Positions 1 through 64,000 of a stretch of DNA of 64,000 nt are shown here, piece by piece. The position numbers and the translations under genes are program-made. Within the stretch, counting starts at the first letter, position 1, and each line of letters starts with the position of its first letter. Origin of the DNA: a virus (taxonomy: Duplodnaviria > Caudoviricetes); IMG/VR virus record IMGVR_UViG_3300005611_000001. One strand, written 5' to 3'. Below the pieces are notes generated by a model. That model saw only the letters and a program-made list of their open reading frames with translations, ran no database searches and had not been told where the DNA came from.

Positions 1-1
1 A

Positions 2-205
2 GTATCTCGTCGTTCTAAAATTAAATGGTTATTAAAAATTCATAATGATAATGCATCGAAGTATTTTGATAGTCTTCTTTCTTATGAGTTTCGAAATGAG
101 TTACAAGAGTACGCTGAAGAAATAAAAGAATTAGAGATCCTTCTTTGGAAATTTGAATTGCCCTTACCTCCGGAAAAAATTAATCCAGTGGGATACGAAG
201 CTTAA
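2..205 (+). CDS. 3' end of a hypothetical protein (truncated by window start)
   Basis: Open frame VSRRSKIKWLL...PVGYEA ending at TAA 203-205. Confidence 0.6.
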   Translation, partial: VSRRSKIKWLLKIHNDNASKYFDSLLSYEFRNELQEYAEEIKELEILLWKFELPLPPEKINPVGYEA

Positions 206-260
206 TCTTTTTTAACATGGAAATAAATTATGAAAGCAGGTAAAGTTTGGGGTACTACTG

Positions 261-530
261 ATGACATTGTTCGGAGAACCGTTGGACAAAAAATCGATTG
301 ACTCTGATCTAAAAGCCCTGTACTCTTCTGTGCAGGGCAAAGTTGATCGTCATCTAGTCGAAGCGCTGGCTGATATTCGAAATGGTAAAGACCCCGAGGT
401 TGTGCTGCGTAAGTTCAGCCGACTTGCAACAAACACTCTTATTCATGGCCCCACAAAAGTAATTCGCGATCAAGACAATCCTGAACTGATCAAAAAAATC
501 ATAGGTATTGAAAATGAAGATAAATCATAG
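261..530 (+). CDS. Small protein resembling the glutamyl-tRNA reductase dimerisation domain
   Basis: ALADIRNGKDPEVVLRKFSRLATNTLIHGPT resembles the HemA C-terminal motif (AL..L..G.DPE.VL...A..LTNKL.H.PT); no catalytic domain. Confidence 0.5.
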   Translation: MTLFGEPLDKKSIDSDLKALYSSVQGKVDRHLVEALADIRNGKDPEVVLRKFSRLATNTLIHGPTKVIRDQDNPELIKKIIGIENEDKS

Positions 531-807
531 TAATGCAATTTTTGACCTTGAGCAAGAATTTATTAACTGCTGGGAAATCATCGATGATGTGAAAATGATT
601 ACAGATTACTTCACAGATGATCCGAAGTGGAAAGAGATGGATCCTGTTCTTGCAGATGCTCTGATGAATAAATACTATGGGCTTGCAGAAGTCTATGAAC
701 TTAGAATGCAGAAAGCATGGAACACCTTTGAAACTGTCTGCCGTGAATATCACGCAGCCAGACGCGCATCAAAACAAACTTACGGAGTCGAGCATGAAAG
801 CGATTAA
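508..807 (+). CDS. Hypothetical protein
   Basis: 99 aa ORF overlapping its neighbours, phage-like codon usage. Confidence 0.7.
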   Translation: MKMKINHSNAIFDLEQEFINCWEIIDDVKMITDYFTDDPKWKEMDPVLADALMNKYYGLAEVYELRMQKAWNTFETVCREYHAARRASKQTYGVEHESD

Positions 808-1006
808 GAACTATTTCAAGACCCTCTTTCTTGAAGAGTATCAGGTTGTCATTTGGAATGACGGCGCTGATGATCGCACCATTTATGCTCTGAAAAAGAT
901 TGAGAAGATCGATTCGAACAATCTGGTCGGCGTTCTCACCACCGGTGAAAGATTCGAAATGTGTGTCCAAACACCTTTCAATTTCACCGTTAAAAAGATT
1001 CATTGA
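794..1006 (+). CDS. Hypothetical protein (start MKAIKNY)
   Basis: GGAG SD upstream of ATG 794. Confidence 0.7.
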   Translation: MKAIKNYFKTLFLEEYQVVIWNDGADDRTIYALKKIEKIDSNNLVGVLTTGERFEMCVQTPFNFTVKKIH

Positions 1007-1148
1007 TATCGATATATCAAAATATTCTAAACTTTTTTATGAATATTTCATGAAAGTCTAAGACAACCTTTATACATAATTGCGTGTAGAAAAGTAACAC
1101 TACACACCGCCATCCCCCACAAACAAATATTTTTGGAGAATTTTTCAA

Positions 1149-1349
1149 ATGAAAAATCTAGTTGCGTTCGTCTGTCTTTTTGCCTCTGCTGGTGCTCTTG
1201 CTGTCACTGATTCTTATGTTGCTCGCCTGAATGACCAAGGTGAGTACTGCGCTAAAATTAATGTTGGTATCGTTACCCCCTACTTCAAGACCAAGTGCTA
1301 TACGCTTGAGCAGTGGGAAGAGAACGGTTTCACGGTCGAAGTTAAATAA
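1149..1349 (+). CDS. Small exported protein
   Basis: Signal peptide MKNLVAFVCLFASAGALA, two Cys, GGAG SD. Confidence 0.75.
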   Translation: MKNLVAFVCLFASAGALAVTDSYVARLNDQGEYCAKINVGIVTPYFKTKCYTLEQWEENGFTVEVK

Positions 1350-1370
1350 GAGGTTGCGATCAGATAATCA

Positions 1371-1604
1371 ATGGCAAACACATTTAAGTTTTATCTTCCT
1401 TTAATAGTAATTTTTGCTCTTTGCGTTTTCGGTCTGTTCGCGCCTGTAATCTACAGCGATGTGTACGGTGAGATTCTGAACAACTCACCAACGCTTTACA
1501 TGCCGATGGTGAATGTTGATTATCTGACCAATGAAATGTGCAATGATCCCACCAAACTGCACTATGTTCTTTGCGGTCTTGATGACTTGAATACTGTAGC
1601 ATAA
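1371..1604 (+). CDS. Small membrane-anchored protein
   Basis: N-terminal hydrophobic helix, GAGG SD. Confidence 0.6.
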   Translation: MANTFKFYLPLIVIFALCVFGLFAPVIYSDVYGEILNNSPTLYMPMVNVDYLTNEMCNDPTKLHYVLCGLDDLNTVA

Positions 1605-1627
1605 TCGGTTATACTATATACTATAGA

Positions 1628-1927
1628 ACGCACTGCTTTGATCTAGAAGTGGCAAAGGCTACAATCAGACTAAGATCCCTCCATTAGGAGGGTACGCGGG
1701 GGAGGATCCCGCAGGCAGTGCGTCTCTTTAGAGTATAGATTGGGCAGAGCGAACATAACTTGGAACATAAACTCGTTGCTTCCAAGTGACTGACCGATTC
1801 CTAAGCGAGGTGCGGAATCCTAGCAATCTATAAAGTCCTAAGGATTTAAAATCCTGGGCAGATTAATCACCGTGCGTGAAACTCGTTTCGGTTTGATTAG
1901 CAGCGGGTGGAAGCCCCGCACCTTTTT
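1628..1927 (+). ncRNA. Unidentified structured RNA (multi-hairpin domains)
   Basis: ORF-free; helices ACGCACTGC/GCAGTGCGT, TATAGATTG/CAATCTATA, ACTTGGAA/TTCCAAGT, GATTCC/GGAATC; ends in a GC hairpin plus T run. Confidence 0.6.
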
Positions 1928-2004
1928 AGAATAGGCACTGAGTATGCTTAAGCATCAGTTAGTCCTGTAGAGTCGCAATCTTGGGCAACAGTGTCTGTTC
2001 TAAT

Positions 2005-2310
2005 TTATTCGATGAAGCGGAGAGAAAGGTGATCTGGACAGAGGTTCAACTCCTCTCACCTCCACCAAAAGCACATACGCTGGATATGCAGATAGCATAT
2101 TGAGACATAAGAAACATCAGGTATGTGCTTTTGATGGGGGTGTACTGGTTTCGACAGGTGCTAAGTATCAAAGTGGAGAATCGTCAAGCGCTGACGCTAA
2201 ACAGAGCAACCTAAAATAAACGCAAACGATGACGTTTATACCGAGGACTTTGCGCTAGCAGCGTAAACCTCGCGGGGTTCGCCGGAGCCTTGTTACCCAA
2301 GTCCGGCACT
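2005..2310 (+). ncRNA. ssrA: Circularly permuted (two-piece) tmRNA; acceptor piece ends CCA 2067, coding piece starts 2136; outer ends approximate
   Basis: T-arm plus CACCTCC-A-CCA (2057-2067) lies upstream of GGGGGTG...TTCGAC (2136); G3-U wobble; tag ORF 2222-2266 ANDDVYTEDFALAA-stop. Confidence 0.9.
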
Positions 2311-2329
2311 AATTCGGAGAAATCTACAA

Positions 2330-2596
2330 ATGAAACCATTCAGTCAATACATTACAGAGTATAATGATGAAACTCTTGTGAAGAAGATAAAGCACCCTAG
2401 TGGGACCGTTTTAATGATCTCTCGCTACAAGAACGGACCCGATGAAGGTAAGTACATTGTTCGTGTATCCAAGAGTAATTATGAACGTGGAAAGCAGAAT
2501 CGCACGATGCGAGCTATACACGATAAGCCTCTCGATGCAGAAGCAGCCGTCGCCCTTTTTAATAAAAGAAAGAAATCGATCTGGAAGAAAAAATGA
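2330..2596 (+). CDS. Basic small protein with capsid-targeting-like N-terminus (putative internal head protein)
   Basis: MKPFSQYITE resembles the T4 internal protein CTS MKTYQEFIAE. Confidence 0.75.
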   Translation: MKPFSQYITEYNDETLVKKIKHPSGTVLMISRYKNGPDEGKYIVRVSKSNYERGKQNRTMRAIHDKPLDAEAAVALFNKRKKSIWKKK

Positions 2597-2601
2597 AATC
2601 A

Positions 2602-2659
2602 TTTCGACAGTTCTTCGCCTGGCGGCGTAAACTTCGCGGGGTCGGCACTAATTCGGAGA
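2602..2659 (+). repeat. Degenerate partial copy of the tmRNA coding-piece 3' region
   Basis: 2625-2641 matches 2261-2277 (16/17) and 2643-2659 matches 2304-2320 (17/17). Confidence 0.85.
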
Positions 2660-2665
2660 GAGTGA

Positions 2666-3355
2666 GTGCGAACATTACTGATTAGTGATGTACATATTGG
2701 GTTCAAGTTTTCTAGAGCCAAAGATGCAGTGACTGTTCTTGAAAAAGAAAAGTTTGACAGACTGATATTAGTTGGTGACATTTTTGATATTCAAAATATG
2801 ATGCATCGTGCATACTGGGATGAACATCACACTGCCTTCCTTAAGAAAATCCTCAAACTGGCTAAGAAAAAAGAAGTCATTTATGTAATTGGCAATCACG
2901 ATTATCCTCTCTATCATCTACAAGAATACACCAAGAAAATAGCAGGCATTCATCTATGCCGAGAGTACACTTACACTTCGGGTGACAAGACAATTCACTG
3001 TGTTCACGGTGACCAGTTTGATTCTGTCTCGCGCAAGATTCAAGTTCTTGGTGATTTCTTCTATAATATGCTTCTGCATCTAAATCGTTTGATTGGCAGA
3101 ATTCAGACACTGTTCGGATTCAAGTATCGCTCTTTTAGCAAGTGGTGCAAAGACAAGGTTAAGAACACGATCAGCAAAGCATTCTCAATTGAAGAGAAAC
3201 TGCATGCAATAGATAATGTTGATGTTGTGATTTACGGGCATACTCATATGCCTTATATTAGCGACACTCTTATCAACACGGGCACCTTTGTTGAGATTGC
3301 AACTTATGTCATTGAAGAGAACGGTGTGTTCGAACTAAAGGATTTGGATAAATGA
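2666..3355 (+). CDS. Metallophosphoesterase, UDP-2,3-diacylglucosamine hydrolase (LpxH)-like
   Basis: SDVHIG, GDIFD, GNHD, HGD, GHTH motifs; GTG start. Confidence 0.85.
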   Translation: MRTLLISDVHIGFKFSRAKDAVTVLEKEKFDRLILVGDIFDIQNMMHRAYWDEHHTAFLKKILKLAKKKEVIYVIGNHDYPLYHLQEYTKKIAGIHLCREYTYTSGDKTIHCVHGDQFDSVSRKIQVLGDFFYNMLLHLNRLIGRIQTLFGFKYRSFSKWCKDKVKNTISKAFSIEEKLHAIDNVDVVIYGHTHMPYISDTLINTGTFVEIATYVIEENGVFELKDLDK

Positions 3356-4065
3356 AAGATTTGGTGACTATTGTAGTCCCTTGTAAGAACGAAGAAAAGT
3401 ATATTCAATACTTGCTGTGTCATTTAGCCTCACAAGAAGATGCAAAGGGTGTTCGGATTATCATTGCGGATGCTTCGACCGATTCTACGCGTAGAATCAT
3501 AAAAGAGTACGGTAAACTGTACGAGTTGAATTATGAGATTATCGAAGGCGGTCCTGTGTCTGTCGCGAAGAATAATGGTGCTGCGCTGGTCAAGACTCCA
3601 TATACTTTGTTTATCGACGCTGATGTACAATTCTTTTCAAGAACAGTAATCAAAGATACTATTGCTCAGATGATCGACGAAGACCTTGATTTAATTGGTC
3701 TGAATATCAAATGCTACGATAAAGACATTGTGGCTAAGATTGGATTCTTCTCTTTCAATATCGTCAATCGTATTATGTCGAACTTTATTCCGTTCGCAGT
3801 AGGCGCTTACTTTCTTACGAAAACATCAAAGTTCCGTGAACTAGGTGGATTCCCAAATAAGTATGTTACGAGCGAAGATTTCTTTTTAAGTAAGATGTAC
3901 GATCATAAACGATTTAGAATCGCAAAACATTATTTTGGGCAAGATAGTAGGCGATTCAAGAAGATGGGATATTTTGGTATGCTAGGATATCTTATCCAAA
4001 ACTTCTTGAATCGCAACAATAAAAAGTATTGGGAAGAGAAAGACTTCTCTAAGTACTGGGACTAA
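3352..4065 (+). CDS. Glycosyltransferase family 2
   Basis: TIVVPCKNEE, DASTD, FIDAD, SED motifs. Confidence 0.85.
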   Translation: MKDLVTIVVPCKNEEKYIQYLLCHLASQEDAKGVRIIIADASTDSTRRIIKEYGKLYELNYEIIEGGPVSVAKNNGAALVKTPYTLFIDADVQFFSRTVIKDTIAQMIDEDLDLIGLNIKCYDKDIVAKIGFFSFNIVNRIMSNFIPFAVGAYFLTKTSKFRELGGFPNKYVTSEDFFLSKMYDHKRFRIAKHYFGQDSRRFKKMGYFGMLGYLIQNFLNRNNKKYWEEKDFSKYWD

Positions 4066-4371
4066 CTATTTGAGATAAGTTACTTGCTCAACTCTACACA
4101 TTTGAGTTTCGCCATTTACGCTCATTTCGAAATGTGCATTCTTATGAACTCTGCTTTGCTTAATGCCAAACTTCGTTCTTTCATCAAAAACGATTGACAC
4201 AGAAGCACCTTCTAAGTTATGATTGTTGCATGTATGATCAATTTCCCACGCAGCATTTCGATCCGAAACATATATCTTTTCTGATCCAACTTGCCAAGTT
4301 TGCGATTGTTTTACGGGAAAGTTTGCATATGCGCACGGTGTTAAGAGTAATATAAGTAGTAATGCTTTCAT
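4066..4371 (-). CDS. Small exported protein
   Basis: Signal peptide MKALLLILLLTPCAYA; only convincing minus-strand gene in the window. Confidence 0.7.
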   Translation of the reverse strand: MKALLLILLLTPCAYANFPVKQSQTWQVGSEKIYVSDRNAAWEIDHTCNNHNLEGASVSIVFDERTKFGIKQSRVHKNAHFEMSVNGETQMCRVEQVTYLK

Positions 4372-4429
4372 GGTTATACTCCATATTAACTGAGTGTATA
4401 TAGTATATATACGAAATGAGACTTTCATA

Positions 4430-4585
4430 ATGCATAAAAAAGAAAAAAATGACCAATTACTGGTCAAGATCAATAAAGAGACGAAGAAGAAGTTTATCGA
4501 ACTTTGTGAGAAAGACGATACTACTGCGAGCCGAGAAGTTCGAAAGTTTATCGAACGATACATTGAAGGCTTTATTGACGAATGA
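4430..4585 (+). CDS. Ribbon-helix-helix-like DNA-binding protein
   Basis: LLVKINKETKKKFIELC...TASREVRKFI pattern. Confidence 0.6.
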   Translation: MHKKEKNDQLLVKINKETKKKFIELCEKDDTTASREVRKFIERYIEGFIDE

Positions 4586-4809
4586 CTTTAGAGCAACTGA
4601 TCGAAATAGCCAAAGAAGTCGAGGTTGCTGATCCCTTTGACTGGGCGGATGTGGCTATCGGCGAAGACGAAGCGTACCGTCTCATGGCGATGAATTTGAT
4701 AGGCGAAGACTTGACACCAGAGATCATGCTTGCTACAATTGTGAAGTTGTGTGTTGAGAACCTTGTGCTGAATCTGAGACTGTTGCAAAATGAAACCAAA
4801 GTTCCTTAA
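4582..4809 (+). CDS. Hypothetical protein
   Basis: 75 aa ORF coupled to its neighbours. Confidence 0.75.
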   Translation: MTLEQLIEIAKEVEVADPFDWADVAIGEDEAYRLMAMNLIGEDLTPEIMLATIVKLCVENLVLNLRLLQNETKVP

Positions 4810-5275
4810 TGCTTTTATGGATACCGCGCATCGCTTTGCGCAACTGAGTACTGCTCGCCGCGCCAAAGTCGGCGCTATTATCGTCAAAGACTCTCGGATC
4901 ATATCCATCGGCTACAACGGCATGCCTGCAGGCTGGGACAACAACTGCGAGCATGAAGACTGGCCAGACTGGATCGAAAACAACCCCAAAGCACTCCGTG
5001 ACCCGGCTTACCTGCGTCTCCAGACGAAGGACGAGGTACTTCATGCTGAGACTAATGCTATTGCAAAGGTAGCGCGTAGCGCTGAATCCTGTGAGGGTGC
5101 GACGATGTTCTGCACTCACCTACCCTGCATTCAGTGTGCCAAACTGATCTACCAGAGCGGCATCGCATGTGTCTATTATGATAACGATTATCATTCAGCG
5201 GTAGGTGTCGGCAAAGAGTTTCTGCTACGCTCAGGCGTACGCACGATCCACTGGCCAATGAAATCAATGACTTAG
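4790..5275 (+). CDS. cd: dCMP deaminase
   Basis: GYNG, HAETNAI, PCIQC zinc motifs. Confidence 0.92.
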   Translation: MKPKFLNAFMDTAHRFAQLSTARRAKVGAIIVKDSRIISIGYNGMPAGWDNNCEHEDWPDWIENNPKALRDPAYLRLQTKDEVLHAETNAIAKVARSAESCEGATMFCTHLPCIQCAKLIYQSGIACVYYDNDYHSAVGVGKEFLLRSGVRTIHWPMKSMT

Positions 5276-5323
5276 CGGGCTGACGAACGGGCATTGACAA
5301 TCCATGGTCGGATATGAGATAAT
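5262..5323 (+). promoter_or_regulatory. Early sigma70-type promoter with upstream IHF-consensus site
   Basis: AATCAATGACTTA 5262-5274; TTGACA 5294; TGn-GATAAT 5318. Confidence 0.75.
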
Positions 5324-5350
5324 TCTCATGTATTTGGTCTGGAGATACCT

Positions 5351-5791
5351 ATGATCGATATCACCATTCAAGGTCGGATCAAGAACAAGTCTCTTGTCCG
5401 ATTCTATATCGAATCCCTCATTCACGAGCTTGGCATGGGTAAGATGCGCAAGCCTGAGATTCTGGTCAAGTTTCGTACTAACGCTGGTGGCGCGTTCGGG
5501 CTGTGTGACGGCGCGAAGGGTGAGTACGCTGTCATCCACATCGCTCGTACCTGCCCTATCACTCAGCGCAAGCTTGGCTTTCTTGAAATGATGCAGACTC
5601 TCGCCCACGAAATGGTGCATGCGCGCCAGTTCATTCGTGGTGAGTTAAAGAACGAGTGTGGCTGGGCATGGAAGGGGCGCAGGGCTGACGGCTACAACTA
5701 TGACAATCAGCCCTGGGAAAAAGAAGCGTTTCGTCTTGAAAAGAAACTATTCATGAAGTGCTTCCCTCACTTTGCAGACTTCACTAACTAA
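5351..5791 (+). CDS. Zincin-like metallopeptidase
   Basis: HEMVH followed by QPWEKEA. Confidence 0.75.
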   Translation: MIDITIQGRIKNKSLVRFYIESLIHELGMGKMRKPEILVKFRTNAGGAFGLCDGAKGEYAVIHIARTCPITQRKLGFLEMMQTLAHEMVHARQFIRGELKNECGWAWKGRRADGYNYDNQPWEKEAFRLEKKLFMKCFPHFADFTN

Positions 5792-6099
5792 TGCTCTATC
5801 ACACCAACACCACCAGTTATGACTACAGCGGGCGTAAGCGTAAGAAGCGTAAAGCAAAGGGCGAAGTGTACGAGAAGTTCACACCGTCGTTTCGCCCTCT
5901 CACCAAGCCGCTGTACAGTTATCGTAGCAATCGCGACCAGTATCAGTCGTTTGATAGTGGCAAAATGAATGTTGAAAAGAAAGAGAATACCAAGTATACT
6001 GGTACTCTAGTCAAGGGCATTTCGACTCTTCACAAGTCTAATGCTGTGCCCATCATTGATGAGCGAGAAGCAAAAGAACATGCAAGCATGCGGAGATAA
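5791..6099 (+). CDS. Hypothetical basic protein
   Basis: 102 aa coupled ORF. Confidence 0.75.
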   Translation: MLYHTNTTSYDYSGRKRKKRKAKGEVYEKFTPSFRPLTKPLYSYRSNRDQYQSFDSGKMNVEKKENTKYTGTLVKGISTLHKSNAVPIIDEREAKEHASMRR

Positions 6100-6101
6100 T
6101 T

Positions 6102-6347
6102 ATGGCTGAGCGATATCGTCAAGAAATTACTGAGTGGGGCTGTGCGAATCACATATATATTACTGAAGGCCGAGTGCTTTTAGGCTATATACCGCGCGGT
6201 TCTAATCAAGAGATTCGATTCATGGCTCCCAAGAAGCAATGGTCTCCCTCTCATCGTAAGTTCCGCGATCTTTCTAAAACTGAAGTGAGACAGATTAAGG
6301 ATACTTTCGATGTACGAATACAGGAGCAAACTTTTAAAAGTAATTGA
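6102..6347 (+). CDS. Hypothetical protein
   Basis: 81 aa ORF, GGAG SD. Confidence 0.7.
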   Translation: MAERYRQEITEWGCANHIYITEGRVLLGYIPRGSNQEIRFMAPKKQWSPSHRKFRDLSKTEVRQIKDTFDVRIQEQTFKSN

Positions 6348-6795
6348 CGGTGACACCGTTGATGTGGATATCGAACTAGGCTTTGGCATTGTTCTAGCCA
6401 ATGAGCGCGTTCGAATCATGGGGATTGACACACCCGAGTCTAGAACATCTGACAAGGTAGAGAAGCTGTTTGGGCTTGCTGCAAAGAATCGGCTCAAACA
6501 GCTTCTTGGGAAGAATCCCGTTCTCAAGACGCAAATTGCTAAAGACGGCGAAGACATGAAGGGTAAGTTCGGGCGAGTGCTTGGTGACTTTGATGTCTAT
6601 GACGCTAAGAATGACGCCTGGCGCCCAGTCACGGATGTCATGATCGAAGAGGGTCACTGCGTACCTTACTTTGGCGGTAGCAAAGAAGAGGTTCAAGCGA
6701 AGCACATGGTGAATCGTGAGAAACTGCTCCGCGAAGGCGTGGTTGACCGTGCTGAGTACGACAAGGCTGTCGCTCTTCTGGAAAAGCGTAAGTGA
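6310..6795 (+). CDS. Staphylococcal nuclease (thermonuclease)-like protein
   Basis: VIDGDTV, RVRIMGIDTPE, KFGRVLG motifs. Confidence 0.88.
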   Translation: MYEYRSKLLKVIDGDTVDVDIELGFGIVLANERVRIMGIDTPESRTSDKVEKLFGLAAKNRLKQLLGKNPVLKTQIAKDGEDMKGKFGRVLGDFDVYDAKNDAWRPVTDVMIEEGHCVPYFGGSKEEVQAKHMVNREKLLREGVVDRAEYDKAVALLEKRK

Positions 6796-6915
6796 TTCAA
6801 TAAGTTATAAGCTTATAACAAAATATTCTAAAAACGTTCTATTTTTTTCTCAAAACATCTTGTGGTCCTCTCTCGGCTGTGATACCATTGTATTGTAGCT
6901 GAGAGAGGACACTAC

Positions 6916-7518
6916 ATGAAAGACCATGTACTTTACTCCAACTATCTAGTTCGCCATCGCCTCAAGCAAAACAGAGGTTCTCTCGGGCAACGCGATAGTG
7001 AAATGACCAAGACCTATCGTGCCGAGTGGGTTGCTCAAGCCGACATGCGTATGATGGATCTCTATCCCACCTTTTCTGATATCAAAGAAGCGCAGCGCTT
7101 CACGAAGAAAGTCTGTCGGTCCAAGACCTGGGCTAAACTCTACGAAGAGAATCGTGCTTCCAAGCCTACGAGTGAACTGCCCGTGCGTCTCAAGATGACG
7201 GGGCACGGTCGTAAGACTGCAGGCTTCACCAACGGGCGCCGTATTGTGCTTGACCCTCACTCTGGTATGAATGTCTATGTGCTGCTGCACGAGATGACTC
7301 ACTGCCTTGGGCATATGCACCATGGTCGGTCGTTCCGCCGTGACCTGCTGAAGCTGGTGAGTCGCTTCATGGGTCGCCCTCAAGCGAATGCTCTGAAGAA
7401 TGCATTCAAGGCACACAAGCTGCCCTGCGGCGATGCTCGCAAGCCTCTGACCTTCGAACAGTGGAAAGCGGCTCGTGATCGCATGGTAAATGCTCGCAAA
7501 AAAATGCTTGACTGTTAG
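6916..7518 (+). CDS. SprT-like zinc metalloprotease-domain protein
   Basis: LLHEMTH...HHGRSF. Confidence 0.7.
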   Translation: MKDHVLYSNYLVRHRLKQNRGSLGQRDSEMTKTYRAEWVAQADMRMMDLYPTFSDIKEAQRFTKKVCRSKTWAKLYEENRASKPTSELPVRLKMTGHGRKTAGFTNGRRIVLDPHSGMNVYVLLHEMTHCLGHMHHGRSFRRDLLKLVSRFMGRPQANALKNAFKAHKLPCGDARKPLTFEQWKAARDRMVNARKKMLDC

Positions 7519-7624
7519 ATTAAAATAGATTAAGCTTTACTCGTAACGTTGTGTTACACCTAATCGAGGCGTTGATGCCTCACAACCAAGAGTCGTAGAT
7601 GACTCACACTAAGGAGAAGTAACT

Positions 7625-9031
7625 ATGATTTTCAATACCGAAAAGAAGTACACCTACTCGTCCCTCCCTGGCGCTGAGCGTTCCGTCACTATCCGTGACT
7701 TTCTGTTCAACTATCTGCCTACCATTAATTGCATTCCCGAAGGTCAGCGCCTTGAGACTGAACCCAATATGATTGGTATCAGCCAGCCTTCGAAGGCGCA
7801 GGGCATCATCCAGTCTCTGTTTATGGGCATGGATCTTGGTACTATCGTTCTTTGTCAGTCTCAGGACGGTAAATGGTCTTTTGATTCCGTAGACGGCGGT
7901 CACCGCAAGCGAGCCATCAAGGCGTTCATCAACAACGAATTTCCCATGTTCAGCGACGGTCGCTACTTCCGAGACCTGACTGAGGAAGAGCGAGCCCGTT
8001 TCCTTTCGTCCGAGCTAACCGTGATCGTCTATGAAGGACTGACTCCCGAAGATATCGCCTTTATCTTCCAGTCCTTGAACAAGACTACTGACGTTAATCA
8101 CATGGAGATGCTCAACTCATACAACGTGATTCCCGTTGCAAAGATCATTCGCGAAACAGCGCGAGTAGTCTACGGCGTGAATAACGACTGCCATCCTCTC
8201 TTTGGAAATTACGAAAAGAATGGCACAGTCAAGTATGATTATCTCAACTTCGATAACGCTCGGTTGAAGATTGACAAGAAAGTGGCTCGTATCTTCTATC
8301 GCTACTATAATGGCGGCGGCCTTGGTCCGTGCGCTGAAGAAAATCTTGAAGAAATGTACAATGCATATCCTGACCTTCAGACTATGCTCAATCTGAAAAA
8401 GAAAGTAAACAAGTGTCTGTCTTTCATTCGCGATATGGCTGAGGTAGTCAACAAGACCTTGAGGCGTGGGCTGACAGAGAAAGAGTTTCGTATCTTCGAA
8501 CGGCTCTACATGTTCATGGAAACTGAGTTTGGCGATTTTAAGATCAATGATAAGACTGAGTTCGGTAAAGCAGTCATTTCCGCTTACCTGCCGTTCTTCA
8601 AGATGCCGTACGATTCACAGATTCCAGCGCTTCTTAAGAAGAGCCCGTTCGACAGCACGAAGACCATCGGCAAGCAGTTTAATGATGCTCTGAACGTATA
8701 CGACACTCTAGAACACGTTGAGTTTCCGATTGTCGAATTGATCAAGCGTCCAGAACTGAAGATTGAGCAACTGATCACGATCAAAGACAAGAATCGCTTG
8801 TTCAGCCGTACTGATCGTGAAGCCAAGCTTGCTGAGCAGGGATTTGTCTGCGCCATCGATGGCAAGCCGCTGTCTTTCGAAGAAGCTGAAGCTGCACACA
8901 TCATCGCACACAGCGTTGGCGGCCGTACCGTCTACAAGAACCTTGCGATGGTGCGAGCCAAGTACAATAAGATGATGGGCTCTATGTCAGTAGACGATTT
9001 TAAGAAAGTGTATATGCCTGTAGCTGCTTAG
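7625..9031 (+). CDS. DUF262 (ParB/Srx-like) plus C-terminal HNH nuclease, GmrSD-like
   Basis: DGGHR, FQSLN, C-terminal CAIDG...AAHIIAHSVGGRT..NL. Confidence 0.8.
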   Translation: MIFNTEKKYTYSSLPGAERSVTIRDFLFNYLPTINCIPEGQRLETEPNMIGISQPSKAQGIIQSLFMGMDLGTIVLCQSQDGKWSFDSVDGGHRKRAIKAFINNEFPMFSDGRYFRDLTEEERARFLSSELTVIVYEGLTPEDIAFIFQSLNKTTDVNHMEMLNSYNVIPVAKIIRETARVVYGVNNDCHPLFGNYEKNGTVKYDYLNFDNARLKIDKKVARIFYRYYNGGGLGPCAEENLEEMYNAYPDLQTMLNLKKKVNKCLSFIRDMAEVVNKTLRRGLTEKEFRIFERLYMFMETEFGDFKINDKTEFGKAVISAYLPFFKMPYDSQIPALLKKSPFDSTKTIGKQFNDALNVYDTLEHVEFPIVELIKRPELKIEQLITIKDKNRLFSRTDREAKLAEQGFVCAIDGKPLSFEEAEAAHIIAHSVGGRTVYKNLAMVRAKYNKMMGSMSVDDFKKVYMPVAA

Positions 9032-9139
9032 AACAAAATGTTCTGAAAAAGTTCTTGTATTTTGTTTCGAAATCGTTTATTCTGGTACTTGTCAGGTGGG
9101 GAGAAGCGCTCCCCACCACTTCAAACTCGGAGATATATC

Positions 9140-10087
9140 ATGGCACATATGGTTGAAACGATGGCTTACGCAGGTGAGCTTCCCTGGCACGGTCTCGGTA
9201 CGAAAGTGCCCGCTGACCTCACCCCTCGTCAGATGATGGACAAAGCTGGTGTTGACTGGCGCGTCAATCTGGTACCCACTTACGCTGATGTGAACGGGTC
9301 GAAAGTTTCGACTGGTCAGAAGGCTCTCGTGCGCGAGACTGACAATCGTGTACTGACCAACGTCGGTGGCAACTGGAACCCCGTGCAGAACGAAGAAGCG
9401 TTTGACTTCTTCACTGAGTACTGCCTTGCAGGTGATATGGAAATGCACACTGCTGGCTCTCTTGCTGACGGCAAGATCGTCTGGGCTCTCGCTAAAGTGA
9501 ACGAGTCGTTTGATGTGCTTGGCGAAGACCGTGTAGACTCTTACCTGCTCTTCTCTAACCCGCACCAGTACGGCAAGTCGCTGAACGTGCGCTTCACGCC
9601 CATCCGTGTGGTGTGCAACAACACGCTGACTCTCTCGCTGAGCCAGAGCGCTAAGAACGAGGTGACGCTGAATCACCGTCGGGCGTTCGATCCTCAGATG
9701 GTCAAAGATCAGCTTGGCATCGCCCACGAGAAGTTCGCTATGTACCGCGAAATGGCTCGGTTCCTGTCTAAGAAGCGCGCCAAGAATGGTGATGTGATTG
9801 CGTACTTCAACAATGTCTTCCCGCTGGCGAACAGCAAGACCGAGGTGCGTGACTACGCTGACCTCTCTCGCACCGCTAAGCAAGCGTATGATGTGCTTGA
9901 GACGCAGCCTGGCGCTGACATGGCGATGGGCACGTGGTGGAACGCAGTGAACGCTGTGACCTACCTGACCGATCACCAGCTGGGTCGCTCTGCTGACACT
10001 CGGATGCAGTCTGCATGGTTCGGTGCGAACCAAGCGAAGAAAGTCCGTGCAATGAACCTTGCTGTGGAGATGGCCGAAGCCGCGTAA
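9140..10087 (+). CDS. DUF932/DUF945 family protein
   Basis: MAYAGELPWHGLG, TPIRVVCNNTL signatures; GGAG SD before ATG 9140. Confidence 0.88.
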   Translation: MAHMVETMAYAGELPWHGLGTKVPADLTPRQMMDKAGVDWRVNLVPTYADVNGSKVSTGQKALVRETDNRVLTNVGGNWNPVQNEEAFDFFTEYCLAGDMEMHTAGSLADGKIVWALAKVNESFDVLGEDRVDSYLLFSNPHQYGKSLNVRFTPIRVVCNNTLTLSLSQSAKNEVTLNHRRAFDPQMVKDQLGIAHEKFAMYREMARFLSKKRAKNGDVIAYFNNVFPLANSKTEVRDYADLSRTAKQAYDVLETQPGADMAMGTWWNAVNAVTYLTDHQLGRSADTRMQSAWFGANQAKKVRAMNLAVEMAEAA

Positions 10088-10105
10088 GCGGCTTCACCTC
10101 TTATA

Positions 10106-10177
10106 AATCAACCACTTAGCCGAGCCGACAGCCGGTAGTTTTTAGGGGTTGACAGTAGTGCTGGATCGTGGTATTAT
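10106..10177 (+). promoter_or_regulatory. Early promoter cassette (IHF site, AGCCGACAGCCGGTA element, -35/-10)
   Basis: AATCAACCACTTA 10106; CCGAGCCGACAGCCGGTAG 10120; TTGACA 10149, 17 bp, TATTAT 10172. Confidence 0.8.
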
Positions 10178-10208
10178 ACGCTTGTCAACTGAGAAGAGAG
10201 ATAGAAAT

Positions 10209-10577
10209 ATGGCTTATGTTACGCAAGAAGAGAAGAAAGAAATCGCTCCGGTCGTCAAAAGCATCCTCGCTGAGTACGGTCTCAAGGGTACGCTTGGCAT
10301 CAACAACCACAGCACTCTTGTTCTCAAGATCAAGAACGCTGTTGCGATGTTCGCCCCTTACTTCCGCGATGACTTCGACCGTAAGTGGGGTCTTGATGTC
10401 AATGAGTACTGGATTGACCGTGACTACGCTGACAATCCGACCATTGTCGAAATGCTGACCCGTGTGGCTGACGCCATGAAGGGCAAGAACTACTTCAACA
10501 ACGATGATTTCATGACCGACTACTTCCATCGTAAGCACTACATCGACATCAAAGTTCTTGGTGAAGAGGGCAAGTAA
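10209..10577 (+). CDS. Hypothetical early protein
   Basis: MAYVTQEEKK start downstream of the promoter. Confidence 0.8.
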   Translation: MAYVTQEEKKEIAPVVKSILAEYGLKGTLGINNHSTLVLKIKNAVAMFAPYFRDDFDRKWGLDVNEYWIDRDYADNPTIVEMLTRVADAMKGKNYFNNDDFMTDYFHRKHYIDIKVLGEEGK

Positions 10578-10602
10578 AAGATAGACCTCAAAGCAGTACC
10601 TT

Positions 10603-10610
10603 TATAAATA
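10603..10610 (+). promoter_or_regulatory. T4-type late promoter
   Basis: TATAAATA upstream of the exported-protein operon. Confidence 0.75.
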
Positions 10611-10647
10611 CCCATACATTAGTCATTCTTTTGTATGGGTATTTGCT

Positions 10648-11196
10648 ATGCGTAAAATATTATTCTTTGCTTTGTTTGCACTGAGCTATGCTGCTCAAGC
10701 TGCTGAAGTGGGTCCGATCATCACTGAAGCAACCACTAACAGTACCGTCACCACGCAGTCTGATACGACGACCACTCTAAAGTCGCCGCCAGCGTCTGCC
10801 ATTTCGCCTACCATCAACACTTCGAACTCTGATCTATGTACCTTCGGAGTTGCTGGCGCGATTCAGACGCAGATTCTCGGCATCTCAACGGGTACTCAGG
10901 TGACGGACGAGAACTGCGAGCGCCTGAAGCTAGCCAAGACGCTCTATGACATGGGTATGAAGGTGGCTGCAGTGTCCACCATGTGTCAAGACAAGCGCGT
11001 CTTTGACGCAATGATGAGCGCTGGTACGCCGTGCCCATACGATGGAATGATCGGCGAAGACGCTAAGGCTGCATGGGCTGTGAACGAAGACCAGCAACCA
11101 AATGCTAAGAAGCAACAGGAGGGGATCAGCGATGGGTCTAAGACGCTGCTGGGCGGCGCTGGCGTTGCTAGCCTGCTCTTCTTACTGCTACTCTGA
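10648..11196 (+). CDS. Exported Cys-containing protein with C-terminal membrane anchor
   Basis: Signal peptide, SPPASAISP, four Cys, hydrophobic C-terminus. Confidence 0.8.
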   Translation: MRKILFFALFALSYAAQAAEVGPIITEATTNSTVTTQSDTTTTLKSPPASAISPTINTSNSDLCTFGVAGAIQTQILGISTGTQVTDENCERLKLAKTLYDMGMKVAAVSTMCQDKRVFDAMMSAGTPCPYDGMIGEDAKAAWAVNEDQQPNAKKQQEGISDGSKTLLGGAGVASLLFLLLL

Positions 11197-12004
11197 AGAA
11201 GTCTTTGGTACGACTCAGAACGCAGCCTCGACCGGGCTAAACTGGGTCATGACTGAGGTTCTACCGCAGCAAGCTGGCTTGACAGTCAATAGTGTCATCT
11301 ATCGTTACACCAGTGTCAAGCAGACTGAAGATGATATGCTGGTCCATGTGCAGAATCAGAACGCAGAAGCACCTGGATTCATCTTCCGAGAGACTGACGA
11401 CTGGTCTGGTCTGCCTGGTAACACGATCAACAAAGCAATCCCGGTTGCAAACATACCCATACAGTTATGGGGCGACGGGTCGATTGAAGTAGAAGGGAAG
11501 GGTGAAGTGACGAATGCTTCGGTGCTGTATAGCTTTCAGTTCGACCCATGCTTCGATCCTCAGAGCAATCCGTCATGCCCTGGCTATGTCGATCCGTTTG
11601 AAATGCTAATGAGTGAGATCAGTGTGAAAGATCCTCTCGACGATGATCTTCTGCAAGCAGAGTTAAGACGCAAATCGAATCTTGATGCACAAGAAGAAGA
11701 TGAGGAAGAGCGCCAGCGCCGTAGAATGAAATCAGATGATAAGGGAGACGACGACCGTCTTGAGGCTATCATGGGCATCGTCAACACTTCGCTACTCGCA
11801 ACAGAAGCAGCAGCGAAGCATGCTGAGCTTGCAGCACTAAATAGCATACCACAAACCTATTTTGCGGTGATCCCAGATACTAAATACGAAGAGACAGTTG
11901 TATTAAAAGACGGGAGGTTGCCGGAAAATAAAAGAGCAAGACGGGTCGGATTTGCACAACAATTGCTTCATGAAAAAATGGTGTCTTCTCAGTATGAAAA
12001 ATAG
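11132..12004 (+). CDS. Exported protein with beta-rich N-domain and charged C-terminal coil
   Basis: GGAGGGG SD, signal peptide, DPCFDPQSNPSCPGY. Confidence 0.75.
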   Translation: MGLRRCWAALALLACSSYCYSEEVFGTTQNAASTGLNWVMTEVLPQQAGLTVNSVIYRYTSVKQTEDDMLVHVQNQNAEAPGFIFRETDDWSGLPGNTINKAIPVANIPIQLWGDGSIEVEGKGEVTNASVLYSFQFDPCFDPQSNPSCPGYVDPFEMLMSEISVKDPLDDDLLQAELRRKSNLDAQEEDEEERQRRRMKSDDKGDDDRLEAIMGIVNTSLLATEAAAKHAELAALNSIPQTYFAVIPDTKYEETVVLKDGRLPENKRARRVGFAQQLLHEKMVSSQYEK

Positions 12005-12040
12005 TCAAAAAATCGACACCACGATTAAGGAGAACAAGTA

Positions 12041-12541
12041 ATGTTCAAGAAATCCCTGGCTGTAGCAGCAGCCACACTTATCGGGATGAATGCTATAGCT
12101 GAAGATGTGACGATCACAGGGACAGTGGCTTCGAAGTGTGTAATCACAACAGACACTGTTGGTATTTACGGAAACCCTACTCCTAGTGAGCTTAGCACTG
12201 CACCTGCAGACGGTGGCGTTCTGCCCATCGTTCGCTATGATGTGCTTCAGGCCAACTTCTACAAAGCCCGCATCACTTATCCAGAGTCTTTCTCTGAGAG
12301 CCCTGCGCTTGATGATGTTGTGACATGGACTGGTGATGTGACGGTTGCAGAAGTCACTGATGCTGGCATGTCCGCATATGACGCAGCAAAGGTTGAGTTT
12401 AACAATGTGACCGAAGTTGATCTAACGATTGCGGGCAGCACATGGTTCCAAGTTGAATCGACTGCAGACTATGGTGTGACAAAAGCATTTCCTGCAGGTA
12501 CTTATCGCGCGATTGTAAGCGCAGACTGCATCGCACTGTAA
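12041..12541 (+). CDS. Fimbrial/pilin-like subunit
   Basis: Signal peptide, mature N-terminus EDVTITGTVASKC, C-terminus PAGTYRAIVSADC. Confidence 0.65.
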   Translation: MFKKSLAVAAATLIGMNAIAEDVTITGTVASKCVITTDTVGIYGNPTPSELSTAPADGGVLPIVRYDVLQANFYKARITYPESFSESPALDDVVTWTGDVTVAEVTDAGMSAYDAAKVEFNNVTEVDLTIAGSTWFQVESTADYGVTKAFPAGTYRAIVSADCIAL

Positions 12542-12544
12542 TCC

Positions 12545-12919
12545 GTGCGCTATATTATGATGGCGGTGGTGATGTCGCTGAGTGGGTACGCGAGTGCCCA
12601 CCAGTGGCTTCCTACTTACCCTAAGCTTGAGCCGTCTTATGTTTCGGGTGTGCTTAGAGTAAAGATGGAGCTATTTAATAGTCGAAGTGATGTACGATAC
12701 TACGAGTTAAATGTTTACGATAAAGACTTTAGGTCGATAAAATTTGCAACACAAGAACGAATCATTGAAGTTGATCATTTGAAGCGAAAGAATGTTGAAA
12801 TATACATTCGTGAACAGGACAAAGGCATTGCGACATATGTCTGTTCTAAATCTAAATTACTGAAGGGTACAGGCGGAGCGACACTCGTCTCTTCGCAGAT
12901 ATGCTCAAAAATAAAATGA
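12545..12919 (+). CDS. Periplasmic pilus chaperone-like Ig-fold protein
   Basis: Signal peptide, beta-strand pattern, position after the pilin-like gene; GTG start. Confidence 0.5.
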   Translation: MRYIMMAVVMSLSGYASAHQWLPTYPKLEPSYVSGVLRVKMELFNSRSDVRYYELNVYDKDFRSIKFATQERIIEVDHLKRKNVEIYIREQDKGIATYVCSKSKLLKGTGGATLVSSQICSKIK

Positions 12920-13338
12920 GATTATTATTAGTTTTGTTATTGGTGATTTGTGGAAATGCATTTGCTCAGAGCAGTTTGAATCTTGCAATTCCACAAAGCC
13001 CACAAAGTTTCCAGCAAGACAGAGTTCGCGCTGGTGATCTTGAATGTTCAGCAGCAATTGGTTCGTCAACAAATGTTGAGTTTGGGGTTGTTGGAATATT
13101 AAATCAAAACAACCCATTTCAAAATCAGTTTGGTATTGATCCCATAACTGGGCAATACTCTGATAGATTTGTAAGGGATGTTGGTGTATATGGTCGAATT
13201 AACATACCGATCGGTGCACCTAAAGAGCGATTAAATTGTAATTTACTTTATACTTTAGAATTAGAAAGGCGCAAACTTGAAGTGATGAAATTAAGGCAGG
13301 AGATCGCACAATTAAGACGACTTCAGTTTGAGGAATAG
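12916..13338 (+). CDS. Exported protein with C-terminal coiled coil
   Basis: Signal peptide, DRVRAGDLECSAAIGS, LELERRKLEVMKL. Confidence 0.75.
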   Translation: MRLLLVLLLVICGNAFAQSSLNLAIPQSPQSFQQDRVRAGDLECSAAIGSSTNVEFGVVGILNQNNPFQNQFGIDPITGQYSDRFVRDVGVYGRINIPIGAPKERLNCNLLYTLELERRKLEVMKLRQEIAQLRRLQFEE

Positions 13339-13340
13339 AA

Positions 13341-13886
13341 ATGTCTGACAAAGATTTAGGCGAGAGTCTAGAAAACTTTGAAGATGAAATAGAGAATTTA
13401 AAAAACACTAAGTTTACATTATTTGGTATTGCAATGACACCTACAACAATAGGTGCTGCATTTGCATTAATTGGTACAATACTTGGTACTCTCTATGGTG
13501 GGTTTGAAACATATAAAGCTTTTCAAGAAATGGCTGAGAAGTTAGAAGTATTAGATATTGAGGCTGTTGAAGCCCGTAATGTTGCTATTGAAAGAAAACT
13601 TGATGATGCTATTGATTATACTCGTGATATAAAGAATAGCCTTAAAGATGATATAATTAGAATTGAACAAGTAACAGAACGAACAAGTAATAGAGTTAAA
13701 ACAGTACAAGATGAAATAGACCAGCGATTAAGATTATTATCTGATATTAATCGTGAAACAGAAAAAGATGTCCGAGATACTATGCGAGACACCGAGAATC
13801 GCATAGAGTCGAAGATGGAGAAGCTGGACAAAGACCTCCGTGAGACACTGCAAAAGGCTCTTGACAATCCTCTTGCTGACGGCTAG
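13341..13886 (+). CDS. Membrane-anchored coiled-coil protein
   Basis: TM segment near residues 30-55, long heptad region. Confidence 0.75.
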   Translation: MSDKDLGESLENFEDEIENLKNTKFTLFGIAMTPTTIGAAFALIGTILGTLYGGFETYKAFQEMAEKLEVLDIEAVEARNVAIERKLDDAIDYTRDIKNSLKDDIIRIEQVTERTSNRVKTVQDEIDQRLRLLSDINRETEKDVRDTMRDTENRIESKMEKLDKDLRETLQKALDNPLADG

Positions 13887-14055
13887 CGCTGGATGCGCTA
13901 CGACTGACACGCTGGAGCAAGCTAGGAACGCGCAGGTGCGACACCTGCGCGAAGCCTGTATGAACCGTGCAGTCCAATCTACCCTTCCCTCACCGCTCGT
14001 CAGAGCGTCCACAGTGCACCAGTGCCACGCATGGGCACGGTCTCAGGTGCAATAA
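13840..14055 (+). CDS. Putative lipoprotein overlapping the previous gene
   Basis: MRHCKRLLTILLLTASAG-C lipobox-like; GTG start. Confidence 0.45.
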   Translation: MRHCKRLLTILLLTASAGCATTDTLEQARNAQVRHLREACMNRAVQSTLPSPLVRASTVHQCHAWARSQVQ

Positions 14056-14066
14056 GAACCCCGTTT

Positions 14067-14122
14067 TTAGAACAAAATATTCTAACAAAACCGTTGACAG
14101 CACCTCGGATCCGTGAGACAAT
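14067..14122 (+). promoter_or_regulatory. Early promoter with TTAGAA-N7-TTCTAA inverted repeat
   Basis: Inverted repeat 14067-14085; TTGACA 14094, 17 bp, GACAAT 14117. Confidence 0.75.
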
Positions 14123-14152
14123 ACTCGCGTTGATTGAGAGAGGTGACCACAC

Positions 14153-14365
14153 ATGGCTAAATTTCGACAGTTCTCTAACGATCCCTTTCAGCGAAAGATG
14201 AATCCTACCACTGGCTCTTGTTCTGCCAGCGCGCAAGTGTCTAAGATTCTCACTCCTTGGCGTAACAAAGACATAGAAGCTGCTGAGAAAGGCGACTGGT
14301 CACTTCTGCTGGCAAAGGCTGAAGCACAGACTCGACGCTTTCGTAACGATTTTTACGCATATTAA
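14153..14365 (+). CDS. Hypothetical early protein
   Basis: GAGG SD, 70 aa. Confidence 0.75.
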   Translation: MAKFRQFSNDPFQRKMNPTTGSCSASAQVSKILTPWRNKDIEAAEKGDWSLLLAKAEAQTRRFRNDFYAY

Positions 14366-14389
14366 TCAATGACTTAAGAGGCTATTCTA

Positions 14390-14530
14390 ATGCGAAATCT
14401 TGATGATCTTTACAATGAGTTGGTCTGCCTCTGCGAAGTGCGAGGCGAGCTTTCGCCCGAAGATAATGCTCGTATCGAAGAGCGCATCGCAGAAATCCAG
14501 AAGCAAATCAATGAGTTGGAGAATAGCTAG
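14390..14530 (+). CDS. Small hypothetical protein (46 aa)
   Basis: MRNLDDLYNELVCLCE..., GAGG SD. Confidence 0.65.
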   Translation: MRNLDDLYNELVCLCEVRGELSPEDNARIEERIAEIQKQINELENS

Positions 14531-14532
14531 TC

Positions 14533-14586
14533 AGCCGACAGCCGGTAGTTTTTTCGCTTGACAGATAGCCAGATCCGTGAGACAAT
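14533..14586 (+). promoter_or_regulatory. Early promoter cassette
   Basis: AGCCGACAGCCGGTAG 14533; TTGACA 14558, 17 bp, GACAAT 14581. Confidence 0.8.
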
Positions 14587-14617
14587 ATGCTTGTTGATTG
14601 AAAAGAGAGATAGAAAA

Positions 14618-14785
14618 ATGGCTGAAGAAATTGCTAACTACATTGCCGCTTGCGACCTCAATATCGCCAAGTACGAGTTGATTGAAGACAAAGAGGAGCG
14701 TGAGCGCGCTCTGGAGGCGGCTTACGGCATGAAGGCTGACTTCGAAGTGTTGCTCAATAACCTCAAACTTTCTGGCTTAGCGTAA
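14618..14785 (+). CDS. Hypothetical early protein
   Basis: MAEEIANY start after the promoter. Confidence 0.7.
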   Translation: MAEEIANYIAACDLNIAKYELIEDKEERERALEAAYGMKADFEVLLNNLKLSGLA

Positions 14786-14789
14786 GATT

Positions 14790-15038
14790 ATGAATAAGTT
14801 GAAAATCGGTGACAAGGTTCGGTGGCTCAGTTCTGGTGGCATGTCGACCGGGGTGATCAAGAATATTGACCTCAGCTTGAACGGACATCAAGAGCTAATT
14901 CCCTGGCTCTCAATTGACTGTGATGCTTGGCGCTGGGTCCTCGAAGGTGAAGGCACCAAACTCGTTTCTTGTAATCGTGATGTCCGTCTCTGTGGTACTC
15001 ACGATTACCTGAAGAGAATGAAACTGGAGATTATATGA
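14790..15038 (+). CDS. Hypothetical protein (SH3/KOW-like start)
   Basis: LKIGDKVRW. Confidence 0.65.
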   Translation: MNKLKIGDKVRWLSSGGMSTGVIKNIDLSLNGHQELIPWLSIDCDAWRWVLEGEGTKLVSCNRDVRLCGTHDYLKRMKLEII

Positions 15039-15343
15039 TCATTGCAGGTACTACGATTACTCGTCGGTTCTTCTCGGACCCCGGCCACGGCTGGCTCCGT
15101 GTCCCTCACTCTGACCTTGACGCGCTCGGTATTCGCGACAAGATTACCATGTTCTCCTATTACAATGACCGCTTCGCTTACCTTGAAGAGGATTGCGACT
15201 TGTCCACTTACATGATCGCTCTTCGCGAGGCTGGTGTTAAGATCAACATCGCTGACAGCACTTCGAACAGCCCGTCTCACATCCGTCGGATGAAGCGTTT
15301 CGAAGGCATCACTGACTTCGACAACCTCTGGGAGGTGGCTTAA
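15035..15343 (+). CDS. Hypothetical protein
   Basis: DPGHGWL...YLEEDCD; coupled ORF. Confidence 0.75.
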   Translation: MIIAGTTITRRFFSDPGHGWLRVPHSDLDALGIRDKITMFSYYNDRFAYLEEDCDLSTYMIALREAGVKINIADSTSNSPSHIRRMKRFEGITDFDNLWEVA

Positions 15344-15345
15344 TC

Positions 15346-15708
15346 ATGTATAAAGATCATAGCGAAATCCCTGCTAAGTATCGCCGCTTGATTCTTGATG
15401 AGTTTATGGTCAAGCGAGTTTCGAAAGTTCCTCTGTCTGCTTGTAATGAGTTCATTCAAGAATGTCTTCGCGAAGAGACCGAGATGGAGAACCTCAAGAA
15501 CTACGAGGTGATTGTCTTCCGAAACGGTGCTAAACGAGAGTATAAATTCAAAGATTCTGAGTCGGCTTTTGTTGCATTGGACCGTGAAATAGGATATGAT
15601 GTACATGACTCGGCTTTGGTAGCCGTTCTCAAGCAAGCCGATCGAATCGTGCGGGCTTATGTTAAAGGGAAATGGATTGATGGACGAGAAAGCATTTACA
15701 CTATTTGA
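15346..15708 (+). CDS. Hypothetical protein
   Basis: GGAGG SD, 120 aa. Confidence 0.7.
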   Translation: MYKDHSEIPAKYRRLILDEFMVKRVSKVPLSACNEFIQECLREETEMENLKNYEVIVFRNGAKREYKFKDSESAFVALDREIGYDVHDSALVAVLKQADRIVRAYVKGKWIDGRESIYTI

Positions 15709-16213
15709 TGTGTACGAGTTCGCCCGAACTGCTCACGAAGGGCAGATTCGTAAGTACACCGGTGAGCCTTACATTAGCCACCCATTTGCGGTGGCTGAGT
15801 CTGTGGCAGATCATGTAGACGACAAGGTGGCGATTGCTGCTGCGGTTCTTCATGACACTGTTGAAGACACTGATGTTACTCTAGAGGAGATTGCTGAGAA
15901 GTTTGGTGACCGTGTTGCTGAGTATGTTTGGTATCTGACCAAGCCGCCTGCGTTCGTCGGTAATCGTGCTAGGCGTAAGTTACATGACCGCAACCGTCTC
16001 AAGGAAGCACCTGAGATTGTGCGCTTCATCAAGGTGATGGATGTGTGGCACAACTATCACGGTATTCGCGAGCATGATGCGAAATTCTATGAGACTTGGC
16101 GAGAAGAGGTTCGCGATCTATTATACATAATGGATTCGCTGATCATTGTAAAGCAGTTTGCTGGCGACGATTTCGCCTATAACGAGTTTCTACCCTGGTT
16201 TGGAGACCTTTAA
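15680..16213 (+). CDS. HD-domain hydrolase, RelA/SpoT (Mesh1)-like (p)ppGpp hydrolase family
   Basis: AHEGQIRK..GEPYISHP, AAVLHDTVEDT, IKVMD. Confidence 0.85.
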   Translation: MDEKAFTLFDVYEFARTAHEGQIRKYTGEPYISHPFAVAESVADHVDDKVAIAAAVLHDTVEDTDVTLEEIAEKFGDRVAEYVWYLTKPPAFVGNRARRKLHDRNRLKEAPEIVRFIKVMDVWHNYHGIREHDAKFYETWREEVRDLLYIMDSLIIVKQFAGDDFAYNEFLPWFGDL

Positions 16214-16485
16214 TGATTACTGTAGTTCGTATGGAAAGCGCGCCTGATGATGTTGTGATCGATCAGATTGGTTGGTATGCAGACAAATACAAAATGAAAC
16301 ACATTTACAATTTTGTCAAGTTTCATGCCACTTACATTGCCAAACAAGCGCCTAATTCGCTAGTTGAAATGAAAGAGTTTGAAGGGTTCCCTCATGCGTC
16401 TGTGTGGGTAGAGGATCGTGTTACTCACGAGATTTTTGCCACTGATGCTGAAGTGATGTATACAGCAAAAGAGTTGGCTGCGTGA
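16213..16485 (+). CDS. Hypothetical protein
   Basis: Coupled ORF. Confidence 0.7.
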   Translation: MITVVRMESAPDDVVIDQIGWYADKYKMKHIYNFVKFHATYIAKQAPNSLVEMKEFEGFPHASVWVEDRVTHEIFATDAEVMYTAKELAA

Positions 16486-16670
16486 GCGCTAAATATGCTG
16501 TGAAAACACCCTTTGAAGATGATTTGTTATTTGTCACTGAGGGCGATTCTAAATTTCAACTACGAATCAAAACATTTAATACGGCTGAAGATGCACGAGA
16601 TTTTGCCAAAGACTTTGGTGAAGGCTGTGTTGTTGTCGAATTAGATGACGACTACGAGTTACTACTATGA
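16482..16670 (+). CDS. Hypothetical protein
   Basis: Coupled ORF, GTG start. Confidence 0.65.
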   Translation: MSAKYAVKTPFEDDLLFVTEGDSKFQLRIKTFNTAEDARDFAKDFGEGCVVVELDDDYELLL

Positions 16671-17077
16671 TAAAAATGTTGTGGCGAATTGCTGGGTTGT
16701 TCTTTGTTGGTTGTGCGTACATTGGTGCAATCGTGCCCGGTATTCCCACAACGGTCTTTCTAGTTCTTGCTCTGTGGTGCTTTAGTAAGAGTTCTGAAAA
16801 GTTACGACTCTGGATTTGGGAGCATCCTATCTTCGGTTCGTATGTGCAAGACTGGTCACATAAAAGAATATACCCCACCCGAGCCAAGTATATCATGCTC
16901 AGTTGCTGCGCAGCGAGTTACACTTGGCTTCTATACATACAACTCAAACCCATTGCTCTGATCGGCATTGCAGCGTTCATGCTGTTCTGGCTATTTTGGG
17001 CATGGCGTTATCCAGGTTCGCACGAAGAGTATGATCGCCGAGTAGCGCAAGGAGAAAAAATCGGATGGCTAAAGTGA
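16667..17077 (+). CDS. YbaN/DUF454 family inner membrane protein
   Basis: GAIVPGIPTTVFLVLALWCFSKSS...HPIFG signature. Confidence 0.85.
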   Translation: MIKMLWRIAGLFFVGCAYIGAIVPGIPTTVFLVLALWCFSKSSEKLRLWIWEHPIFGSYVQDWSHKRIYPTRAKYIMLSCCAASYTWLLYIQLKPIALIGIAAFMLFWLFWAWRYPGSHEEYDRRVAQGEKIGWLK

Positions 17078-17178
17078 AGACTTGCGCGCACTGCGGTAAG
17101 AAGTTTAGGGTTGTCATTGACCACCCGTCTGTGTTATACTGTTCGTATGAGTGCGGCAAGAAGGCAACGGGCGCCTAA
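17074..17178 (+). CDS. 34 aa C2-C2 zinc-finger peptide
   Basis: CAHCGKKF...YCSYEC; GTGA overlap. Confidence 0.55.
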   Translation: MKTCAHCGKKFRVVIDHPSVLYCSYECGKKATGA

Positions 17179-17196
17179 ACTAAGAGGTAATATGTA

Positions 17197-17415
17197 ATGA
17201 GTGATTTTACTGAGAAGTATTTTGATAACTTGCTTGAACTGTGCAAGTACTGGATGATTGGCTTTGGTATGCTTACATATCCGCTTTGGATCATCAAAGC
17301 AGTCTCTCTATCTGACTGGGTTACTGTTGGTCTTATGGCGTTCACACCGGTGATGGTCGCGGCCTTCGCCTTTATCATGACTTTTCAACGTTACAAGGAT
17401 CAGCAAAAAGGTTAA
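17197..17415 (+). CDS. Small membrane protein
   Basis: Two hydrophobic segments, GAGG SD. Confidence 0.7.
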   Translation: MSDFTEKYFDNLLELCKYWMIGFGMLTYPLWIIKAVSLSDWVTVGLMAFTPVMVAAFAFIMTFQRYKDQQKG

Positions 17416-17418
17416 AAA

Positions 17419-18057
17419 ATGTATACAAGAGAAATAATGGTTTCGACCGACTTTCCTGAGTTCGATAAACTTTTCGATGCCTCTTATCCAAGTATCGAAA
17501 CAGACACTTATGATTGGAACTATATGCCGTTTCCAGTTGGCGCAACATATGAAGATAAGAAGCAAGCGTTTCGTACACTAGCACAAGAATACATGGATAA
17601 CCCGCTGGGGCGAGGGCTTCTTTGGAGAAAGAACGGAAAGGCGATTAACTTCTCTGTTGGTGTTGCTGACACTGGCAGACCAACTCATCTGAAATGGTTG
17701 TATGGTTTGTACGGTCCTGATTCGAACGGCTCTATGTCTTGGACTCATGATCCAGAATACCACACGACTAACATCGACTACTTTATCAATGTTTTGAAAT
17801 TGACTAGTCATGAAATGCAGTGTTTAAAAGACTCCCCTATTCATAAACACTTTTTGTATCTTCAAGACACCGAAGCGCATAAAGTGATCACTGTAATAGA
17901 AGCAGGCGATGCGTCACAAGATCCGATTTATGGGCCAGATGGCTTTCAGCATTCAGACCCAGCCCTTGTTGCACTTGTAAAAAACACTGTCAGAGTTGTG
18001 CATACATATCCGTCGATTGATCCTGTTCTTGACAGTGCAACACCTCCACTTTTCTAA
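17419..18057 (+). CDS. Hypothetical protein
   Basis: 212 aa ORF ending before a terminator. Confidence 0.75.
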   Translation: MYTREIMVSTDFPEFDKLFDASYPSIETDTYDWNYMPFPVGATYEDKKQAFRTLAQEYMDNPLGRGLLWRKNGKAINFSVGVADTGRPTHLKWLYGLYGPDSNGSMSWTHDPEYHTTNIDYFINVLKLTSHEMQCLKDSPIHKHFLYLQDTEAHKVITVIEAGDASQDPIYGPDGFQHSDPALVALVKNTVRVVHTYPSIDPVLDSATPPLF

Positions 18058-18072
18058 GAGCATTTTCATTTC

Positions 18073-18100
18073 AAAGGCGCCTTCGGGCGCCTTTTTTTTT
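18073..18100 (+). terminator. Rho-independent terminator
   Basis: AAAGGCGCC-TTCG-GGCGCC plus T run. Confidence 0.9.
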
Positions 18101-18106
18101 ATTTCT

Positions 18107-18114
18107 TATAAATA
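18107..18114 (+). promoter_or_regulatory. T4-type late promoter
   Basis: TATAAATA. Confidence 0.8.
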
Positions 18115-18154
18115 ATTGAAACATTGTTTGTGTATCAAAGGCGTTCATCGATAA

Positions 18155-19087
18155 ATGGCTAATTTGTCGGGAAGAGAAATCTACAAATATCAGTTTCGTG
18201 TTGAAGTCTTTATTCAAAAGTACGAGACGAAATCTCCGTTTGAATTAGTAAGCGGAAAGAAGATCGAACTTGTAAAAGACAATAATGTTATTAAAGCATT
18301 AAAAGAACAGAGAATAGTTTCAACCTTAAATTTGTTGGGTGTTGATGGTAATACATATAAGTTTAAAGACTTACTGAAATCTAGTGAGTTTGGGGGTAAA
18401 GGCGCTGGTGGTTCGACGATTAAGGAAGATCGTGAACTTATGTCTTTACGCGATCAGTTAGAAGCGATAAAAAAAGAAATTAAAAGTGTGACAGTGCCTA
18501 TTCAAATTGGAAATAAAACATATCATGCAGAAGGTGCTGAGTCAACACCAGGAACACCAAAGTCGGACTTTCACTTGTTGGACAAAGACGGTAAAGAAAT
18601 AGTTTGGATATCACACAAAGACGGTAGTCGCCCAAACGACTTTCAACAATGGGGCGGTATATCAGAAAGAAAAGAACCTAAAATATTTAAACATCGTGAA
18701 ACGCAGAAGTTCATTAACGATCTAAAAGAAATGTATCCCGACGGTTTGCCAAGAGCAACTTCGCTGTACAGAAAAATTGAAGACAAGAATTTGAAAATGT
18801 TGTCTGTGTATGGTAATGAATACGGTGGGCGATTGAGTAGACAGAACTGTACGATACTGATTCAGGGGCCTGTAAAATTAGTAAAGAAAAACAAAGTGTA
18901 TGTTTTCGAATCAAATCACATACACGCAAATGGAGAGTCTGTAGACTCAGGTGGTTTTGAACCAGTTTTCATGGCAATCTACAAAGGCGATCGAAGTGAC
19001 GCTGGTGTAAAAGGGACTCGTATCGTAATCATGCCCATTCAAGGGCGTAAAGCGAAACAATTTACTAAAGACAAGATGGTAATCTAA
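18155..19087 (+). CDS. PD-(D/E)xK-like nuclease-fold protein
   Basis: TPKSDF...WISHKDG resembles a restriction-endonuclease active site. Confidence 0.55.
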   Translation: MANLSGREIYKYQFRVEVFIQKYETKSPFELVSGKKIELVKDNNVIKALKEQRIVSTLNLLGVDGNTYKFKDLLKSSEFGGKGAGGSTIKEDRELMSLRDQLEAIKKEIKSVTVPIQIGNKTYHAEGAESTPGTPKSDFHLLDKDGKEIVWISHKDGSRPNDFQQWGGISERKEPKIFKHRETQKFINDLKEMYPDGLPRATSLYRKIEDKNLKMLSVYGNEYGGRLSRQNCTILIQGPVKLVKKNKVYVFESNHIHANGESVDSGGFEPVFMAIYKGDRSDAGVKGTRIVIMPIQGRKAKQFTKDKMVI

Positions 19088-19160
19088 TGAGTGATAATAA
19101 GACAACCCTTGCTGATTTTTTCAAAGCAATTGCTGAAGAAAAAAGGAGGTTAAGCCGATT

Positions 19161-20387
19161 ATGTTTGATTCTTTTCAACAGTTCATAACAGAACAAAAAA
19201 ATACTCATATGACACATATTGAGGATAAAGTTCTGTACGGCGGTGTTAACGGGACTCGTCAAGCAATTCTTGCTTTGCGTGAGTTGCGTGACATGCTAGC
19301 AGGTAGTAAACAGAGCAAAGTGTCTGTGAAGTGGGACGGAGCACCCGCCATCTTCGCAGGCACTGACCCTCGTGACGGTAAGTTCTTTGTAGCAAAGAAA
19401 GGCATCTTCAATAAGAATCCCAAAGTCTATAAGACAGCCGCAGAAATTGACGCAGACACTTCGGGTGATCTTGCAACTAAACTGAAAGACGCTTTGACTT
19501 ATCTTCCTGAACTTGGTATTAAGGGAGTGATTCAGGGTGATTTTCTTTTTGGAAAAGGCGATCTTGCAAAAAAAAAGATCGACGGTAACACATATGTTAC
19601 TTTCCATCCAAATACCATTGTATATGCAGTGCCTGTAGATCAAGCAAAAGATATTCTTCAAGCAAAGATCGGTATTGTATGGCACACTACATATACTGGT
19701 AACACTTTCGAAACTATGAAGGCTTCGTATGGTGTGAATGTAAGACAACTTAAAGCTAGCAAAAATGTATGGTCGCAGGATGCAATGCTTCGCAATGTTC
19801 AGAATGCGACTTTGACTAAAAGTGAAACGGAGACAGTAAATGAATATCTTTCGCAAATTGGTAAACTTTTTAACTCCATCAGTGGCACAACCCTCAGAGC
19901 CCTTGAAGGAAATCCAACCCTCGCCCAGCACATTGAGCAATACAACAACACCTTCGTCCGTGCCGGCACCGTCATTGGAAACTCCCAAGCCCACACCACA
20001 AAGCTCGTCCGCTGGATCAAAAACAAGTACAAAGCCGAAATCGACAAGCGCAAAACCGCGAGCGGCAAAGCCACGCAGCAGAAAAAGCTCGACGACCTCC
20101 TCTCGTTCTTCTCAGAGGAAAACAAAGCAAACCTCGTAAAAATGTTTGAGTTGCAAAAATTAATTGTTCTTGTCAAACTAAAACTTATAAATAAATTAAA
20201 CCAGTTGAGTAATCTTGAAACTTTTGTTAAAACACGCAAGGGTTTCAAGGTTACTGGGCAAGAAGGTTATGTGGCTATTGACACACTTGGTGGTGACGCG
20301 GTGAAACTTGTTGATCGTATGGAGTTTTCATACAACAACTTTTCACCTGATATTTTGAAGGGATGGGATAAACCAACGAGAAACTAG
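19161..20387 (+). CDS. Ligase/capping-enzyme-fold nucleotidyltransferase (DUF6267-like) with CTS-like N-terminus
   Basis: Motif I KWDG, motif III-like IQGDFL, motif IV EGYV, motif V KLV. Confidence 0.7.
   Translation: MFDSFQQFITEQKNTHMTHIEDKVLYGGVNGTRQAILALRELRDMLAGSKQSKVSVKWDGAPAIFAGTDPRDGKFFVAKKGIFNKNPKVYKTAAEIDADTSGDLATKLKDALTYLPELGIKGVIQGDFLFGKGDLAKKKIDGNTYVTFHPNTIVYAVPVDQAKDILQAKIGIVWHTTYTGNTFETMKASYGVNVRQLKASKNVWSQDAMLRNVQNATLTKSETETVNEYLSQIGKLFNSISGTTLRALEGNPTLAQHIEQYNNTFVRAGTVIGNSQAHTTKLVRWIKNKYKAEIDKRKTASGKATQQKKLDDLLSFFSEENKANLVKMFELQKLIVLVKLKLINKLNQLSNLETFVKTRKGFKVTGQEGYVAIDTLGGDAVKLVDRMEFSYNNFSPDILKGWDKPTRN
19840..20139 (+). CDS. Overprinted +1-frame Ser/Pro/Thr/Lys-rich protein inside the ligase-like gene
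   Basis: GGAG SD 7 nt before ATG; host-gene third positions switch to C over about 19873-20135. Confidence 0.6.
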   Translation: MNIFRKLVNFLTPSVAQPSEPLKEIQPSPSTLSNTTTPSSVPAPSLETPKPTPQSSSAGSKTSTKPKSTSAKPRAAKPRSRKSSTTSSRSSQRKTKQTS

Positions 20388-20388
20388 T

Positions 20389-20838
20389 ATGCTAAGTTTT
20401 AAAGATTTTTTAACTGTTGATTATACTCCTGGTATGCCAGAAGAAATCTCTTATGCTGCTATGAAGCGTAAGCGAGGGCGTATTGGAGAAGAAGCAGAGC
20501 AGACAGACGAAGCGCTTAACTTTGCGCAGCGTCGCCAGCGCGCTCGTATCATGAAGAAGTATAAGACCAAGATTGCCATGGGGCGCAAGAAGGCTATGCG
20601 TCGCACTGCGGACACTGGTCGTATTAACAAGCGCGCAAGAAAGCAAGCAATTAATCAAATGTTTCTCAAACTGTCTAAGGGTGTACCTCGTGATGAACTA
20701 CCAGCGTCTCGCCGTCAAGAAATTGAAAAGCGTCTTGAGAAGCTAAAGCCTCGTATTGAAAAGATTGCTCGTAAGCTGATGCCTCAGGTGCGTAAGAGAG
20801 AAAGAGAACGCAAGCAGAGTGCGCAGAGTCAGAAATGA
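20389..20838 (+). CDS. Highly basic protein with CTS-like start
   Basis: MLSFKDFL; Arg/Lys-rich after an acidic linker. Confidence 0.8.
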   Translation: MLSFKDFLTVDYTPGMPEEISYAAMKRKRGRIGEEAEQTDEALNFAQRRQRARIMKKYKTKIAMGRKKAMRRTADTGRINKRARKQAINQMFLKLSKGVPRDELPASRRQEIEKRLEKLKPRIEKIARKLMPQVRKRERERKQSAQSQK

Positions 20839-22262
20839 GCTTTCCATCATTTAAACAATATCTCGTAGAAGAACAGCGAGAGGTATTCTTCACCTTTGGG
20901 CGAATGAATCCTCCGACGATTGGTCATGGCAAACTAATGTCTGTTCTTGCCACTAAAGCAGGCAAGAACCCTTACAAAGTTTATCTTTCTCAGTCTTTTG
21001 ATCCCAAAAAGAATCCGCTCACATATGAGCAGAAAATCAAGCATGTGCGTAAGATGTTTCCCAAGCATGCGCGCAATGTTATTCTGAATAAGAAACTGCG
21101 CAATGTTTTTGAAGTAGCATCTGCGCTATACGATCAAGGCTTCAACAAAATTACTATGGTTGTTGGTGCTGATCGTGTCACCGAGTTTAAGACTCTTCTA
21201 GAGAAATACAATGGCGAAAAAGGTCGTCATGGTTTCTATAATTTCGAAAAAATTAATGTCGTCTCTGCGGGTGATCGTGATCCTGATGCAGAAGGCGTCG
21301 AAGGCATGTCCGCATCGAAACAGCGCGAGAACGCGAAGAATAATGACTTTACCACATTCTCGCAAGGCGTGCCTAACACCATGTCGAACAAAGACGCAAA
21401 GCGTTTGTTCAATGATGTACGCGCGGGCATGGGGCTGAAAGAAATGACCCAGTTCAAGAATCACATTGAACTAGAGCCTGTGTCTGAGACTCGTGAGAAG
21501 TTTGTTGAAGGTGAGTTGTTTAATGAAGGCGATAATGTTATAATAAAGAAAACTGGCGAGACTGGTTATATTCATCGTCTCGGCACCAACTATGTCATCA
21601 TTGCACTAGAAGAAGGAAATATTTCGCGTCAGTGGATTGATGATGTAGAACTAGACGAAGCAGGTTATGGCGGCAGTGGTATTCTGCGTGATATCGCACC
21701 TGCACTAGATCGATTCCTTGACAAGACCATCAACCGCAAGCAGTATGAGCGAGCGGTTCGTATGTTCCTTGATCTTCGCAAAAAGAATCCAAACGATGCG
21801 AGAAAAAATCTTGTCAAAGCAGCGCGGATCACAAACACAGATGTTCGCACACTTGACAAACTATTCCGCAATCTAGTTAAGAAAGGTAAGATGCCTAAGC
21901 ATCTACTCAACTACGAGCCTACATTTGTCGAAGAAGTTTCAAAAGAAAAGATCAATGCTCAGCCCAAGAAGCACACTGATCGCTGGTATAAAGATCAGCC
22001 TGAATGGGGTACTCCCGAGGCATCAAGAAAAGCAAAGAGCAAAGTTCCTGGTCAAGAAACTGCGCATGTCCACACCAAGTCTCCTATGAACGAAGATGAA
22101 CTTGACAGTGCAATGCAGCGCATTCGAATAGACAAGCAGCAAGATCGTGAAGCAGAGCGCAGAGATCGCGAAAGAAGAGAGCGAGACTATGATCGTATTC
22201 TTGATCGCGCAAGGCTCGCTCGTGCAAGACGCAAAAACCGTCAGACAACACCAAAAGTATAA
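20835..22262 (+). CDS. Cytidylyltransferase/NMNAT-like (HIGH-superfamily) protein with C-terminal extension
   Basis: FGRMNPPTIGH, VVGADR, MSASKQR. Confidence 0.85.
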   Translation: MSFPSFKQYLVEEQREVFFTFGRMNPPTIGHGKLMSVLATKAGKNPYKVYLSQSFDPKKNPLTYEQKIKHVRKMFPKHARNVILNKKLRNVFEVASALYDQGFNKITMVVGADRVTEFKTLLEKYNGEKGRHGFYNFEKINVVSAGDRDPDAEGVEGMSASKQRENAKNNDFTTFSQGVPNTMSNKDAKRLFNDVRAGMGLKEMTQFKNHIELEPVSETREKFVEGELFNEGDNVIIKKTGETGYIHRLGTNYVIIALEEGNISRQWIDDVELDEAGYGGSGILRDIAPALDRFLDKTINRKQYERAVRMFLDLRKKNPNDARKNLVKAARITNTDVRTLDKLFRNLVKKGKMPKHLLNYEPTFVEEVSKEKINAQPKKHTDRWYKDQPEWGTPEASRKAKSKVPGQETAHVHTKSPMNEDELDSAMQRIRIDKQQDREAERRDRERRERDYDRILDRARLARARRKNRQTTPKV

Positions 22263-22265
22263 ATA
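22258..22265 (+). promoter_or_regulatory. T4-type late promoter
   Basis: TATAAATA. Confidence 0.8.
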
Positions 22266-22295
22266 CAATTATAACTTAGCAGGAGATTTTCTTTA

Positions 22296-23435
22296 GTGAA
22301 AACTTTTAAAGACCTTTCTGAAAAATTGAAAAAAGACAAGGACGATCCCTGCTGGAAGGGATATGTTCAGGTGGGCATGAAAAAGAAAGATGGCAAAGAA
22401 GTGCCTAACTGTGTGCCCAAAGAAGGCGTAGAAGAAGAAAAAGATACGCACAAGACGAAAGATGGGCGTACTGCTAAGAAAGGTCTTTGGTACAACATCA
22501 ATCAAAAGAAGAAGCGCGGCGAAGCCCCTGCTAAGAAGGGTGATCCTGATTATCCCAAAACATTAAACATCGAATCTATTGAAGAAAAGGCTGTGTCGAA
22601 AGCACAGCAGCGTTTCATGGGTATGGTGCGCGCTAAGCAGAAGGGTGAAATGGACGACGCGTCTCCTGAAGTTGCTAAGGCTGCTGCATCTATGAGCAAG
22701 AAAGATGTAAAAGACTTTGCGAAGACTAAGCACAAAGGTCTGCCTGCTAAGAAAGAATCTGTAGAAGAAGCATTTTCTCCAAAAGAAGTTAAAATGGCTG
22801 TTGGTATTGCTTCTGATCCTCGCTACAAAAAAGGAAACTATACTGGTGCTGTTGAGAAAATTGAAAAGATTAAAAAAGGTCTTTCTAATCATTCTCAAGT
22901 GGCAGCAGTTCTCAAGCGCCAAAACGAAAATGTTAATGAAGCAAAAGTATCTGTTGGTGATCGCGTTACTCTTAAGCCTAACAAGAGTGTTCTTGATCGT
23001 TCTCTCATCGGTAAAGCAGGCGTAATCACAAACATGCTTGACGGTGAAGCAATGGTTAAGTTTGCAAATGGTCGAACAATTGCAGTTTCACCAAGCCATC
23101 TAACAGTCAATGAAGAATCTATGAACTTCTTTCAATTCCGTGAAGCACTCAAAGAAGCGAAGGGTTCTAACTATCAAATTTATCACAAGACTTACAGCGC
23201 TGCTGTTCAACATGCTGTCAATCATGTCTTTGATAAGATGGGTTACGAAGTCGACTCGCAAGACTTTTTCAATAAGGTCTCAAGCGGACCTCGTAAACCA
23301 TCACCGGGTAAGACCAACTCTTTCAGCATTGACCTGTTCGATAAAAGAACTGCAAAGCCTGTTCGTCAAAAACTTCACATGCAAGTTTATGGCATGGACA
23401 GTGGTAAATACGAACTGAACATGTATGTGGCATAA
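22296..23435 (+). CDS. Modular Lys-rich putative prohead core/internal protein
   Basis: CTS-like start, DPCWKGY...VPNCVP module, modules bounded by (I/V/L)xE. Confidence 0.75.
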   Translation: MKTFKDLSEKLKKDKDDPCWKGYVQVGMKKKDGKEVPNCVPKEGVEEEKDTHKTKDGRTAKKGLWYNINQKKKRGEAPAKKGDPDYPKTLNIESIEEKAVSKAQQRFMGMVRAKQKGEMDDASPEVAKAAASMSKKDVKDFAKTKHKGLPAKKESVEEAFSPKEVKMAVGIASDPRYKKGNYTGAVEKIEKIKKGLSNHSQVAAVLKRQNENVNEAKVSVGDRVTLKPNKSVLDRSLIGKAGVITNMLDGEAMVKFANGRTIAVSPSHLTVNEESMNFFQFREALKEAKGSNYQIYHKTYSAAVQHAVNHVFDKMGYEVDSQDFFNKVSSGPRKPSPGKTNSFSIDLFDKRTAKPVRQKLHMQVYGMDSGKYELNMYVA

Positions 23436-23710
23436 TGAAAACATTTAAATCTATTAGAGAACAGCGCGATAACGAAATGGAAAAGGCTGAGATGGCTGAG
23501 CAGCAACTCCATTTCATTTGCTATGCCGTAGACGAAATTCTTGAGTATGTTCAAGAAGGCGGTGAAATCGAAGAGTGGTATCAGAACAAACTGAGTAAAG
23601 TACACAGCGATGTAGAAGGGCTTTACTCTTATGTGCAAGGCGAAAAGCATCGTATGAAAAATGACGATGAAGACGATGACGACGATATGGTGCCTGGAAT
23701 GTATCGATGA
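23435..23710 (+). CDS. Acidic protein with CTS-like start
   Basis: MKTFKSIRE. Confidence 0.75.
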   Translation: MKTFKSIREQRDNEMEKAEMAEQQLHFICYAVDEILEYVQEGGEIEEWYQNKLSKVHSDVEGLYSYVQGEKHRMKNDDEDDDDDMVPGMYR

Positions 23711-24054
23711 AAAAATTTAGCGACCACAGAGCAGACGAAATCGATTGCGCTTGCGAATCAATGTATGAAGAATTGGTTTTCGAAGCAGCAGAGTATCAGG
23801 GTAAGAAAGTTACGCTGAACAATCCGTTTCGTACACCTGGTGGTCCTAAAAAGTTTTCTGTCTATGTCAAGAACGACAAGGGCAATGTAGTAAAAGTAAA
23901 CTTCGGCGATCCTAATATGGAAATTAAGCGCGACGATCCCGGTAGAAGAAAGAATTTTAGAGCTAGGCACAACTGCGACAATCCTGGCCCTAAATGGAAA
24001 GCAAGGTATTGGTCTTGCTATCAATGGCGAAGCGGCGCCAAAGTAGACAACTAA
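23707..24054 (+). CDS. Putative virion protein
   Basis: VKVNFGD...RRKNFRARHNC..ARYWSC. Confidence 0.75.
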   Translation: MKKFSDHRADEIDCACESMYEELVFEAAEYQGKKVTLNNPFRTPGGPKKFSVYVKNDKGNVVKVNFGDPNMEIKRDDPGRRKNFRARHNCDNPGPKWKARYWSCYQWRSGAKVDN

Positions 24055-24075
24055 ATCGGATGGAGCGATTGACGC

Positions 24076-24366
24076 ATGGCAACACGAGAAACACAGTCGG
24101 CGCGACTAGATCGCATCGAAGGCAAAATCGACAAAATGACGGACGCAATCATTCAACTTGCAAAGGTTGAAGAGAAGATTGCTGATCTAGAAGAGCGTCG
24201 AGAAGAGCAGCACGAGAGACTAAATAGATTATCAGGTAAAATCGATAACATCGAAAACAGTGTGACTTCTCTTGTCGAAAAAGTTGCTGTCAATCAAAAG
24301 ATTAGTTGGCTTGTGATCGGTGTATGTGTCGCCGCCCTTGCTGCCCAGTTTGGCATTTCAGTTTAA
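24076..24366 (+). CDS. Coiled-coil protein with C-terminal TM segment
   Basis: Heptad pattern then WLVIGVCVAALAAQFG. Confidence 0.7.
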   Translation: MATRETQSARLDRIEGKIDKMTDAIIQLAKVEEKIADLEERREEQHERLNRLSGKIDNIENSVTSLVEKVAVNQKISWLVIGVCVAALAAQFGISV

Positions 24367-24378
24367 ACGGAGAAAACA

Positions 24379-26121
24379 ATGAACTCTGAATACATCAAAA
24401 AAATTCAATCGCTTTGGCTAGAAGTGGTTGAAGGCAAAAAGAAGCTTGATCCTGTCGATTCGAAGGCTCTCAAGAAAGATTATGATGATCGTAAAGACAA
24501 AGACCTCGACAATGATGGCGACACGGATTCTTCTGACGAGTATCTTCACAATCGTCGTAAGACCATTGCCAAGGCGATGAAGAAAGAAGATACTGATCTT
24601 GAAGAAGCCACTGGCAAAGACATTGCTGCTAAGATGATGCGCAGCAAAACAATGAAGCCTTTTGCATCTAAAGTCGCTAAGATGGCTAAAGTTTCTGCTG
24701 GTGACCTTGAGAAAATGCTTCCTGATTATGTTTCGGGCGGTGAGATTCGCAAACTGTTTGAAGAGTCTGTAAACGAAGAAGTCTGGAAAGAAATTGAGAC
24801 TTATGCTAAGAAGCATGGCGGCATTGACAAAAACGATATGATGAAAGTCGCAATGATGCTCAAGAAGGGTGACCGTAAAGGCGCTGTCAAGTATGCTCGT
24901 GGTCTAGACACTGATCCTCGCGATTGGCTTCTAGACAAAATGGACGAAGCTGTTGAACTTGATGAAGTCTCTGCCAAACTCGCTCGTAAGGCTGCTGCGT
25001 CAAGCGCAGCAAAAAGTTTTGAATACGGCAGTTCTGCGTATGGCCCTGGTTCTGACAAAGAGACTGATCGCCTAGACAAGAAGGCTGATAAAGCCCGCGC
25101 TCACGTTCAGAAGCGTCAAGGTGATAAAGGTGTCAAGAAAGTCGATAGAATGACTGGTAAACTGATCTATGGTAGAAACGAATCTGTAAACCTTGACGAC
25201 CTGATTGATAACTTGAGCGAAGAACAACTTGACGAAATCTCTGCAAAGCTCGCTCGTAAAGCGGCTGCTGCTAGTCAAGCAAAAAGTTTTGAATACGGCA
25301 GTTCTGCATACGGTCCCGGCGCTGACAAAGAGACGGATCGTCTAGACAAGAAGGCTGACAAGGCTAGAGCGCATGTCCAGAAGCGTCAGGGCGACAAAGG
25401 CGTTAAAAAGGTCGACAGAATGACTGGTAAACTGATCTATGGTAGAAACGAAGCAGTTGATATCTCCACCAAATCTGTAGATAAAGCACTGTCTCATGAC
25501 TGCGCTAAGCATGTTGCTTCTGAGCAATGGGGCTTTGGTGAGTGCATCCCTGGTCAGCACACTCTAGTCGAGCAATCCGACGGTACTGCAATCGTGACTC
25601 ACTACGATGTGATGTTTGAGCATGGTGTTGAGTTTGATGTGCCTGTCGAGGATCTGACCATTCTTGTGTCTGAGTCTCACAAGCACACTGCTAAGAAGAT
25701 GAAAGAAGGCGATATGTCGAAAGACAAGGCTAGTCACGATACTGGCGGTTTTAGAATCTCTAATCAAGATGCTCAAGCAGCAAAGAAGCGCCTTGCTGAT
25801 CGTCTGAAGCAGCGTCGTATGAAGAAAGAAGGCGTTGAAGAAGGCAAGACTTACGGTGAGCGTACTAAAGGTGCTGCTAAGGCAGAGACCATGAAAGATA
25901 AGTTCAAGGGCAAAGCAGCACTAGACATGGCGAAAGATGCGAACATGGACAACCCTGAACTTGCGGCTGATGATGCAAAGGGGCATGAAGATGCAACCAA
26001 AGCAGGTCGTGCAGTGAAAGGTCAAGCACCTATGCGCCCTGGTGAAACTCGCGTCGGCGATAAGAACATCGTAAACCCCGTTAAGGGTGCAGTAACCCGC
26101 ACTACAGGTAAGGAGGGATAA
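24379..26121 (+). CDS. Large modular putative prohead core/internal protein
   Basis: DLDNDGD Ca-loop-like motif, many LxE sites, internal duplication. Confidence 0.75.
   Translation: MNSEYIKKIQSLWLEVVEGKKKLDPVDSKALKKDYDDRKDKDLDNDGDTDSSDEYLHNRRKTIAKAMKKEDTDLEEATGKDIAAKMMRSKTMKPFASKVAKMAKVSAGDLEKMLPDYVSGGEIRKLFEESVNEEVWKEIETYAKKHGGIDKNDMMKVAMMLKKGDRKGAVKYARGLDTDPRDWLLDKMDEAVELDEVSAKLARKAAASSAAKSFEYGSSAYGPGSDKETDRLDKKADKARAHVQKRQGDKGVKKVDRMTGKLIYGRNESVNLDDLIDNLSEEQLDEISAKLARKAAAASQAKSFEYGSSAYGPGADKETDRLDKKADKARAHVQKRQGDKGVKKVDRMTGKLIYGRNEAVDISTKSVDKALSHDCAKHVASEQWGFGECIPGQHTLVEQSDGTAIVTHYDVMFEHGVEFDVPVEDLTILVSESHKHTAKKMKEGDMSKDKASHDTGGFRISNQDAQAAKKRLADRLKQRRMKKEGVEEGKTYGERTKGAAKAETMKDKFKGKAALDMAKDANMDNPELAADDAKGHEDATKAGRAVKGQAPMRPGETRVGDKNIVNPVKGAVTRTTGKEG
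24958..25452 (+). repeat. Intragenic tandem duplication, 225 nt (75 aa) unit, period 270 nt
   Basis: 24958-25182 and 25228-25452 both encode LDE(V/I)SAKLARKAAA...KLIYGRNE. Confidence 0.95.
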
Positions 26122-26373
26122 ATGAAAGAGATTCGTACGCCTCACTGGGCTCCAGCAGGGACATACCCAACCGAAAGAGGTTGGGTCACCCCTTGGGGCG
26201 AAGTGATTAAAAAGCAGAAGTTTACTGCTGAACAGATTGCTCACTGGCACGGCAACACTGCTCTGCCTAAGCAAACACTCCATGAAGCACCGGTCATTGA
26301 AACAGTAATTGAAAAAGAAGTTGAACACTTTCACTATGGAGACGATGAAGACCTAGAACCTGAAGAGGTCTAA
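26122..26373 (+). CDS. Hypothetical protein
   Basis: GGAGG SD, 83 aa. Confidence 0.75.
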   Translation: MKEIRTPHWAPAGTYPTERGWVTPWGEVIKKQKFTAEQIAHWHGNTALPKQTLHEAPVIETVIEKEVEHFHYGDDEDLEPEEV

Positions 26374-26375
26374 TC

Positions 26376-26705
26376 ATGGCAGAAGAAGAAAAAAAAGAGA
26401 AGGGCTATCATCCCGCAGACACAAACGGTGATGGTCATGTGTCTGAAGAAGAACACCGCATGTATATGGAGTTTAAGCGAAAAGAACTGGAGGATGCTGA
26501 TGCGATGCGCGATGCGCAAAGAAATATGACATGGTTTGCGTTGTTTGGTTTGTTACTATATCCTTTTGCTGTTGTACTTGCAGACTGGATTGGGCTTGAC
26601 AAAGCCTCTGAAATTCTAGGAGACATGGCTGCTACATACTTTGTTTCTGTTGCTGCTATTGTTGCTGCATTCTTTGGTGGGCAAGCGTACTCTGCTAAAA
26701 AGTAA
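26376..26705 (+). CDS. Membrane protein with EF-hand-like loop (holin-like topology)
   Basis: DTNGDGHVSEEE plus hydrophobic helices. Confidence 0.6.
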   Translation: MAEEEKKEKGYHPADTNGDGHVSEEEHRMYMEFKRKELEDADAMRDAQRNMTWFALFGLLLYPFAVVLADWIGLDKASEILGDMAATYFVSVAAIVAAFFGGQAYSAKK

Positions 26706-26721
26706 AGTAGTTTGACCTAAG

Positions 26722-26750
26722 AAACCCGTCGAGCAATCGGCGGGTTTTTT
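26722..26750 (+). terminator. Rho-independent terminator
   Basis: AAACCCGTCGA-GCAA-TCGGCGGGTTT plus T run. Confidence 0.85.
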
Positions 26751-26758
26751 TATAAATA
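26751..26758 (+). promoter_or_regulatory. T4-type late promoter
   Basis: TATAAATA. Confidence 0.8.
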
Positions 26759-26786
26759 CAGAAAATATCTATTTGTTATAGGGACC

Positions 26787-27161
26787 ATGATGCTTTTATT
26801 TGATGAACTTAATGAAGATACTTTTCTTCTGTATGCAGCGCGAAGTTATTATAATCCCACTTGTATTGATGCAGAAGAATTCTACGAAGATGTTAATCGC
26901 TTCAAGTATCTCAAACGGCTTGTCAAACGATACGAAGACGGCGGGAAGCTTTCTGTTAATCTCATACTAAATCATCTGGTTGTAATCTTTAATGTTTTTG
27001 GTATTGACACGGGATTGAGGATGTTAGAATATAAAGTATTTACTGAAGAAAATCTACCAATTCTCAAGCCCTTTCTCATATATTTGAACGTAATACCAAA
27101 CGATAAATATACAGGCACAGCAATGGACGAAACTGTTGTTGAAGAACTGAGGAACATATAG
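26787..27161 (+). CDS. Hypothetical late protein of a type recalled from T4-like phages
   Basis: YYNPTC..EEFYED..RFKYLKRL. Confidence 0.8.
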   Translation: MMLLFDELNEDTFLLYAARSYYNPTCIDAEEFYEDVNRFKYLKRLVKRYEDGGKLSVNLILNHLVVIFNVFGIDTGLRMLEYKVFTEENLPILKPFLIYLNVIPNDKYTGTAMDETVVEELRNI

Positions 27162-27742
27162 TGTCATTAGCATCAAGAGCAGGCGATCTTTATTATTCTT
27201 TTCGTTTTGTAAAACTTCTCACAACACCGTGGGAAGAAACTGACGCATACAAGCTTGGTATTATCGATGAAAATGGCAAGCGTGTCAAAGCTGTTAAGCT
27301 TGATAATGACGAAAAGAAATCCGCATACACAACTTTCATTCGTTTAGTCTTCAACATCAAAAGACTGCTAGAGAAAGTTCCTGGTGGTAAAAGCACTCTA
27401 GCGTCTTATGCAGCAGCGCTGTTTCTTCTCAAAGAGAAATATTCTTTGAGTGATGCAACCGTTCACAAAATTTTAAAGCAATCAAACATCGATCCTCTTG
27501 ATTTTCTTGAAGAAGGTTGTTACTGGTACGTTCTGGAGAGCAAGCAGTTGTCGCCTGGCATTTATCGTCTACGCGAAGAGCGTATTACAAATCTAGAAGA
27601 AATGACTTTATCAAAAGATCAGATTCGCGTCGAAGATGGCGCATATCCTGTTGGTTCAATTCTCGGTTTAGATATATATCAAGTGACTCATTTAAATACG
27701 AATCAACCAATGTATGTCACAGTGGGAGAGCTTTACAAGTGA
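27161..27742 (+). CDS. Hypothetical late protein
   Basis: RFVKLLTTPW..AYKLGIID; GTG start. Confidence 0.8.
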   Translation: MSLASRAGDLYYSFRFVKLLTTPWEETDAYKLGIIDENGKRVKAVKLDNDEKKSAYTTFIRLVFNIKRLLEKVPGGKSTLASYAAALFLLKEKYSLSDATVHKILKQSNIDPLDFLEEGCYWYVLESKQLSPGIYRLREERITNLEEMTLSKDQIRVEDGAYPVGSILGLDIYQVTHLNTNQPMYVTVGELYK

Positions 27743-27912
27743 AATCGTTCAAGCAATTTGTTGAAGAGCCTACAATGACTACAGGTCCTGGCATTGCTGG
27801 TACTTCGAAAAACGATCCCGCAGACTGGATGTACGGCAAGAAGAAGAAGCGTCGACCCCTCACCAGACGCTATATTGAAATCAACGGCAAGTTCAAAAAG
27901 CAGCAAAAATGA
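27739..27912 (+). CDS. Small protein with CTS-like start
   Basis: GTG-KSFKQFVEE. Confidence 0.65.
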   Translation: MKSFKQFVEEPTMTTGPGIAGTSKNDPADWMYGKKKKRRPLTRRYIEINGKFKKQQK

Positions 27913-28199
27913 TTCGTTTGCTGCCCGTTCTGCTATTGTCAGGATGTGCAGTTGCATGGTCGCCTGATATGATTCGCGACGAACAGCCCGACGAAACTTT
28001 TCTATATACATTAAGCATTACGGGAACATATCCCAAGAAACAATTTATGAATGCGCAAGAAAGAGCAGCGTATACACAACTGCCTCCGCATGCGCAAGAT
28101 AATATGATGAAGTATTATAAACAAAGAGAGAAAGACAGAGAGCGGTCGTCTGAATTACTTAATTGCTGGTTAAAAATACCACCGAATTTGGAGTGTTAA
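27909..28199 (+). CDS. Putative lipoprotein
   Basis: LLLSG-C lipobox. Confidence 0.65.
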   Translation: MIRLLPVLLLSGCAVAWSPDMIRDEQPDETFLYTLSITGTYPKKQFMNAQERAAYTQLPPHAQDNMMKYYKQREKDRERSSELLNCWLKIPPNLEC

Positions 28200-28202
28200 A
28201 TT

Positions 28203-28649
28203 ATGTTTGCGTTTATTAAGATGTTGCCTTTGATTCTTTTGCTTGGTGGAGGCGCATATGCCTATCATACAACCAAAGTGAGTGAGTTGTCAAGTGTCAT
28301 TTCACAAAAAGAAGCAGCAATCACCATTCTAGAAACAAATCAAGAAAAGTTGCTTGAAGCAGAAGCGAAGAATCGCAAAGCTCTTGAGACGATGCAGGCT
28401 GATCTAGAGAAGCAGCGTCAAGCATTCACTAATCTTTCTACCCAACATGCTCAACTTGCAAAAGAGCGTGATGAGTACATGTCTGTCTTTCGTAAACACG
28501 ATCTGACTAAGCTTGCTAGACTCAAGCCAGGTCTAATCGAACCCCGTATTAATAAAGGCACTGAAGCAGTATTTCGACAAGTAGAACAAGATAGCCGTGA
28601 AGTAGACCAAGCTGATGATGAAGTGGAGGTTGCAAATGAAGAAGGTTAG
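28203..28649 (+). CDS. Putative i-spanin
   Basis: N-terminal TM then coiled coil; overlaps a lipoprotein gene. Confidence 0.65.
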   Translation: MFAFIKMLPLILLLGGGAYAYHTTKVSELSSVISQKEAAITILETNQEKLLEAEAKNRKALETMQADLEKQRQAFTNLSTQHAQLAKERDEYMSVFRKHDLTKLARLKPGLIEPRINKGTEAVFRQVEQDSREVDQADDEVEVANEEG

Positions 28650-29097
28650 TGTTATACTGCTCGCGTTGATTTTGTCTGGATGTTCTACATTCGGGCTGCC
28701 TAAGTTCGGTTTTGGTAAAAAGCCTGAACCCGAGCCTCTCCCCCCTAAGATTGTGACAGTGACTGAGACTGTGCCTCTGCGCATCTATCAGCCACCGCTA
28801 CCTCAAGAAATCGCTCTTGAGAATGTGAAGTTCTTTGTGATTACTAAAGACAACTTAGAAGAACAAACTGCAAAGATTGAGAAAATTCTGGGTGGTGACT
28901 TGGTAGTGTTCGCTCTGACACCTCAGAGCTATGAGAACATGGCGTTTAATCTGCAAGAGATTCGTCGCTATGTTCGCCAGCAGAAAGAGATTATTCTATA
29001 CTACCGCGAAGCAACAACTGGTGATGAAGGCACTGACGCTGATGACTGGCTTGAAAAGAACAAAGAAGTAGTAGAAGAACAGCAAAAGCCTAATTGA
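28636..29097 (+). CDS. Putative o-spanin lipoprotein
   Basis: LILSG-C lipobox, Pro-rich linker. Confidence 0.65.
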   Translation: MKKVSVILLALILSGCSTFGLPKFGFGKKPEPEPLPPKIVTVTETVPLRIYQPPLPQEIALENVKFFVITKDNLEEQTAKIEKILGGDLVVFALTPQSYENMAFNLQEIRRYVRQQKEIILYYREATTGDEGTDADDWLEKNKEVVEEQQKPN

Positions 29098-29101
29098 TCT
29101 T

Positions 29102-29150
29102 ACACTAGATATAGTGTATCATAAATGATTCATAACACTATAAAATGATC
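29102..29150 (+). promoter_or_regulatory. Tandem NrdR-box-like operator upstream of nrdA
   Basis: ACACTAGATATAGTGT 29102-29117; weaker ACACTATAAAATGATC 33 bp downstream. Confidence 0.6.
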
Positions 29151-29198
29151 CATATGTGGATCATTAGTACCCTTTACGCTTAAAAAAGAGAGAAACGA

Positions 29199-31181
29199 AT
29201 GTCAGTCACAATCGATTTATCGCGGGACGAATTGCTAGAAGATTACGCGGTAGGAATGCTTAAAGATTTTTATCTGAACGAATATGAAAACTCACCACAA
29301 GAAGCATATGCTCGCGCTGCAAAGGCATGGGCAACATACAAAGACGAAATGGATGTGCAACTGGCTAAAAGACTTTACGAGTATGTTTCGAAAAAGTGGT
29401 TCATGTTCGCATCGCCTGTTTTGTCGAATGCACCCAACGGGCACGGCAAGGGCAAGGGAATGCCTATCTCGTGTTTTCTCACTTATGTGCCTGATACACT
29501 TGAAGGATTAATTGATCACTCTAGTGAACTGCGATGGCTTTCCGTGCTTGGTGGCGGCGTAGGCGGTCACTGGAGCGATGTTCGTACTGTATCTGACATT
29601 GCGCCTGGTCCAATTCCGTTTCTGCACACTGTAGACGCTGACATGATTGCGTATCGTCAAGGCAAGACTCGCAAGGGTTCTTATGCTGCGTACATGGATG
29701 TCTCTCATCCTGATATCGTAGAGTTTCTGAATATGCGTATTCCTACAGGCGATGTGCAACGCAAAGCGTTGAATTTGCACAACGCCATCAACATCACTAA
29801 TGAGTTTATGCAAGCAGTTGTTAGCAACAGCGATTTTGATTTAAGAGATCCAAAAGACGATGCAATCAAAGAAACGATCAATGCTCGTAAACTGTGGGAG
29901 CGTATTCTTGAGATTCGTTTTCGTACTGGCGAACCTTATCTAAACTTTATCGATACCGCAAACGATGCGCTACCTCAAAATCTCAAAGACCTTGGGCTTA
30001 AGATTCACGGTTCGAATCTTTGCAATGAGATTCACTTGCCAACTTCGGCTGACAGAACTGCTGTGTGCTGCTTGTCTTCTCTCAATCTAGAGTATTATGA
30101 TGAATGGAAAGATACGAATATTGTGCGTGATCTTATTCGCATGCTTGACAATGTCCTGCAGTACTTTATCGACAACGCACCTGATTCTATCTCAAGGGCT
30201 AAGTACTCGGCTGAACGAGAAAGATCCATTGGCTTGGGCGCTATGGGATTCCACTCTCTCTTACAGAAACATGGAGTCGCATGGGAAAGTGAAACTGCGA
30301 AAGAGATCAATACGGTTGTCTTTGAGCGTATCTCCAGCCAAGCAAACGAAGAGACTAGACTTCTCGCGCAAGAGCGAGGCGAATATCCTGACGGAGTGGG
30401 CACCGGTCGACGCAACGCACATTTGCTCGCTATCGCCCCAAATGCGTCCAGTGGTGTTATCTTGTCCACCTCGCCATCCATTGAGCCTATCAAAGCATGC
30501 GCATACACACACCGTACTCGCGCCGGTTCATTCTTGGTGAAGAATAAGTATCTTGATAAACTGCTGACCGAGAAGGGCGAGAATAACGAATCAAACTGGA
30601 CTTCAATCATCACCAACAAGGGTTCTGTTCAGCACCTGCCATTTTTGACTGAAGGTGAGAAAGCCATCTTCAAGACCGCACAAGAACTTGATCAAACCTG
30701 GGTTGTGCAACATGCTGCGGATCGTCAAAAGTATATCTGCCAAGGGCAATCTGTGAATCTATTCTTTCCCGCTGGTGCACCAAAATCGTATGTAAATAAA
30801 GTTCATATCAAGGCATGGAAAGAAGGGCTCAAGGGTCTGTATTATCTGCGCACCGAAGCCAAGTCTCGCGCAGAAAATGTGTCTGAGAAAGTCGAGCGCG
30901 TAGCACTGCAAGACGACAAAAGAAATATTGTCTATAGCAAAAAGAACTGCCCGTTCTGTGCAATGGCGATGGAAGAACTGAAGTTGCGTGGTATTCCATT
31001 CGACAAAATTGATCTAGAAGAAATTGGCAAGACCGCAGCAGAAGTGACTGGAAGAAAAGTGAGTACTGTTCCTCAAATTTATATTGGGGGTAATTATATT
31101 GGTGGTTATGAAGACCTTATGGCGTTTCTAAATAACGCACCTGTCGAAGAATCTGATGAATGCAAGGCTTGTGAGGGCTAA
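29199..31181 (+). CDS. nrdA: Class Ia ribonucleotide reductase alpha subunit with fused glutaredoxin
   Basis: SNLCNEI, IAPNASS, GLYYLR; then CPFC...TVPQIY Grx and terminal CKACEG. Confidence 0.93.
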   Translation: MSVTIDLSRDELLEDYAVGMLKDFYLNEYENSPQEAYARAAKAWATYKDEMDVQLAKRLYEYVSKKWFMFASPVLSNAPNGHGKGKGMPISCFLTYVPDTLEGLIDHSSELRWLSVLGGGVGGHWSDVRTVSDIAPGPIPFLHTVDADMIAYRQGKTRKGSYAAYMDVSHPDIVEFLNMRIPTGDVQRKALNLHNAINITNEFMQAVVSNSDFDLRDPKDDAIKETINARKLWERILEIRFRTGEPYLNFIDTANDALPQNLKDLGLKIHGSNLCNEIHLPTSADRTAVCCLSSLNLEYYDEWKDTNIVRDLIRMLDNVLQYFIDNAPDSISRAKYSAERERSIGLGAMGFHSLLQKHGVAWESETAKEINTVVFERISSQANEETRLLAQERGEYPDGVGTGRRNAHLLAIAPNASSGVILSTSPSIEPIKACAYTHRTRAGSFLVKNKYLDKLLTEKGENNESNWTSIITNKGSVQHLPFLTEGEKAIFKTAQELDQTWVVQHAADRQKYICQGQSVNLFFPAGAPKSYVNKVHIKAWKEGLKGLYYLRTEAKSRAENVSEKVERVALQDDKRNIVYSKKNCPFCAMAMEELKLRGIPFDKIDLEEIGKTAAEVTGRKVSTVPQIYIGGNYIGGYEDLMAFLNNAPVEESDECKACEG

Positions 31182-31184
31182 ACT

Positions 31185-31676
31185 ATGAAATACTATATTA
31201 TTGAACCAAAATTCAAGAAGTCGCTTGTCGAAGGCGAATGGTACGAGCGCGAAGACGGTGCTAGGATTCTAGTACAAACTCTTTGGAGAGGCGGGTCGTT
31301 TAAACTGTCCGTGCCTGAAACTGAGAGTGAAATGAAAGAACTTCTTGGCGACTCATACGACGAGGATGATGTCGAGTACTATACTTGGCTTCCTGAAGAA
31401 GACGATGATTATATCGAACTAGATGATTATCAGTTTGAAATGCTTTCGACTTGGGATGGCTGCTCAGAAGACTACGAAATTTTTAAAGTTGAAGATGAAG
31501 ACGAAGTTGAAGCAATCACCGAAGCACTTGATGAGAATGGTATCAGTGGGCTGTGGGACGGTGAAGGCGCGCTTGAAGGATTTGATGCAGACTATTGTTA
31601 TTACGAAATTCAAGGTGGATGTGTTCTTACAGAGTGTGACGAAGATGGAGAGCCTTTAGAAAATGAAGATCAGTAA
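31185..31676 (+). CDS. Acidic hypothetical protein
   Basis: Asp/Glu-rich 163 aa. Confidence 0.75.
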   Translation: MKYYIIEPKFKKSLVEGEWYEREDGARILVQTLWRGGSFKLSVPETESEMKELLGDSYDEDDVEYYTWLPEEDDDYIELDDYQFEMLSTWDGCSEDYEIFKVEDEDEVEAITEALDENGISGLWDGEGALEGFDADYCYYEIQGGCVLTECDEDGEPLENEDQ

Positions 31677-32229
31677 GATTGATACTTATGAAGGCATAAG
31701 AACAAAACAATCAACTCATATATTTCAAACTTTTCCTGTTCTTCTTGGGCAAGGCGGATTTTATAGAGTTATAGAGATTGGAACGTATGCGGGCGGTCTG
31801 TCACTGTTTATTAGCAAGATTGCTCCAAACGTAGAATATCTTGGATATGAAATTGATCCAAACGTTATTCATCCAAATGCGTCCCATCTAAATATCAGAA
31901 CTGTCAATTTCGCAGAAGAAAAAGAGTTCATTCGCGAGTATATTTCTCGTGAAGGAAGATGCCTTGTTCTTTGCGATGGTGGTAATAAATTGTATGAATT
32001 TGCGACGCTTGCGCCGTTGATAAAACTCAATGATGTTATCATGACACATGACTATCTTGATGATACAAAACACGATGTCTCTGTATATCAATCAGTCGAA
32101 AGGTTTCGAAAGCCAGAAACCACTAAAACGATGCTGTTACCAATCGCAAAAGAAAACAATTTAACTGATGAATGCAATATAGATTTCACACACTCTCTAT
32201 GGAGTCATTGGACTAAAAAGGAAGATTAA
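31663..32229 (+). CDS. SAM-dependent methyltransferase-like protein
   Basis: VIEIGTYAGG, CDGG. Confidence 0.65.
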   Translation: MKISKIDTYEGIRTKQSTHIFQTFPVLLGQGGFYRVIEIGTYAGGLSLFISKIAPNVEYLGYEIDPNVIHPNASHLNIRTVNFAEEKEFIREYISREGRCLVLCDGGNKLYEFATLAPLIKLNDVIMTHDYLDDTKHDVSVYQSVERFRKPETTKTMLLPIAKENNLTDECNIDFTHSLWSHWTKKED

Positions 32230-33191
32230 TGGCACTACTAGATTTTAGCACCACATACAAGCCCTTTCAATACCCCTGGGCTGTAGAGCTTTCGAAGAAG
32301 CACGAAGAAGTCCACTGGATCGAAGACGAAGCAGAACTGTCTGAAGATGTACAGGACTGGAAGACAAAGCTGAGCGAAGATGAGAAAGAGTTTATCACTC
32401 ATATCCTTCGTCTGTTCACTCAGAGCGATGTGCAAGTCGGTGAGAACTACCACGAGCTTCTGATTCCGAAGTTTAAGAATAATGAAGTGCGTAATATGCT
32501 ATCGTCGTTTGCAAGCCGTGAGGCGGTGCACCAGCGCGCCTACGCGCTTTTAAACGATACCCTCGGTCTTCCTGACGAGGAATATCACAAGTTTCTAGAG
32601 TACAAGGAAATGGCTGATAAGGTCGACTTCATGAAAGAAGGCGACATCACTACGCATACAGGCCTTGCGCTCGCGCTGGCTCAGTCGGTCTTTAACGAAG
32701 GGCTCGCCGTGTTTGCTTCGTTTGTCATGCTGCTCAACTTCCAACGTCATGGTAAGATGAAGGGCATGGGCACGATTGTCGAGTGGTCGATCCGTGACGA
32801 GACTCTGCATGTTCAAGGCAATGCAAAGCTGTTCCGCACTTTCTGTGAAGAGCGTCCGCGCATTGTAAATGATGAACTGAAGTCCAAGATTTACGAAATG
32901 GCAAGCACTGCAGTCAAGCTTGAAGATAAGTTTATCAATCTTGCATTCAAAGGCAATGATGTGCAGGGCTTGACCAAAGAAGAAGTGCGCGCATATATAA
33001 GACACATTGCTGACCGTCGCTTGCTGCAGCTTGGTCTCAAGACCAAGTTCAAGCAGAAAGACAATCCTCTACCTTGGCTTGATTGGGTGTTGAATGGTGC
33101 TTCTCACGATAATTTCTTTGAGAAGCGTGTCACCGAGTATTCTGTTGTCGGCATGGAAGGTGATTGGGGTTGGGACGAGGATGCTGCATAA
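32229..33191 (+). CDS. nrdB: Ribonucleotide reductase beta subunit
   Basis: EAVHQRAY, EGLAVFASF, RDETLH, NFFE di-iron motifs. Confidence 0.95.
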   Translation: MALLDFSTTYKPFQYPWAVELSKKHEEVHWIEDEAELSEDVQDWKTKLSEDEKEFITHILRLFTQSDVQVGENYHELLIPKFKNNEVRNMLSSFASREAVHQRAYALLNDTLGLPDEEYHKFLEYKEMADKVDFMKEGDITTHTGLALALAQSVFNEGLAVFASFVMLLNFQRHGKMKGMGTIVEWSIRDETLHVQGNAKLFRTFCEERPRIVNDELKSKIYEMASTAVKLEDKFINLAFKGNDVQGLTKEEVRAYIRHIADRRLLQLGLKTKFKQKDNPLPWLDWVLNGASHDNFFEKRVTEYSVVGMEGDWGWDEDAA

Positions 33192-33335
33192 ATGGAAGAA
33201 TATCAATACGAAGTCAAATGTGTTTTATGCAGTACCGAGTTTACAATTATAATAGAAGACGAAGATGAAAAGCCAGTATATTGCCCAATGTGTGGTAGTG
33301 AGGCTATCGACGTTGAGCTTGTAGACTTCGATTAG
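33192..33335 (+). CDS. Small zinc-ribbon protein
   Basis: CVLC...CPMCG. Confidence 0.7.
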   Translation: MEEYQYEVKCVLCSTEFTIIIEDEDEKPVYCPMCGSEAIDVELVDFD

Positions 33336-33339
33336 TTTC

Positions 33340-33759
33340 ATGTGGTATTATAATAATAAAATCTTTGAGCCCACAGAAGACGAGATATCAGCCTATGTGG
33401 GCTTTGTTTATGTAATTACTGAACTAGATACTAATAAGAAGTATATTGGTAAGAAGTTTTTCTGGGCGATTCGTAAGCTACCGCCACTCAAAGGGCAGAA
33501 ACGCAAGCGCATCAAGAAAACGATGTCAGACTGGAAAGACTACTATGGTAGTTCCGAAGAACTGAAGTCGCTTGTTGAATCAAAAGGTGGTGACGCATAT
33601 CGTCGAGATATTTTAAAATTATGTAAAACAAAGGGCGAATGTTCGTATTACGAAGCTAAATATCAGTTTGAGAAGGATGTTTTATTGCGTGATGATTACT
33701 ATAACGAGTTTATTGGTTGTAAGATTCACTCAAAACATCTGAAGACTCAAGATTTATAA
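33340..33759 (+). CDS. GIY-YIG-like protein
   Basis: FVYVIT...KKYIGKK, YYGSS. Confidence 0.75.
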   Translation: MWYYNNKIFEPTEDEISAYVGFVYVITELDTNKKYIGKKFFWAIRKLPPLKGQKRKRIKKTMSDWKDYYGSSEELKSLVESKGGDAYRRDILKLCKTKGECSYYEAKYQFEKDVLLRDDYYNEFIGCKIHSKHLKTQDL

Positions 33760-33762
33760 ATA
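33755..33762 (+). promoter_or_regulatory. T4-type late promoter
   Basis: TATAAATA before the P-loop kinase gene. Confidence 0.75.
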
Positions 33763-33787
33763 ACTATATCACTCACTGAGATAAGAA

Positions 33788-34489
33788 ATGTCTCCTATGA
33801 TTTTAAAATTCTCCTCTTGGATTCGTCATCTTGACGAAGGTGTCAATGATCCTGCAATCTTTAAAGCAGTGTTTCTTGCAGGTGGTCCTGGCTCTGGTAA
33901 ATCGTTTATCGTTGGTAAGACTGGTCTGCCTGCAATGGGCTACAAAGTCGTAAACTCTGACGATGCTTTCGAAGCAGCGATGAAAAAAGCTGGTATGACA
34001 ATGGATCCCGAGAATATCTTTTCTACTCAAGGGCAAGAGCTTCGCGGTAAAGCTAAGACTTTGACAGCAAAGAAGCAAGCGACATATATCACTGGTCGGC
34101 TTGGTATTGTCGTCGATGGCACTGGTAAAGATCCCGACAAGATTGCAAAGCAAGCAATCAACATGCGCGCGCTCGGTTATGATGTGGCTATGATCTTCGT
34201 CAATACCGATCTGGAGACGGCTCTGGAGCGCAATAGAATGCGCGAACGCTCTCTACCCGATGCAGAAGTCGAAAAATACTGGAAAGCTGTTCAGCGCAAT
34301 ACTGGGCGTTTCCAGCAGATGTTTGGCAAGAATAACTTCCTTGTAGTTGATAACTCTCAAGGCAAAGACTATCAGAAAGAAACTCTTCGTGCTTATCGCG
34401 ATGTTCAGAAATTCACTAACAAGCCGCCCGAGAATGAAAAGGCGAAGAAGTGGATTGATCAAGAAAGGCAGAAAGCAAGAAGAGATTGA
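33788..34489 (+). CDS. P-loop kinase (Zeta toxin/AAA_33/Pnk-like)
   Basis: GGPGSGKS, VVDGTG, ERNRMRER. Confidence 0.8.
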   Translation: MSPMILKFSSWIRHLDEGVNDPAIFKAVFLAGGPGSGKSFIVGKTGLPAMGYKVVNSDDAFEAAMKKAGMTMDPENIFSTQGQELRGKAKTLTAKKQATYITGRLGIVVDGTGKDPDKIAKQAINMRALGYDVAMIFVNTDLETALERNRMRERSLPDAEVEKYWKAVQRNTGRFQQMFGKNNFLVVDNSQGKDYQKETLRAYRDVQKFTNKPPENEKAKKWIDQERQKARRD

Positions 34490-34552
34490 CAAATCTCAAA
34501 ATTCATGATAAAATAAAACTCCCCGCGTCAGGGAACAGAGTATATAATATAG

Positions 34553-34999
34553 GTGATCATTATGGCAGTATCTGCAAGGAAACTAGAAGTATTCGAAATC
34601 TTGGAAAAAGTAGAGAATGCTAAAACAAAAAAAGACAAGATTGCAGTTCTACAAAAAAACGAAATCATGCCTCTTCTAGATGTTTTGAGAGGGACATTCG
34701 ACGAAACCATCCAGTGGAATCTACCTGGTGGCACACCTCCCTACACACCTAATAACGAAGAATCTTATCCTTCGTCTCTTTTAAGACAGCACCGCAACTT
34801 TAAATATTTCGTAAAAGGTCTGCGCGAAAGCAGCAGGCTTAACCCTATTCGTCGCGAGCGTATGTTCATCGACATACTTGAGGCGATACACCCCAAAGAT
34901 GCTGAACTATTAGTATCTATGATCAATAAAAAAAGCCCCATGAAAGGATTGACCAAGAGTCTAGTTAAGGAGGCATTTCCGCAGTTGATCCGAGACTAA
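34553..34999 (+). CDS. Hypothetical protein of a type recalled from T4-like phages
   Basis: WNLPGGTPPY, FIDILEAIHPKDAELL; promoter TTGACA 34486 / TAAAAT 34509. Confidence 0.75.
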   Translation: MIIMAVSARKLEVFEILEKVENAKTKKDKIAVLQKNEIMPLLDVLRGTFDETIQWNLPGGTPPYTPNNEESYPSSLLRQHRNFKYFVKGLRESSRLNPIRRERMFIDILEAIHPKDAELLVSMINKKSPMKGLTKSLVKEAFPQLIRD

Positions 35000-35043
35000 T
35001 TATGATCCAAGTAAAACAAACAGATGTATAGTAAGGAGCGCCT

Positions 35044-35214
35044 ATGGTCGAATCCAATCAAATTGAGCGATTGAAGAAAGATTCTAGAGAACTTGGACAT
35101 TATATTCATAAACTGAACAAACGAGGTAAAACTGAGATAGCACACAAGATTGCTAAACGACAATCATTTTTAGACGCAGCAATATCTCAGGTAGAATCTC
35201 GCGCAAGGGGGTGA
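35044..35214 (+). CDS. Small hypothetical protein
   Basis: AAGGAG SD, 56 aa. Confidence 0.7.
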   Translation: MVESNQIERLKKDSRELGHYIHKLNKRGKTEIAHKIAKRQSFLDAAISQVESRARG

Positions 35215-35227
35215 TCCACATCTAATG

Positions 35228-35258
35228 GTGAGCCTCGGTTTCGGGGCTCACTTTTTTT
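35228..35258 (+). terminator. Rho-independent terminator
   Basis: GTGAGCCTC/GGGGCTCAC stem plus T7. Confidence 0.85.
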
Positions 35259-35277
35259 GGATTTACAGGAAACTAAA

Positions 35278-35514
35278 ATGCCATTATATACAATGAGAAA
35301 CAAGACAACAGGAGAAGTAGAAGACAAGATGCTAAAGATTGCTGAAATGCAAGCACTTGTAGAATCAGGTGAATGGGAGCAAATCATTGGTGGCGCTGCT
35401 CTCGTTACACACACAGGCAATATTGTTAATAAAACACCCGACAGTTGGAAAAGTCATTTGAAAAGCATAAAGAAATCAGCAGGTAGACAAGTCGCAAATA
35501 CCATTAAGCTATGA
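35278..35514 (+). CDS. Hypothetical protein
   Basis: MPLYTMRNKTTGE start. Confidence 0.75.
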   Translation: MPLYTMRNKTTGEVEDKMLKIAEMQALVESGEWEQIIGGAALVTHTGNIVNKTPDSWKSHLKSIKKSAGRQVANTIKL

Positions 35515-36215
35515 CGATGACTAGAAAACAACAGAATGGCGAGTCGATGAACATTCGCATCGACGATCTAGTTACTATCGATCCTATCACCGAACATCAG
35601 AAAGAAGTATTTGATGCGTGGCGTGATGGTGATCACATGGCTCTTGTGGGTACAGCAGGTACAGGTAAGACTTTTCTTGGCATGTATCTTGCGCTTGAAG
35701 AAGTCATGGACAAAAGCACACCATACGAATCACTTCGAATCATTCGCTCAGTCGTACCTACACGAGACGTAGGTTATTTGCCTGGTACGATTGAAGAAAA
35801 ACTCAATGCATACACAAGCCCTTATCGTGCAATTGCTGCTGAACTATTTGAAGACGACCGAGCATATGACAAACTTATACATAATAAATATGTGACATTT
35901 GAGTCGACCTCGTACATTCGTGGCTTGACATTTGATCACAGTATCATCCTTGTTGATGAAATGCAGAATCTAAACTTCCATGAGCTTGACTCTATCATCA
36001 CACGAGTAGGTCAGGGTTCGAAGATTATCTTCTGCGGTGATTATCATCAGTCTGACTTCAAGACTGAGAACGATAAGAAAGGCATTAATCAATTTCTAGA
36101 TATTCTAGAGCAACTTAGGAACTTCTCAATTATTCATTTTACATGGGAAGACATTGTACGAAGTGGTCTTGTAAGAGACTACATCATGACAAAGGAATGG
36201 ATGGGTTTACAATGA
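35511..36215 (+). CDS. phoH: PhoH-like ATPase
   Basis: GTAGTGKT, RSVVPTRDVGYLPG, RGLTF, DEMQN, GD..Q.D. Confidence 0.93.
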   Translation: MTMTRKQQNGESMNIRIDDLVTIDPITEHQKEVFDAWRDGDHMALVGTAGTGKTFLGMYLALEEVMDKSTPYESLRIIRSVVPTRDVGYLPGTIEEKLNAYTSPYRAIAAELFEDDRAYDKLIHNKYVTFESTSYIRGLTFDHSIILVDEMQNLNFHELDSIITRVGQGSKIIFCGDYHQSDFKTENDKKGINQFLDILEQLRNFSIIHFTWEDIVRSGLVRDYIMTKEWMGLQ

Positions 36216-36658
36216 ACAGAGACGCAGTTTACGAGCAACTTAAAATCGACGAAGGTGTAGTGTATGAAATCTACAATGATCACCTCGGCTACCCAACATT
36301 TGGAGTCGGTCATCTTATCACAGAAAGTGACGAGGAATTCGGACAACCAGTTGGAACTCCAGTTAGTGAAGAAAGAGTCCGGGCGTGTTTTGACCGAGAC
36401 CTTGAAACTGCCATCGGAGAGTGTCACACTCTATACGGAGAAGGGGCTTTTGGAGAATTCCCTGACGAAGTACAGCAGGTCTTGGTTAACATGATGTTTA
36501 ACATGGGTCGCCCGCGCCTGAGCAAGTTCAAGAAGTTCAATGCTGCACTTGAAGCACACGATTGGGCAACTGCAGCAGTTGAAGGGCGCGACAGTTTGTG
36601 GTATAATCAAGTCACGAATCGAGCAGAACGCTTGATGGAGCGACTGGAGGCAGTATGA
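36212..36658 (+). CDS. Phage lysozyme (T4-lysozyme/GH24-like)
   Basis: IDEG...GYPTFGVGH, NMMFNMG, SLWYNQV.NRA. Confidence 0.9.
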   Translation: MNRDAVYEQLKIDEGVVYEIYNDHLGYPTFGVGHLITESDEEFGQPVGTPVSEERVRACFDRDLETAIGECHTLYGEGAFGEFPDEVQQVLVNMMFNMGRPRLSKFKKFNAALEAHDWATAAVEGRDSLWYNQVTNRAERLMERLEAV

Positions 36659-36756
36659 AACTGAAGCATCCGATCTACAACTGTCAGTTCTGGTCTTATA
36701 AGACCAATTTTTTTCTACCCTACGATGAATGGCTCAAGGAAACCTGGTAATTAATC

Positions 36757-36903
36757 ATGGCAAAAACAGTTAAGACGGGGCAACCTATTCGCCCCGAGCC
36801 TACTATCAAATCGACCTCAATTGGTCGAGGAATGATCAAAACTTCTTCGATGAATAAGAGTAAGCGTCGCAACTACAAAGCATACAGAGGGCAAGGTCGT
36901 TAG
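36757..36903 (+). CDS. Small basic peptide ending YRGQGR
   Basis: 48 aa Lys/Arg-rich ORF. Confidence 0.65.
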   Translation: MAKTVKTGQPIRPEPTIKSTSIGRGMIKTSSMNKSKRRNYKAYRGQGR

Positions 36904-36905
36904 TT

Positions 36906-37076
36906 ATGGCAAAGTACAGTCGGTTTGATTCCCGAAACAAGAAGCGCAATAAGCATAAGAATCAATATCTTGACAGAGGCAGATCCAATGCCGATGTCAA
37001 GCGCCCAAAATATCTTGACGAAGATGAAACACTCTACGAGAAGTATAGGCTAGAAAAGCTATCAAATCTATATTGA
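36906..37076 (+). CDS. Small basic protein
   Basis: MAKYSRFDSRNKK. Confidence 0.65.
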   Translation: MAKYSRFDSRNKKRNKHKNQYLDRGRSNADVKRPKYLDEDETLYEKYRLEKLSNLY

Positions 37077-37077
37077 C

Positions 37078-37941
37078 ATGAAACTTGAACTATATCATGA
37101 TCCTTTGAAAGGTCACCCTTATCTTTTTACTTATGGAAATGAAGTAGATTGGAAAGGAACCGAAGGCGTAGGCGACATTCTTTTTGGAATGAATGCTGTA
37201 CACATGATGACGCATTTGATTCGAAAGCGAAGATCGCTTAAGCAAATGCAGATGAATGTTTTCTGGCAGCATGATGATAAATTTCTTTTTCACTTCGAAG
37301 ACCCAGAAACAATAGCTGAGCGTGGCGATTATCTACATTCTTTCTATCACGATTCAGATGCTGTGCATATAAATCATATTTTTAATTCTACTGATTATGA
37401 AATAGCAAGGCTTCGTCACAGAGGATTTCAAAGACAAGTGGGTAACATGCAAGTGCTTGACGGAATACCAACGTGGGCGTTTCGTCGTGATGCATGGTGT
37501 CTCAATCCTAACCCAAAGAAAGTTGTGTTCTGGAGACCACTTTTCAATAAAGCACCGCCGTGGGGTTGGAAAAGATCGTTTGATGACAATGATTGGGAAA
37601 AAATATTAGATATTCTAGACAGCAAAGGCTTTACTCTGACAGAAATCACTTATCGAACTCCTGTCAGAGAAGCCTTTTATCATATTAACACCAGTAGATT
37701 TTGCATTTTTTATGATGGCATGTGGCAATACATTGCGAAGAATTTGTGCAAGCCTGTAATTTCTTTAGGCGATAGCACAATCGCAAAAGTACACAGCCCA
37801 CAGTGTTTACACTTTAAAAAAGCTGATGACAAACGAGATAATCTCTTTGATTTCTTGATAGATATGCCAAACAGTCTGAAAAGACTTGACCACGTGGCGA
37901 ATAAATATCGTAAATTCATTCTAAGTGAGTTGCAGTTATGA
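37078..37941 (+). CDS. Glycosyltransferase-like protein (GT-B/GT9-like)
   Basis: G.GD near N-terminus, YDGMWQYIAK..CKP near C-terminus; island context. Confidence 0.5.
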   Translation: MKLELYHDPLKGHPYLFTYGNEVDWKGTEGVGDILFGMNAVHMMTHLIRKRRSLKQMQMNVFWQHDDKFLFHFEDPETIAERGDYLHSFYHDSDAVHINHIFNSTDYEIARLRHRGFQRQVGNMQVLDGIPTWAFRRDAWCLNPNPKKVVFWRPLFNKAPPWGWKRSFDDNDWEKILDILDSKGFTLTEITYRTPVREAFYHINTSRFCIFYDGMWQYIAKNLCKPVISLGDSTIAKVHSPQCLHFKKADDKRDNLFDFLIDMPNSLKRLDHVANKYRKFILSELQL

Positions 37942-38906
37942 AAATTGATAGAGCAGTAATTGAAATTCAAGGCGGTTGTAATTATTCTTGTAGCATGTGC
38001 CCTCAAGATATGAGAACTGGTGGTCGAGAAAAATCTTTCATTACCAAAATGTCGCTGATGGAATTTGAAGACAATGTGCGTGACTGCGCAAAGCACGGGC
38101 TGCGTGTTGTAAATCTAGAAGGCTCGGGCGAACCTACACTGAATCGCCAATTGTTCGAATATATTAAGATTGTCAAGAAGTACAATGCCAAAGCATTTGC
38201 ATTCTCTAATGGGTTGCGTATGCACGGCGACTATATGAAACAGTGCGTTGATGCAGGGTTAGACTTCTTTCGTTTTTCCTTTATTGGTTCAACGCCCGAC
38301 GAATATAATCAATGGATGTATAACACAAAAGGTGGGAACTTCGAAACCATTTTTAATAACATTACCGAAATGCAAAAGTATGTAGAAGAGTCTGGCAGCG
38401 ATTGTGTAGTTGCAACTTATCATTTGATTACAGAAGAAGATGTGAATGCACAAGAACTGCAACTAAATAGGTACAAAGAATTAGTGGCTGCTCTTGGTGT
38501 GAAGACAGAAATTTGGAAACTTCACAACTGGAGTGGTGTATACAAACCTACTTACGAAAGAGAGGGTAAAGTAAAAACTTGTGGACGCCCATTTAGCCCT
38601 GATGTTGTTATTCGTGCTGGTGGTATTGACGGCAAACGGGGTGCTGTTGCTCCTTGCTGTCAAGTTCTCGGCCGAGACTCAGAAGCAGTCCTTGGTCACA
38701 CGAGCGAGTTATCCATTCAGGAAATTGTCGAAGGTCCAGAGTACGAAGCGCTAAGAGAAGGGCATCGTACAGGCAACTATCCTGACTATTGTAAATCGTG
38801 CGACTTTTTGATTGACGATCCTGAAGTGCTTGTGTATACGAATCATGAGCGCGATCTTTATAAAATGCATGGTACAGAATTCGATCTGAACGATTACCGT
38901 GTCTAA
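37938..38906 (+). CDS. Radical SAM/SPASM protein
   Basis: CNYSCSMC, GSGEP, C-terminal Cys cluster. Confidence 0.9.
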   Translation: MKIDRAVIEIQGGCNYSCSMCPQDMRTGGREKSFITKMSLMEFEDNVRDCAKHGLRVVNLEGSGEPTLNRQLFEYIKIVKKYNAKAFAFSNGLRMHGDYMKQCVDAGLDFFRFSFIGSTPDEYNQWMYNTKGGNFETIFNNITEMQKYVEESGSDCVVATYHLITEEDVNAQELQLNRYKELVAALGVKTEIWKLHNWSGVYKPTYEREGKVKTCGRPFSPDVVIRAGGIDGKRGAVAPCCQVLGRDSEAVLGHTSELSIQEIVEGPEYEALREGHRTGNYPDYCKSCDFLIDDPEVLVYTNHERDLYKMHGTEFDLNDYRV

Positions 38907-39531
38907 AGATATCGAACTACCAGAAGTTTGGATGATTGCTATTACTGGCAATCCGATTTCCGAATATTATAAAGTTCGAATGGCTCCTTACTGGGAGCGC
39001 GAAGGCTTCAAAGTAAATACATTTGAAGCTGTAGTTCCTGAAACTTTACACTTACAAAAAGATTTAGTTTTTGGAAGTAAGTTTTCTTTTAAGACTGAGA
39101 AGTATAGAAGGTTTACAAGAACTGAGCTTGCGATTTGGTACAGTCATTATAACACATGGAAAATGTGTTGGGAATTGCAGAAACCAATTATTGTGACGGA
39201 GCATGATGTAAGACCCTGTACAGAATATCATTACAAAAAATTCCCTCATGAAGCAGTATATAAACACGATATCTGCTGCCTTGCTCATGATCATAGGGGA
39301 TTTAAAAAAGGTGGAGAAAGAATATGGGCTAAATTAGCAGGTGGTGCATATTACATAACCCCAAATGGAGCTAGAGAGCTTTTAAAAGCTAGAAACATTC
39401 GCCCAAAAATACAGTACAACTCAGATGCATGGATACATAGAACATGTGACAAATTTGGTCATTGGGCACCAGAAATCTGCACACAGTTTAAAAACCCTAA
39501 AGTTGGTTATACGATTGAGCATAAATCATGA
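38899..39531 (+). CDS. GT25-like glycosyltransferase
   Basis: SHY..W, VTEHD, GAYYITP..A. Confidence 0.65.
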   Translation: MSKDIELPEVWMIAITGNPISEYYKVRMAPYWEREGFKVNTFEAVVPETLHLQKDLVFGSKFSFKTEKYRRFTRTELAIWYSHYNTWKMCWELQKPIIVTEHDVRPCTEYHYKKFPHEAVYKHDICCLAHDHRGFKKGGERIWAKLAGGAYYITPNGARELLKARNIRPKIQYNSDAWIHRTCDKFGHWAPEICTQFKNPKVGYTIEHKS

Positions 39532-40319
39532 AAAGACTAATCTATCAAGTATGTTTAGGTAATGCAAAAAATTCAAAGCTTTATAAAAAGTGTATTGAAA
39601 GTGTTGCACATTACAGTAAAAAGCACGGTTTCGATCATTATGTGCAACAAACTCCTATTTTAAAAATAAGGCCAGATATTTTTACGATGAATCGCAGTAA
39701 AGAATCGTTCGAAAAACATGGCGGTTATTTACCCATCTACGAAAAAGAAAACGCCTTTGATCGTCTTGACGAGTATGATCAAATTGCTATCATTGACGCT
39801 GACATCTATATTCGACCAGATGCTCCTAATATTTTCGAAGACTTTGGTACACACAAAGCGTTTGGCGCAGTTGTTGAGCGCGAAATGCCAATCACGCAAG
39901 AATATAAAAGAAAGATCATTCAATACTCTGCGATGCAATATACACCTTTATACAAAAAAGTAGATTTCAAAAATAATTCGTTGGGCTTCGAATTTTTTAA
40001 CATGGGCATGATTTTGATCAATAGCAAATTGTTCAAGCCATATCTAAATAATCAAACAGCAAAGCAGTTTATCGAACGGGCAGAATTTAAAGATTTTGTT
40101 GATGGTATAGGTGCATGGAAGTGGAGCACCGATCAAACACTATTGAACTATTTCATTAAGAAGTATAATGTACCAGTTAAGAAAATGCATTGGAAATGGA
40201 ACGGTTTATACACAGCAAATTATCAAATTGAAGAATGTCATTTTGTTCATTTCTTTTTGAAAGATAAACTTCCAAATCGTGGTGAAAATGTCGAAGAACT
40301 TATGAAGGAAATCGAATGA
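39528..40319 (+). CDS. GT8-like glycosyltransferase
   Basis: IIDAD, FNMG, DQTLLN, HFF. Confidence 0.75.
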   Translation: MKRLIYQVCLGNAKNSKLYKKCIESVAHYSKKHGFDHYVQQTPILKIRPDIFTMNRSKESFEKHGGYLPIYEKENAFDRLDEYDQIAIIDADIYIRPDAPNIFEDFGTHKAFGAVVEREMPITQEYKRKIIQYSAMQYTPLYKKVDFKNNSLGFEFFNMGMILINSKLFKPYLNNQTAKQFIERAEFKDFVDGIGAWKWSTDQTLLNYFIKKYNVPVKKMHWKWNGLYTANYQIEECHFVHFFLKDKLPNRGENVEELMKEIE

Positions 40320-41422
40320 CAAGTTACGAAGAGAAGACACAGAAGTACAGCACTTGGGGTGACAAATATCTTCAGCATACTGATGTGTTGTATTCTATTC
40401 AGTACGAAGATACTTTTAAGCCTATTAATGTGCAGTTGTGTCTTTGCGAAGTCTGTGACAGTGACTGCCCATTCTGTTCTGTGGCTGCACGACCACTAAA
40501 GAGCTACATTGAGTGGGGTAAATTAGTCAAGCTTCTAGAAGATTTTCGTTCGCTCGGAGCAAAAGCATTAGAGATTACTGGTGGTGGTAATCCAATGCTC
40601 TATCGTGACAAAGCAGCAAAAAAAGATATCAATGATGTTGTGAGACTTGCTGCACATTTAGGGTTCGATGTAGGTATTATCACAAATACGGAAAAGCTTG
40701 AGCGTCATTTAAAACCAGAAGTCTACGATTCTATCAATTGGATTCGCGTCAGTCTAATCAAGCTTGACGAAGGAAAAGCGCCTGAAGACTATGACTTTGG
40801 TTCTTTCCCGAAAGACAAGATTGGTCTTAGCTATATTATTTACGATAGCACAAATGGTGTGCCCGACGAACTGTCAAGAACAAACAAACCATATGTCGGT
40901 ACAACCGTCGAGTCGATTCAAAGAATTGCTAAACTTATCGAACTGAATCCAGAAATCAAATTCTGTCGCATTGGTGGTAACGCGCTAGTCGAAGGATATC
41001 AAAGAGAAATTCAAAATAGATTTAGAAGTGTTGTCGAAGAAATTGATGTACAGTCTAAATTCTTTATTAAAGATGTTTGGGACAACTGCAAGCCGTTCGA
41101 CGATGGCTGCTATGTAGGCTTGACTCGCCCATATATTGCGCCGCATCCCGAAGGTGGTGATTATCAAGTGTATGTCTGTACGAGTCACGTTCTGGAAAAG
41201 CGCACATATGATCTAGAGTTTTCTCTAGGCAGCATCGATGATGTTATTGACATTTGGAAAAACTGCAACATCGAATATGCTAAAACTGGCATTCCGTATC
41301 GTATTCGAAACAGCGACGATGGCTGGACTAAAGCATGCCCTAATTGTTTCTATTATAACAACAACCGTTTGCTTCATACAGTTGCGCAACGCATGGACAT
41401 AAATGATAGGAACTTTGCTTAA
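40316..41422 (+). CDS. Radical SAM/SPASM protein
   Basis: CDSDCPFC, TGGGNP, C-terminal CPNC. Confidence 0.88.
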   Translation: MTSYEEKTQKYSTWGDKYLQHTDVLYSIQYEDTFKPINVQLCLCEVCDSDCPFCSVAARPLKSYIEWGKLVKLLEDFRSLGAKALEITGGGNPMLYRDKAAKKDINDVVRLAAHLGFDVGIITNTEKLERHLKPEVYDSINWIRVSLIKLDEGKAPEDYDFGSFPKDKIGLSYIIYDSTNGVPDELSRTNKPYVGTTVESIQRIAKLIELNPEIKFCRIGGNALVEGYQREIQNRFRSVVEEIDVQSKFFIKDVWDNCKPFDDGCYVGLTRPYIAPHPEGGDYQVYVCTSHVLEKRTYDLEFSLGSIDDVIDIWKNCNIEYAKTGIPYRIRNSDDGWTKACPNCFYYNNNRLLHTVAQRMDINDRNFA

Positions 41423-42003
41423 TGTATAATGAAGATTATTACAAAACAAATAACTATAAAGATTATTTGATTCGTGGTGAAGGTCCTCATTATAAAATTA
41501 TGGCAGAAGAAATAACAAGTCTGCTCAAAAAACTTTGTCGCCCTCACGACACAATACTAGATTTCGGGTGTGCGGTTGGATTTTTTATGCAAGCAGTCGC
41601 TCCGTATGCAAAGACAGTTGACGGAGTTGACTTGTCCAAATGGGCAAGGGGTGAATGTAAAAAGAAAGGATTCTCAGTGACAGAAGAAGTCATGTGGGAA
41701 AGAGAATATGATGTAGTATACGGGCTAGATGTATTAGAGCATTTACCTGAAGATGAGCTTGTGAATTTTTTCGAAAACATAAAAGCAAAAACCGTCGTTT
41801 ATAAAATTCCAGTTTGTAATGAAACTGAAGGCAAATATGTGTTAGAATGTGCAGAAGTAGATCCAACACACCTCATTCGTTGGACTAAAACTGACTGGAG
41901 AAAATTCTTCGAATATTATGGCTATTATTGTTTAGATGTAAATCTTGACAAAATATACTCAAGTGAAGGTGGTTTTTGTGGTATTGCGATCAAACAAACT
42001 TAA
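41422..42003 (+). CDS. Class I SAM methyltransferase
   Basis: ILDFGCAVG, DVLEHL. Confidence 0.85.
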   Translation: MYNEDYYKTNNYKDYLIRGEGPHYKIMAEEITSLLKKLCRPHDTILDFGCAVGFFMQAVAPYAKTVDGVDLSKWARGECKKKGFSVTEEVMWEREYDVVYGLDVLEHLPEDELVNFFENIKAKTVVYKIPVCNETEGKYVLECAEVDPTHLIRWTKTDWRKFFEYYGYYCLDVNLDKIYSSEGGFCGIAIKQT

Positions 42004-42823
42004 AATTCATCCCACTGCAAAAATTGCAGATGATGTAGTCATTGAGTGTGATGTCTTTGAACTAGGCGCTCATAGCTACATTGGTCCTGGTTGTAAAATT
42101 ACATGTAAAGAATTTCGTGCAGGCGACTATCTGTGGATGCCTGCAAACGTTGACGTTGGGCGTGGTGGCTGTACTGGTCCAAACTCAATCGTCCAAATCG
42201 GTAATAGCGTAGGCATCTTCGAAGGCTGTGTAATCAATCCTAGCGAAAGCGTCACTATTGGCTCAAACGTAGGTATTGGTGCAGAGTGTTTAATCTGGAC
42301 TCATGGCGCGTGGCTAGATCCTCTACAAGGATTTCCCTTTGCATTCGATGATGTGTCTATAGGTGATAATGTGTGGTTGCCTGCCAGATCAATTATGCTC
42401 CCGGGTACAAGTATTGGCAGTAATTGTGTAATTGGAACAGGTTCTATTATTACGAAAGACATACCTGATGGCTCTCTTGCAATGGGTTCGCCGTGCAAAG
42501 TCATCAAAGAAAATGCTTATCCTATCGAAAGAACACAAGAAGAAAAAGATCAGATTCTACAAAAAATTGTTGACAAGTGGAATTATGATCTGCTGTCTCA
42601 TAAAGGTTACGAACCAGTGCCTGCGTTTGTTGAAGACGGAAAAATATTTGTCGAAGCAGCTATACTAAATACGAACACATACACGGTCGAGGGCGAAGAT
42701 TCGCTTTTAAGTGAAGACCTTAGGGATTATTTACGCCGTCATGGCATTCGCATATATAATGGCAAATCATTTAAATCATTAAAGGCGACATATGAAACTA
42801 GTTTTATCACCACATCCAGATGA
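41945..42823 (+). CDS. Hexapeptide-repeat acyltransferase (true start probably slightly downstream)
   Basis: IGSNVGIG, IGDNVWL, IGSNCVIGTGS, GSPCK. Confidence 0.85.
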   Translation: MTKYTQVKVVFVVLRSNKLKIHPTAKIADDVVIECDVFELGAHSYIGPGCKITCKEFRAGDYLWMPANVDVGRGGCTGPNSIVQIGNSVGIFEGCVINPSESVTIGSNVGIGAECLIWTHGAWLDPLQGFPFAFDDVSIGDNVWLPARSIMLPGTSIGSNCVIGTGSIITKDIPDGSLAMGSPCKVIKENAYPIERTQEEKDQILQKIVDKWNYDLLSHKGYEPVPAFVEDGKIFVEAAILNTNTYTVEGEDSLLSEDLRDYLRRHGIRIYNGKSFKSLKATYETSFITTSR

Positions 42824-43397
42824 TGCTGAGTACAGTGTAGCAGCCACCATTCTTAAGAATCCACAGACAGAATATGTCGTTTATGTCTGTTCTATTGGTG
42901 GTGATAATGACGACACAACTTCCGTCAATCGCATGGAAGAATCTCATGCGTTTTGGAATCACTTTCCTAATGTTCGATTTGTGGGGCATGTCGGTCAAAC
43001 AATTGCTAATTTTAAAGATTGGGAAATCGTGCAGCAAATCGACGAACTTCTAAAATTATATCCTGAGGTTGATACTGTCTACGTCCCTCCTCTTGAAGAC
43101 AATCATTTCGAACATCGAAAAGTTAGCGAGAGCGCTAGAGCATCTTTGCGTGGTAAAAATATTTCTTTGATTGAGTATCATACACCTTCGACTCGCTCAA
43201 CATGGAACGCAAATCATTTTGTTGACGTTACAGACTTTTATGAAAAGAAAGTCGAGTACCTCCAAGAATTTAAATCTCAACTACATAGAAATTATTTCAA
43301 TGAATATAATCTTAGCATTTTTCATGAAGACTATTTTTGTAGACTTCGTGGTATGCAAAAGGTTGAAAAATTCAAAATAGAGTTTAAGTTTGAATGA
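42792..43397 (+). CDS. PIG-L/LmbE-like deacetylase
   Basis: SPHPDDAE, HFEHR, HKSQ-like FKSQ. Confidence 0.8.
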   Translation: MKLVLSPHPDDAEYSVAATILKNPQTEYVVYVCSIGGDNDDTTSVNRMEESHAFWNHFPNVRFVGHVGQTIANFKDWEIVQQIDELLKLYPEVDTVYVPPLEDNHFEHRKVSESARASLRGKNISLIEYHTPSTRSTWNANHFVDVTDFYEKKVEYLQEFKSQLHRNYFNEYNLSIFHEDYFCRLRGMQKVEKFKIEFKFE

Positions 43398-43939
43398 ACG
43401 TCTATACTATAAAGAACATACTAGACGATGAAAGTATTCGTAATTTAAAGTCTTGTTATGAAGAGATAATACCACTCTTCGCTCATCAAGATTATAATCT
43501 TTTTGATCTTGAAAAAAGAAATATTCCTAGTAAGCTTTTCCAAAAATATGAAAAAGACTTTTTAAAAATTCACAAAATTGGCAAAGAAAAAAATTTAGCT
43601 CCAATGAATTCATATTTTTTGAAATATGAAAAAGACTCTTTTACAAGATTGCACCGCGATGACGAAAACATTGTCAAGTTAACTATCGTAACTTTAATAG
43701 AAACTAGCAATCTTGTTGGAGGAGAGACGCTTATTTTGAATAGATATGGTAGAAAAGGTCGCCCTAAACACAAATATGCAAAAAGAAGTGAAAAAGCACC
43801 TCCATATGATAAAGATATCATACCTACAATTGTAGACTTGAAAGATGGTGAGTCTGTAATCTATGACGGAAAAGTTTTGCATGGGGTGACTAAAGTCACT
43901 GAAGGTCATAGAATTGTGTTGGTGACTTGGTTCAAATGA
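43394..43939 (+). CDS. 2OG-Fe(II) oxygenase
   Basis: LHRD...GGET...HGVTKVT.GHRIVLVTW. Confidence 0.8.
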   Translation: MNVYTIKNILDDESIRNLKSCYEEIIPLFAHQDYNLFDLEKRNIPSKLFQKYEKDFLKIHKIGKEKNLAPMNSYFLKYEKDSFTRLHRDDENIVKLTIVTLIETSNLVGGETLILNRYGRKGRPKHKYAKRSEKAPPYDKDIIPTIVDLKDGESVIYDGKVLHGVTKVTEGHRIVLVTWFK

Positions 43940-44433
43940 TTTTAATTTCGCACAGAGGCAATGTTAACGGACCAAATCCTGAACAGGAGAACACACCTGT
44001 TGCGATTGATTCTGTTCTAGAGCGAAACCTATTTTGCGAAGTTGATGTTTGGCGTATCGACGGTAAGTTCTATCTGTCGCACGATCCACCGGACAAAAAG
44101 AAACATTACATACACTTTTCGTTTTTCGAACAGCGAGCCAAAAATCTTATCATTCACTGCAAGAACATCTACGCTCTGCAGTATTTTCATGAAGCGATAT
44201 CTGACGGCTTTCATTATTTTTGGCATCAAGACGACGAATACACACTGACAAGCTGGAATTGGATCTGGGCATATCCTGGTAAAACTGTTCCGTATTTCTC
44301 TGAGATGATTAGCGTTGCTGTCATGCCTGAATCGACGCTATATGAAATGAATGAGAATCAATTTAAAAACTTTGCTGCTGTCTGCACTGACTATGTGAAT
44401 CAATATGATCAAGTTAATACTGTTCGACCTTGA
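43936..44433 (+). CDS. Glycerophosphodiester phosphodiesterase-like short protein
   Basis: ISHRGN..PEQEN, EVDVW, LSHD, IHCK. Confidence 0.7.
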   Translation: MILISHRGNVNGPNPEQENTPVAIDSVLERNLFCEVDVWRIDGKFYLSHDPPDKKKHYIHFSFFEQRAKNLIIHCKNIYALQYFHEAISDGFHYFWHQDDEYTLTSWNWIWAYPGKTVPYFSEMISVAVMPESTLYEMNENQFKNFAAVCTDYVNQYDQVNTVRP

Positions 44434-45763
44434 CGGCGTACTCATTGACGCAAAGCATATTCATTACGAAACGCTAAACACAGCGCTTGGGTATGAGTAT
44501 GCAATCACGCCCGAAGAGCATCTAAACATCTATGACGGGCATAAGACGCGCCAGAAACTTGACATGCTTACGCGCAATAAAGGCTTGCCTCTTGAGTTAC
44601 ACGATAAAGTCTACGACGAAAAGCAAGAACTGACACAATTAGAGATTCGCAATCTCAGACCGCAAAGACACATTGTCGAACTGTTTGAGAAATTGGTTGT
44701 AAATGGTTATAGAATTGGTGTCTGCTCAAACAGTATTCGACAGACGGTCTTGACAGCGCTTGCAAAGTCTGATTTAATAGAGTACTGCTCGGTCATCATA
44801 TCGAACGAAGATGTAAAGAACAGCAAGCCGCATCCAGAAATGTACTGGAAAGCCATGTCGATGATGAAATGTCTGCCTGACGAGACTATCATTGTTGAAG
44901 ACTCACCGCCTGGTTTGCTAGCCGCAGAGCGCTCAAGAGCCAAATATATAAGAGTAACGGATCCGTCGCAAGTGACGGTCGACAACATCATGCCTAAGAT
45001 CAATGGAGAGCCCATAGTGAATAAGTGGAAAGACGAGAAGCTAAACGTATTGATTCCTATGGCAGGTGCTGGCTCTCGTTTTGCTCAAGCAGGCTATACA
45101 TTTCCCAAGCCTCTTATTCAAGTCAATGACAAACCCATGATTCAAGTTGTTGTCGAGAACCTGGGGCTTGATGCTAACTTTATCTTTGTCGTTCAGAAGG
45201 CTCACCGCCAGCAATTCAATCTTGATACGATGCTTGGGTTGATCGCACCTAATTGCAAAATTGTCGAAGTTGATGGCATGACAGAAGGGGCTGCTTGCAC
45301 TGCACTGCTAGCAAAAAAGTTCATTGACAGTGACGCGCCTTTGTTCTTTGCAAACAGTGACCAGTATGTCGAGTGGGATCCAGTCGAGTTTATGTATCGA
45401 ATGCAAGAGACTCAAGCAGACGGCGGCATTGTGACTTTCAAAGCAACTCACCCCAAGTGGTCGTTTGCAAAGGTCTGTGAAGAAACAAACTGTGTGACGC
45501 AAGTCGCTGAGAAGAATCCGATCAGCGATAATGCTACTGTAGGCTATTACTACTGGAAACGAGGCAGTGACTTTGTGAAGTATGCAGAGCAGATGATCGA
45601 AAAGAATGTGCGCGTTAATAATGAGTTTTATGTGTGCCCTGTCTTTAACGAAGCTATCGAAGATGGTAAAGAAATACGCATTCACGAAGCAAGTAAGATG
45701 TGGGGCTTGGGGACTCCCGAAGACCTTGAATATTATCTCAAGAATTTTAAGCATGAAATATAA
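44405..45763 (+). CDS. HAD phosphatase fused to sugar nucleotidyltransferase
   Basis: FDLDGVL, KPHP, VEDS; then IPMAGAGSRF..PKPLI, LGTPED. Confidence 0.88.
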   Translation: MIKLILFDLDGVLIDAKHIHYETLNTALGYEYAITPEEHLNIYDGHKTRQKLDMLTRNKGLPLELHDKVYDEKQELTQLEIRNLRPQRHIVELFEKLVVNGYRIGVCSNSIRQTVLTALAKSDLIEYCSVIISNEDVKNSKPHPEMYWKAMSMMKCLPDETIIVEDSPPGLLAAERSRAKYIRVTDPSQVTVDNIMPKINGEPIVNKWKDEKLNVLIPMAGAGSRFAQAGYTFPKPLIQVNDKPMIQVVVENLGLDANFIFVVQKAHRQQFNLDTMLGLIAPNCKIVEVDGMTEGAACTALLAKKFIDSDAPLFFANSDQYVEWDPVEFMYRMQETQADGGIVTFKATHPKWSFAKVCEETNCVTQVAEKNPISDNATVGYYYWKRGSDFVKYAEQMIEKNVRVNNEFYVCPVFNEAIEDGKEIRIHEASKMWGLGTPEDLEYYLKNFKHEI

Positions 45764-46415
45764 AGAGCCTTCTAATTGGGTTTTACCTAAACACGATACT
45801 TTTTTTAAAAAGTTTAAAGATCGTGGTGAACTTTATTCTATGACTTTGCCTGACTGGGAAATTGCTGAGCAATATCTAAATCAAAAACGCGGTTGTTTAG
45901 ATATTGGTGGGCATGTTGGAACAACCGCGCTTCGTTATGCAAACAACTTCGAAAAAGTTTATACTTTTGAGCCGCTCTACCATGAAGCACTCAAAAAGAA
46001 TCTTGTTGATGTTACGAATCTTAAAATTTATCCTTATGCAGTGTCTGATAAAGAAGAAGAAATGACAATGATTCATAGAACAGGCAACACAGGTCTGTCT
46101 ATGATAATTACCGAAGAAACTAAGCACTACAAGAACCGTGCCGGATACGACCCCAAAGAAATAAAGATGCAAACCAAAGTTGTTGATGATTATAATTTTA
46201 CCGAAATTGACTTTATTAAAATCGACACCGAAGGCTTTGTGCTGCGACCTCTCAAAGGCATGCTTAAGACTCTAGAGAATAATGACTGGCCACTACTGCA
46301 AATTGAGTTTAACAACCTCAACCCCAACACTGAAGAGTGTTTTAAACTTCTCAAAGAATTAAACTATACTAAAGTAGATCAGTTTCATGTAGATCATTTC
46401 TTCCAGCGAGTCTGA
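45753..46415 (+). CDS. FkbM family methyltransferase
   Basis: DIGGHVG, TFEP, IKIDTEG. Confidence 0.85.
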   Translation: MKYKEPSNWVLPKHDTFFKKFKDRGELYSMTLPDWEIAEQYLNQKRGCLDIGGHVGTTALRYANNFEKVYTFEPLYHEALKKNLVDVTNLKIYPYAVSDKEEEMTMIHRTGNTGLSMIITEETKHYKNRAGYDPKEIKMQTKVVDDYNFTEIDFIKIDTEGFVLRPLKGMLKTLENNDWPLLQIEFNNLNPNTEECFKLLKELNYTKVDQFHVDHFFQRV

Positions 46416-46416
46416 T

Positions 46417-47154
46417 ATGAGAGTTGCGGTATGTATTTCTGGCGTTTGTGCTAGCAAGAATCCTAACACAAATCTAAAAAAGAATCATGACAGACTTCAG
46501 CAGTTCTTTCCTGACTATGACTTTCACTACGCTACTTGGGGCTCATATGCAGATGCGTTCGAACAAAACTTTCCGAACGAAAACTGTCTGTACTATCCTG
46601 AACCCATTATAAATTATCACCCATACTTTGACATTCCCAAAGAACTGTGGGAATCGAATCGTTTTGACGAGACTAAAAAGTTTGTTACTCGTGGTGGTCT
46701 GCAGCGCCGCGAGTGGACTTCTCATCACACAAAGCAGCACTTGATTCATGCGTGGTTGTGTGATACTATAAAAGACTCATATGATATTGTGATTCGTGCA
46801 AGATTCGATACATGGATCTATAAACACGCAAATTTCAAATCCTATATACAAGACACATTTGAGAACAATCGAATCAACGCATTCTCTGCTACCAAGCAGA
46901 ATTACTTTGACAAACTAAAAGAGTTTGATACGAGTACGATAGGTCGCCATCATCATTGGATTGTCGATCAGATGATCATTCATCCAATGAGTTTTATGAA
47001 TCGAGAATATGTTGAGCAGTTGCATAATGAGAAACGTCTGCATCCCGCAGAAATGGGTTGGTATCAAGTGTTAAGTAAGCCAAATGGCAATCGTCATCGA
47101 TGCTTTGACGGTTGGGTCAATCATGATAAAAATGTATTAGGAAGATTCTTTTAG
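46417..47154 (+). CDS. Glycosyltransferase-like protein (VAVCISG family)
   Basis: MRVAVCISG, YDIVIRARFD. Confidence 0.55.
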   Translation: MRVAVCISGVCASKNPNTNLKKNHDRLQQFFPDYDFHYATWGSYADAFEQNFPNENCLYYPEPIINYHPYFDIPKELWESNRFDETKKFVTRGGLQRREWTSHHTKQHLIHAWLCDTIKDSYDIVIRARFDTWIYKHANFKSYIQDTFENNRINAFSATKQNYFDKLKEFDTSTIGRHHHWIVDQMIIHPMSFMNREYVEQLHNEKRLHPAEMGWYQVLSKPNGNRHRCFDGWVNHDKNVLGRFF

Positions 47155-47825
47155 TGAAGAACATTATTCTACAGCATTACACAGGCGAGCTTGGTGAGTT
47201 AGAAGAACTATCAAAAGCGAACATGGAAGCATATGCAAAGTTCTGTGGTGCTGACTATCATCTAGTTCGTGGCAATGTCTTTCGCTCTCATCTAAGCGCA
47301 CCCTGCCAAAAGATGATCATGCTTGATGAGCAGTTCGACGAATACGATATTGTGGTCATGATTGACATCGACATGTTCACGCGCAAGGGCATGAAAAAGA
47401 ACATCTTTACAGACGATACAGGCGTTGGTCGTCACTACGGCATTCAAGAAACACTGGTCAAGAATCTTCAGCGCAGATTTCCACTTCTCGGCGATCCTAA
47501 ATATCCGTACTGGGGTGGTTCGATCTATCGTCTAGAGCGAGAAGTTCGACAGCGCTTGCGAAAAGAAATGGTTGATAGTGAAATGAATATGTTTCATAAT
47601 AACTATGAAGACGAAGGCATCATGCACCGGCTCGCAGTTCGTGCAAACATGAAAGTCGATAAGAATACCTATCTCACAAAAGACCTCTGGAATCGCAGCA
47701 GTTTTCAGAATGATGTTGATAGTGGGTACATTATTCATATTCGACCAAAAGTCTTTCAAGGTGGACCAAAACGCCCCAAGATTGAAAACTATCGTAAACT
47801 AGTCTCACAGGGAATTCTTGAATGA
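47154..47825 (+). CDS. GT8-like/nucleotide-diphospho-sugar transferase
   Basis: MIDIDM, DEGIM; GTG start. Confidence 0.6.
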   Translation: MKNIILQHYTGELGELEELSKANMEAYAKFCGADYHLVRGNVFRSHLSAPCQKMIMLDEQFDEYDIVVMIDIDMFTRKGMKKNIFTDDTGVGRHYGIQETLVKNLQRRFPLLGDPKYPYWGGSIYRLEREVRQRLRKEMVDSEMNMFHNNYEDEGIMHRLAVRANMKVDKNTYLTKDLWNRSSFQNDVDSGYIIHIRPKVFQGGPKRPKIENYRKLVSQGILE

Positions 47826-48757
47826 AAGTATTGATTACAGGTATGGCAGGCTTCATTGGCTTTCACACCGCAATTCGTTTTCATATGGAAGGTTATAAAG
47901 TCATTGGCTTTGATAACTTCAACACTTATTATGATCCAACATTGAAGTACACTCGCGCAGGTATTCTAAATGAGCGCTACAATATTCAATGCCCTTTGAT
48001 TGACCTGAAACGCAAAGACGAAGTTGTTGGTTTTATTAAGCGTGAAAAGCCCGATCTTGTTGTGCATCTTGGTGCAATGGCAGGTGTGCGTTATTCGATG
48101 GACAACCCGCAAGAATACATTGACAACAATGTGACTGGTTCGATGAATGTTATCCTTGCATGCGAAGAGGCAGGCGTCGAGAATGTTATCTTTGCTTCAA
48201 CTTCTTGTGTGATGCATGGCAACAAACTACCCTGGAGAGAAGACGACCATCTCTATCAGCAAATCAATCCTTACGGCTACACTAAATGTATCAATGAATC
48301 ACAGTTCGCAATCTCTAAGATTCCGAACGCGGTTGGTATGCGATTCTTCACAGTCTATGGTCCATGGGGTCGCCCTGATATGGCGTTGTTTGACTTCACT
48401 AAGAACATTCTTGCATGCAATCCTATCACGCTGTTCAACTATGGCAACATGAAGCGCGACTTCACTTATGTTGAAGATATCGTACAAGGTATCTGGCTTG
48501 TGTCTCAGAACATGACACCTCGCGACATGTACAACATTGGCTATGGTAAGCAGGTTGAACTGGAGCGATTCGTTTCTGCGATTGAGCGCTCATTGAATAG
48601 GACTGCAATTCGTGAGTATGGTCCTAAGCATCCCGCTGATGCAACTGAGACTTGGAGCGATACGACGAAACTACAGAAACTTGGATATAATCCATCTACG
48701 CCTATCGAAGTTGGTGTTGAGAACTTCGTTCGCTGGTACATGGATCATTACGCATGA
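47822..48757 (+). CDS. NAD-dependent epimerase, UDP-glucuronate 4-epimerase-like
   Basis: GMAGFIG, AGVRYS, YGYTK, RFFTVYGPWGRPDMA. Confidence 0.92.
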   Translation: MKVLITGMAGFIGFHTAIRFHMEGYKVIGFDNFNTYYDPTLKYTRAGILNERYNIQCPLIDLKRKDEVVGFIKREKPDLVVHLGAMAGVRYSMDNPQEYIDNNVTGSMNVILACEEAGVENVIFASTSCVMHGNKLPWREDDHLYQQINPYGYTKCINESQFAISKIPNAVGMRFFTVYGPWGRPDMALFDFTKNILACNPITLFNYGNMKRDFTYVEDIVQGIWLVSQNMTPRDMYNIGYGKQVELERFVSAIERSLNRTAIREYGPKHPADATETWSDTTKLQKLGYNPSTPIEVGVENFVRWYMDHYA

Positions 48758-49614
48758 AAAATGTAATCTATCAATACTGGGACGGTAATGTTCGCCCGAG
48801 CGCGCAGTATGGTTCTGACTGCATGCGCGCATACGCAGAGCGTATCGGTGCTGATTATGTGTTTGAGCGCAATGCGAACTTTGGTAAGAAATTTGGCTTG
48901 GGTCGAGTAGCACCATACTACGGTTGTTTCAAGCCGGTCTTTGATGACAAGTACCTTGAGTACGACAATGTTTTGTTCTGCGATACTGATATCTTTCCCG
49001 TCGAAGGCTTGACTGAAAACATTTTCAAAGCATTCAATGGTGAACTTGCTATGGCTCAAGAGCCTCTGCAACCAATGTATCGTTATGATAAGAAACTAAA
49101 GAAGCAATGCAATGAAATGACTGAGACGCGCTGGATGACTTTGGTGCGTGATAAGTATGGGTGTAAACTGCCCTATGACGATCAAGGGCGTCTGCTTGTA
49201 TATAATTCTGGTGTTGTACTATACTCTAATTCAGGGCTGCGCAAATGTCGAGAGCAGTTTAAGCCTTTTTCAGAATATGTGAACATGGTTGATCGTGATT
49301 CGATGTGTGGTGGTAAAGTCTACGGTACTGATCAAGGCTATCTACACGCGATGGCATTCTCAATGGATATCGATTTTTTTGAGTTAGACGTAGAATGGAA
49401 TCGATGCATCACCTGGGATCCTTATGATGAAGGTACCACAATATTTGGTCGATCAGTTTCTCGCCGCGCAGTTGATCCAAAAACACCTAACACCAAATTT
49501 GTGCATATTCAAATGCGCGGTGCTGACAATCAGTCTAATGAGTGGCACTGGCAAGTAGCAAACAAACCTAAGAGCGAATGGCACCAGATGAAAAATGGGG
49601 TAGTTATTCGATGA
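48754..49614 (+). CDS. GT8-like glycosyltransferase
   Basis: FCDTD, YNSGV, DQGYL, VHI. Confidence 0.7.
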   Translation: MKNVIYQYWDGNVRPSAQYGSDCMRAYAERIGADYVFERNANFGKKFGLGRVAPYYGCFKPVFDDKYLEYDNVLFCDTDIFPVEGLTENIFKAFNGELAMAQEPLQPMYRYDKKLKKQCNEMTETRWMTLVRDKYGCKLPYDDQGRLLVYNSGVVLYSNSGLRKCREQFKPFSEYVNMVDRDSMCGGKVYGTDQGYLHAMAFSMDIDFFELDVEWNRCITWDPYDEGTTIFGRSVSRRAVDPKTPNTKFVHIQMRGADNQSNEWHWQVANKPKSEWHQMKNGVVIR

Positions 49615-50120
49615 TCTATTGTATTGGTCTGTCACGCACAGGCACCACAAGCTTCAGTGATTTTATGAAACTTGTGGGATACAACATTATTCACTACCCC
49701 AATGAGACGCAACTCTTTGGGGGTTTTGGCGATGGTGCAAGCGACATTCCAGTCGCGTATCATTATAAGAAACTAGATAAGATGTTTCCCAACTCAAAGT
49801 TTATTTACACTGTACGAGAAGACTGGGTCGATGCAGTAGAGCCATATTTTCTGAGAAAGAAAGGTCGCGCGAATCAAGCAAGTTCACAACTTGAACTTCG
49901 TAAAAATGTTTATGGAAGCGTTGATTGGGATCGCAAGCTGTATGGCGAAGCGTATAAAAAACATGACGTTGATGTGCGAGAATACTTTAAAAACAGACCT
50001 GATGATTTTCTGGTCGTAGATATTATCGGTGGTGATCCTACAACTCAGTTAAAAAAGTTTCTTAATATCGAGTCGAATATTGTAGAATACCCTAAATCAA
50101 ATGCAAGGGTTGGATGGTAA
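49611..50120 (+). CDS. Sulfotransferase-family P-loop protein
   Basis: IGLSRTGTTS (5'-PSB-like), FIYTVR. Confidence 0.7.
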   Translation: MIYCIGLSRTGTTSFSDFMKLVGYNIIHYPNETQLFGGFGDGASDIPVAYHYKKLDKMFPNSKFIYTVREDWVDAVEPYFLRKKGRANQASSQLELRKNVYGSVDWDRKLYGEAYKKHDVDVREYFKNRPDDFLVVDIIGGDPTTQLKKFLNIESNIVEYPKSNARVGW

Positions 50121-50765
50121 ATGAAAACACTACTACAAATCTGTAACGAAAATAAGTGTGACAAAGGAACTGAAGCGTCAACTGCGCATCACTATTATCG
50201 CGTATATGAAAAAGACTTTGAATCTGTCAGAAATGATCCAATCAATATTTTAGAAGTAGGCATACTAAAAGGTTCAAGCCACAAATGTTGGCTAGAATAT
50301 TTTCCAAACGCACAAATTTATGGCATTGATACTTTTGAAAGAGTGCCGCCAGAAAAGATTCCTGTTCTTTCTGATCCTCGCGTTCATTATATCAAACACG
50401 ATAGCACCGACATGGAGCTACCAAACGTAATTCGAAAAGAATGGGGTGACGTTCGATTTGATTTTATCATTGATGACGGTCTTCATATGCCAACAGCAAA
50501 TCGGAAGACATTTGTAAATCTTATCGACTTTATGAAAGAAGATGGTGCTTATTTTATCGAAGATATTTTTCCTCTACATATTCTAACACCCGAACAATGG
50601 AAACATTCTTGGCTGCAAAGACTGCCTCGCGAATACAACATGGGCACTTGGAAATCTTTTATGGACACACTTCGCCCTTATAAAGTTGGTACTTGGGATT
50701 TTCGAAGACAGTCTAGAAAACCAGATAGTGTGATCTATAGAATCTCAAGGAAAGATAATGAATGA
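50121..50765 (+). CDS. Class I SAM (sugar O-)methyltransferase
   Basis: DKGT, ILEVGI, IDDGLH, IED. Confidence 0.8.
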   Translation: MKTLLQICNENKCDKGTEASTAHHYYRVYEKDFESVRNDPINILEVGILKGSSHKCWLEYFPNAQIYGIDTFERVPPEKIPVLSDPRVHYIKHDSTDMELPNVIRKEWGDVRFDFIIDDGLHMPTANRKTFVNLIDFMKEDGAYFIEDIFPLHILTPEQWKHSWLQRLPREYNMGTWKSFMDTLRPYKVGTWDFRRQSRKPDSVIYRISRKDNE

Positions 50766-51456
50766 TGCTTATGTCATTACACTCAAAGACGATGCGCTGT
50801 CGAACGAGTGTGCAGACAAATTAATAATGTCCCGAGCGGGTAATTTTGATAGTGAAATCACTAAGTTTGATGCAATATTACCCGAACGGGTAATTTCTTT
50901 GATGAAGCTCCACAATCTAAAGTGGAACTATCCGATGAGCGAATCCGTGCTTGATATGCAAACGGGCATGTGGAAGCACCCATACAAAACTGCTGTGACT
51001 GAGAAGCGTATTGCCTGCTTTTTGTCTCACTATCTTCTGTGGCAAAAGTGTGCGAAAAGTAAAGATGGCATGTTCATTTTTGAGCATGACGCTATATTCA
51101 TTAATAAAGTCGAAGTTGGATTGCTAAATCAATCTAAGTGTGATATCATAGGGCTAAACGATCCGCGTGGTGCTACACGCCGCGCCGCGCAATATCACAC
51201 TGCTGTTCAAAACTCTAAAAATGCTATTGTAGGCGTACCTAAGATCGATATCGATCAAATTCCTCAGGGTCTGCCTGGCAACTCTGCGTACTTTATCAAG
51301 CCCGAAGGTGCAGTGAAACTGTTGCGGCTTGTGAATGAATACGGTGCTTGGCCAAATGATGCAATCATGTGTCGTCAACTGATGCCTCGCCAGCTTGGTG
51401 TTCTTCGCAACTATGCAACTAAAGTTCAAGGCGTTCCCTCTACTACTACACTATGA
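50758..51456 (+). CDS. GT25-like glycosyltransferase
   Basis: ACFLSHYLLW, FEHDA, SAYFIKP. Confidence 0.75.
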   Translation: MNDAYVITLKDDALSNECADKLIMSRAGNFDSEITKFDAILPERVISLMKLHNLKWNYPMSESVLDMQTGMWKHPYKTAVTEKRIACFLSHYLLWQKCAKSKDGMFIFEHDAIFINKVEVGLLNQSKCDIIGLNDPRGATRRAAQYHTAVQNSKNAIVGVPKIDIDQIPQGLPGNSAYFIKPEGAVKLLRLVNEYGAWPNDAIMCRQLMPRQLGVLRNYATKVQGVPSTTTL

Positions 51457-52247
51457 AAATTGGTATTTTTGTATCTGGTCAAATAAGAGAATCTTATGCG
51501 ATTCTTTCTCGGAATATTGAATTTCTAAAGCATGCTTTTGACAATGCAGAAATGATTTATGGTGTTTGGGATTATGACGAGAAAAAGCATAAAGAATTTT
51601 TAGACACACTAGACGGACCGATTGAAATTATAGAAGATTTTGAGATACATTATAGACCTTACCTTGATAATCCCGATGCTGTTGATCATTATCAGTATCG
51701 CAAAAAGTTTGCAAATCCAAATCCAAAAAGGCATCCACATCAAACAAAACAGATGCTAGTTCATAACATGCTTTTAAAAAAGTATGGTGAAAAATACGAT
51801 GTGATTGTCAGAAGCAGATGGGACACCACTGTTTCACCTTTTATAGATTTTACAATCTATGCAAAAGAAGTGTATAATACCCCATGCACAATGAATATTT
51901 CTGTGCGGAAAGACTATGAAAATAGAATTTTTGATGTTCGCGAATTTGCTAGTGATTTCTTTCCTTATATGAATCACAGAGACGATAAGACACAAAAAAT
52001 TCATAGAAGAAAAGTCAACGGAATGTTTCTTGATAACGGTATTATTGTTCACCGATATGATGATTGGAATTTCGAAGCTGTAGATAGGCTACATAATAAT
52101 TGTAAATTATTAAATGCTGAATTTGGGTGGTGGCAGATTCTAGTCGAAAACACAAAACATCATCGATGGATTCATTATGATGGTGGTGCGTCCACATCGC
52201 GCGGTGTTATCAAAAAAGAAAAAGAGATTATAAAGAGAATAGTATGA
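51453..52247 (+). CDS. Glycosyltransferase-like protein (paralog of 46417)
   Basis: IFVSGQIR, YDVIVRSRWD. Confidence 0.55.
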   Translation: MKIGIFVSGQIRESYAILSRNIEFLKHAFDNAEMIYGVWDYDEKKHKEFLDTLDGPIEIIEDFEIHYRPYLDNPDAVDHYQYRKKFANPNPKRHPHQTKQMLVHNMLLKKYGEKYDVIVRSRWDTTVSPFIDFTIYAKEVYNTPCTMNISVRKDYENRIFDVREFASDFFPYMNHRDDKTQKIHRRKVNGMFLDNGIIVHRYDDWNFEAVDRLHNNCKLLNAEFGWWQILVENTKHHRWIHYDGGASTSRGVIKKEKEIIKRIV

Positions 52248-52888
52248 AATCTTTTGTGATTACAATTAAGTCAGAGCCAAAGTCTGTTGAAATTGCTCAG
52301 CGGTGCATCGATTCTATGCCTGAATATGATGTGCAGATGTTTGATGCGATTACACCTAAAGACGATCCTCTGAAAATCGCAAAAGAGAAAGGCATTCCTC
52401 TGCATCTTTTCAAAGAAGGATATTCGCGCATCGAAAATTGCGTCTCTGCGTTTCTCTCGCATCATACGCTGTGGGAAATGTGCTACCGTGATAAAGAAGA
52501 ATATCAAATCTTTGAGCATGATGCTGTCTGCATTAATAACATTCCCAAATTTATACCTTATCAAGGGTGCATTTCTTTGGGTGCGCCTAGCTATGGCAAG
52601 TTTGTCGTGCCGACAAGCATCGGTGTTATTCCGCTCACGAGCAAAGCATACTTCCCAGGTGCGCATGCATACCGATTAAAATCAATTGGTGCGCGTACAC
52701 TTATCAACCGTGCAAAGCAAGACGCAAGACCGACTGATATCTACTTAAATCGTGATTACTTCCCATGGCTTGAAGAATACTATCCTTGGCCTGTGGTCGT
52801 AAAAGAATCGTTCACTACAATTCAAAAACTTGAGGGCTGTGTTGCAAAGCATGGCTATAAAGGTGGCTATGAAATTCTTAAAGTCTAA
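52244..52888 (+). CDS. GT25-like glycosyltransferase
   Basis: SAFLSHHTLW, FEHDA, AHAYRL. Confidence 0.75.
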   Translation: MKSFVITIKSEPKSVEIAQRCIDSMPEYDVQMFDAITPKDDPLKIAKEKGIPLHLFKEGYSRIENCVSAFLSHHTLWEMCYRDKEEYQIFEHDAVCINNIPKFIPYQGCISLGAPSYGKFVVPTSIGVIPLTSKAYFPGAHAYRLKSIGARTLINRAKQDARPTDIYLNRDYFPWLEEYYPWPVVVKESFTTIQKLEGCVAKHGYKGGYEILKV

Positions 52889-53537
52889 TAAGCGCTGCTT
52901 TCTGACCGGCTGTGATTCAAATACAGAGTGGCAACTTAAATGGTTTCTTGAGAATTATCTCAAGCACAATGACACACCTATTGTGTTCGCAGACTTTGGT
53001 GTGTCTGACGAAATGCGCGCATGGGTCTATCAAGTATCTGAGTTTGCTGATATTATCACAGTGCCCAAGCAAAGCACGGGTGGATGGTTCTATAAGCCGT
53101 CTGCTCTGCTTGCTTCGCCTTGCGTAGAAACCTGTTGGCTTGATACTGACATTGAAGTGCTTGGTGATGTGTCTGGTATTTTTAAATATGTCGAAGACAA
53201 CAAACTAGCGATGGTCGAAGACAAGCCCTGGAGCAAGCGTCGCGGTGAGAAATGGCACAACTCTGGTGTGATAGCAATTCGCGGCAAACCTGCTATACTA
53301 CACAAATGGGCAAATGAGTGCAGAGGTAGACCCAAGGTTGGTGATCAAGAAGTTCTGCATGAAATTGTAAACTTGACACCGCTTTTACGCATGACTCATA
53401 TCACTGATTTACCGAACATATATAATTGGCTTCGCATCCAAATCATAGACGGCGAAGATTCAACTAAGAAACTTGCAATGCACTGGACTGGTCAAAAGGG
53501 CAAAGATCAAATAAGGAAAATGATGTACAATGGCTAA
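52869..53537 (+). CDS. Nucleotide-diphospho-sugar transferase-like glycosyltransferase
   Basis: WLDTD, NSGV, GDQE, HWTG. Confidence 0.7.
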   Translation: MKFLKSNKRCFLTGCDSNTEWQLKWFLENYLKHNDTPIVFADFGVSDEMRAWVYQVSEFADIITVPKQSTGGWFYKPSALLASPCVETCWLDTDIEVLGDVSGIFKYVEDNKLAMVEDKPWSKRRGEKWHNSGVIAIRGKPAILHKWANECRGRPKVGDQEVLHEIVNLTPLLRMTHITDLPNIYNWLRIQIIDGEDSTKKLAMHWTGQKGKDQIRKMMYNG

Positions 53538-54279
53538 AGTGATTCATATACTTGGTAATGGTGATAAGGCGCATTATTATCAACGCGAGCCTCGCAAGGG
53601 CATGAAGATTCTTTGCAACATGCCGCCTTTCGAAGTGCCTTCTAACGAAGTCTATGCTACTTGTATGGTAGACTTTAAAATGATGATGGCATTAACAGAA
53701 GGTTCTGTGAATCTTGACAGATACATGTGGGTGCTCGGTACGCGCCCTCGTGTCTGGATGTATGAGCGCAGCGCGTTCTATCTAAAGTACGCACCGAACA
53801 TCAAAGAGTTCTATACGCATGTACCTAAGTATGCAGGAAATGCGACGAACTTTAATTGTGGGCATATGGCAGTTCACTACGCAGCGAATCGTCACAAAGC
53901 TGATGAAGTCCATCTTTACGGCTTTGATTCTATTCTTGATTTCAATATGCGTAGCGTCACTGATCTTGTCTTGTCGAGTGATAGGGGTGATGTGAACAAC
54001 TATCGCTTGTTGAATAACTGGCGCCCGATCTGGCGTGATATCTTTCGAGAGTTTAAAAATACAAAGTTTGTGCTGCATCACAACCACGATAATCTCAAGA
54101 TTCCAAGGCTTGACAATGTTGAAGTAAAAGTGTATGATGATAAGATATCTGCAACTCAAAAACGTAAAGACGTAAGTGATATTAGTGATGGTCGTGGTAT
54201 GGATCATCCTTTAAATACAGAACCTTTGAATCGTAAGCAGCGCAGAGCGCAAGCAGCACAAGAGAGAAAAGCGAAATGA
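53530..54279 (+). CDS. Rossmann-like protein (sialyltransferase/MptE-like fold?)
   Basis: ILGNG start, LYGFD; call tentative. Confidence 0.45.
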   Translation: MAKVIHILGNGDKAHYYQREPRKGMKILCNMPPFEVPSNEVYATCMVDFKMMMALTEGSVNLDRYMWVLGTRPRVWMYERSAFYLKYAPNIKEFYTHVPKYAGNATNFNCGHMAVHYAANRHKADEVHLYGFDSILDFNMRSVTDLVLSSDRGDVNNYRLLNNWRPIWRDIFREFKNTKFVLHHNHDNLKIPRLDNVEVKVYDDKISATQKRKDVSDISDGRGMDHPLNTEPLNRKQRRAQAAQERKAK

Positions 54280-54605
54280 TCAAAAAGCCAGACTTCGATG
54301 ATTGTGTTGAAGTTTTACAAGATGGCGTGAAAGATACGACTAGTGATCTTTCTGCCTTTCTTGGCGAAGATGAAGTAATGACAGATAACTGGCGTGACCA
54401 CTGGAAGGGCATGCCTGAGTTTGTGCAAGAAGACAAAAAGCCATACAAGAAAATTAATGTCTGCTTTCAGACCAAAGAAGACTTCGAAGCTTTTCGTGCT
54501 TTGATGCAGCAGCCTATTACTGATAAAACCAAGACGATTTGGTATCCGCCATTTGATCGTGAGAAAAACTCTCTGTTTACTTGGGTAGAAGATGAAGCAG
54601 AGTAA
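54276..54605 (+). CDS. Small protein of the type found next to TAGT/GREB1-like glycosyltransferases
   Basis: WKGMPEFVQED...F.TKEDF..F...Q.IT.KTKTIWYP. Confidence 0.55.
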   Translation: MIKKPDFDDCVEVLQDGVKDTTSDLSAFLGEDEVMTDNWRDHWKGMPEFVQEDKKPYKKINVCFQTKEDFEAFRALMQQPITDKTKTIWYPPFDREKNSLFTWVEDEAE

Positions 54606-55461
54606 ATATCCAATCTATGTAATTTCAAAGAATCGCGCGGAGACGATGTACACCTCGCGTTCTCTGAACGATATGGGCTGTGAGCATACTATCGCTGTCG
54701 AACCTCAAGACGTTGATGCATACAATCGTGCATTCTACAAGTTTGGTATTACTACTGCAAAACTGCTAGAACTGCCGTTCAGTAATCATGGCATGGGTTC
54801 TGGACCTGCTCGTAATGCATGCTGGGAAGACTCTATCGCGCGAGGTGCGAAGCGTCACTGGATTCTTGACGACAACATTCAAGACTTCTATCGTCTGCAT
54901 AATAATGCACGGTATCGTGTCAAGTCACCCGTGTTCTTTCGCGTGATGGAAGACTTTGTAGATCGCTATAAGAATGTAAGACTTGCAGGTCCTCGCTATC
55001 GTTTCTTCTGTGCGTCTGATCAGAAGTATCCTGCGTTTATTAAGAATACTCATATCATGAGTACGATTCTGATTGATAATTCACTAGACATTCGTTGGCG
55101 CTCCAAGTATAATGAAGATATTGACCTGTCTCTGCGTGTTCTGAAAGGTGGTGACTGCACGATTCTGTTTAATGCGTTTCTGCAAGGCAAGTGCGCAACT
55201 CAGACTGTCACCGGTGGTAATACTGAAGAAGTCTATCAAGCAGATAAGTTAGACTACGAAGACACCACGCAAGAGAAGACCATGGTGCTGTACAATCTGC
55301 ATCCCGATGTGGTGCGTGTTGTGAAGCGTTATGGGCGCTGGCACCACGATGTGAACTATGATCGTTATCAAATCAACAAACTACAGTTCGTAGACGGATT
55401 TGAATTACCGAAGCGCATAAACAACTACAATATGAAACTGCTGAAGAAAGTTAATGTTTGA
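54592..55461 (+). CDS. TET-associated (TAGT/GREB1-like) glycosyltransferase
   Basis: PIYVISKNR, HWILDDNI, KYNEDIDLSLR, GGNTE. Confidence 0.7.
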   Translation: MKQSKYPIYVISKNRAETMYTSRSLNDMGCEHTIAVEPQDVDAYNRAFYKFGITTAKLLELPFSNHGMGSGPARNACWEDSIARGAKRHWILDDNIQDFYRLHNNARYRVKSPVFFRVMEDFVDRYKNVRLAGPRYRFFCASDQKYPAFIKNTHIMSTILIDNSLDIRWRSKYNEDIDLSLRVLKGGDCTILFNAFLQGKCATQTVTGGNTEEVYQADKLDYEDTTQEKTMVLYNLHPDVVRVVKRYGRWHHDVNYDRYQINKLQFVDGFELPKRINNYNMKLLKKVNV

Positions 55462-56134
55462 ACATGTGAAAGTAGACTTAGGGTACGATGATCTAGATGC
55501 TGTGACTAGCGATACTGGCAGACTCTACGAAACACCTGATGGTGTAAAGTACCCTTCGATCACCACTGTGCTTTCGATTCTAAGCGAAGAGGGTATTCGC
55601 AAATGGAAAGAAAGAGTCGGTGAAGAAGAAGCCGCGAAGATTTCGTATCGTGCTTCGACTCGTGGTACTGCAGTTCACGAAATCATTGAAAAATATATTG
55701 ACAACATAGAGAATTTTAAAGATGGATTTTCACCTAACATTATTGCTTCTTTTTTCGACGTTAAGCCTATCCTTGATACTCGTATTCGAAGAGTATTTGC
55801 GCAAGAATCGCCTCTATACTCCAAGCATTTGGGGGTTGCTGGTCGTGTTGATTGTGTCGCTGAATTTGACGGTGTACTCTCAATAATAGACTTCAAGACT
55901 TCACGCAAGCCTAAGAAGAAAGAATATATAACGAACTACTTTATGCAAGAGTCTGCATACGCTATTATGTGGGAAGAACGAACGGGCATGCCTATCGTCC
56001 AACTTGTCACGATCATTGCAGTAGACGATGAAATGCCTCAGGTGTTTATTGAGCATCGTGATAACTGGACAAAGCCATTGCTAGAGACAATTAAGAAATA
56101 TAATAATAGAGGTGAGAATGTTATTTGCAATTGA
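55454..56134 (+). CDS. PD-(D/E)xK (Cas4/RecB-like) exonuclease
   Basis: YPSITTVL, RGTAVH, AGRVDC, IDFKTS. Confidence 0.88.
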   Translation: MFEHVKVDLGYDDLDAVTSDTGRLYETPDGVKYPSITTVLSILSEEGIRKWKERVGEEEAAKISYRASTRGTAVHEIIEKYIDNIENFKDGFSPNIIASFFDVKPILDTRIRRVFAQESPLYSKHLGVAGRVDCVAEFDGVLSIIDFKTSRKPKKKEYITNYFMQESAYAIMWEERTGMPIVQLVTIIAVDDEMPQVFIEHRDNWTKPLLETIKKYNNRGENVICN

Positions 56135-56828
56135 TGATCGCGAAAAAATTTCGGTATATGAACATAAGAATGTTAAAGCATATGTGCGCGAAGGCACCTC
56201 TGATTCTTTTATTGTAGAAGAAGTTCTGGGTGGTGAATATAACAAACTCAACATTCAAGAAGGCGATGTAGTCGCAGACTTTGGTTTGAATATAGGAATC
56301 TTCGCATGTTGGGCATCGATGCGAGGTGCGAAAGAAGTCTGGGGTTATGAGCCTGACGAAGACAATTTTGAACTTGCAAAACGTAATGTGGGCTTGAATG
56401 GTTTTGCGAATAGGTGTAAACTATTCAATGACGCTGTTGTTGGCAATGGCGATAAAACTCGCCGATTCTCAGTGAATGTTAAGAAGAACAAAGCTGCACA
56501 TTCGCTGGTGACAAAACGGGGTCGCGACACCTGCATTGTAACCTGCAGGAACTTTAACACTGTACTTGAAGAAATGAGACCAAATGTAATCAAGATGGAC
56601 ATCGAAGGCGGCGAGCTTGAGATTCTGCGCAATCTCAAACCTGGTATTCTGTCGGGTGTTCGTGAGTTTATCATGGAGTTTCATCATGCCCATCTAAATG
56701 ATATTGGCTCTGAAGTGATCTTTAAAGAAGTGATCGATATTATGCAGAGCCACTTTGATACTGTTAAGTATCGTGCAGAACCCAAAGGTGCATGGGTAAG
56801 CAACATCTACTGTTATAACGAGAACTAA
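56118..56828 (+). CDS. FkbM family methyltransferase
   Basis: DFGLNIG, YEP, KMDIEGGE. Confidence 0.85.
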   Translation: MLFAIDDREKISVYEHKNVKAYVREGTSDSFIVEEVLGGEYNKLNIQEGDVVADFGLNIGIFACWASMRGAKEVWGYEPDEDNFELAKRNVGLNGFANRCKLFNDAVVGNGDKTRRFSVNVKKNKAAHSLVTKRGRDTCIVTCRNFNTVLEEMRPNVIKMDIEGGELEILRNLKPGILSGVREFIMEFHHAHLNDIGSEVIFKEVIDIMQSHFDTVKYRAEPKGAWVSNIYCYNEN

Positions 56829-57359
56829 ATGAACGTAAGAGAAGAGACCCGAGAACTACACGATAAAGTTGAGCAGACTGCCTTTGCACAAAGACTGCTT
56901 TCGGGCGACTTTACAAAAGATGATTATGGGCGCTATCTGTTAGCCCAAGAAGCAATCTTCGATGCACTAGAGAACTGGGACGAATATGTAATACCACACT
57001 CTTCTCTTTATCGTTATGAAAATATTATACAAGACTATGCTTATTTAAATATTGAAGAGAAACCCGAAACTCCTAGTGCAGCAATTAAATACGGGCACTA
57101 CCTTAAAGGTTTTACTGAATATGATGATGTAAAGAAAAACTCTCATTTATATTTGAACTATCTTGGGCTTATGTTTGGCGGTAGTATTGTTGCAAAGAAT
57201 ATTCCAACCGAAGGTTTAATGTATCAGTTTGATAATCGAACTGAATGTATTAAAGCAATACGCGAACTTGAACTAGATATAGAAGAAGTTAATCGCGGAT
57301 TTGAATATCACATTCGTATTATGGAACAATTAGAAGAGTTGCGAAATAATGAATCTTAA
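56829..57359 (+). CDS. hemO: Heme oxygenase
   Basis: TRELHDKVE proximal His, YLGLMFGG distal helix. Confidence 0.85.
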   Translation: MNVREETRELHDKVEQTAFAQRLLSGDFTKDDYGRYLLAQEAIFDALENWDEYVIPHSSLYRYENIIQDYAYLNIEEKPETPSAAIKYGHYLKGFTEYDDVKKNSHLYLNYLGLMFGGSIVAKNIPTEGLMYQFDNRTECIKAIRELELDIEEVNRGFEYHIRIMEQLEELRNNES

Positions 57360-57984
57360 AGACGAGTTAATTGAATTAACTCAAATGATGCAGGATTTAA
57401 TTCTAGAGCAGAATGATGTTAAAGAATTAGAGACTGAAGATTATGGTTGGGAGAACTATCGCTACGAGTCTCCTCTGTTTCGTCTGGCGCATGTTGAGCG
57501 CTACTTCAAAGATGGGTTGATCGTCGCCCATGTTACTTGCATTCCGCATGTAAATAACCCTTCGTCTATCTTCGGCTTCGATGTGGTGGGCAGCGAGAAG
57601 ACGGGCAAGATCAGTGGCGCGTTCGTGGACTGGTCTCCAACGCTCTATGACAAGCGCTGGCACTATACCCGATGGAGTAGCCCGCGCATACTGCCCGAGT
57701 GGGCTACCGTCTTCTCAGACGACTTCCTGGCGATCCGCCCCAATGAAAATGAGCATGATCAACTGTTCGACTTTGCTTACGGTGCATTTTGTCACTATTT
57801 TGAGACACTGAATAAATCAACAGTATCTAATGACCCCAAGGTGATTGAACTGATTCGCGAGAAGCAGACTGAGTACTGTGAGAAGCAGGCTTCGAACCCC
57901 CGTACCTTTGCCGCGCTCAAGCAGCAGATAGGTCCAGAGCGCGCTAGACACTTCATGGAGAACATTCTGTTCCCCAAACCGTAA
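57349..57984 (+). CDS. pcyX: Ferredoxin-dependent bilin reductase, PcyA/PcyX family
   Basis: RLAHVE, AHVTCIP, IFGFDVV, FVDWSP, LPEWATVFS. Confidence 0.75.
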   Translation: MNLKDELIELTQMMQDLILEQNDVKELETEDYGWENYRYESPLFRLAHVERYFKDGLIVAHVTCIPHVNNPSSIFGFDVVGSEKTGKISGAFVDWSPTLYDKRWHYTRWSSPRILPEWATVFSDDFLAIRPNENEHDQLFDFAYGAFCHYFETLNKSTVSNDPKVIELIREKQTEYCEKQASNPRTFAALKQQIGPERARHFMENILFPKP

Positions 57985-58086
57985 GTGATTGATTTTATTA
58001 CTTATTCTTTTCAAAGCGTTTGTGACCCTTCTTATGAAAAAATATTCTAAAAAACCTCTTGTATTCTTCTCTGGTTGTGGTATAAT
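57982..58086 (+). promoter_or_regulatory. Early promoter with reverse IHF-consensus site
   Basis: TAAGTGATTGATT 57982; AAAATATTCTAA; TTGTAT 58059; TG-TATAAT 58081. Confidence 0.75.
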
Positions 58087-58116
58087 AGCTGCGTAAACCA
58101 ATGAGGAGATTGCACT

Positions 58117-58296
58117 ATGACCGTTGAAACAGTAGAGCAGTTCTTAGCGCGAGGCGGTAAGATTCAGTATTTACCGCCTCAGAAAGTGAAAAAGTCTCTA
58201 AACATGTCTCCTAAAATGGGACACAAAGAGTCGTCTTACAACGTTGGCCTGTCGAAAAAGTGGGCGCGTGAACTTGCAAACCGGAGTGCAGCGTAA
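58117..58296 (+). CDS. Small early protein
   Basis: VEQFLARGGKIQ, GAGGAG SD. Confidence 0.75.
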   Translation: MTVETVEQFLARGGKIQYLPPQKVKKSLNMSPKMGHKESSYNVGLSKKWARELANRSAA

Positions 58297-58529
58297 TGAA
58301 CGAAAAATTTGATCGTAATCGTATTATGGATTCGATGGGCTCGCTGACTGAAGTGATTGACGATTATATTCATTGGATCGACATGCATAAAGGTCGTGCG
58401 TCGACTATCGATGAGCAGTTCAGTGAAGGCCTGCAGCATATCATTGACGATATGCGCAAGTTCCATTCAATCTGGGAGGAGCGGAGTTATCTCCGGGGCC
58501 GACATCGCATCTGGGAGGAGCGTGAATAA
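58296..58529 (+). CDS. Hypothetical protein
   Basis: Coupled ORF. Confidence 0.7.
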   Translation: MNEKFDRNRIMDSMGSLTEVIDDYIHWIDMHKGRASTIDEQFSEGLQHIIDDMRKFHSIWEERSYLRGRHRIWEERE

Positions 58530-58723
58530 TGTATGACATGCGACATGGCGGTCCCTATGATCGTGGTGGTGCTGACAAGCACTACGGTCGTGAGTACGAC
58601 CCCCACTACTATGTGGGGGCGACTTACTCTAGCGAGCGTGTAGAGCTTGCGAATATGACTCCTGCAGAGATTGCTGAGTACACTGCGGGTTACCGCGATT
58701 GCACTTCTGAAAAGGTTTGGTGA
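58529..58723 (+). CDS. Hypothetical protein
   Basis: HGGPYDRGGADKHYGR. Confidence 0.75.
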   Translation: MYDMRHGGPYDRGGADKHYGREYDPHYYVGATYSSERVELANMTPAEIAEYTAGYRDCTSEKVW

Positions 58724-58724
58724 T

Positions 58725-58889
58725 ATGAATCATGACGTTTACTTTGAGTTTCTGAACGACCTTCGTGAGTCTGGTTTGATCAACATGTTCGGCGCACCCA
58801 GGGAGCTCCGTGAGGTTTTTGGGCTGAGCAAAGCCGAGTCGATTGATGTGTTCACTGCATGGGCTGAAAACTTCTCAAAGGAGTCTTAG
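58725..58889 (+). CDS. Hypothetical protein
   Basis: LRESGLINMFGA. Confidence 0.75.
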   Translation: MNHDVYFEFLNDLRESGLINMFGAPRELREVFGLSKAESIDVFTAWAENFSKES

Positions 58890-58890
58890 T

Positions 58891-59070
58891 ATGTACGATT
58901 TGGTGTGTGTTCTGACGGGCGAAGTGGTCGCCTCTACGAATTGCTATTCTGAGGCGGTTGAGCTTCAATATGCGTATCGTGAAGTTGACAACATTGGGTT
59001 AGAGATAGTTGACACTAATCCTGTTCCAAGGCAGTTGACACCCGAAGAGAGAATGACTATAATCCTCTAG
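58891..59070 (+). CDS. Hypothetical protein
   Basis: AGGAG SD. Confidence 0.65.
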   Translation: MYDLVCVLTGEVVASTNCYSEAVELQYAYREVDNIGLEIVDTNPVPRQLTPEERMTIIL

Positions 59071-59136
59071 TGTTTCGATGAGGCTTGTTTTCGAAGATTG
59101 CTACATATTGCTATGTGACAAGCCTCGTCACTTTTC

Positions 59137-59213
59137 GGCCCGTTAGTTCAGTTGGTTAGAACGCCGCCCTGTCACGGCGGAGGCCACCGGTTCGAGTCCG
59201 GTACGGGTCGCCA
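59137..59213 (+). tRNA. tRNA-Asp(GTC)
   Basis: Cloverleaf, CCGCC-CTGTCAC-GGCGG, encoded CCA. Confidence 0.95.
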
Positions 59214-59249
59214 AAGAATTTGTCCTGCTAAAAGGGCAATAGGGCAATG

Positions 59250-59378
59250 TCCATATCCGATTGTGGATGTTGTCTAACGTGGAATCAACCACGGTCGTTA
59301 ATCGGATACTGCTATGCTGGGCGTCGGCGTAGCGGGAAAATAATCCTCTCTGGCTGACCGGTGGGGATAGGGCGCCCC
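59250..59378 (+). ncRNA. Structured intergenic RNA within the tRNA cluster
   Basis: TATCCGATT/AATCGGATA and GGGCGTC/GGCGCCC closed domains; no tRNA cloverleaf. Confidence 0.5.
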
Positions 59379-59385
59379 AAATTAC

Positions 59386-59460
59386 GGGCGTGTAGCTCAG
59401 CGGTAGAGCAAGAGGCTTTTAACCTCCTGGTCCGGGGTTCAAATCCCTGTACGCCCACCA
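59386..59460 (+). tRNA. tRNA-Lys(TTT)
   Basis: Cloverleaf, CCA. Confidence 0.95.
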
Positions 59461-59465
59461 ATCAA

Positions 59466-59542
59466 CCGAGTTTAGCTCAGCCTGGTAGAGCACCTGCTTT
59501 GGGAGCAGGGGGTCGTAGGTTCGAATCCTGCAACTCGGACCA
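59466..59542 (+). tRNA. tRNA-Pro(TGG)
   Basis: Cloverleaf, CCA. Confidence 0.95.
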
Positions 59543-59546
59543 AGTT

Positions 59547-59622
59547 GGGCCTGTAGCTCAGTGGTGAGAGCATCCGTCTTATAAGCGGGAGGTCGGTGGT
59601 TCAATCCCCCCCAGGCCTACCA
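59547..59622 (+). tRNA. tRNA-Ile(TAT)
   Basis: Loop CT-TAT-AA; wobble-rich anticodon stem; CCA. Confidence 0.85.
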
Positions 59623-59626
59623 GCAT

Positions 59627-59703
59627 GCGCCCGTAGCTCAGTTGGATAGAGCAATTGCCTTCTAAGCAATCGGTCAGAGGTTCGAATCCTCTCGGGCGTA
59701 CCA
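59627..59703 (+). tRNA. tRNA-Arg(TCT)
   Basis: ATTGC-CTTCTAA-GCAAT, CCA. Confidence 0.95.
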
Positions 59704-59708
59704 TTTTT

Positions 59709-59794
59709 AGGGAGGCGCCGGAGTTGGAGAGCCGGAGCAGACTGTAAATCTGCCGCCTCAGGCTGAGTCAGTTCGAATCTGACCCTCCCTACCA
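59709..59794 (+). tRNA. tRNA-Tyr(GTA)
   Basis: GCAGA-CTGTAAA-TCTGC, long variable arm, CCA. Confidence 0.93.
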
Positions 59795-59795
59795 A

Positions 59796-59856
59796 AATCA
59801 ATGACTTAGCCGAGCCGACAGCCGGTACTTGCTATTCTCTGTGGTCCTGATACCAT
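59796..59856 (+). promoter_or_regulatory. Early promoter cassette
   Basis: AATCAATGACTTA 59796; CCGAGCCGACAGCCGGTA 59810; TTGCTA 59829; TGn-TACCAT 59851. Confidence 0.75.
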
Positions 59857-59878
59857 ATACAGGTGACTTGAGAGAGGA

Positions 59879-60403
59879 ATGAGAATGAATCGCATTGATA
59901 TGCCCAAGCGTGTCAGCCTCGGCAATGACTATCCCGATGGTACTTTCGTCGGCAAACTGCGAGGCATGCTGGTCTATCTAGAGGGTGAGGTCGGTGATGA
60001 TTTCCTTTGTGTCCGTGTCTATCGTAACGAAGAACTGGCGAACGGCAAGCACAATGTCATCGCTGACCTGATGCTCTCAACCGAGTATTGCAAAGGCGCG
60101 TATCATGTTGATTTGATGCGGGTATCTTACCGCTACCAGGGGCATGGTATTGCGCCTTTGTTGTATGCGTTCCTGTTACGCAAACTAGGCATCATTCTAC
60201 AGGCTGGGACGGCTCAGAGCGGTGGTGGACGGCGGCTGTGGGCTGAGCTTGCTAAGATGAAGGGTGTCACCGTATTCGCTGCTACCAAGCGCGCCAAGAG
60301 CGCTCTGGTGATCGATCTTGACAAAGACGATGAAGAGTTGACACACGAAAGTGTCAAGTTGTATGACGGTCGTACCATCTACACCTTCGCTGTCGCAGCC
60401 TAA
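59879..60403 (+). CDS. GNAT-fold acetyltransferase-like protein
   Basis: VSYRYQGHGIAPLLY motif A, QSGGGRRLW. Confidence 0.75.
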   Translation: MRMNRIDMPKRVSLGNDYPDGTFVGKLRGMLVYLEGEVGDDFLCVRVYRNEELANGKHNVIADLMLSTEYCKGAYHVDLMRVSYRYQGHGIAPLLYAFLLRKLGIILQAGTAQSGGGRRLWAELAKMKGVTVFAATKRAKSALVIDLDKDDEELTHESVKLYDGRTIYTFAVAA

Positions 60404-60460
60404 CCGAGCCGACAGCCGGTAGTTTTTGGGGTTGACAGGCACCCGGATCCGTGAGATAAT
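60404..60460 (+). promoter_or_regulatory. Early promoter cassette
   Basis: CCGAGCCGACAGCCGGTAG 60404; TTGACA 60432, 17 bp, GATAAT 60455. Confidence 0.8.
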
Positions 60461-60488
60461 AGCGGCGTTGATTGAGAGAGGACAGATT

Positions 60489-60911
60489 ATGAAACTCGTC
60501 ATCACCACGCAGTACCTTGAGAACTACGCCTCCGAGGGCTCTGTTCCCTACTGGAAAGCCAAGGGCGGCGAAGTCTATGTCGTCCGCGATCTGACCTGGA
60601 ATCAGGTCGAGCGGATCGAAGCGGAGGGTATTCCGACCCTCACTTCTCTCATCGAATACTCTAATGAGTGTTCGCGCGAGTACATCCTCAACACCGCCAT
60701 CGTCGAGAACGACGGCTACGAGTGCGAGTCGTGGGAGTCGGTCGTCGAACTGTCTTACGACCGCGTTAACCGATGCTGGGCGGCTTCTCGCACGACCCAT
60801 CGTGACGAGTGCTGGGTCGACGGCATCGACTACAAGGTCGAGTGTTGGGTCCTGAATACCGACGGTAGTAAAAAAGATTATACTTGCGCTTATTATGGAG
60901 CAGCAGCATGA
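60489..60911 (+). CDS. Hypothetical early protein
   Basis: TQYLENY...YWKAKGG; GAGG SD. Confidence 0.8.
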   Translation: MKLVITTQYLENYASEGSVPYWKAKGGEVYVVRDLTWNQVERIEAEGIPTLTSLIEYSNECSREYILNTAIVENDGYECESWESVVELSYDRVNRCWAASRTTHRDECWVDGIDYKVECWVLNTDGSKKDYTCAYYGAAA

Positions 60912-61084
60912 AGACTGAGAATCATCCCGAAGGCACGAACACGGAAATCAATCTGAGCCGTGATCTTGCTAGTGCCATTTACTGGGCAGTTGAAGAGTAC
61001 ATGGAAGAACTGCCTGATAATGTTATGAAAGCGTATCGTGAGTTGCGCGATCATTATGTGGAAAAGGGGCTTGTGAATGTCTGA
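60908..61084 (+). CDS. Hypothetical protein
   Basis: ATGA-coupled. Confidence 0.7.
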   Translation: MKTENHPEGTNTEINLSRDLASAIYWAVEEYMEELPDNVMKAYRELRDHYVEKGLVNV

Positions 61085-61289
61085 TTTCGAAAACCCGCTG
61101 TCTGATTTCCGGAAGAAGTTGCATCTTTATAAGACTGCCTTCTCTCCTCTGTACGATACCTATGTGGGAATTCAGAAAGTTCGGGAAGATGAGGACGGAT
61201 TCCCCATCCTTGATTGTACTGTTGCAGGCATGAGCAAAGATGTGTTAGTATTATTTCGACCTCATGAATTGAAGGATTTTTGTCTATGA
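61077..61289 (+). CDS. Hypothetical protein
   Basis: Coupled ORF. Confidence 0.7.
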   Translation: MSDFENPLSDFRKKLHLYKTAFSPLYDTYVGIQKVREDEDGFPILDCTVAGMSKDVLVLFRPHELKDFCL

Positions 61290-61447
61290 AAGAGCAAACG
61301 AAAGCAGAGCAGATTGAATCTATTCAGCGTTTGATGGAAGACATTGAGATTCGTTTGCCCTACGCTGATGGTCCGGCATACTATAATGATCTTGAGCGAC
61401 TCCGTGACCTGCAGGCAGAACTGAAGGCACTAGAGGAGAGTGAGTGA
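61286..61447 (+). CDS. Small hypothetical protein
   Basis: 53 aa coupled ORF. Confidence 0.65.
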   Translation: MKEQTKAEQIESIQRLMEDIEIRLPYADGPAYYNDLERLRDLQAELKALEESE

Positions 61448-61626
61448 TGAACGAACAACCAAAACTGCGAGTTTCCGATGTTGGTGTGATCTCTGTGGAT
61501 TCCAACGATCTGGCTCGCAGCAAAGCAGGCAGAAAACAAATCGAGGCGCTTGAACGCTTAACGAAAAACCGTCGAATTCCGCCGACATTTGCTTCAGCCG
61601 CGATTGCAATAGCAAAGGGAGAGTGA
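61447..61626 (+). CDS. Small hypothetical protein
   Basis: GGAG SD. Confidence 0.6.
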   Translation: MNEQPKLRVSDVGVISVDSNDLARSKAGRKQIEALERLTKNRRIPPTFASAAIAIAKGE

Positions 61627-61629
61627 GTA

Positions 61630-61941
61630 ATGCGCGACTACGACGAGAACTACGAATGGTGGCAGGAGACTCGGGAAATGGTGACAGAGCAGGCTAAGTA
61701 TCACGTTGAGGACTGGGTATGGAAGAACATAAACGACGCCGACTCAATGCAATATTTCTTTGAGACTATGGGCTTGGACCCCTTCGGGCTTGCTACGATC
61801 ATGCTAGAGCATAAAAGCCATGCGGATCGGGTTAAGGCTATCCTCGATGAGTATGAGAAGGACGTAGAGGAGTTCCTAATCTGCTCCGATGCGTTCCACA
61901 AGAAGATGGAAGCCATGCGGATGGGCGACTATGACATTTAA
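61630..61941 (+). CDS. Hypothetical protein
   Basis: GGAG SD, 103 aa. Confidence 0.7.
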   Translation: MRDYDENYEWWQETREMVTEQAKYHVEDWVWKNINDADSMQYFFETMGLDPFGLATIMLEHKSHADRVKAILDEYEKDVEEFLICSDAFHKKMEAMRMGDYDI

Positions 61942-62131
61942 GATCGACGAGATCATTTGGGATGCCGAGGAGGGCAACCTTGGCGTAATGTATGAAGGGG
62001 ACCCCACCGACGAGCAGGCAGCGGTGGTCTCCGCCATGATGCAGGCCTTCTCCCGCCTAATCGTTAAGCAGCAGGAGGAGGCGGAAAAGATTATGGCTAA
62101 ATGGGAGGCGGCAGGGGAGATCAAGCATTGA
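61931..62131 (+). CDS. Hypothetical protein
   Basis: MTFKIDEIIW start. Confidence 0.6.
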   Translation: MTFKIDEIIWDAEEGNLGVMYEGDPTDEQAAVVSAMMQAFSRLIVKQQEEAEKIMAKWEAAGEIKH

Positions 62132-62300
62132 TACTCGCTAAGGACTTCAACTACCTATTAGGCAAGCAGGACGGCTACGCTCAGGCCCCCTTTAACGTCC
62201 ATATAGGGGGCTCGTACGAGAAGGGATACAAGGAAGGGCAAAAACTGTATACTGATCAGCAGCGTAGGGGGCAGGGCCCCCGTTAGAGCCGGGGGCTTAG

Positions 62301-62801
62301 ATGCTGAAGATCGAATATCGCAAGGCGGTAGACCTTACGCCGTATGAGAACAACAGTCGGACTCATAGTAAGGAACAGGTCGGTCAGATCGTAGAATCCA
62401 TCAAGGAGTTTGGATTCACGAATCCAATCCTGATTGACGAAGATGGCGGGATTATCGCAGGCCACGGCAGGCTAGAAGCCGCTACCGCGCTCGGGATGGA
62501 AGAAGTCCCTACCATTACGCTAGAAGGGCTCTCAGAGGCCCAGAAGCGCGCCTACGTTATAGCTGATAACAAACTGGCTTTGAACGCTGGCTGGGATTTT
62601 GAGATGCTAAAACTTGAGTTTGAAGAGTTAAGCAATCTGAAGTTTGATTTTGAGCTTACAGGATTTGCGCAGTTTGAGCTTGCTAACATATTTGACGATG
62701 GTGTAAGGGAGGTGCAACAAAGCAAAACAAAAGAAATTGATGTTGACAGCTTTGATGCGGATCATCAGTGTCCAAAGTGTGGATTTGAATTTAATGATTA
62801 A
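62301..62801 (+). CDS. ParB/Srx N-terminal domain protein
   Basis: PYENNSRTHS..Q...I.EFGFTNPILID, AGHGRL, ADNKL. Confidence 0.9.
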   Translation: MLKIEYRKAVDLTPYENNSRTHSKEQVGQIVESIKEFGFTNPILIDEDGGIIAGHGRLEAATALGMEEVPTITLEGLSEAQKRAYVIADNKLALNAGWDFEMLKLEFEELSNLKFDFELTGFAQFELANIFDDGVREVQQSKTKEIDVDSFDADHQCPKCGFEFND

Positions 62802-63876
62802 AAAACCTGATTGTGCCTGGAATCTATCAGACCTTAAATTAGTGCCTCAAAACGGATTTAAGGTAATGTCTACGTTTTCATGTGGTGGTGGGTCTACTAT
62901 GGGTTATAAATTAGCAGGGTGTACTGTAATTGCTGCTAACGACATTGACCCTGAAATGGCATGGCATTACAAAGCAAACCATAATCCCAAGCATTATTTT
63001 CTTTGTCCTATCGGTGAACTTATAACTGCTGACTTGCCGCAGGAATTATTTGAGCTTGATATTTTAGACGGATCACCACCTTGTAGCACGTTTAGTATGG
63101 CTGGAAGTCGCGAAAAAGCATGGGGTAAAGATAAACACTTTAGAGAAGGGCAGGCAAAGCAAGTATTGTCTGATTTGTTTTTTGACTATTTAGACTTAGT
63201 AGAAAGGTTAAAACCAAAAGTTGCTATTGCTGAAAATGTTAAAGGTATGCTTATTGGAAACGCAAAAGGCTATACTAAAATGATAATGCAGCGATTTAAA
63301 GAAATTGGTTACCGTGCTCAGGTGTTTCTTGTTAATGCTGCTGATTGCGGCGTTCCTCAGCGTAGGGAGCGTGTATTTTTTTGTGCGGTTAGAGATGATC
63401 TTAATTTGCCAGCACTTAAACTAAGTCCGCAGCATAGGTGGATAAGTGTCGCAGAGGCTACTGCTGACCTGCAGGTTTTAACAAAAGAAGAAATTGAAGA
63501 AACAAAGCCCACCCTAAATGATTTGAAATGGTGGCCAAAAACTAAGCCCGGCTCTGATTATGGCGTTGCAGCATTAAGGGAAACAGGTAAGCCGACAGGA
63601 TTTTCTACAAAAAAACTAAATGGAGATATTCCATCTAATACATTAACAGCGACTGATATGTTCAAGCATTGGCAAGAATGCCGAAAATTAACTTTTAGAG
63701 AATGGAAACGCCTTGGCTCTTTTCCTGACGACTATCAGGCAAAAACAGATAGAATTGGAAAATATATGATAGGAATGAGTGTGCCGCCAAAGATGACTGA
63801 GCAGGTAGCAAAAGCCGTTATACAGCAGTGGCTAGAACCTATATCAAAAAATATTGATATAGATAAGGTTGCCTAA
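62794..63876 (+). CDS. dcm: DNA (cytosine-5)-methyltransferase
   Basis: FSCGGG, GSPPC, ENVKG, PQRRERVFF, GMSVPP. Confidence 0.9.
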   Translation: MIKKPDCAWNLSDLKLVPQNGFKVMSTFSCGGGSTMGYKLAGCTVIAANDIDPEMAWHYKANHNPKHYFLCPIGELITADLPQELFELDILDGSPPCSTFSMAGSREKAWGKDKHFREGQAKQVLSDLFFDYLDLVERLKPKVAIAENVKGMLIGNAKGYTKMIMQRFKEIGYRAQVFLVNAADCGVPQRRERVFFCAVRDDLNLPALKLSPQHRWISVAEATADLQVLTKEEIEETKPTLNDLKWWPKTKPGSDYGVAALRETGKPTGFSTKKLNGDIPSNTLTATDMFKHWQECRKLTFREWKRLGSFPDDYQAKTDRIGKYMIGMSVPPKMTEQVAKAVIQQWLEPISKNIDIDKVA

Positions 63877-64000
63877 TGCCAGCAGGCCGACCAAGAAAAG
63901 AAATAGACTGGAGCATAGTTGATAGCTTGTGTGGTATTCACTGCACGGGAGATGAGATAGCGAGCGTCTTAAATGTTCACTACGACACGCTAAACAACCG
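63876..64000 (+). CDS. 5' part of an HTH/terminase-small-subunit-like protein
   Basis: MPAGRPRKEIDW...CTGDEIASVLNVHYDTL; truncated by window end. Confidence 0.55.
   Translation, partial: MPAGRPRKEIDWSIVDSLCGIHCTGDEIASVLNVHYDTLNN

What the first reader, a model, noticed from the sequence alone, without database searches (positions are those of the whole stretch)
1628..1927. Unclassified ~300 nt structured RNA upstream of the tmRNA, with a possible kissing loop
Seen: domain A 1628-1723 (9 bp closing helix and three inner hairpins, e.g. CCCTCC-ATTA-GGAGGG, GCGGG/CCCGC). Domain B 1734-1832 has a 9 bp closing helix and two hairpins whose loops CTCGTT and AGCGAG are complementary. Further hairpins lie at about 1840-1855 and 1864-1899, then a terminator-like GC hairpin with a T run. 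No RNase P, SRP, 6S or hammerhead core was recognisable by eye. Inference: a novel phage ncRNA co-located with ssrA.
Basis: partly seen in the sequence, partly recalled or inferred. Interest (0 to 1): 0.7.

Follow-up and report, generated by a model that had tools for sequence, protein, structure and literature searches.

The report
Shuffled RNA cassettes upstream of tmRNA
The 300-base stretch is not one large RNA but three separate, very conserved small folded-RNA cassettes that related aquatic phages gain, lose and reshuffle in front of their tmRNA gene and inside their tRNA gene clusters; none matches a known RNA family and their job is still unknown.

Summary
The region folds better than shuffles (z -3.3; cassette A alone -5.5) and matches no Rfam family even at E<=10.

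It is not one ~300-nt RNA. Sixteen related gene layouts from viral and metagenome contigs show independent cassettes: A (1626-1725), B (1726-1835), C (1834-1927) and a fourth, D (1928-2004). Each is present, absent or reordered.

- One relative joins the same sigma70-like promoter directly to the tmRNA.
- Others place B, C and D between tRNA genes with no tmRNA nearby.
- A-C stay 95-100% identical where the flanking genes are 74-77% and the tmRNA 82-87% identical.
- In relatives the same slots hold a cassette, X, that is a clear abiF antitoxin RNA (Rfam RF03085). The window has no X.

Covariation is strong for D, amounts to one pair for A, and is absent for B and C because they barely vary. 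The proposed kissing loop is untested; its only variant breaks it.

Best reading: accessory small RNAs co-transcribed with the pre-tmRNA and cut out, possibly decoys for host proteins.

This scan has noted orphan abiF RNAs in other phages before. It has noted A-C only in this genome.

The parts
1587..1615 (+). Sigma70-like promoter (TTGAAT, 17-nt spacer, TATACT). It is the ssrA promoter of this phage group. The predicted transcription start is near 1622-1625, 1-4 nt before cassette A.
   Evidence: Consensus scan. The same promoter follows the 77-aa ORF in L001, L002, L004, L005, L006, L025, L026 and L030. In L030 it abuts the tmRNA directly. No other promoter-like site lies between 1665 and 2604.
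1626..1725 (+). Cassette A: an 11-bp closing helix around a multi-hairpin junction. Hairpin 2 is 1677-1692. Hairpin 3 is 1696-1712, with GGAGGAT in its loop. A is always the first element after the promoter.
   Evidence: Fold -45.7 kcal/mol, z -5.5. Four sequence variants, 95-100% identical. One compensatory pair (CG to UA) in hairpin 3 and two G-U/A-U switches in the closing helix. Promoter-proximal in 6 of 6 layouts that have it. The first hairpin is not conserved.
1726..1835 (+). Cassette B: a three-way junction. Closing helix 1734-1742/1824-1832, hairpins 1758-1787 and 1796-1819. The loop words CTCGTT and AGCGAG are complementary. In most relatives the closing helix is 16 bp (TTTAGAATATAGATTG / CAGTCTATATTCTAAA).
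   Evidence: Eight variants, 96-100% identical. Found after A, after X, after the bare promoter, after another RNA, and inside tRNA arrays. No covariation, because it hardly varies.
1834..1927 (+). Cassette C: hairpin GTCC..GGGC (1835-1859), hairpin 1864-1899, then a terminator-like GC hairpin at 1903-1919 with ACC and five T after it. Probably a leaky terminator, since the tmRNA downstream has no promoter of its own.
   Evidence: Six variants, 95-99% identical. Seven of eight variable positions lie in unpaired columns. C precedes D, X or tRNA-Met in different phages.
1928..2004 (+). One of them is GTCC..GGGC.
   Evidence: z -3.9. Eight pairs changed on both sides, 99.4% of cells paired, 0 of 500 shuffles reach this. 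In L004 and L006 the same core sits at the tip of the tmRNA's intervening hairpin.
2005..2325 (+). Permuted (two-piece) tmRNA, tag ANDDVYTEDFALAA. Its intervening hairpin (about 2057-2142; tip 2068-2130, cassette E) recurs as a free cassette between B and C in L005.
   Evidence: ARAGORN. Rfam RF04321, 113.9 bits. E' copy in L005, 92% identical.

Best explanation
1628-1927 consists of three self-contained RNA cassettes (A, B, C). Together with a fourth (D), they have been inserted between the early sigma70-type promoter of the phage's ssrA gene and the tmRNA itself.

Proposed mechanism:
- Host RNA polymerase starts a few bases before A and transcribes A-B-C.
- Part of it reads through the weak terminator in C, into D and the pre-tmRNA.
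- Host processing nucleases then release each cassette as a compact RNA of about 80-110 nt. RNase III would cut the 11-16-bp closing helices. RNase P, RNase E and exonucleases would trim the tmRNA and tRNA ends.
- The released RNAs act in trans.

The cassettes belong to a pool of interchangeable RNA cassettes that this group of aquatic phages keeps in three kinds of slot:
- the tmRNA leader
- the tmRNA intervening hairpin
- gaps in tRNA arrays

The only pool member with a known identity is an abiF antitoxin RNA. I therefore think A-C are most likely protein-binding decoys or sponges aimed at host RNA-binding defence or RNA-metabolism proteins.

Shown: modularity, strand, placement in RNA operons, exceptional conservation, and presence in RNA-library contigs.

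Inferred: read-through, excision, trans action, and any target.
For: Modularity:
- 16 DNA layouts and one RNA-library contig place A, B, C, D and X in different combinations and orders, with the same cassette boundaries.

Insertion into the ssrA leader:
- L030 has the promoter fused directly to the tmRNA.
- No other promoter-like site lies before the window's tmRNA.

RNA on the + strand:
- The cassettes lie only in RNA operons: the tmRNA leader, the tmRNA intervening loop, and between tRNA-Tyr and tRNA-Met in arrays of 21-23 tRNAs.
- G-U pairs and folding energies favour the + strand.
- D has eight doubly changed pairs. A has one. Variation in C avoids paired columns.

Conservation above the flanks:
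- Against L009: flanking ORFs 74-75%, tmRNA 82-87%, A 95%, B 98%, C 99%.

Company:
- Cassette X in the same slots scores 51-57 bits on Rfam abiF, gathering score 37.
- Its 24-nt loop is identical in more than 120 bacterial genomes.
- In Alteromonas indica that loop sits about 50 nt upstream of an Abi_2 gene, PF07751, 1e-52.
- abiF RNA neutralises the AbiF toxin by direct binding (PMC12373285). A phage RNA that mimics a type III antitoxin is a proven escape route (PMC3475682).

Weak support for expression:
- Contigs from RNA libraries of four studies cover A (4 runs), B (2 runs) and C up to 1903 (1 run).
Against: - No processing site, discrete RNA species or partner has been shown. The RNA-library contigs cannot show ends, and DNA carry-over is not excluded.
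- B and C alone fold only marginally better than shuffles (z -1.8 and -2.05) and show no covariation.
- Near-identity of the cassettes could reflect recent spread rather than function.
- The decoy idea for A-C rests only on sharing slots with X. The window itself has no abiF motif.
- A is never found away from the promoter, which fits a cis role at least as well.
- A also contains a promoter-like pair of hexamers at 1638-1665.
Confidence: 0.4

Rival explanations
1. Selfish or neutral structured spacers. On this view the cassettes are hairpin-closed fillers. They spread between co-infecting phages by recombination at shared end sequences. They persist because they sit in transcript parts that are cut out and discarded anyway (tmRNA leader, tmRNA intervening segment, tRNA spacers). 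They have no function in trans.
For: - Presence/absence polymorphism with sharp boundaries, and 95-100% identity across phages whose flanks are about 75% identical. This is the signature of recent horizontal spread.
- Three unrelated cores (B, D, J) share the same terminal inverted repeat, TTTAGAATA...TATTCTAAA. A second stem type, AAAGCA(CA)TAC.., is shared by E, F and the tmRNA intervening hairpin.
- Relative L030 does without any cassette.
- Junctions look like terminator hairpin + T run + TAGAAT. This resembles the composite terminator/promoter PeSL motifs that drive modular shuffling in T4-like phages (PMC2839356, PMC4122927).
Against: - There are no target-site duplications, and each cassette occurs once per genome, unlike MITEs.
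- D has diverged to 80-93% identity while keeping every helix through compensatory changes, so at least that cassette is under selection for its fold.
- Cassette X is clearly a functional RNA type.
- Variable positions in C avoid its stems.
Confidence: 0.25
2. Cis-acting leader elements of the RNA operon. On this view A is a 5'-terminal structure that protects the precursor from 5'-end-dependent decay, or makes RNA polymerase read through downstream terminator hairpins. C is an attenuator that sets how much tmRNA is made. B and D are RNase III entry sites that guide maturation.
For: - A is always the first element after the promoter (6 of 6 layouts) and begins 1-4 nt from the predicted start.
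- C carries a terminator-like hairpin and T run upstream of a promoterless tmRNA.
- B and D have 15-16-bp perfect helices in most relatives.
Against: - The tmRNA is expressed from the same promoter with no cassette in L030, and without A in L004 and L006.
- B and C also sit in tRNA arrays far from any promoter.
- Conservation of loops and junctions at 95-100% is far more than a stabiliser hairpin or an RNase III site needs.
Confidence: 0.2
3. One or more cassettes are self-cleaving ribozymes of a class not yet described, and they cut the polycistronic tRNA/tmRNA precursor.
For: - B is a three-way junction with conserved junction strands and complementary loops, an architecture typical of small ribozymes.
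- In L031 and L033 a hammerhead-like core (CTGATGA..stem..GAAAC) lies just 5' of tRNA-Tyr, next to the cassettes. It gives weak Rfam hammerhead matches, 18-23 bits, E about 0.2.
- New ribozyme classes have been found beside known ones (my own knowledge of Weinberg et al. 2015).
Against: - No Rfam ribozyme model matches A-D, even at E<=10.
- I found no hammerhead, twister, pistol or hatchet core by eye.
- There is no evidence of cleavage.
Confidence: 0.07
4. One reading: one ~300-nt multi-domain RNA, transcribed from promoter to terminator, that works as a unit and whose domain B is locked by a loop-loop kissing helix.
For: - In the window the promoter (1587-1615) and the terminator-like hairpin (1903-1927) do bracket A-B-C.
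- The order A-B..C recurs in L005.
- The 6-nt loop complementarity is present in all but one of seven B variants.
Against: - A, B and C each occur without the others. They are interrupted by other cassettes: X between A and B in L001 and L025; E' or F between B and C in L005, L001 and L031.
- The only variant in the kissing helix breaks it.
Confidence: 0.05

Closest known systems
abiF RNA motif (Rfam RF03085; RCd22-type antitoxin RNA of AbiF/Abi_2 toxins, PMC12373285), carried as an orphan cassette by sister phages
   Same: It occupies the same slots (tmRNA leader, next to B, C and D), has the same junction sequences, and shows the same presence/absence behaviour. It is a small hairpin-closed RNA with an invariant loop and a covarying stem.
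   Different: A, B and C have no sequence or structural match to it, and the window has no abiF motif at all. The function of X is inferred from bacterial AbiF loci. No bacterial counterpart of A-C was found.
Small stable RNAs of the phage T4 tRNA gene cluster (species 1 and 2 RNAs, rnaC/rnaD). This rests on my own knowledge; it was not retrieved here.
   Same: They are tRNA-sized structured RNAs of unknown function. They are embedded in and co-transcribed with a T4-type phage's tRNA genes and matured by host processing enzymes.
   Different: There is no sequence similarity to any of 50,697 GenBank phage records. Here the RNAs are modular, are shuffled between phages, and also invade the tmRNA gene.
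PeSL composite terminator/promoter motifs that mediate modular shuffling in T4-like phages (PMC2839356, PMC4122927)
   Same: Short conserved boundary sequences (stem-loop, T run, then a -10-like TAGAAT) flank interchangeable cassettes in a hyperplastic region of a large T4-like phage.
   Different: PeSLs flank small protein-coding genes. Here the cargo is non-coding RNA, and the boundary repeats are inverted and form the RNA's own closing helix. No -35 element was found, and promoter activity is untested.
Pseudo-ToxI of phage PhiTE (RNA mimic of a type III antitoxin, PMC3475682)
   Same: It is the precedent for a phage-encoded non-coding RNA that disarms an abortive-infection RNase by mimicry. 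That is the kind of action proposed here.
   Different: ToxI-type antitoxins are tandem 36-nt repeats. A-C are single-copy and non-repetitive, and no target toxin is known for them.
Phage-encoded two-piece tmRNA genes of marine myophages such as Melnitz (PMC9004378)
   Same: Both involve a permuted ssrA behind an early promoter in an aquatic large phage. That paper also reports an extra RNA element attached to ssrA.
   Different: In Melnitz the extra element is a glutamine riboswitch at the 3' domain. Here unclassified cassettes lie in the 5' leader, and no riboswitch family matches.

Membership tests
Any curated RNA family (Rfam 15, 4227 models) | Score at or above the family's gathering threshold | tested here: not met
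   Gathering-threshold scan of the window: only tmRNA and tRNAs. E<=10 scans of 1400-2700 and of 1618-2006: only whalefall-1 at 17.6 bits against a gathering score of 37.
abiF RNA motif (RF03085) | 6-bp stem closing the conserved loop AAGCCUCU(c/u)AAC(g/a)AUGCUCAAAUCG | tested here: not met
   Absent from 1628-1927 and from the whole window. Met by cassette X of relatives L001, L007, L015, L021, L022, L025 and L026 at 51-57 bits.
Type III antitoxin RNA (ToxI/CptI/TenpI kind) | Tandem array of short direct repeats next to, or mimicking the array of, an endoribonuclease toxin gene | tested here: not met
   A, B and C are single-copy and non-repetitive. Neither BLAST nor the covariance models find a second copy in the window or in 251 kb of related loci. 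No toxin gene is adjacent.
Hammerhead and other small self-cleaving ribozymes | Conserved catalytic core (for example CUGANGA..GAAA..H for hammerhead) in the right helix order | tested here: not met
   No ribozyme model matches at E<=10. Reading the junction strands of B (GGCAGAGCGAACATA, GACTGACC, CTAG) does not reproduce the hammerhead core.
Intrinsic-terminator-ended small RNA (cassette C only) | GC-rich hairpin immediately followed by a U run at the 3' end of a short transcript | tested here: inconclusive
   A 5-bp GC stem at 1903-1919 is followed by ACC and five T. The T run is interrupted in L006 and shortened before tRNA-Met in L001, L031 and L033. Downstream genes lack their own promoter, so termination must be partial at most.
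PeSL-type shuffling motif of T4-like phages | Composite stem-loop terminator plus early promoter, repeated at cassette borders | tested here: inconclusive
   Borders read stem-loop + T run + TAGAAT(A/T)AG at C/D, X/B and K/B. The scan found no matching -35 element. The repeat is also one strand of an RNA helix.
MITE-like DNA element | Terminal inverted repeats, target-site duplication, many copies per genome | tested here: not met
   Inverted repeats are present: TTTAGAATA...TATTCTAAA in B, D and J. The junctions compared show no target-site duplication, and there is one copy per genome.
Structured RNA under selection for its fold (general criterion) | Compensatory base changes in predicted helices | tested here: inconclusive
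   A: one compensatory pair and two wobble switches in four variants. B: none. C: none, but 7 of 8 variable sites are unpaired. D: eight pairs, 0 of 500 shuffles. A-C vary too little to test.

The most novel reading that the evidence does not exclude
The tmRNA leader, the tmRNA intervening loop and the tRNA arrays of these aquatic phages could together form an 'RNA anti-defence island'. On this reading they hold a pool of exchangeable small RNA cassettes mounted on shared adapter helices. The host's own tRNA/tmRNA processing machinery would mature them. Each would neutralise a different host RNA-binding defence protein. The abiF mimic would be the one recognisable member, and A, B, C and D would be decoys for systems whose RNA components are not yet described.
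Probability: 0.2. Interest if true: 0.85.

Novelty: new variant of a known kind. Interest (0 to 1): 0.55.

Why it matters
Phage tRNA clusters and phage tmRNA genes are usually read as translation aids. Here they also serve as landing pads for interchangeable non-coding RNA cassettes. One cassette type is a recognisable antitoxin mimic. The others (A, B, C, D and at least six more in relatives) are unclassified RNA families kept at 95-100% identity across diverged phages.

If they are trans-acting decoys, they would point to host RNA-binding defence factors that are still unknown. They would also show that phages use the tRNA-processing machinery to deliver RNA-based counter-defence.

If they are only selfish spacers, they would be a clean example of RNA-gene cassette shuffling. 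That would be a non-coding counterpart of PeSL-mediated gene shuffling in T4-like phages.

Tried and rejected
Searches that found nothing:
- BLAST (word 11) of 1400-2700 against 50,697 phage records, and of 1620-2005 against PLSDB plasmids and 5,426 E. coli genomes.
- Exact 23-mer of B in 185,579 species genomes.
- Covariance models R1 (A), R2 (B) and R3 (C) over 251 kb of related phage loci: only the near-identical copies.
- R2 and R1 over 151 sampled genomes of the class of Alteromonas: nothing. Without a positive control this shows little.
- Scan for A's hairpin 16-mer in IMG/VR: 47 loci. R1 scored only two of them, at 18-19 bits, and both are ordinary bidirectional terminators in AT-rich phages.
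- Profile search with the upstream 77-aa protein: no new islands.

Other tests:
- Antisense targets. The longest complementarity of A, B and C to the rest of the window is 10-11 nt, equal to shuffled controls.
- Shared k-mers between cassette types (CAGACTA, GATCCCT, AGTCCT) are about what chance gives for this amount of sequence. The one exception is GTCCT-N(4-20)-GGGCA, listed under things noticed.
- Host inference from the abiF loop fails, because the loop is identical across many phyla.
- RNA-library contigs gave no cover of 1904-2004 in the four runs laid. A hole proves nothing.

Ideas considered and dropped:
- A retron-like RNA (a1/a2-type closing helix). There is no reverse transcriptase and no long msd-type hairpin.
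- A tRNA-like or Y-RNA-like fold. There is no T-loop and no Rfam match.
- Coding potential. No ORF exceeds 33 aa, and the cassettes come and go independently.

Full report
**What is in the window**

Positions 1605-2004 contain no gene; the longest ORF is 33 aa. They lie between a 77-aa ORF (1371-1604) and a permuted two-piece tmRNA (ARAGORN; Rfam RF04321 at 113.9 bits).

A sigma70-like promoter (TTGAAT, 17 nt, TATACT) sits at 1587-1615.

- The whole stretch folds better than dinucleotide shuffles: z -3.3 on the + strand and -2.4 on the - strand.
- Taken singly, A (1626-1725) is very stable (z -5.5), D (1926-2003) is good (-3.9), and B and C are marginal (-1.8 and -2.05).
- The + strand always folds better. 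About ten predicted G-U pairs would be A-C mismatches on the other strand.
- Rfam 15 has no family for any of it, even with relaxed filters on just 389 nt.

**It is modular, not one RNA**

Exact-word scans and a neighbour-protein search recovered relatives from IMG/VR and JGI metagenomes. Lining up promoter-to-tmRNA regions gives these layouts:

| Source | Layout |
|---|---|
| window | promoter-A-B-C-D-tmRNA |
| L005 | A-B-E'-C-D-tmRNA |
| L006 | B-C-X-tmRNA |
| L004 | X-tmRNA |
| L002 | A-X-tmRNA |
| L025 | A-X-B-X-tmRNA |
| L026 | A-small ORF-X-G-X-tmRNA |
| L021 | another ~230-nt RNA-B-X-tmRNA |
| L016 | a ~267-nt RNA-D-H-tmRNA |
| L012 | B-small ORF-tmRNA |
| L022 | tRNA-tRNA-X-G-X-tmRNA |
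| L030 | promoter fused directly to the tmRNA |

The cassettes also occur without any tmRNA:

| Source | Layout |
|---|---|
| L001 | A-X-B-F-C, then a tRNA array |
| L031 | tRNA-Tyr-D-B-F-C-tRNA-Met, inside 23 tRNAs |
| L033 | tRNA-Tyr-J-h-C-tRNA-Met, inside 21 tRNAs |
| L032 | J-h-C |

- A contig from an RNA library adds A-B-tmRNA.
- In L004 and L006 the core of D sits at the tip of the tmRNA's own intervening hairpin.
- The window's intervening hairpin tip (E) recurs as a free cassette in L005.

So A, B and C are independent units with fixed boundaries. The link to ssrA is optional. The promoter at 1587-1615 is the ssrA promoter, and the cassettes have been inserted into its leader.

**Conservation**

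Against L009, the flanking ORFs are 74-75% identical in DNA and the tmRNA pieces 82-87%. Yet A is 95%, B 98%, C 99% and E 100% identical. Against L015 the 77-aa ORF is 76%, B 100% and C 99%.

Covariance models built from A, B and C found only these near-identical copies in 251 kb of related sequence. Each cassette is therefore either present almost unchanged or absent. That means either recent horizontal spread or unusually strict constraint.

It also means covariation cannot be assessed for A-C:

- A has one compensatory pair and two wobble switches. Its first inner hairpin is not kept.
- B has none.
- C has none, but seven of its eight variable sites are unpaired.
- D is older (80-93% identity). 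It keeps all four helices through eight doubly changed pairs, and 0 of 500 shuffles reach this.

The kissing helix in B is invariant in six variants and broken, uncompensated, in the seventh. ACTCGTT also occurs in C. The loop-loop idea stays possible but unsupported.

**Boundary features**

B, D and J have unrelated cores. All three are closed by the same outer inverted repeat, TTTAGAATA...TATTCTAAA, which gives 13-16-bp helices. E, E', F, h and the tmRNA intervening hairpins share a second stem type, AAAGCA(CA)TAC....

Several junctions read stem-loop, T run, TAGAAT. This recalls the composite terminator/promoter PeSL motifs that mediate cassette shuffling in T4-like phages (PMC2839356, PMC4122927). 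I saw no target-site duplications.

A is the exception. It has its own closing helix and is always the first element after the promoter (6 of 6 layouts).

**The company the cassettes keep**

Cassette X, which uses the same slots, is a strong match to the abiF RNA motif (51-57 bits, gathering score 37). Its 24-nt loop is identical in more than 120 bacterial genomes of many phyla. In Alteromonas indica that loop lies about 50 nt upstream of an Abi_2 gene.

abiF RNA neutralises the AbiF toxin by direct binding (PMC12373285). Phage RNA mimicry of a type III antitoxin is an established escape route (PMC3475682).

The phages carry X without a toxin gene, so X is most simply a decoy. The window has no X. 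For A-C this is guilt by association only.

**Expression**

Contigs assembled from metatranscriptome libraries of four studies cover A, B and part of C. Contigs cannot show ends or strand, and DNA carry-over is not excluded, so this is weak support.

**Verdict**

These are unclassified phage non-coding RNAs. They are several independent cassettes, not one 300-nt RNA, and they are not tied to ssrA.
- My preferred mechanism is co-transcription from the ssrA promoter, partial read-through of C's weak terminator, excision at the closing helices, and action in trans as protein decoys. I give it a confidence of 0.4.
- Its rivals are selfish structured spacers (0.25), cis-acting leader and processing elements (0.2), new ribozymes (0.07), and the single-RNA model (0.05).

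Noticed in passing
L001:673-709(-), L025:1714-1750(-) and 1873-1909(-), L021:1797-1833(-), L022:6769-6805(-) and 6933-6970(-), L026:7821-7857(-) and 7985-8022(-), L007:7820-7857(+), L015:2617-2654(-): Relatives of this phage carry one or two orphan abiF antitoxin RNA motifs (Rfam RF03085, 51-57 bits) directly in front of the tmRNA, with no Abi_2 gene nearby. They are probably decoys against AbiF abortive infection. The stem covaries while the loop is invariant.
   Followed up: partly
window 59214-59385: A 172-nt gap between tRNA-Asp and tRNA-Lys in the window's own tRNA array folds very well (-82.4 kcal/mol for 59205-59395, z -5.5). It has no Rfam match and no copy in the related loci. It looks like another unclassified RNA cassette.
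   Followed up: partly
window 1835-1860, 1962-1987, 59222-59246: The word GTCCT-N(4-20)-GGGCA occurs three times in 64 kb against 0.77 expected. All three are on the + strand and all lie inside RNA-gene islands (cassette C, cassette D and the tRNA-array gap). Related forms occur in B (circularly permuted around its closing helix), in J and in the L016 RNA. It may be a shared protein-binding or tertiary motif.
   Followed up: partly
L031 about 4330-4400(-) and L033:2718-2796(-): A hammerhead-like core (CTGATGA, 4-bp stem, GAAAC, 8-bp stem, GTA) lies immediately 5' of tRNA-Tyr in two tRNA arrays. Rfam gives only weak matches (RAGATH-1-hammerhead 23 bits, Hammerhead_1 18 bits, E about 0.2). It could be a minimal ribozyme that frees the tRNA's 5' side.
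   Followed up: partly
L031:4504-4588(-): ARAGORN calls a tRNA with a four-base anticodon (cagt) inside the 23-tRNA array. It may be a frameshift-suppressor-type tRNA or a miscall.
   Followed up: no
L001 about 715-775(-), also L002, L025 and L026 downstream of cassette A: Two copies of a 12-bp palindrome (TTATGCGCATAA / TTATGCACATAA) overlap a -10-like CATAAT between A and X. They look like an operator-controlled promoter for the abiF-like RNA.
   Followed up: no
L021 about 1960-2290(-), L016:194-460(+), L022/L026 cassette G, L032/L033 cassette J: Relatives hold further unclassified structured RNAs of 125-270 nt in the same slots. The L016 RNA contains an abiF-like motif whose loop is split by an insertion of about 70 nt.
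   Followed up: no
window 1638-1665: Promoter-like hexamers (TTGATC, 16 nt, TACAAT) lie inside cassette A. This may be chance (6 sites found in the region against 3.8 expected), or it may be an internal start.
   Followed up: no

What the first reader, a model, noticed from the sequence alone, without database searches (positions are those of the whole stretch)
2005..2310. Phage-encoded circularly permuted (two-piece) tmRNA
Seen: the tmRNA 3' end (T-arm GAGGTTCAACTCCTC, CACCTCC-A-CCA, ends 2067) precedes the 5' end (GGGGGTG...TTCGAC, 2136). The strands form a 7 bp acceptor stem with the G3-U alanyl identity pair. The 68 nt spacer is closed by a 13 bp inverted repeat (CAAAAGCACATAC 2066 / GTATGTGCTTTTG 2121). 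The tag ORF is ANDDVYTEDFALAA after AAATAAAC. Established: permuted ssrA occurs in alphaproteobacteria, some betaproteobacteria and some cyanobacteria. Inference: the phage supplies its own trans-translation RNA in two-piece form, which also hints at the host lineage.
Basis: partly seen in the sequence, partly recalled or inferred. Interest (0 to 1): 0.8.

Follow-up and report, generated by a model that had tools for sequence, protein, structure and literature searches.

The report
Phage-encoded two-piece tmRNA, beta type
This aquatic T4-like phage really does carry its own rearranged ("two-piece") gene for tmRNA, the RNA that rescues stalled ribosomes, but such phage genes are already published and common, and the type of gene does not reveal the host.

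Summary
ARAGORN calls a permuted tmRNA with tag ANDDVYTEDFALAA. Rfam tmRNA_permuted scores 113.9 bits against a gathering score of 47.

The gene spans about 2003-2307 on the + strand:
- acceptor piece, about 2003-2067, ending in an encoded CCA;
- 68-nt stem-closed spacer, 2068-2135;
- coding piece, 2136 to about 2307.

It is the betaproteobacterial structural type (RF01850, full length, 81.9 bits, just under the cut-off of 84). It is not the alpha type that Buchholz et al. 2022 (PMC9004378) published for the related OM43 phage Melnitz, and it lacks Melnitz's glutamine riboswitch.

At least 17 distinct IMG/VR contigs carry relatives. Compensatory changes in P2, the T-arm, the spacer helix and the 3' hairpin show selection on the RNA. 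In a tree rooted with one-piece tmRNAs these viral genes form a sister group to the Rhodocyclales genes.

The same type occurs in cultured phages of Stenotrophomonas, Xanthomonas, Acinetobacter, Alcaligenes and Synechococcus elongatus, so the host-lineage hint fails.

No SmpB is encoded in the window. Processing and function are inferred, not shown.

This scan has noted phage two-piece tmRNAs on other DNA many times (547 notes). Verdict: real, and a new member of a known kind.

The parts
2003..2067 (+). Acceptor piece (3' half of the tRNA-like domain). It holds the P2 3'-side strands (AUUC 2007-2010, AUCUG 2032-2036), the T-arm at 2040-2056, the acceptor 3' strand at 2057-2063, discriminator A2064 and encoded CCA at 2065-2067.
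   Evidence: Rfam alignments. The 5' boundary follows from the 89-nt insertion that L015 carries just before window 2003. P2 and the T-arm covary.
2068..2135 (+). Intervening segment expected to be removed from the precursor. It is closed by a 13-bp helix (2066-2078 / 2121-2133) that continues the acceptor stem, and it holds no ORF worth naming.
   Evidence: The closing helix shows many compensatory changes across 21 relatives. The same helix, shorter, occurs in Azonexus, Dechloromonas and Thauera genes.
2136..2307 (+). Coding piece. It holds the acceptor 5' strand GGGGGUG at 2136-2142, UACUGGUUUCGA, the P2 5'-side strands (CAGGU 2155-2159, GAAU 2178-2181), the PK1 hairpin at 2182-2196, the tag frame and the 3' hairpin.
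   Evidence: The 3' boundary follows from the point where L118 and an RNA-library contig diverge, after GGCA at 2307-2308.
2222..2266 (+). Tag reading frame: resume codon GCA, 14 codons reading ANDDVYTEDFALAA, then stop TAA.
   Evidence: ARAGORN. The frame is identical in L015 and L118. Related alleles vary in the middle and keep the ANDD start and LAA end.
2281..2307 (+). 3' hairpin GCCGGA / UCCGGC with the conserved loop GCCUUGUUACCCAAG, the hallmark of the beta-type model.
   Evidence: Stem sequences differ in nearly every relative while the loop is kept. The window and L015 differ by a compensated +G/+C in the stem.
2611..2659 (+). Relic of the 3' end of a second tmRNA allele: tag end ...RLAA-stop, the GGGG element and the tail, with the 25-nt hairpin core missing. 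Together with the tail of the intact gene (2255-2320) it flanks an 88-codon ORF (2330-2596).
   Evidence: repeats D1, D2. L015 and an RNA-library contig lack 2321-2659. Another contig carries an allele whose tag end matches 2616-2641.

Best explanation
The stretch from about 2003 to 2307 is a functional, phage-borne, circularly permuted ssrA gene of the betaproteobacterial structural type.

Inferred mechanism: it is transcribed as one precursor. Host tRNA-processing enzymes cut it (RNase P 5' of G2136, and 3' trimming to the encoded CCA at 2067) and discard the 68-nt stem-closed spacer. The roughly 65-nt acceptor piece and the roughly 172-nt coding piece stay joined by the 7-bp acceptor stem and helix P2. 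Host alanyl-tRNA synthetase charges the complex through the G3-U pair. With host SmpB and EF-Tu it enters stalled ribosomes in the infected cell, which then add ANDDVYTEDFALAA and terminate, freeing the ribosome and marking the truncated protein for ClpXP-type proteolysis.

The likely benefit to the phage is keeping ribosomes available while host mRNA is being destroyed.

Shown here: the identity, completeness and type of the gene, and selection on its structure.
Inferred: transcription, the exact ends, charging, SmpB use and the benefit.
For: - ARAGORN calls a permuted tmRNA and its tag.
- RF04321 scores 113.9 bits over the full model.
- RF01850 aligns full length at 81.9 bits, including the signature 3' hairpin.
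- All tRNA-like identity elements are present in the sequence.
- Of 38 predicted pairs, 25 show compensatory changes across 21 related genes, in P2, the T-arm and the spacer helix.
- The 3' hairpin stems differ in nearly every relative, and the window and its 98% identical relative differ by a compensated indel.
- The tag frame is identical among three near-identical copies. In more distant alleles it is conserved only at the ANDD and LAA ends.
- Contigs from RNA libraries of four studies cover the gene. This is weak evidence, because DNA carry-over is not excluded.
- No SmpB is found in the window or in the complete genomes of Melnitz and C48C1, as expected if host SmpB is used.
- The published parallel is Melnitz (PMC9004378).
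Against: - No direct evidence of transcription start, processing or charging.
- The score against the beta-type model is just under Rfam's gathering score. Helix P2 is weaker than in relatives: a 5-bp proximal and a 4-bp distal segment, with non-canonical positions marked.
- The minimum-free-energy fold does not reproduce P2.
- No convincing sigma-70 promoter lies directly upstream, and a terminator-like hairpin sits at 1903-1919.
- One RNA-library contig bridges the spacer, so an unprocessed form or DNA is present there.
- The nearest cultured relative, C48C1, has no tmRNA, so the gene is dispensable in this phage group.
Confidence: 0.8

Rival explanations
1. The RNA acts as a competitor or reprogrammer rather than a plain rescue factor. 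By outcompeting host tmRNA for SmpB it replaces the host tag with its own longer tag. This changes which adaptor or protease sees tagged proteins, or channels host proteins to degradation to recycle amino acids (the alternative voiced for Melnitz).
For: - The tag has 14 residues, against 10 in all bacterial beta-type genes seen. Its middle part varies freely among phage alleles.
- Buchholz et al. raise the recycling idea.
- A tRNA-domain-only phage tmRNA is reported to inhibit host tmRNA (PMC4131195).
Against: - The tag keeps the canonical ANDD start and ALAA end, so it should behave like an ordinary degradation tag.
- The whole mRNA-like domain is under selection, which a pure SmpB decoy would not need.
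- Nothing here distinguishes the two uses.
Confidence: 0.12
2. The gene is a passenger: a recently captured host ssrA, or the bacterial half of an attachment site, kept without function.
For: - tmRNA genes are common integration sites, and fragments of them occur in prophages (PMC4383910, PMC9004378).
- A relic of a second tmRNA 3' end lies 340 nt downstream.
Against: - The gene is complete, with both pieces.
- It belongs to a diverse viral group that is sister to the bacterial genes, not nested in them.
- It shows abundant compensatory change.
- The phage is of the lytic T4-like kind. I did not look for an integrase in the window; Buchholz et al. found none in Melnitz.
- Bacterial beta-type genes have 10-codon tags and shorter spacers.
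Confidence: 0.04

Closest known systems
Two-piece ssrA of Methylophilales (OM43) phage Melnitz and related pelagimyophages (Buchholz et al. 2022, PMC9004378)
   Same: - A permuted tmRNA gene in a marine or aquatic T4-like (Kyanoviridae) myophage.
- A 14-codon AND...ALAA tag (Melnitz: ANDNYVPVDYALAA).
- No phage SmpB.
- Present in only part of the phage group.
- The window's ribonucleotide reductase is 67% identical to Melnitz's.
   Different: - Melnitz's gene is the alpha type (RF01849, 106.7 bits) and is followed by a glutamine riboswitch. The window's gene is the beta type with no riboswitch.
- The flanking genes differ: Melnitz has a PDDEXK nuclease and the late-transcription coactivator, while the window has small ORFs, a metallophosphoesterase and a glycosyltransferase.
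- This points to separate acquisitions.
Betaproteobacterial two-piece tmRNA (Rfam RF01850; Sharkady and Williams 2004, cited from memory and from PMC9004378's reference list; that paper is not held in the library)
   Same: - The gene order is the same.
- The acceptor sequence GGGGGUG/CACCUCC and the UACUGGUUUCGACAGG element are the same.
- The spacer-closing helix is shared with the Azonexus and Thauera subtype.
- The 3' hairpin has the same CCUUGUUACC-type loop.
   Different: - The score is just under the gathering cut-off.
- The spacer is 68 nt, against 3-45 nt in the bacterial genes.
- CCA is encoded, whereas the Azonexus/Thauera subtype has ACCC.
- The tag has 14 codons, against 10.
- The model's terminal terminator hairpin is absent, and an ORF follows directly.
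- In the tree it falls in the viral sister group, not the Rhodocyclales group.
Beta-type permuted tmRNAs of cultured phages: Stenotrophomonas phage Moby and other Menderavirus, Xanthomonas phage JGB6, Acinetobacter phage BUCT628, Alcaligenes phage vB_Af_QDWS595, Synechococcus phage BUCT-ZZ01
   Same: - RF04321 scores 111-124 bits and RF01850 about 94 bits.
- ARAGORN calls them permuted, with AND...(L/I/A)AA tags.
- They often sit among phage tRNA genes.
   Different: - Only short stretches align at the DNA level, and the window's own gene found no match in that collection.
- The phage families and hosts are different.

Membership tests
tmRNA, permuted form (Rfam RF04321) | Covariance-model score at or above the gathering score, over the whole model | tested here: met
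   113.9 bits against 47, model positions 1-213 of 213, E 1.9e-21
tmRNA, permuted form (Rfam RF04321) | The 3' half of the tRNA-like domain (T-arm, acceptor strand, NCCA) lies upstream of the 5' half (GGGG... UUCGAC) on one strand | tested here: met
   The 3' half ends at 2067 and the 5' half starts at 2136
tmRNA, permuted form (Rfam RF04321) | 7-bp acceptor stem with the G3-U alanine identity pair and discriminator A | tested here: met
   G2138-T2061 and A2064, read directly from the sequence. The stem is invariant in 21 relatives.
tmRNA, permuted form (Rfam RF04321) | Tag reading frame with an alanine resume codon, a hydrophobic (L/V/I)AA end and an in-frame stop | tested here: met
   GCA at 2222 to TAA at 2266, reading ANDDVYTEDFALAA
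tmRNA, permuted form (Rfam RF04321) | Maturation into two base-paired RNAs, and charging with alanine | not testable with these tools
   Only contigs of RNA libraries were available. They show no ends, and one bridges the spacer.
tmRNA-SmpB system | A dedicated SmpB partner protein | tested here: inconclusive
   No SmpB in the 64-kb window by tblastn and phmmer with two SmpB queries, and none in complete Melnitz or C48C1. The rest of this phage genome and its host were not visible. Use of host SmpB is inferred.
beta_tmRNA (Rfam RF01850) | Score at or above the gathering score of 84 bits | tested here: not met
   81.9 bits over 1931-2325, whole model. It is the best of the clan, ahead of the alpha, cyano and standard models. 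One-piece tmRNAs of Burkholderiales reach at most 49.6 bits.
beta_tmRNA (Rfam RF01850) | 3' hairpin with the conserved CCUUGUUACC-type loop after the tag, and a helix closing the spacer | tested here: met
beta_tmRNA (Rfam RF01850) | Descent within the clade of permuted genes of Betaproteobacteria | tested here: inconclusive
   In the rooted tree all permuted genes are one clade (100/100). The window lies in the viral group (90/85), sister to the Rhodocyclales group (99/87). The alignment is short and the sampling was by pattern.
alpha_tmRNA (Rfam RF01849) | Best-scoring lineage model | tested here: not met
   Clan competition kept beta_tmRNA for the window, whereas it kept alpha_tmRNA for Melnitz.
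Melnitz-type ssrA with glutamine riboswitch | Glutamine riboswitch (RF01739) directly 3' of the tmRNA | tested here: not met
   No such match in window 1-3200 at E up to 10. It is present in Melnitz at 52.8 bits.

The most novel reading that the evidence does not exclude
The beta-type two-piece tmRNA may be primarily a phage gene family. Viral copies are far more diverse than the bacterial ones, occur in several phage families and on hosts of at least three classes, and form the sister group of the Rhodocyclales genes. The permutation could therefore have arisen in a phage, with an ancestor of the Rhodocyclales taking it over in place of its one-piece ssrA.
Probability: 0.12. Interest if true: 0.6.

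Novelty: new member of a known kind. Interest (0 to 1): 0.25.

Why it matters
It adds one more well-delimited example to a published class of phage auxiliary genes that act on translation quality control. Three points are modestly useful.

1. Closely related marine and aquatic myophages carry different structural types of two-piece tmRNA (alpha in Melnitz, beta here) at different loci, which points to repeated acquisition.
2. The beta type is spread across phages of unrelated hosts, so the tmRNA type should not be used to predict a host.
3. The spacer-closing helix and the 3' hairpin are under clear selection in phages. That gives defined targets for testing how the precursor is cut.

None of this changes current understanding of trans-translation.

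Tried and rejected
- **DNA searches of the phage collection** with the tmRNA region (distant mode) and with 20 kb of the window (near mode) found nothing. The relatives came from pattern scans and protein searches instead.
- **No whole genome** is held for the window.
- **The genome contigs pattern** GGGGGTGNNNTGGTTTCGACAGG was not specific to permuted genes. The bacterial sample is therefore incomplete.
- **The order-wide search** for RF01850 gave 4 of 151 genomes over the cut-off but no taxon names. I could not say whether OM43 has the beta type.
- **Sequencing runs.** Only small shares of the sampled words were held, and only as contigs. Laying four RNA-library runs showed cover of the gene but no RNA ends, no strand and no proof of transcription. 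Three contigs start at 2124-2125, which is where strains begin to differ, so this is most simply an assembly-graph break and not an RNA end. The habitat labels of the small-share runs were not used.
- **Minimum-free-energy folding** of the two pieces and of the precursor recovers the acceptor stem, the T-arm, the spacer helix and the 3' hairpin, but not P2. P2 was taken from covariation instead.
- **The sigma-70 scan** found no promoter between the terminator-like hairpin at 1903-1919 and the gene. The promoter remains unknown.
- **A pseudoknot** between GGGG(U) at 2274-2278 and the 3' hairpin loop was considered, but I could not support it by covariation by eye.
- **Adding the five cultured-phage genes to the tree** failed, because my extraction patterns did not fit them.
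- **Rejected readings:** tandem one-piece genes, a chance match, a host fragment from prophage excision, and a gene carried in the spacer (the spacer is only 68 nt).

Full report
**1.
- T-arm AGAGG-TTCAACT-CCTCT at 2040-2056.
- Acceptor 3' strand CACCTCC at 2057-2063, discriminator A2064 and CCA at 2065-2067.
- A 68-nt spacer at 2068-2135, whose ends CAAAAGCACATAC (2066-2078) and GTATGTGCTTTTG (2121-2133) are perfectly complementary.
- Acceptor 5' strand GGGGGTG at 2136-2142, which pairs with 2057-2063 through seven pairs including G2138-T2061.
- TACTGGTTTCGAC after that.
- A frame GCA AAC GAT GAC GTT TAT ACC GAG GAC TTT GCG CTA GCA GCG TAA at 2222-2266.

ARAGORN reports one permuted tmRNA with tag ANDDVYTEDFALAA. 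Rfam's tmRNA_permuted model matches 2007-2266 end to end at 113.9 bits (gathering score 47, E 1.9e-21). Nothing else in the window resembles a tmRNA, so tandem one-piece genes are excluded.

**2. It is phage DNA.**
- Almost all ORFs run on the + strand.
- Six tRNA genes cluster at 59.1-59.8 kb.
- PHROG families for ribonucleotide reductase and cytidyltransferase are present.
- The reductase is 80.7% identical to that of Phage C48C1 (Kyanoviridae, 156 kb) and 67% identical to that of the OM43 phage Melnitz.
- Seventeen window frames match a 50-kb piece of C48C1, most of them in one syntenic block at 40-86% identity.
- An IMG/VR contig (L015) carries the same tmRNA gene at 97-98% identity.

**3. 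Limits of the gene.**
L015 has an 89-nt insertion, with inverted ends, immediately before the position that matches window 2003. L118 is a 3.5-kb contig binned, probably wrongly, into a Melainabacteria MAG. It diverges from the window right after GGCA at 2307-2308, as does an RNA-library contig.

**4. Structural type.**
Among the lineage-specific Rfam models the best is beta_tmRNA (RF01850). It aligns over 1931-2325 with the whole model at 81.9 bits, just under the gathering score of 84. The alignment includes the signature 3' hairpin GCCGGA-GCCUUGUUACCCAAG-UCCGGC at 2281-2307. The terminator hairpin that ends the bacterial model is missing. Instead a ribosome-binding site and an ORF follow.

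One-piece tmRNAs of 151 sampled Burkholderiales reach at most 49.6 bits on this model, and only 4 of the 151 genomes exceed the cut-off. The match is therefore specific.

Melnitz's gene is the alpha type (106.7 bits) and is followed by a glutamine riboswitch (52.8 bits), as published. The window has no riboswitch match even at E 10, and its flanking genes differ from Melnitz's. C48C1 has no permuted tmRNA at all.

**5. Relatives and selection.**
A pattern scan of IMG/VR for CACCTCCACCA, then 45-75 nt, then GGGGGTG...TGGTTTCGAC returned 23 contigs. All are beta type, several sit beside tRNA clusters, and their tags run from ANDNAYALAA to ANDDFYNEEYAVAA.

An alignment of 21 distinct genes gives a consensus structure of 38 pairs. 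Of these, 25 show changes on both sides that keep the pair:
- the P2 segments;
- the T-arm;
- the helix closing the spacer (for example one pair is U-A in 10 sequences and C-G in 9).

The 3' hairpin has a different stem in almost every relative and a conserved loop. The window and its 98% identical relative differ by an extra G in one strand matched by an extra C in the other. The tag frame is identical in the three near-identical copies. In more distant alleles it changes only in the middle. This is the pattern expected of an RNA that is used.

**6. Comparison with bacteria.**
Bacterial beta-type genes recovered by a genome scan are almost all from the Rhodocyclales: Azonexus, Dechloromonas, Thauera and Accumulibacter.
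- Their tags have 10 codons (ANDERFALAA, ANDEQFAIAA).
- One subtype has CCA followed by a spacer of 3-4 nt (Accumulibacter).
- The other has ACCC followed by a stem-closed spacer of 25-45 nt.

The spacer-closing helix is therefore not a phage invention. The phage spacers are simply longer, at 54-72 nt.

I built a tree from the last 62 nt of the acceptor piece up to ACC plus the first 185 nt of the coding piece, with 12 one-piece Burkholderiales tmRNAs as outgroup. In it the permuted genes form one clade (100/100). That clade splits into a Rhodocyclales group (99/87) and a group of 17 viral genes plus two Oxalobacteraceae-MAG contigs (90/85), and the latter holds the window. The viral branches are much longer.

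Caveats: the alignment is short, the sampling was by pattern, and rates are unequal. The gene is not a recent capture from any sequenced bacterium I could reach.

**7. The host hint fails.**
Using two of the viral genes as queries, I found the same type in cultured phages: Stenotrophomonas phage Moby and its kin, Xanthomonas phage JGB6, Acinetobacter phage BUCT628, Alcaligenes phage vB_Af_QDWS595 and Synechococcus elongatus phage BUCT-ZZ01. RF01850 scores 93.8-94.7 bits on them, and ARAGORN calls them permuted. Some of these GenBank records already annotate the gene as ssrA.

The control genomes of E. coli and S. elongatus show no beta-type gene over the cut-off. Together with Melnitz, this shows that the type of a phage tmRNA does not report the host's lineage.

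From memory, the 14-residue tag ending EDFALAA looks more like the Caulobacter tag than like the 10-residue beta tags. That recollection points the other way from the scaffold, which underlines the ambiguity.

**8. How it most likely works.**
No SmpB is encoded in the window or in complete Melnitz and C48C1. The RNA must therefore use the host's SmpB, alanyl-tRNA synthetase, EF-Tu and processing enzymes. These steps are inferred from what is established for Caulobacter's two-piece tmRNA (Keiler, Shapiro and Williams 2000, cited through PMC9004378 and PMC11915505).

The upstream context holds a conserved sigma-70-like promoter at 1587-1615 and a terminator-like hairpin at 1903-1919. I could not place a promoter for the tmRNA itself.

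Contigs from RNA libraries of four studies cover the gene, and one joins the tail to the downstream gene. They cannot show ends or even prove transcription.

**9. Novelty.**
Buchholz et al. 2022 describe the Melnitz two-piece tmRNA. They count 53 permuted calls among 18,146 phage genomes, 50 of them aquatic, and 17 among 47 Melnitz-like contigs. The 2025 tmRNA database lists 79 bacteriophage sequences. This scan has itself noted such genes 547 times in at least 420 genomes.

In the papers I could search I found no explicit description of a beta-type viral clade. That is a refinement, not a new kind. I rate this a new member of a known kind, with interest 0.25.

Noticed in passing
window 2255-2320 and 2611-2659, ORF 2330-2596: The end of the tag plus the tmRNA tail recurs 340-365 nt downstream, with the 25-nt hairpin core deleted. 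The two copies flank an 88-codon ORF with no Pfam family. L015 and an RNA-library contig lack the whole 339-nt segment. Another contig carries a tmRNA allele (tag ANDDSYYGEMRLAA) whose tag end matches the second copy, so that copy is a relic of a different allele. This resembles the displaced fragments that islands leave at bacterial ssrA genes, but here it lies in a lytic-type phage.
   Followed up: partly
window 1587-1930: A sigma-70-like promoter (TTGAAT, 17 nt, TATACT) is conserved in L015, and a terminator-like hairpin at 1903-1919 is followed by a T run. Together they bracket about 300 nt with no ORF and no Rfam match. The interior differs between the window and L015 while the ends are conserved. 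This may be an independent small RNA gene directly upstream of the tmRNA.
   Followed up: partly
L015 537-625 (between the positions matching window 2002 and 2003): An 89-nt insertion with 11-nt inverted ends (AAACACACTAG ... CTAGTGTGTTT) sits exactly at the 5' edge of the tmRNA gene in the close relative. It looks like a miniature inverted-repeat element.
   Followed up: no
L118 (CALBDR010000467.1): A 3.5-kb contig binned into a 'Candidatus Melainabacteria' MAG carries the coding piece of this phage tmRNA at 97% identity and starts inside the spacer. It is most likely a phage fragment binned by mistake.
   Followed up: no
L050 and L099 (Herminiimonas and Noviherbaspirillum MAG contigs): These two Oxalobacteraceae MAG contigs carry permuted tmRNAs with 47-49-nt spacers. 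ARAGORN read an unusual tag, ANDANYLVQVYG, on L050 and called no gene on L099, which lies at a contig end. Both group with the viral genes in the tree. They may be prophage or phage DNA.
   Followed up: no
window 261-530: An 89-residue ORF matches only the dimerisation domain of glutamyl-tRNA reductase (PF00745, E 1.2e-7), with no catalytic domain.
   Followed up: no
window 2666-4065: A calcineurin-like metallophosphoesterase (PF00149) and a family 2 glycosyltransferase (PF00535) lie directly downstream of the tmRNA. In one RNA-library contig the tmRNA tail is joined to the start of the phosphoesterase gene.
   Followed up: no

Follow-up and report, generated by a model that had tools for sequence, protein, structure and literature searches.

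Downstream of a T4-type late promoter motif in an uncultured aquatic T4-like phage lie six tightly coupled plus-strand genes (10648-13886; coordinates refer to the whole 64,000-nucleotide stretch that was analysed, hereafter the window). We read these genes, with a probability of about one half, as a phage-specific periplasmic chaperone-subunit module that would target the envelope of the host at a late stage of infection and would not be a classical pilus. Among the gene sets of aquatic phages that lack annotation, it ranks with the commoner ones. If it does rebuild or shield the envelope, it bears on how marine phages compete for cells, on the behaviour of infected cells before lysis, and on how a chaperone and its subunit can pair without an usher; because parts of the module are present in cultured Pelagibacter and Vibrio phages, its role is directly testable.

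Operon layout and predicted export

The promoter motif, TATAAATA (10603..10610, plus strand), is situated 38 nt 5' of the first ATG; it occurs six times in the window against 2.1 expected copies, and 29 of 58 distinct relatives carry it no more than 130 nt ahead of gene 1. Immediately 3' of the motif, in the 5' leader, RNAfold predicts an 11-bp stem-loop (10608..10645, plus strand; dG -16.8 kcal/mol, z -8.1 against shuffles). Similar hairpins with different sequences are present in the leaders of eight further relatives (L009, L011, L038, L039, L043, L045, L048 and L053), such that 9 of 24 leaders, the window's own counted in, carry a hairpin at a dG of -6 or below. The genes themselves are closely packed: genes 1 and 2 overlap by 65 nt, genes 2 and 3 are separated by 36 nt and genes 3 and 4 by 3 nt, genes 4 and 5 share an ATGA overlap, and 2 nt separate genes 5 and 6. 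The open reading frames, their tight junctions and the motif at 10603 uphold the sequence-only reading of six coupled genes behind a late promoter, and the motif indicates that the module is probably expressed late. Four metatranscriptome runs contain contigs that match parts of the operon at 90-99% identity, among them one of 1135 nt that extends across genes 4-6; since DNA carry-over is possible in RNA libraries, we do not take these contigs as proof of expression.

Inspection of the N-termini of genes 1-5 revealed in each a basic n-region followed by a hydrophobic h-region, and gene 6, which has no signal peptide, carries a hydrophobic segment at about residues 26-55, in agreement with the five signal peptides and one membrane anchor originally noticed. 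A crude signal test was passed by 6 of the 76 plus-strand window ORFs of at least 100 aa, three of the six belonging to this cluster; genes 2 and 4 were missed by this test only because of start-codon choice. Alignments of genes 1-5 show N-termini that vary yet remain hydrophobic, together with conserved mature parts that bear invariant Cys pairs. These patterns suggest that the products of genes 1-5 are exported. Searches of the six proteins against Pfam and NCBIfam returned no credible family, and against PHROGs only families of unknown function.

The predicted chaperone-like protein and its neighbours

Gene 4 (12545..12919, plus strand) starts with GTG and encodes 124 aa, with a predicted signal peptide and a single PapD-like Ig domain. 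The best solved matches to its one-domain AF2 model (pLDDT 94.5) are the first domains of chaperone-usher chaperones, with SafB at the top (Z 10.8, rmsd 3.1, 105 aa), followed by FimC (Z 10.3), CfaA (9.9), PapD (9.3) and CsuC (8.8); Foldseek returned DraB (3.7e-4) and PapD (8.4e-4), and the Atlas PapD_N (TM 0.69). On the basis of these models we predict with high confidence that gene 4 folds as a single PapD-like domain, a result that bears out its earlier description as a small beta-rich protein placed like a chaperone. The protein is modelled as one domain rather than as the PapD_N and PapD_C pair of a two-domain chaperone, and at E <= 1 Pfam matches to PapD_N and PapD_C are lacking for all six proteins. 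Gene 4 has 135 representative homologues, and its invariant residues include His19 at the mature N-terminus and Cys100 and Cys120 on the last two strands, a placement that would correspond to the F1-G1 disulfide of FGL chaperones. The invariant mature N-terminal His also prompted consideration of a copper 'histidine brace' of the CopC- or LPMO-like kind; this candidate was set aside as a principal reading because gene 4 has no second conserved His, its Vibrio homologues lack the His, and its fold matches are chaperones.

Gene 3 (12041..12541, plus strand; 166 aa) is predicted to comprise a signal peptide, a conserved free N-terminal strand (residues 21-32) and a beta-sandwich that a Cys33-Cys163 pair would close. 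Its AF2 model has a pLDDT of 84.8, falling to 58 across residues 21-30. Residues 21-32 are unstructured in the model, yet G27, V29, S31, K32 and C33 are invariant, which suggests that this segment has an intermolecular role. Public metagenomes hold 973 homologues of gene 3 at 62-98% identity (counted as 90%-identity clusters), and a tblastn search of 50,697 cultured phage records gave no match. The ITGTV..C and PAGTY motifs of gene 3 had been noted as chaperone-usher pilin hallmarks. Both motifs are indeed present and conserved in the alignment, but, ranked by Z, the closest solved structures are those of MSCRAMM N3, CBM and macroglobulin domains (Z 7.0-7.7); chaperone-usher pilins are absent among its top 50 fold matches by Z, and pilins appear only as marginal Foldseek matches, namely CfaB (1.9e-3), the PapG pilin domain and FimG. 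Gene 3 further matches DUF4402 and spore-coat-U models, and aligns with the donor-strand-exchanged cannula CanA at Z 6.3. As modelled, gene 3 forms a larger beta-sandwich, with only a weak resemblance to chaperone-usher pilins.

The sequence-only reading had proposed complex prediction as a way of looking for donor-strand complementation within the operon. For genes 3 and 4 this prediction gave an ipSAE of 0.54 (best of three controls, 0.03), a score range in which a pass is likelier to be false than true, except where the pairing was to be expected beforehand; the three runs share at least 94% of contacts, with a partner pLDDT of at least 84. Of 80 solved complexes 58 passed the ipSAE mark, as did 2 of 110 mismatched pairs; the passes at 0.60 or under comprise only 7 of the 80 solved complexes along with both of the passing mismatches. 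The model weakly favours binding of the gene 4 protein to the gene 3 protein.

Comparison with FGL-type chaperone-usher systems (Caf1M/Caf1, SafB/SafA, DraB) shows the same juxtaposition of a PapD-fold protein, gene 4, with a small beta-sandwich protein that has pilin-like termini and is predicted to be exported, gene 3. The phage operon departs from these systems in that gene 4 has one domain (124 aa) and not two, gene 3 is not clearly of pilin fold, and an usher is lacking while four additional conserved partners are present; the module also resides on lytic phages, not in cells, and has no family match at the sequence level.

The third member of this group, gene 5 (12916..13338, plus strand; 140 aa from M6, with an alternative start at 12901), has a predicted signal peptide and a small domain, with an invariant Cys pair and a C-terminal amphipathic helix (LYxLELExxRLEV..). 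It accounts for at least 4885 clusters at 90% identity in public metagenome data, matches phrog_37374 at 2.6e-5, and has distant homologues in 128 Vibrio phage records.

Genes 1, 2 and 6 and the composite make-up of the operon

The remaining genes form what we term sub-module A. Gene 1 (10648..11196, plus strand; 182 aa) has a predicted signal peptide, a Thr/Ser-rich linker, a very conserved 4-Cys domain, a charged linker and a C-terminal hydrophobic tail. The alignment contains 57 invariant columns, and the conserved tail, KTLLGGAGVASLLLLLLL, is probably an inner-membrane anchor; a GlyGly-CTERM or other sorting signal was rejected for this tail, which has no NCBIfam match and no terminal basic residues. 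Homologues of the gene 1 domain occur in Pelagibacter phages (HTVC115P gp54, Mosig_00202 and HTVC023P) and, beyond pelagiphages, in roseophage CRP-810 (gp53) and JWAlpha (gp25). The protein matches phrog_20531 at 1e-14 and has no match in Pfam, NCBIfam or the PDB, a profile search against PDB sequences yielding noise only.

Gene 2 (11132..12004, plus strand; 290 aa from M11, which is also the start in the Atlas record, with an alternative start at 11102) follows its predicted signal peptide with domains delimited from the alignment: a conserved beta-rich N-domain with two Cys, an acidic low-complexity middle, and a conserved C-terminal domain ending in ..QQLLHxxMVxxQY. With hhalign, its last ~60 residues could be aligned to HTVC115P gp53 (E 3e-5); no Pfam or PDB match was obtained, and a profile search against PDB sequences again gave only noise. 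In feature searches of the ESM Atlas, genes 2 and 5 yielded nothing but self-like viral clusters or hits scoring under 0.8. We also considered a lipoprotein reading of genes 2 and 5 and rejected it, as the alignments show no conservation of the signal-region Cys.

Gene 6 (13341..13886, plus strand; 181 aa) is predicted to have an acidic cytoplasmic N-terminus, one membrane segment and a charged helical periplasmic part with a conserved C-terminal ..ALDNPL; its matches in the Pfam search are weak and confined to coiled-coil families. Its full-length homologue is HTVC115P gp49 (BLASTP 2e-20), so that this cultured pelagiphage holds counterparts of all of sub-module A (gp54, gp53 and gp49), and Mosig_00200 resembles gene 6 as judged by eye. 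Overlapping the end of gene 6 is a doubtful 71-aa entry in the ORF list (13840..14055, plus strand) with a lipobox-like LTASAGC. This ORF has a homologue in one relative only (L042) and probably falls outside the conserved module; a spanin pair composed of it and gene 6 was rejected because the ORF is not conserved.

A synteny search in marine phages and bacterial genomes, likewise suggested at the outset, found all six genes in the same order, as far as each contig extends, in every one of the 84 related loci from metagenomic phages. More than 580 loci in IMG/VR carry the module, and each of five related phage records has one copy. Among 185,579 species genomes the only matches are six short MAG contigs, which we take as phage contamination, the distribution being taken as phage-only.

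Gene order differs in two other lineages, one with the order 1-2-6-3-4-5 and the other with the trio 3-4-5 alone, after T4 gp15; these orders indicate that the module consists of two units. The operon joins genes 1, 2 and 6, which have homologues in cultured pelagiphages, to the trio of genes 3-5, which has homologues in Vibrio siphophages. This composite make-up is a point that the sequence-only reading missed. Cultured Pelagibacter phages have sub-module A but lack genes 3-5, and the cultured carriers of module parts include the Pelagibacter phages HTVC115P and Mosig as well as, for example, PS14A.1 and 1.205.O among the Vibrio phages. The Vibrio siphophage trio is homologous to genes 3-5, with the same order and the same Cys positions (for genes 3 and 4, hhalign E 2e-4 each, with both Cys aligned); it sits directly downstream of tail-fibre-size genes, whereas in the window the trio is joined to genes 1, 2 and 6 among T4-like accessory genes, behind the late promoter motif.

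Proposed action on the envelope and competing explanations

The sequence-only reading held that the phage builds or hijacks a host-surface appendage, or folds a virion fibre in the periplasm, and noted that an usher gene was missing. The latter point holds: no usher-sized ORF is present in the operon, and five related phage records, one rated 100% complete, contain no match to the usher model PF00577. The same five records have no match to CsgG (PF03783) or to secretin (PF00263), the secretin search being negative for the six proteins as well, and no outer-membrane family was matched by gene 2 or gene 5. The product of gene 1, 2 or 5 could be an unrecognised outer-membrane component, or an exporter might be supplied by the host. 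These searches turned up no outer-membrane exporter, which makes a periplasmic role likelier and leaves the surface appendage unproven; of the original proposal, the chaperone-like protein stands and the pilin half is weak.

We infer the binding mode of genes 3 and 4, the localisation of the products and their biological role as follows. In sub-module A, genes 1 and 6 would be inner-membrane-anchored periplasmic proteins, and gene 2 would be secreted and carry a long acidic central stretch. Genes 3-5 would form a periplasmic trio, sub-module B, in which the one-domain PapD-like gene 4 protein holds the beta-sandwich of gene 3, likely by beta-strand complementation through the free N-terminal strand of gene 3 and its C-terminal Gly-x-Tyr strand, with gene 5 as third partner. 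Since the searches revealed no outer-membrane pore encoded by the phage, we take the products to stay periplasmic or to sit on the inner side of the outer membrane. The resulting change of the envelope late in infection would most likely serve superinfection exclusion, or receptor masking against loss of progeny on debris, and next most likely the control of envelope breakdown at lysis.

Receptor masking and superinfection exclusion by envelope proteins are known from T5 Llp, phi80/T1 Cor, and T4 Sp and Imm, which are likewise small exported or membrane proteins of phages that act on the host envelope. T5 llp adjoins a receptor-binding gene, as the Vibrio-phage trio adjoins genes of receptor-binding size. 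These systems use one or two proteins against the six predicted here, and the likeness is one of proposed role, with no relation in sequence or fold being known.

That the operon is instead a lysis device, in which gene 6 would be i-spanin-like and the other exported proteins its outer partners or regulators of envelope disruption, appears unlikely. As in the two-component spanins lambda Rz/Rz1 and T4 PseT.3/PseT.2, gene 6 is predicted to combine an anchor with a periplasmic helical part, for which its composition and weak coiled-coil family matches suggest a coiled coil. The late promoter motif upstream fits such a role, as does roseophage CRP-810, where a gene-1-like protein and a small anchor-plus-helix protein are found two genes from a lysozyme, and as do the 10 loci of 68 that have a lipoprotein or lipobox ORF overlapping gene 6 or following it. 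The other 58 loci, however, are devoid of such a partner, and six conserved genes far exceed a spanin pair. Spanins usually diverge fast, whereas the conservation of gene 3 is high (62-98%); moreover, those flanking genes of the window that were searched gave no match to an endolysin or holin family.

A more far-reaching form of the chaperone-subunit idea, which we hold only tentatively and think improbable, is a minimal usher-less and phage-only pathway to a fibre or lattice. Here the one-domain PapD-like protein would prime a beta-sandwich subunit to polymerise through strand exchange, in the periplasm or at the surface, guided by inner-membrane-anchored partners. If true, the host envelope of abundant marine bacteria would be physically rebuilt in the final phase of infection.

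Still more doubtful is a true surface fibre or capsule-like polymer, for which gene 3 would be released from gene 4, undergo donor-strand exchange and exit through a host pore or a gene 2/gene 5 pore, acting in aggregation or adhesion or as a shield. The termini of gene 3 resemble pilin donor and acceptor strands (an alternating V-I-G-V-S-C at the N-terminus; G-x-Y with alternating hydrophobics at the C-terminus), and the marginal matches to CfaB, the PapG pilin domain and FimG, like those to DUF4402, spore-coat-U and CanA, are consistent with such a polymer. There is also published precedent in pelagiphages, in that whole curli (type VIII secretion) modules are carried by marine myo- and podophages and are widespread in ocean viromes, with proposed roles in aggregation, superinfection defence or as a pore (PMC7029224, PMC9599517). 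The operon resembles these modules as a multi-gene exported envelope set on marine phages, here predicted from the genes, but its proteins differ, and curli brings its own outer-membrane pore where the six-gene module has none; identity with the curli module was rejected, as the six proteins have no CsgF, CsgG or curlin match and the five related records no CsgG. The absence of usher, secretin and CsgG from those records, and of any outer-membrane family match for genes 2 and 5, weighs against a surface fibre, and the diverse cultured hosts of phages carrying module parts (SAR11, Vibrio) make reliance on one host exporter awkward.

Very improbable, finally, is the view that the hydrophobic N-termini are not signal peptides and that the proteins work in the cytoplasm or belong to the virion, for example as fibre parts or assembly factors, as the position of the trio next to tail genes in Vibrio phages and one T4-like relative might suggest: the five neighbouring proteins have a common pattern of n-region, h-region and small residues that is variable yet hydrophobic, as is typical of cleaved signals, their mature parts carry invariant Cys pairs, and the predicted fold of gene 4 is that of a periplasmic protein family.

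Organization and distribution of the six-gene module

Between positions 10603 and 13886, the window carries six + strand genes separated by almost no intergenic space: gene 1 (10648-11196), gene 2 (11132-12004; its start, M11, is backed by an Atlas record and by homologue alignment), gene 3 (12041-12541), gene 4 (12545-12919; a GTG start, backed by homologues beginning MR or MK), gene 5 (12916-13338, joined to gene 4 by an ATGA overlap) and gene 6 (13341-13886). At 10603 stands a late promoter motif of T4 type, TATAAATA, and 29 of 58 distinct relatives have this motif ahead of gene 1 as well; this layout bears out the proposal, made in a sequence-only reading, of six coupled genes behind a late promoter. 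Since T4 gp23, gp15, gp32 and gp59 are present on related contigs, the label 'T4-like' is fair. Inspection of the leader revealed a strong 11-bp stem-loop (10608-10645; dG -16.8, z -8.1) that starts inside or just after the promoter motif and stops 2 nt short of the gene 1 start codon. Hairpins of other sequence occupy the same position in eight other leaders taken from relatives, and the element may act as a 5' stabiliser or in translational control.

The order of all six genes is kept, wherever the contig reaches, throughout a set of 84 related loci, of which 80 come from IMG/VR and 4 from assemblies. Five related records each contain a single copy of gene 3. The flanks vary: a DUF932 gene may stand on either side, and extra membrane proteins are inserted in some lineages. 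In the window, the DUF932 protein (9137-10087; Pfam 8e-40) adjoins the module, as it does on one side or the other in 34 of the 84 loci. One related metagenomic locus, L001, together with 19 others, has a gene for a tail-anchored protein of 156 aa inserted between genes 5 and 6 (7391-7861 in L001); L001 (8462-8896) and 12 related loci also have, after gene 6, a 136-144-aa protein of apparently exported type whose ending, ..SWKVAF, resembles an outer-membrane beta-signal.

The module consists of two sub-modules, genes 1, 2 and 6 and the trio of genes 3-5. In more distant T4-like relatives the genes run 1-2-(64 aa)-6-3-4-5, or genes 3-4-5 follow gp15 by themselves, and homologues of genes 1, 2 and 6 occur in cultured phages that lack the trio. 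In Pelagibacter podophage HTVC115P, gp54 is 60% identical to gene 1 over the Cys domain, gp53 aligns with the gene 2 C-terminus (hhalign 3e-5) and gp49 matches gene 6 (BLASTP 2e-20); genes 202-200 of myophage Mosig correspond to genes 1, 2 and 6 (201 and 200 by eye). Gene 1 alone has homologues in HTVC023P-type phages and roseophages, with distant matches in Achromobacter phage JWAlpha and Ralstonia phage RSP15. Vibrio phages have the trio too, in 128 records, where it immediately follows genes of tail-fibre size (hhalign E 2e-4 for gene 3 and likewise for gene 4, with Cys aligned; tblastn 8e-5 for gene 5). Within a set of 185,579 species genomes, the family turned up on just six short MAG contigs, and it appears to be phage-only.

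Export signals and membrane anchors

The products of genes 1-5 each begin with a basic n-region followed by a hydrophobic core; applied to the whole window, the same crude N-terminal test picks out only 6 of its 76 larger ORFs. In every alignment the first ~20 residues vary in sequence but keep their hydrophobicity; the mature parts are conserved and contain invariant Cys pairs in gene 3 (C33/C163) and gene 4 (C100/C120), two invariant Cys each in genes 5 and 2, and four in gene 1. The five signal peptides proposed earlier thus stand as hydrophobic N-termini preceding Cys-bearing mature parts, and we infer from these sequence features that the five proteins are probably exported. The one membrane-anchored product that had been predicted is that of gene 6, which has an acidic cytoplasmic N-terminus, a single membrane segment and, beyond it, a charged helical part.

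A conserved hydrophobic tail also closes the gene 1 protein. The 65 nt shared by genes 1 and 2 (11132-11196), in an arrangement kept across relatives, encode the gene 1 tail in one frame and the putative gene 2 signal peptide in another. The HTVC115P homologue of gene 1 retains the tail even though it shares only 14 nt with the following gene, indicating that the tail is no by-product of an overlapping frame.

A chaperone-like protein and its candidate partner

The AF2 model of gene 4 (pLDDT 94.5, from an alignment of 52 diverse homologues) has as its top matches, in an exhaustive structural comparison, the first domains of pilus chaperones: SafB (Z 10.8, rmsd 3.1 A over 105 residues), FimC (10.3), CfaA (9.9), YadV (9.7), PapD (9.3), FaeE (9.1) and CsuC (8.8), with MSP domains of the same superfamily ranking beside them. 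Foldseek (DraB 3.7e-4, PapD 8.4e-4) and the ESM Atlas (PapD_N, TM 0.69) likewise point to a PapD-type fold, and the models therefore favor the chaperone-like assignment made from sequence. Unlike pilus chaperones, gene 4 comprises a single domain, and it matched none of the Pfam PapD models. The invariant Cys pair falls on the final two strands, a position occupied in FGL-type chaperones such as Caf1M by the F1-G1 disulfide. The first residue of the predicted mature protein, His19 (12599-12601), is invariant in homologues down to 25% identity within the motif AHExTPTYP; the Vibrio-phage version is without it.

Gene 3, whose family is 62-98% identical among the 120 best of 973 matches, is modeled (pLDDT 84.8) as a beta-sandwich of twelve strands that starts at residue 33. 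Because residues 21-32 are unstructured in the model yet carry invariant positions (G27, V29, S31 and K32, adjoining the invariant C33), this stretch would fit a strand used between molecules. The best Foldseek matches are CfaB (E 1.9e-3, TM 0.39), the PapG pilin domain and FimG. By Z, the list is headed by MSCRAMM N3, CBM and macroglobulin domains (7.0-7.7) and includes the donor-strand-exchanged archaeal cannula CanA at 6.3, with no chaperone-usher pilin among the top 50; the nearest named families among predicted structures are DUF4402 (TM 0.54-0.60), spore-coat-U and WxL domains. The models thus argue only weakly for a chaperone-usher pilin fold, and of the earlier likening of gene 3 to such a pilin we retain the termini, which are pilin-like, but not the fold.

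Complex prediction with the mature gene 3 and gene 4 chains gave an ipSAE of 0.54 (0.03 for the best of three controls), a score that may owe something to resemblance with chaperone-subunit complexes of known structure; contacts agreed across runs by at least 94%, with partner pLDDT of at least 84. Of 80 solved complexes, 58 attain the ipSAE mark, as do 2 of 110 mismatched pairs; at 0.60 or under, however, the passes comprise only 7 of the 80 together with both of the passing mismatches. The prediction weakly suggests that the gene 4 protein binds the gene 3 protein.

Possible roles, and other features of the window

Most safely, genes 1-6 can be described as an envelope module that is conserved and specific to phages, lies behind a late-promoter motif and includes a chaperone-subunit-like pair; we give a probability of about 0.5 to their constituting a periplasmic device. 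As a role for the module, superinfection exclusion or receptor masking is put forward tentatively. Lysis control is somewhat less probable, and the absence of a conserved lipoprotein counts against the spanin form of this idea. Least likely is a true surface polymer as the product; Usher, CsgG and Secretin families had no match in five related phage records, one of which, 219,676 bp long, is rated 100% complete and another 91%, in keeping with the usher-less character noted from sequence. Our literature search found no published description of the module. The nearest published case, the curli (type VIII) secretion module of pelagimyophages and HTVC023P-type podophages, consists of different proteins and has been proposed to serve aggregation ('sibling capture'), superinfection defence or as a pore (PMC7029224, PMC9599517).

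Several ORFs have lipoprotein-type N-termini. A 71-aa ORF with a lipobox-like LTASAGC (13840-14055) overlaps the end of gene 6 and is conserved in one relative only, and an unrelated 127-144-aa lipobox-type ORF lies at or after gene 6 in nine other loci; two more are found at 16667-17077 (..FFVGC) and, just upstream of ribonucleotide reductase genes, at 28615-29097 (..LILSGC). A 468-aa protein (7625-9031) gives weak DndB/ParB-like and C-terminal HNH signals and matches phrog_1583 at 3e-14. Finally, a long co-directional run of sugar/modification enzyme genes (37078-57984) encodes two radical SAM proteins (one with a SPASM domain), a hexapeptide acyltransferase, an FkbM methyltransferase, an NAD-dependent epimerase/dehydratase, a HAD hydrolase and a TET-associated glycosyltransferase (54592-55461), which suggests DNA hypermodification or glycan synthesis.
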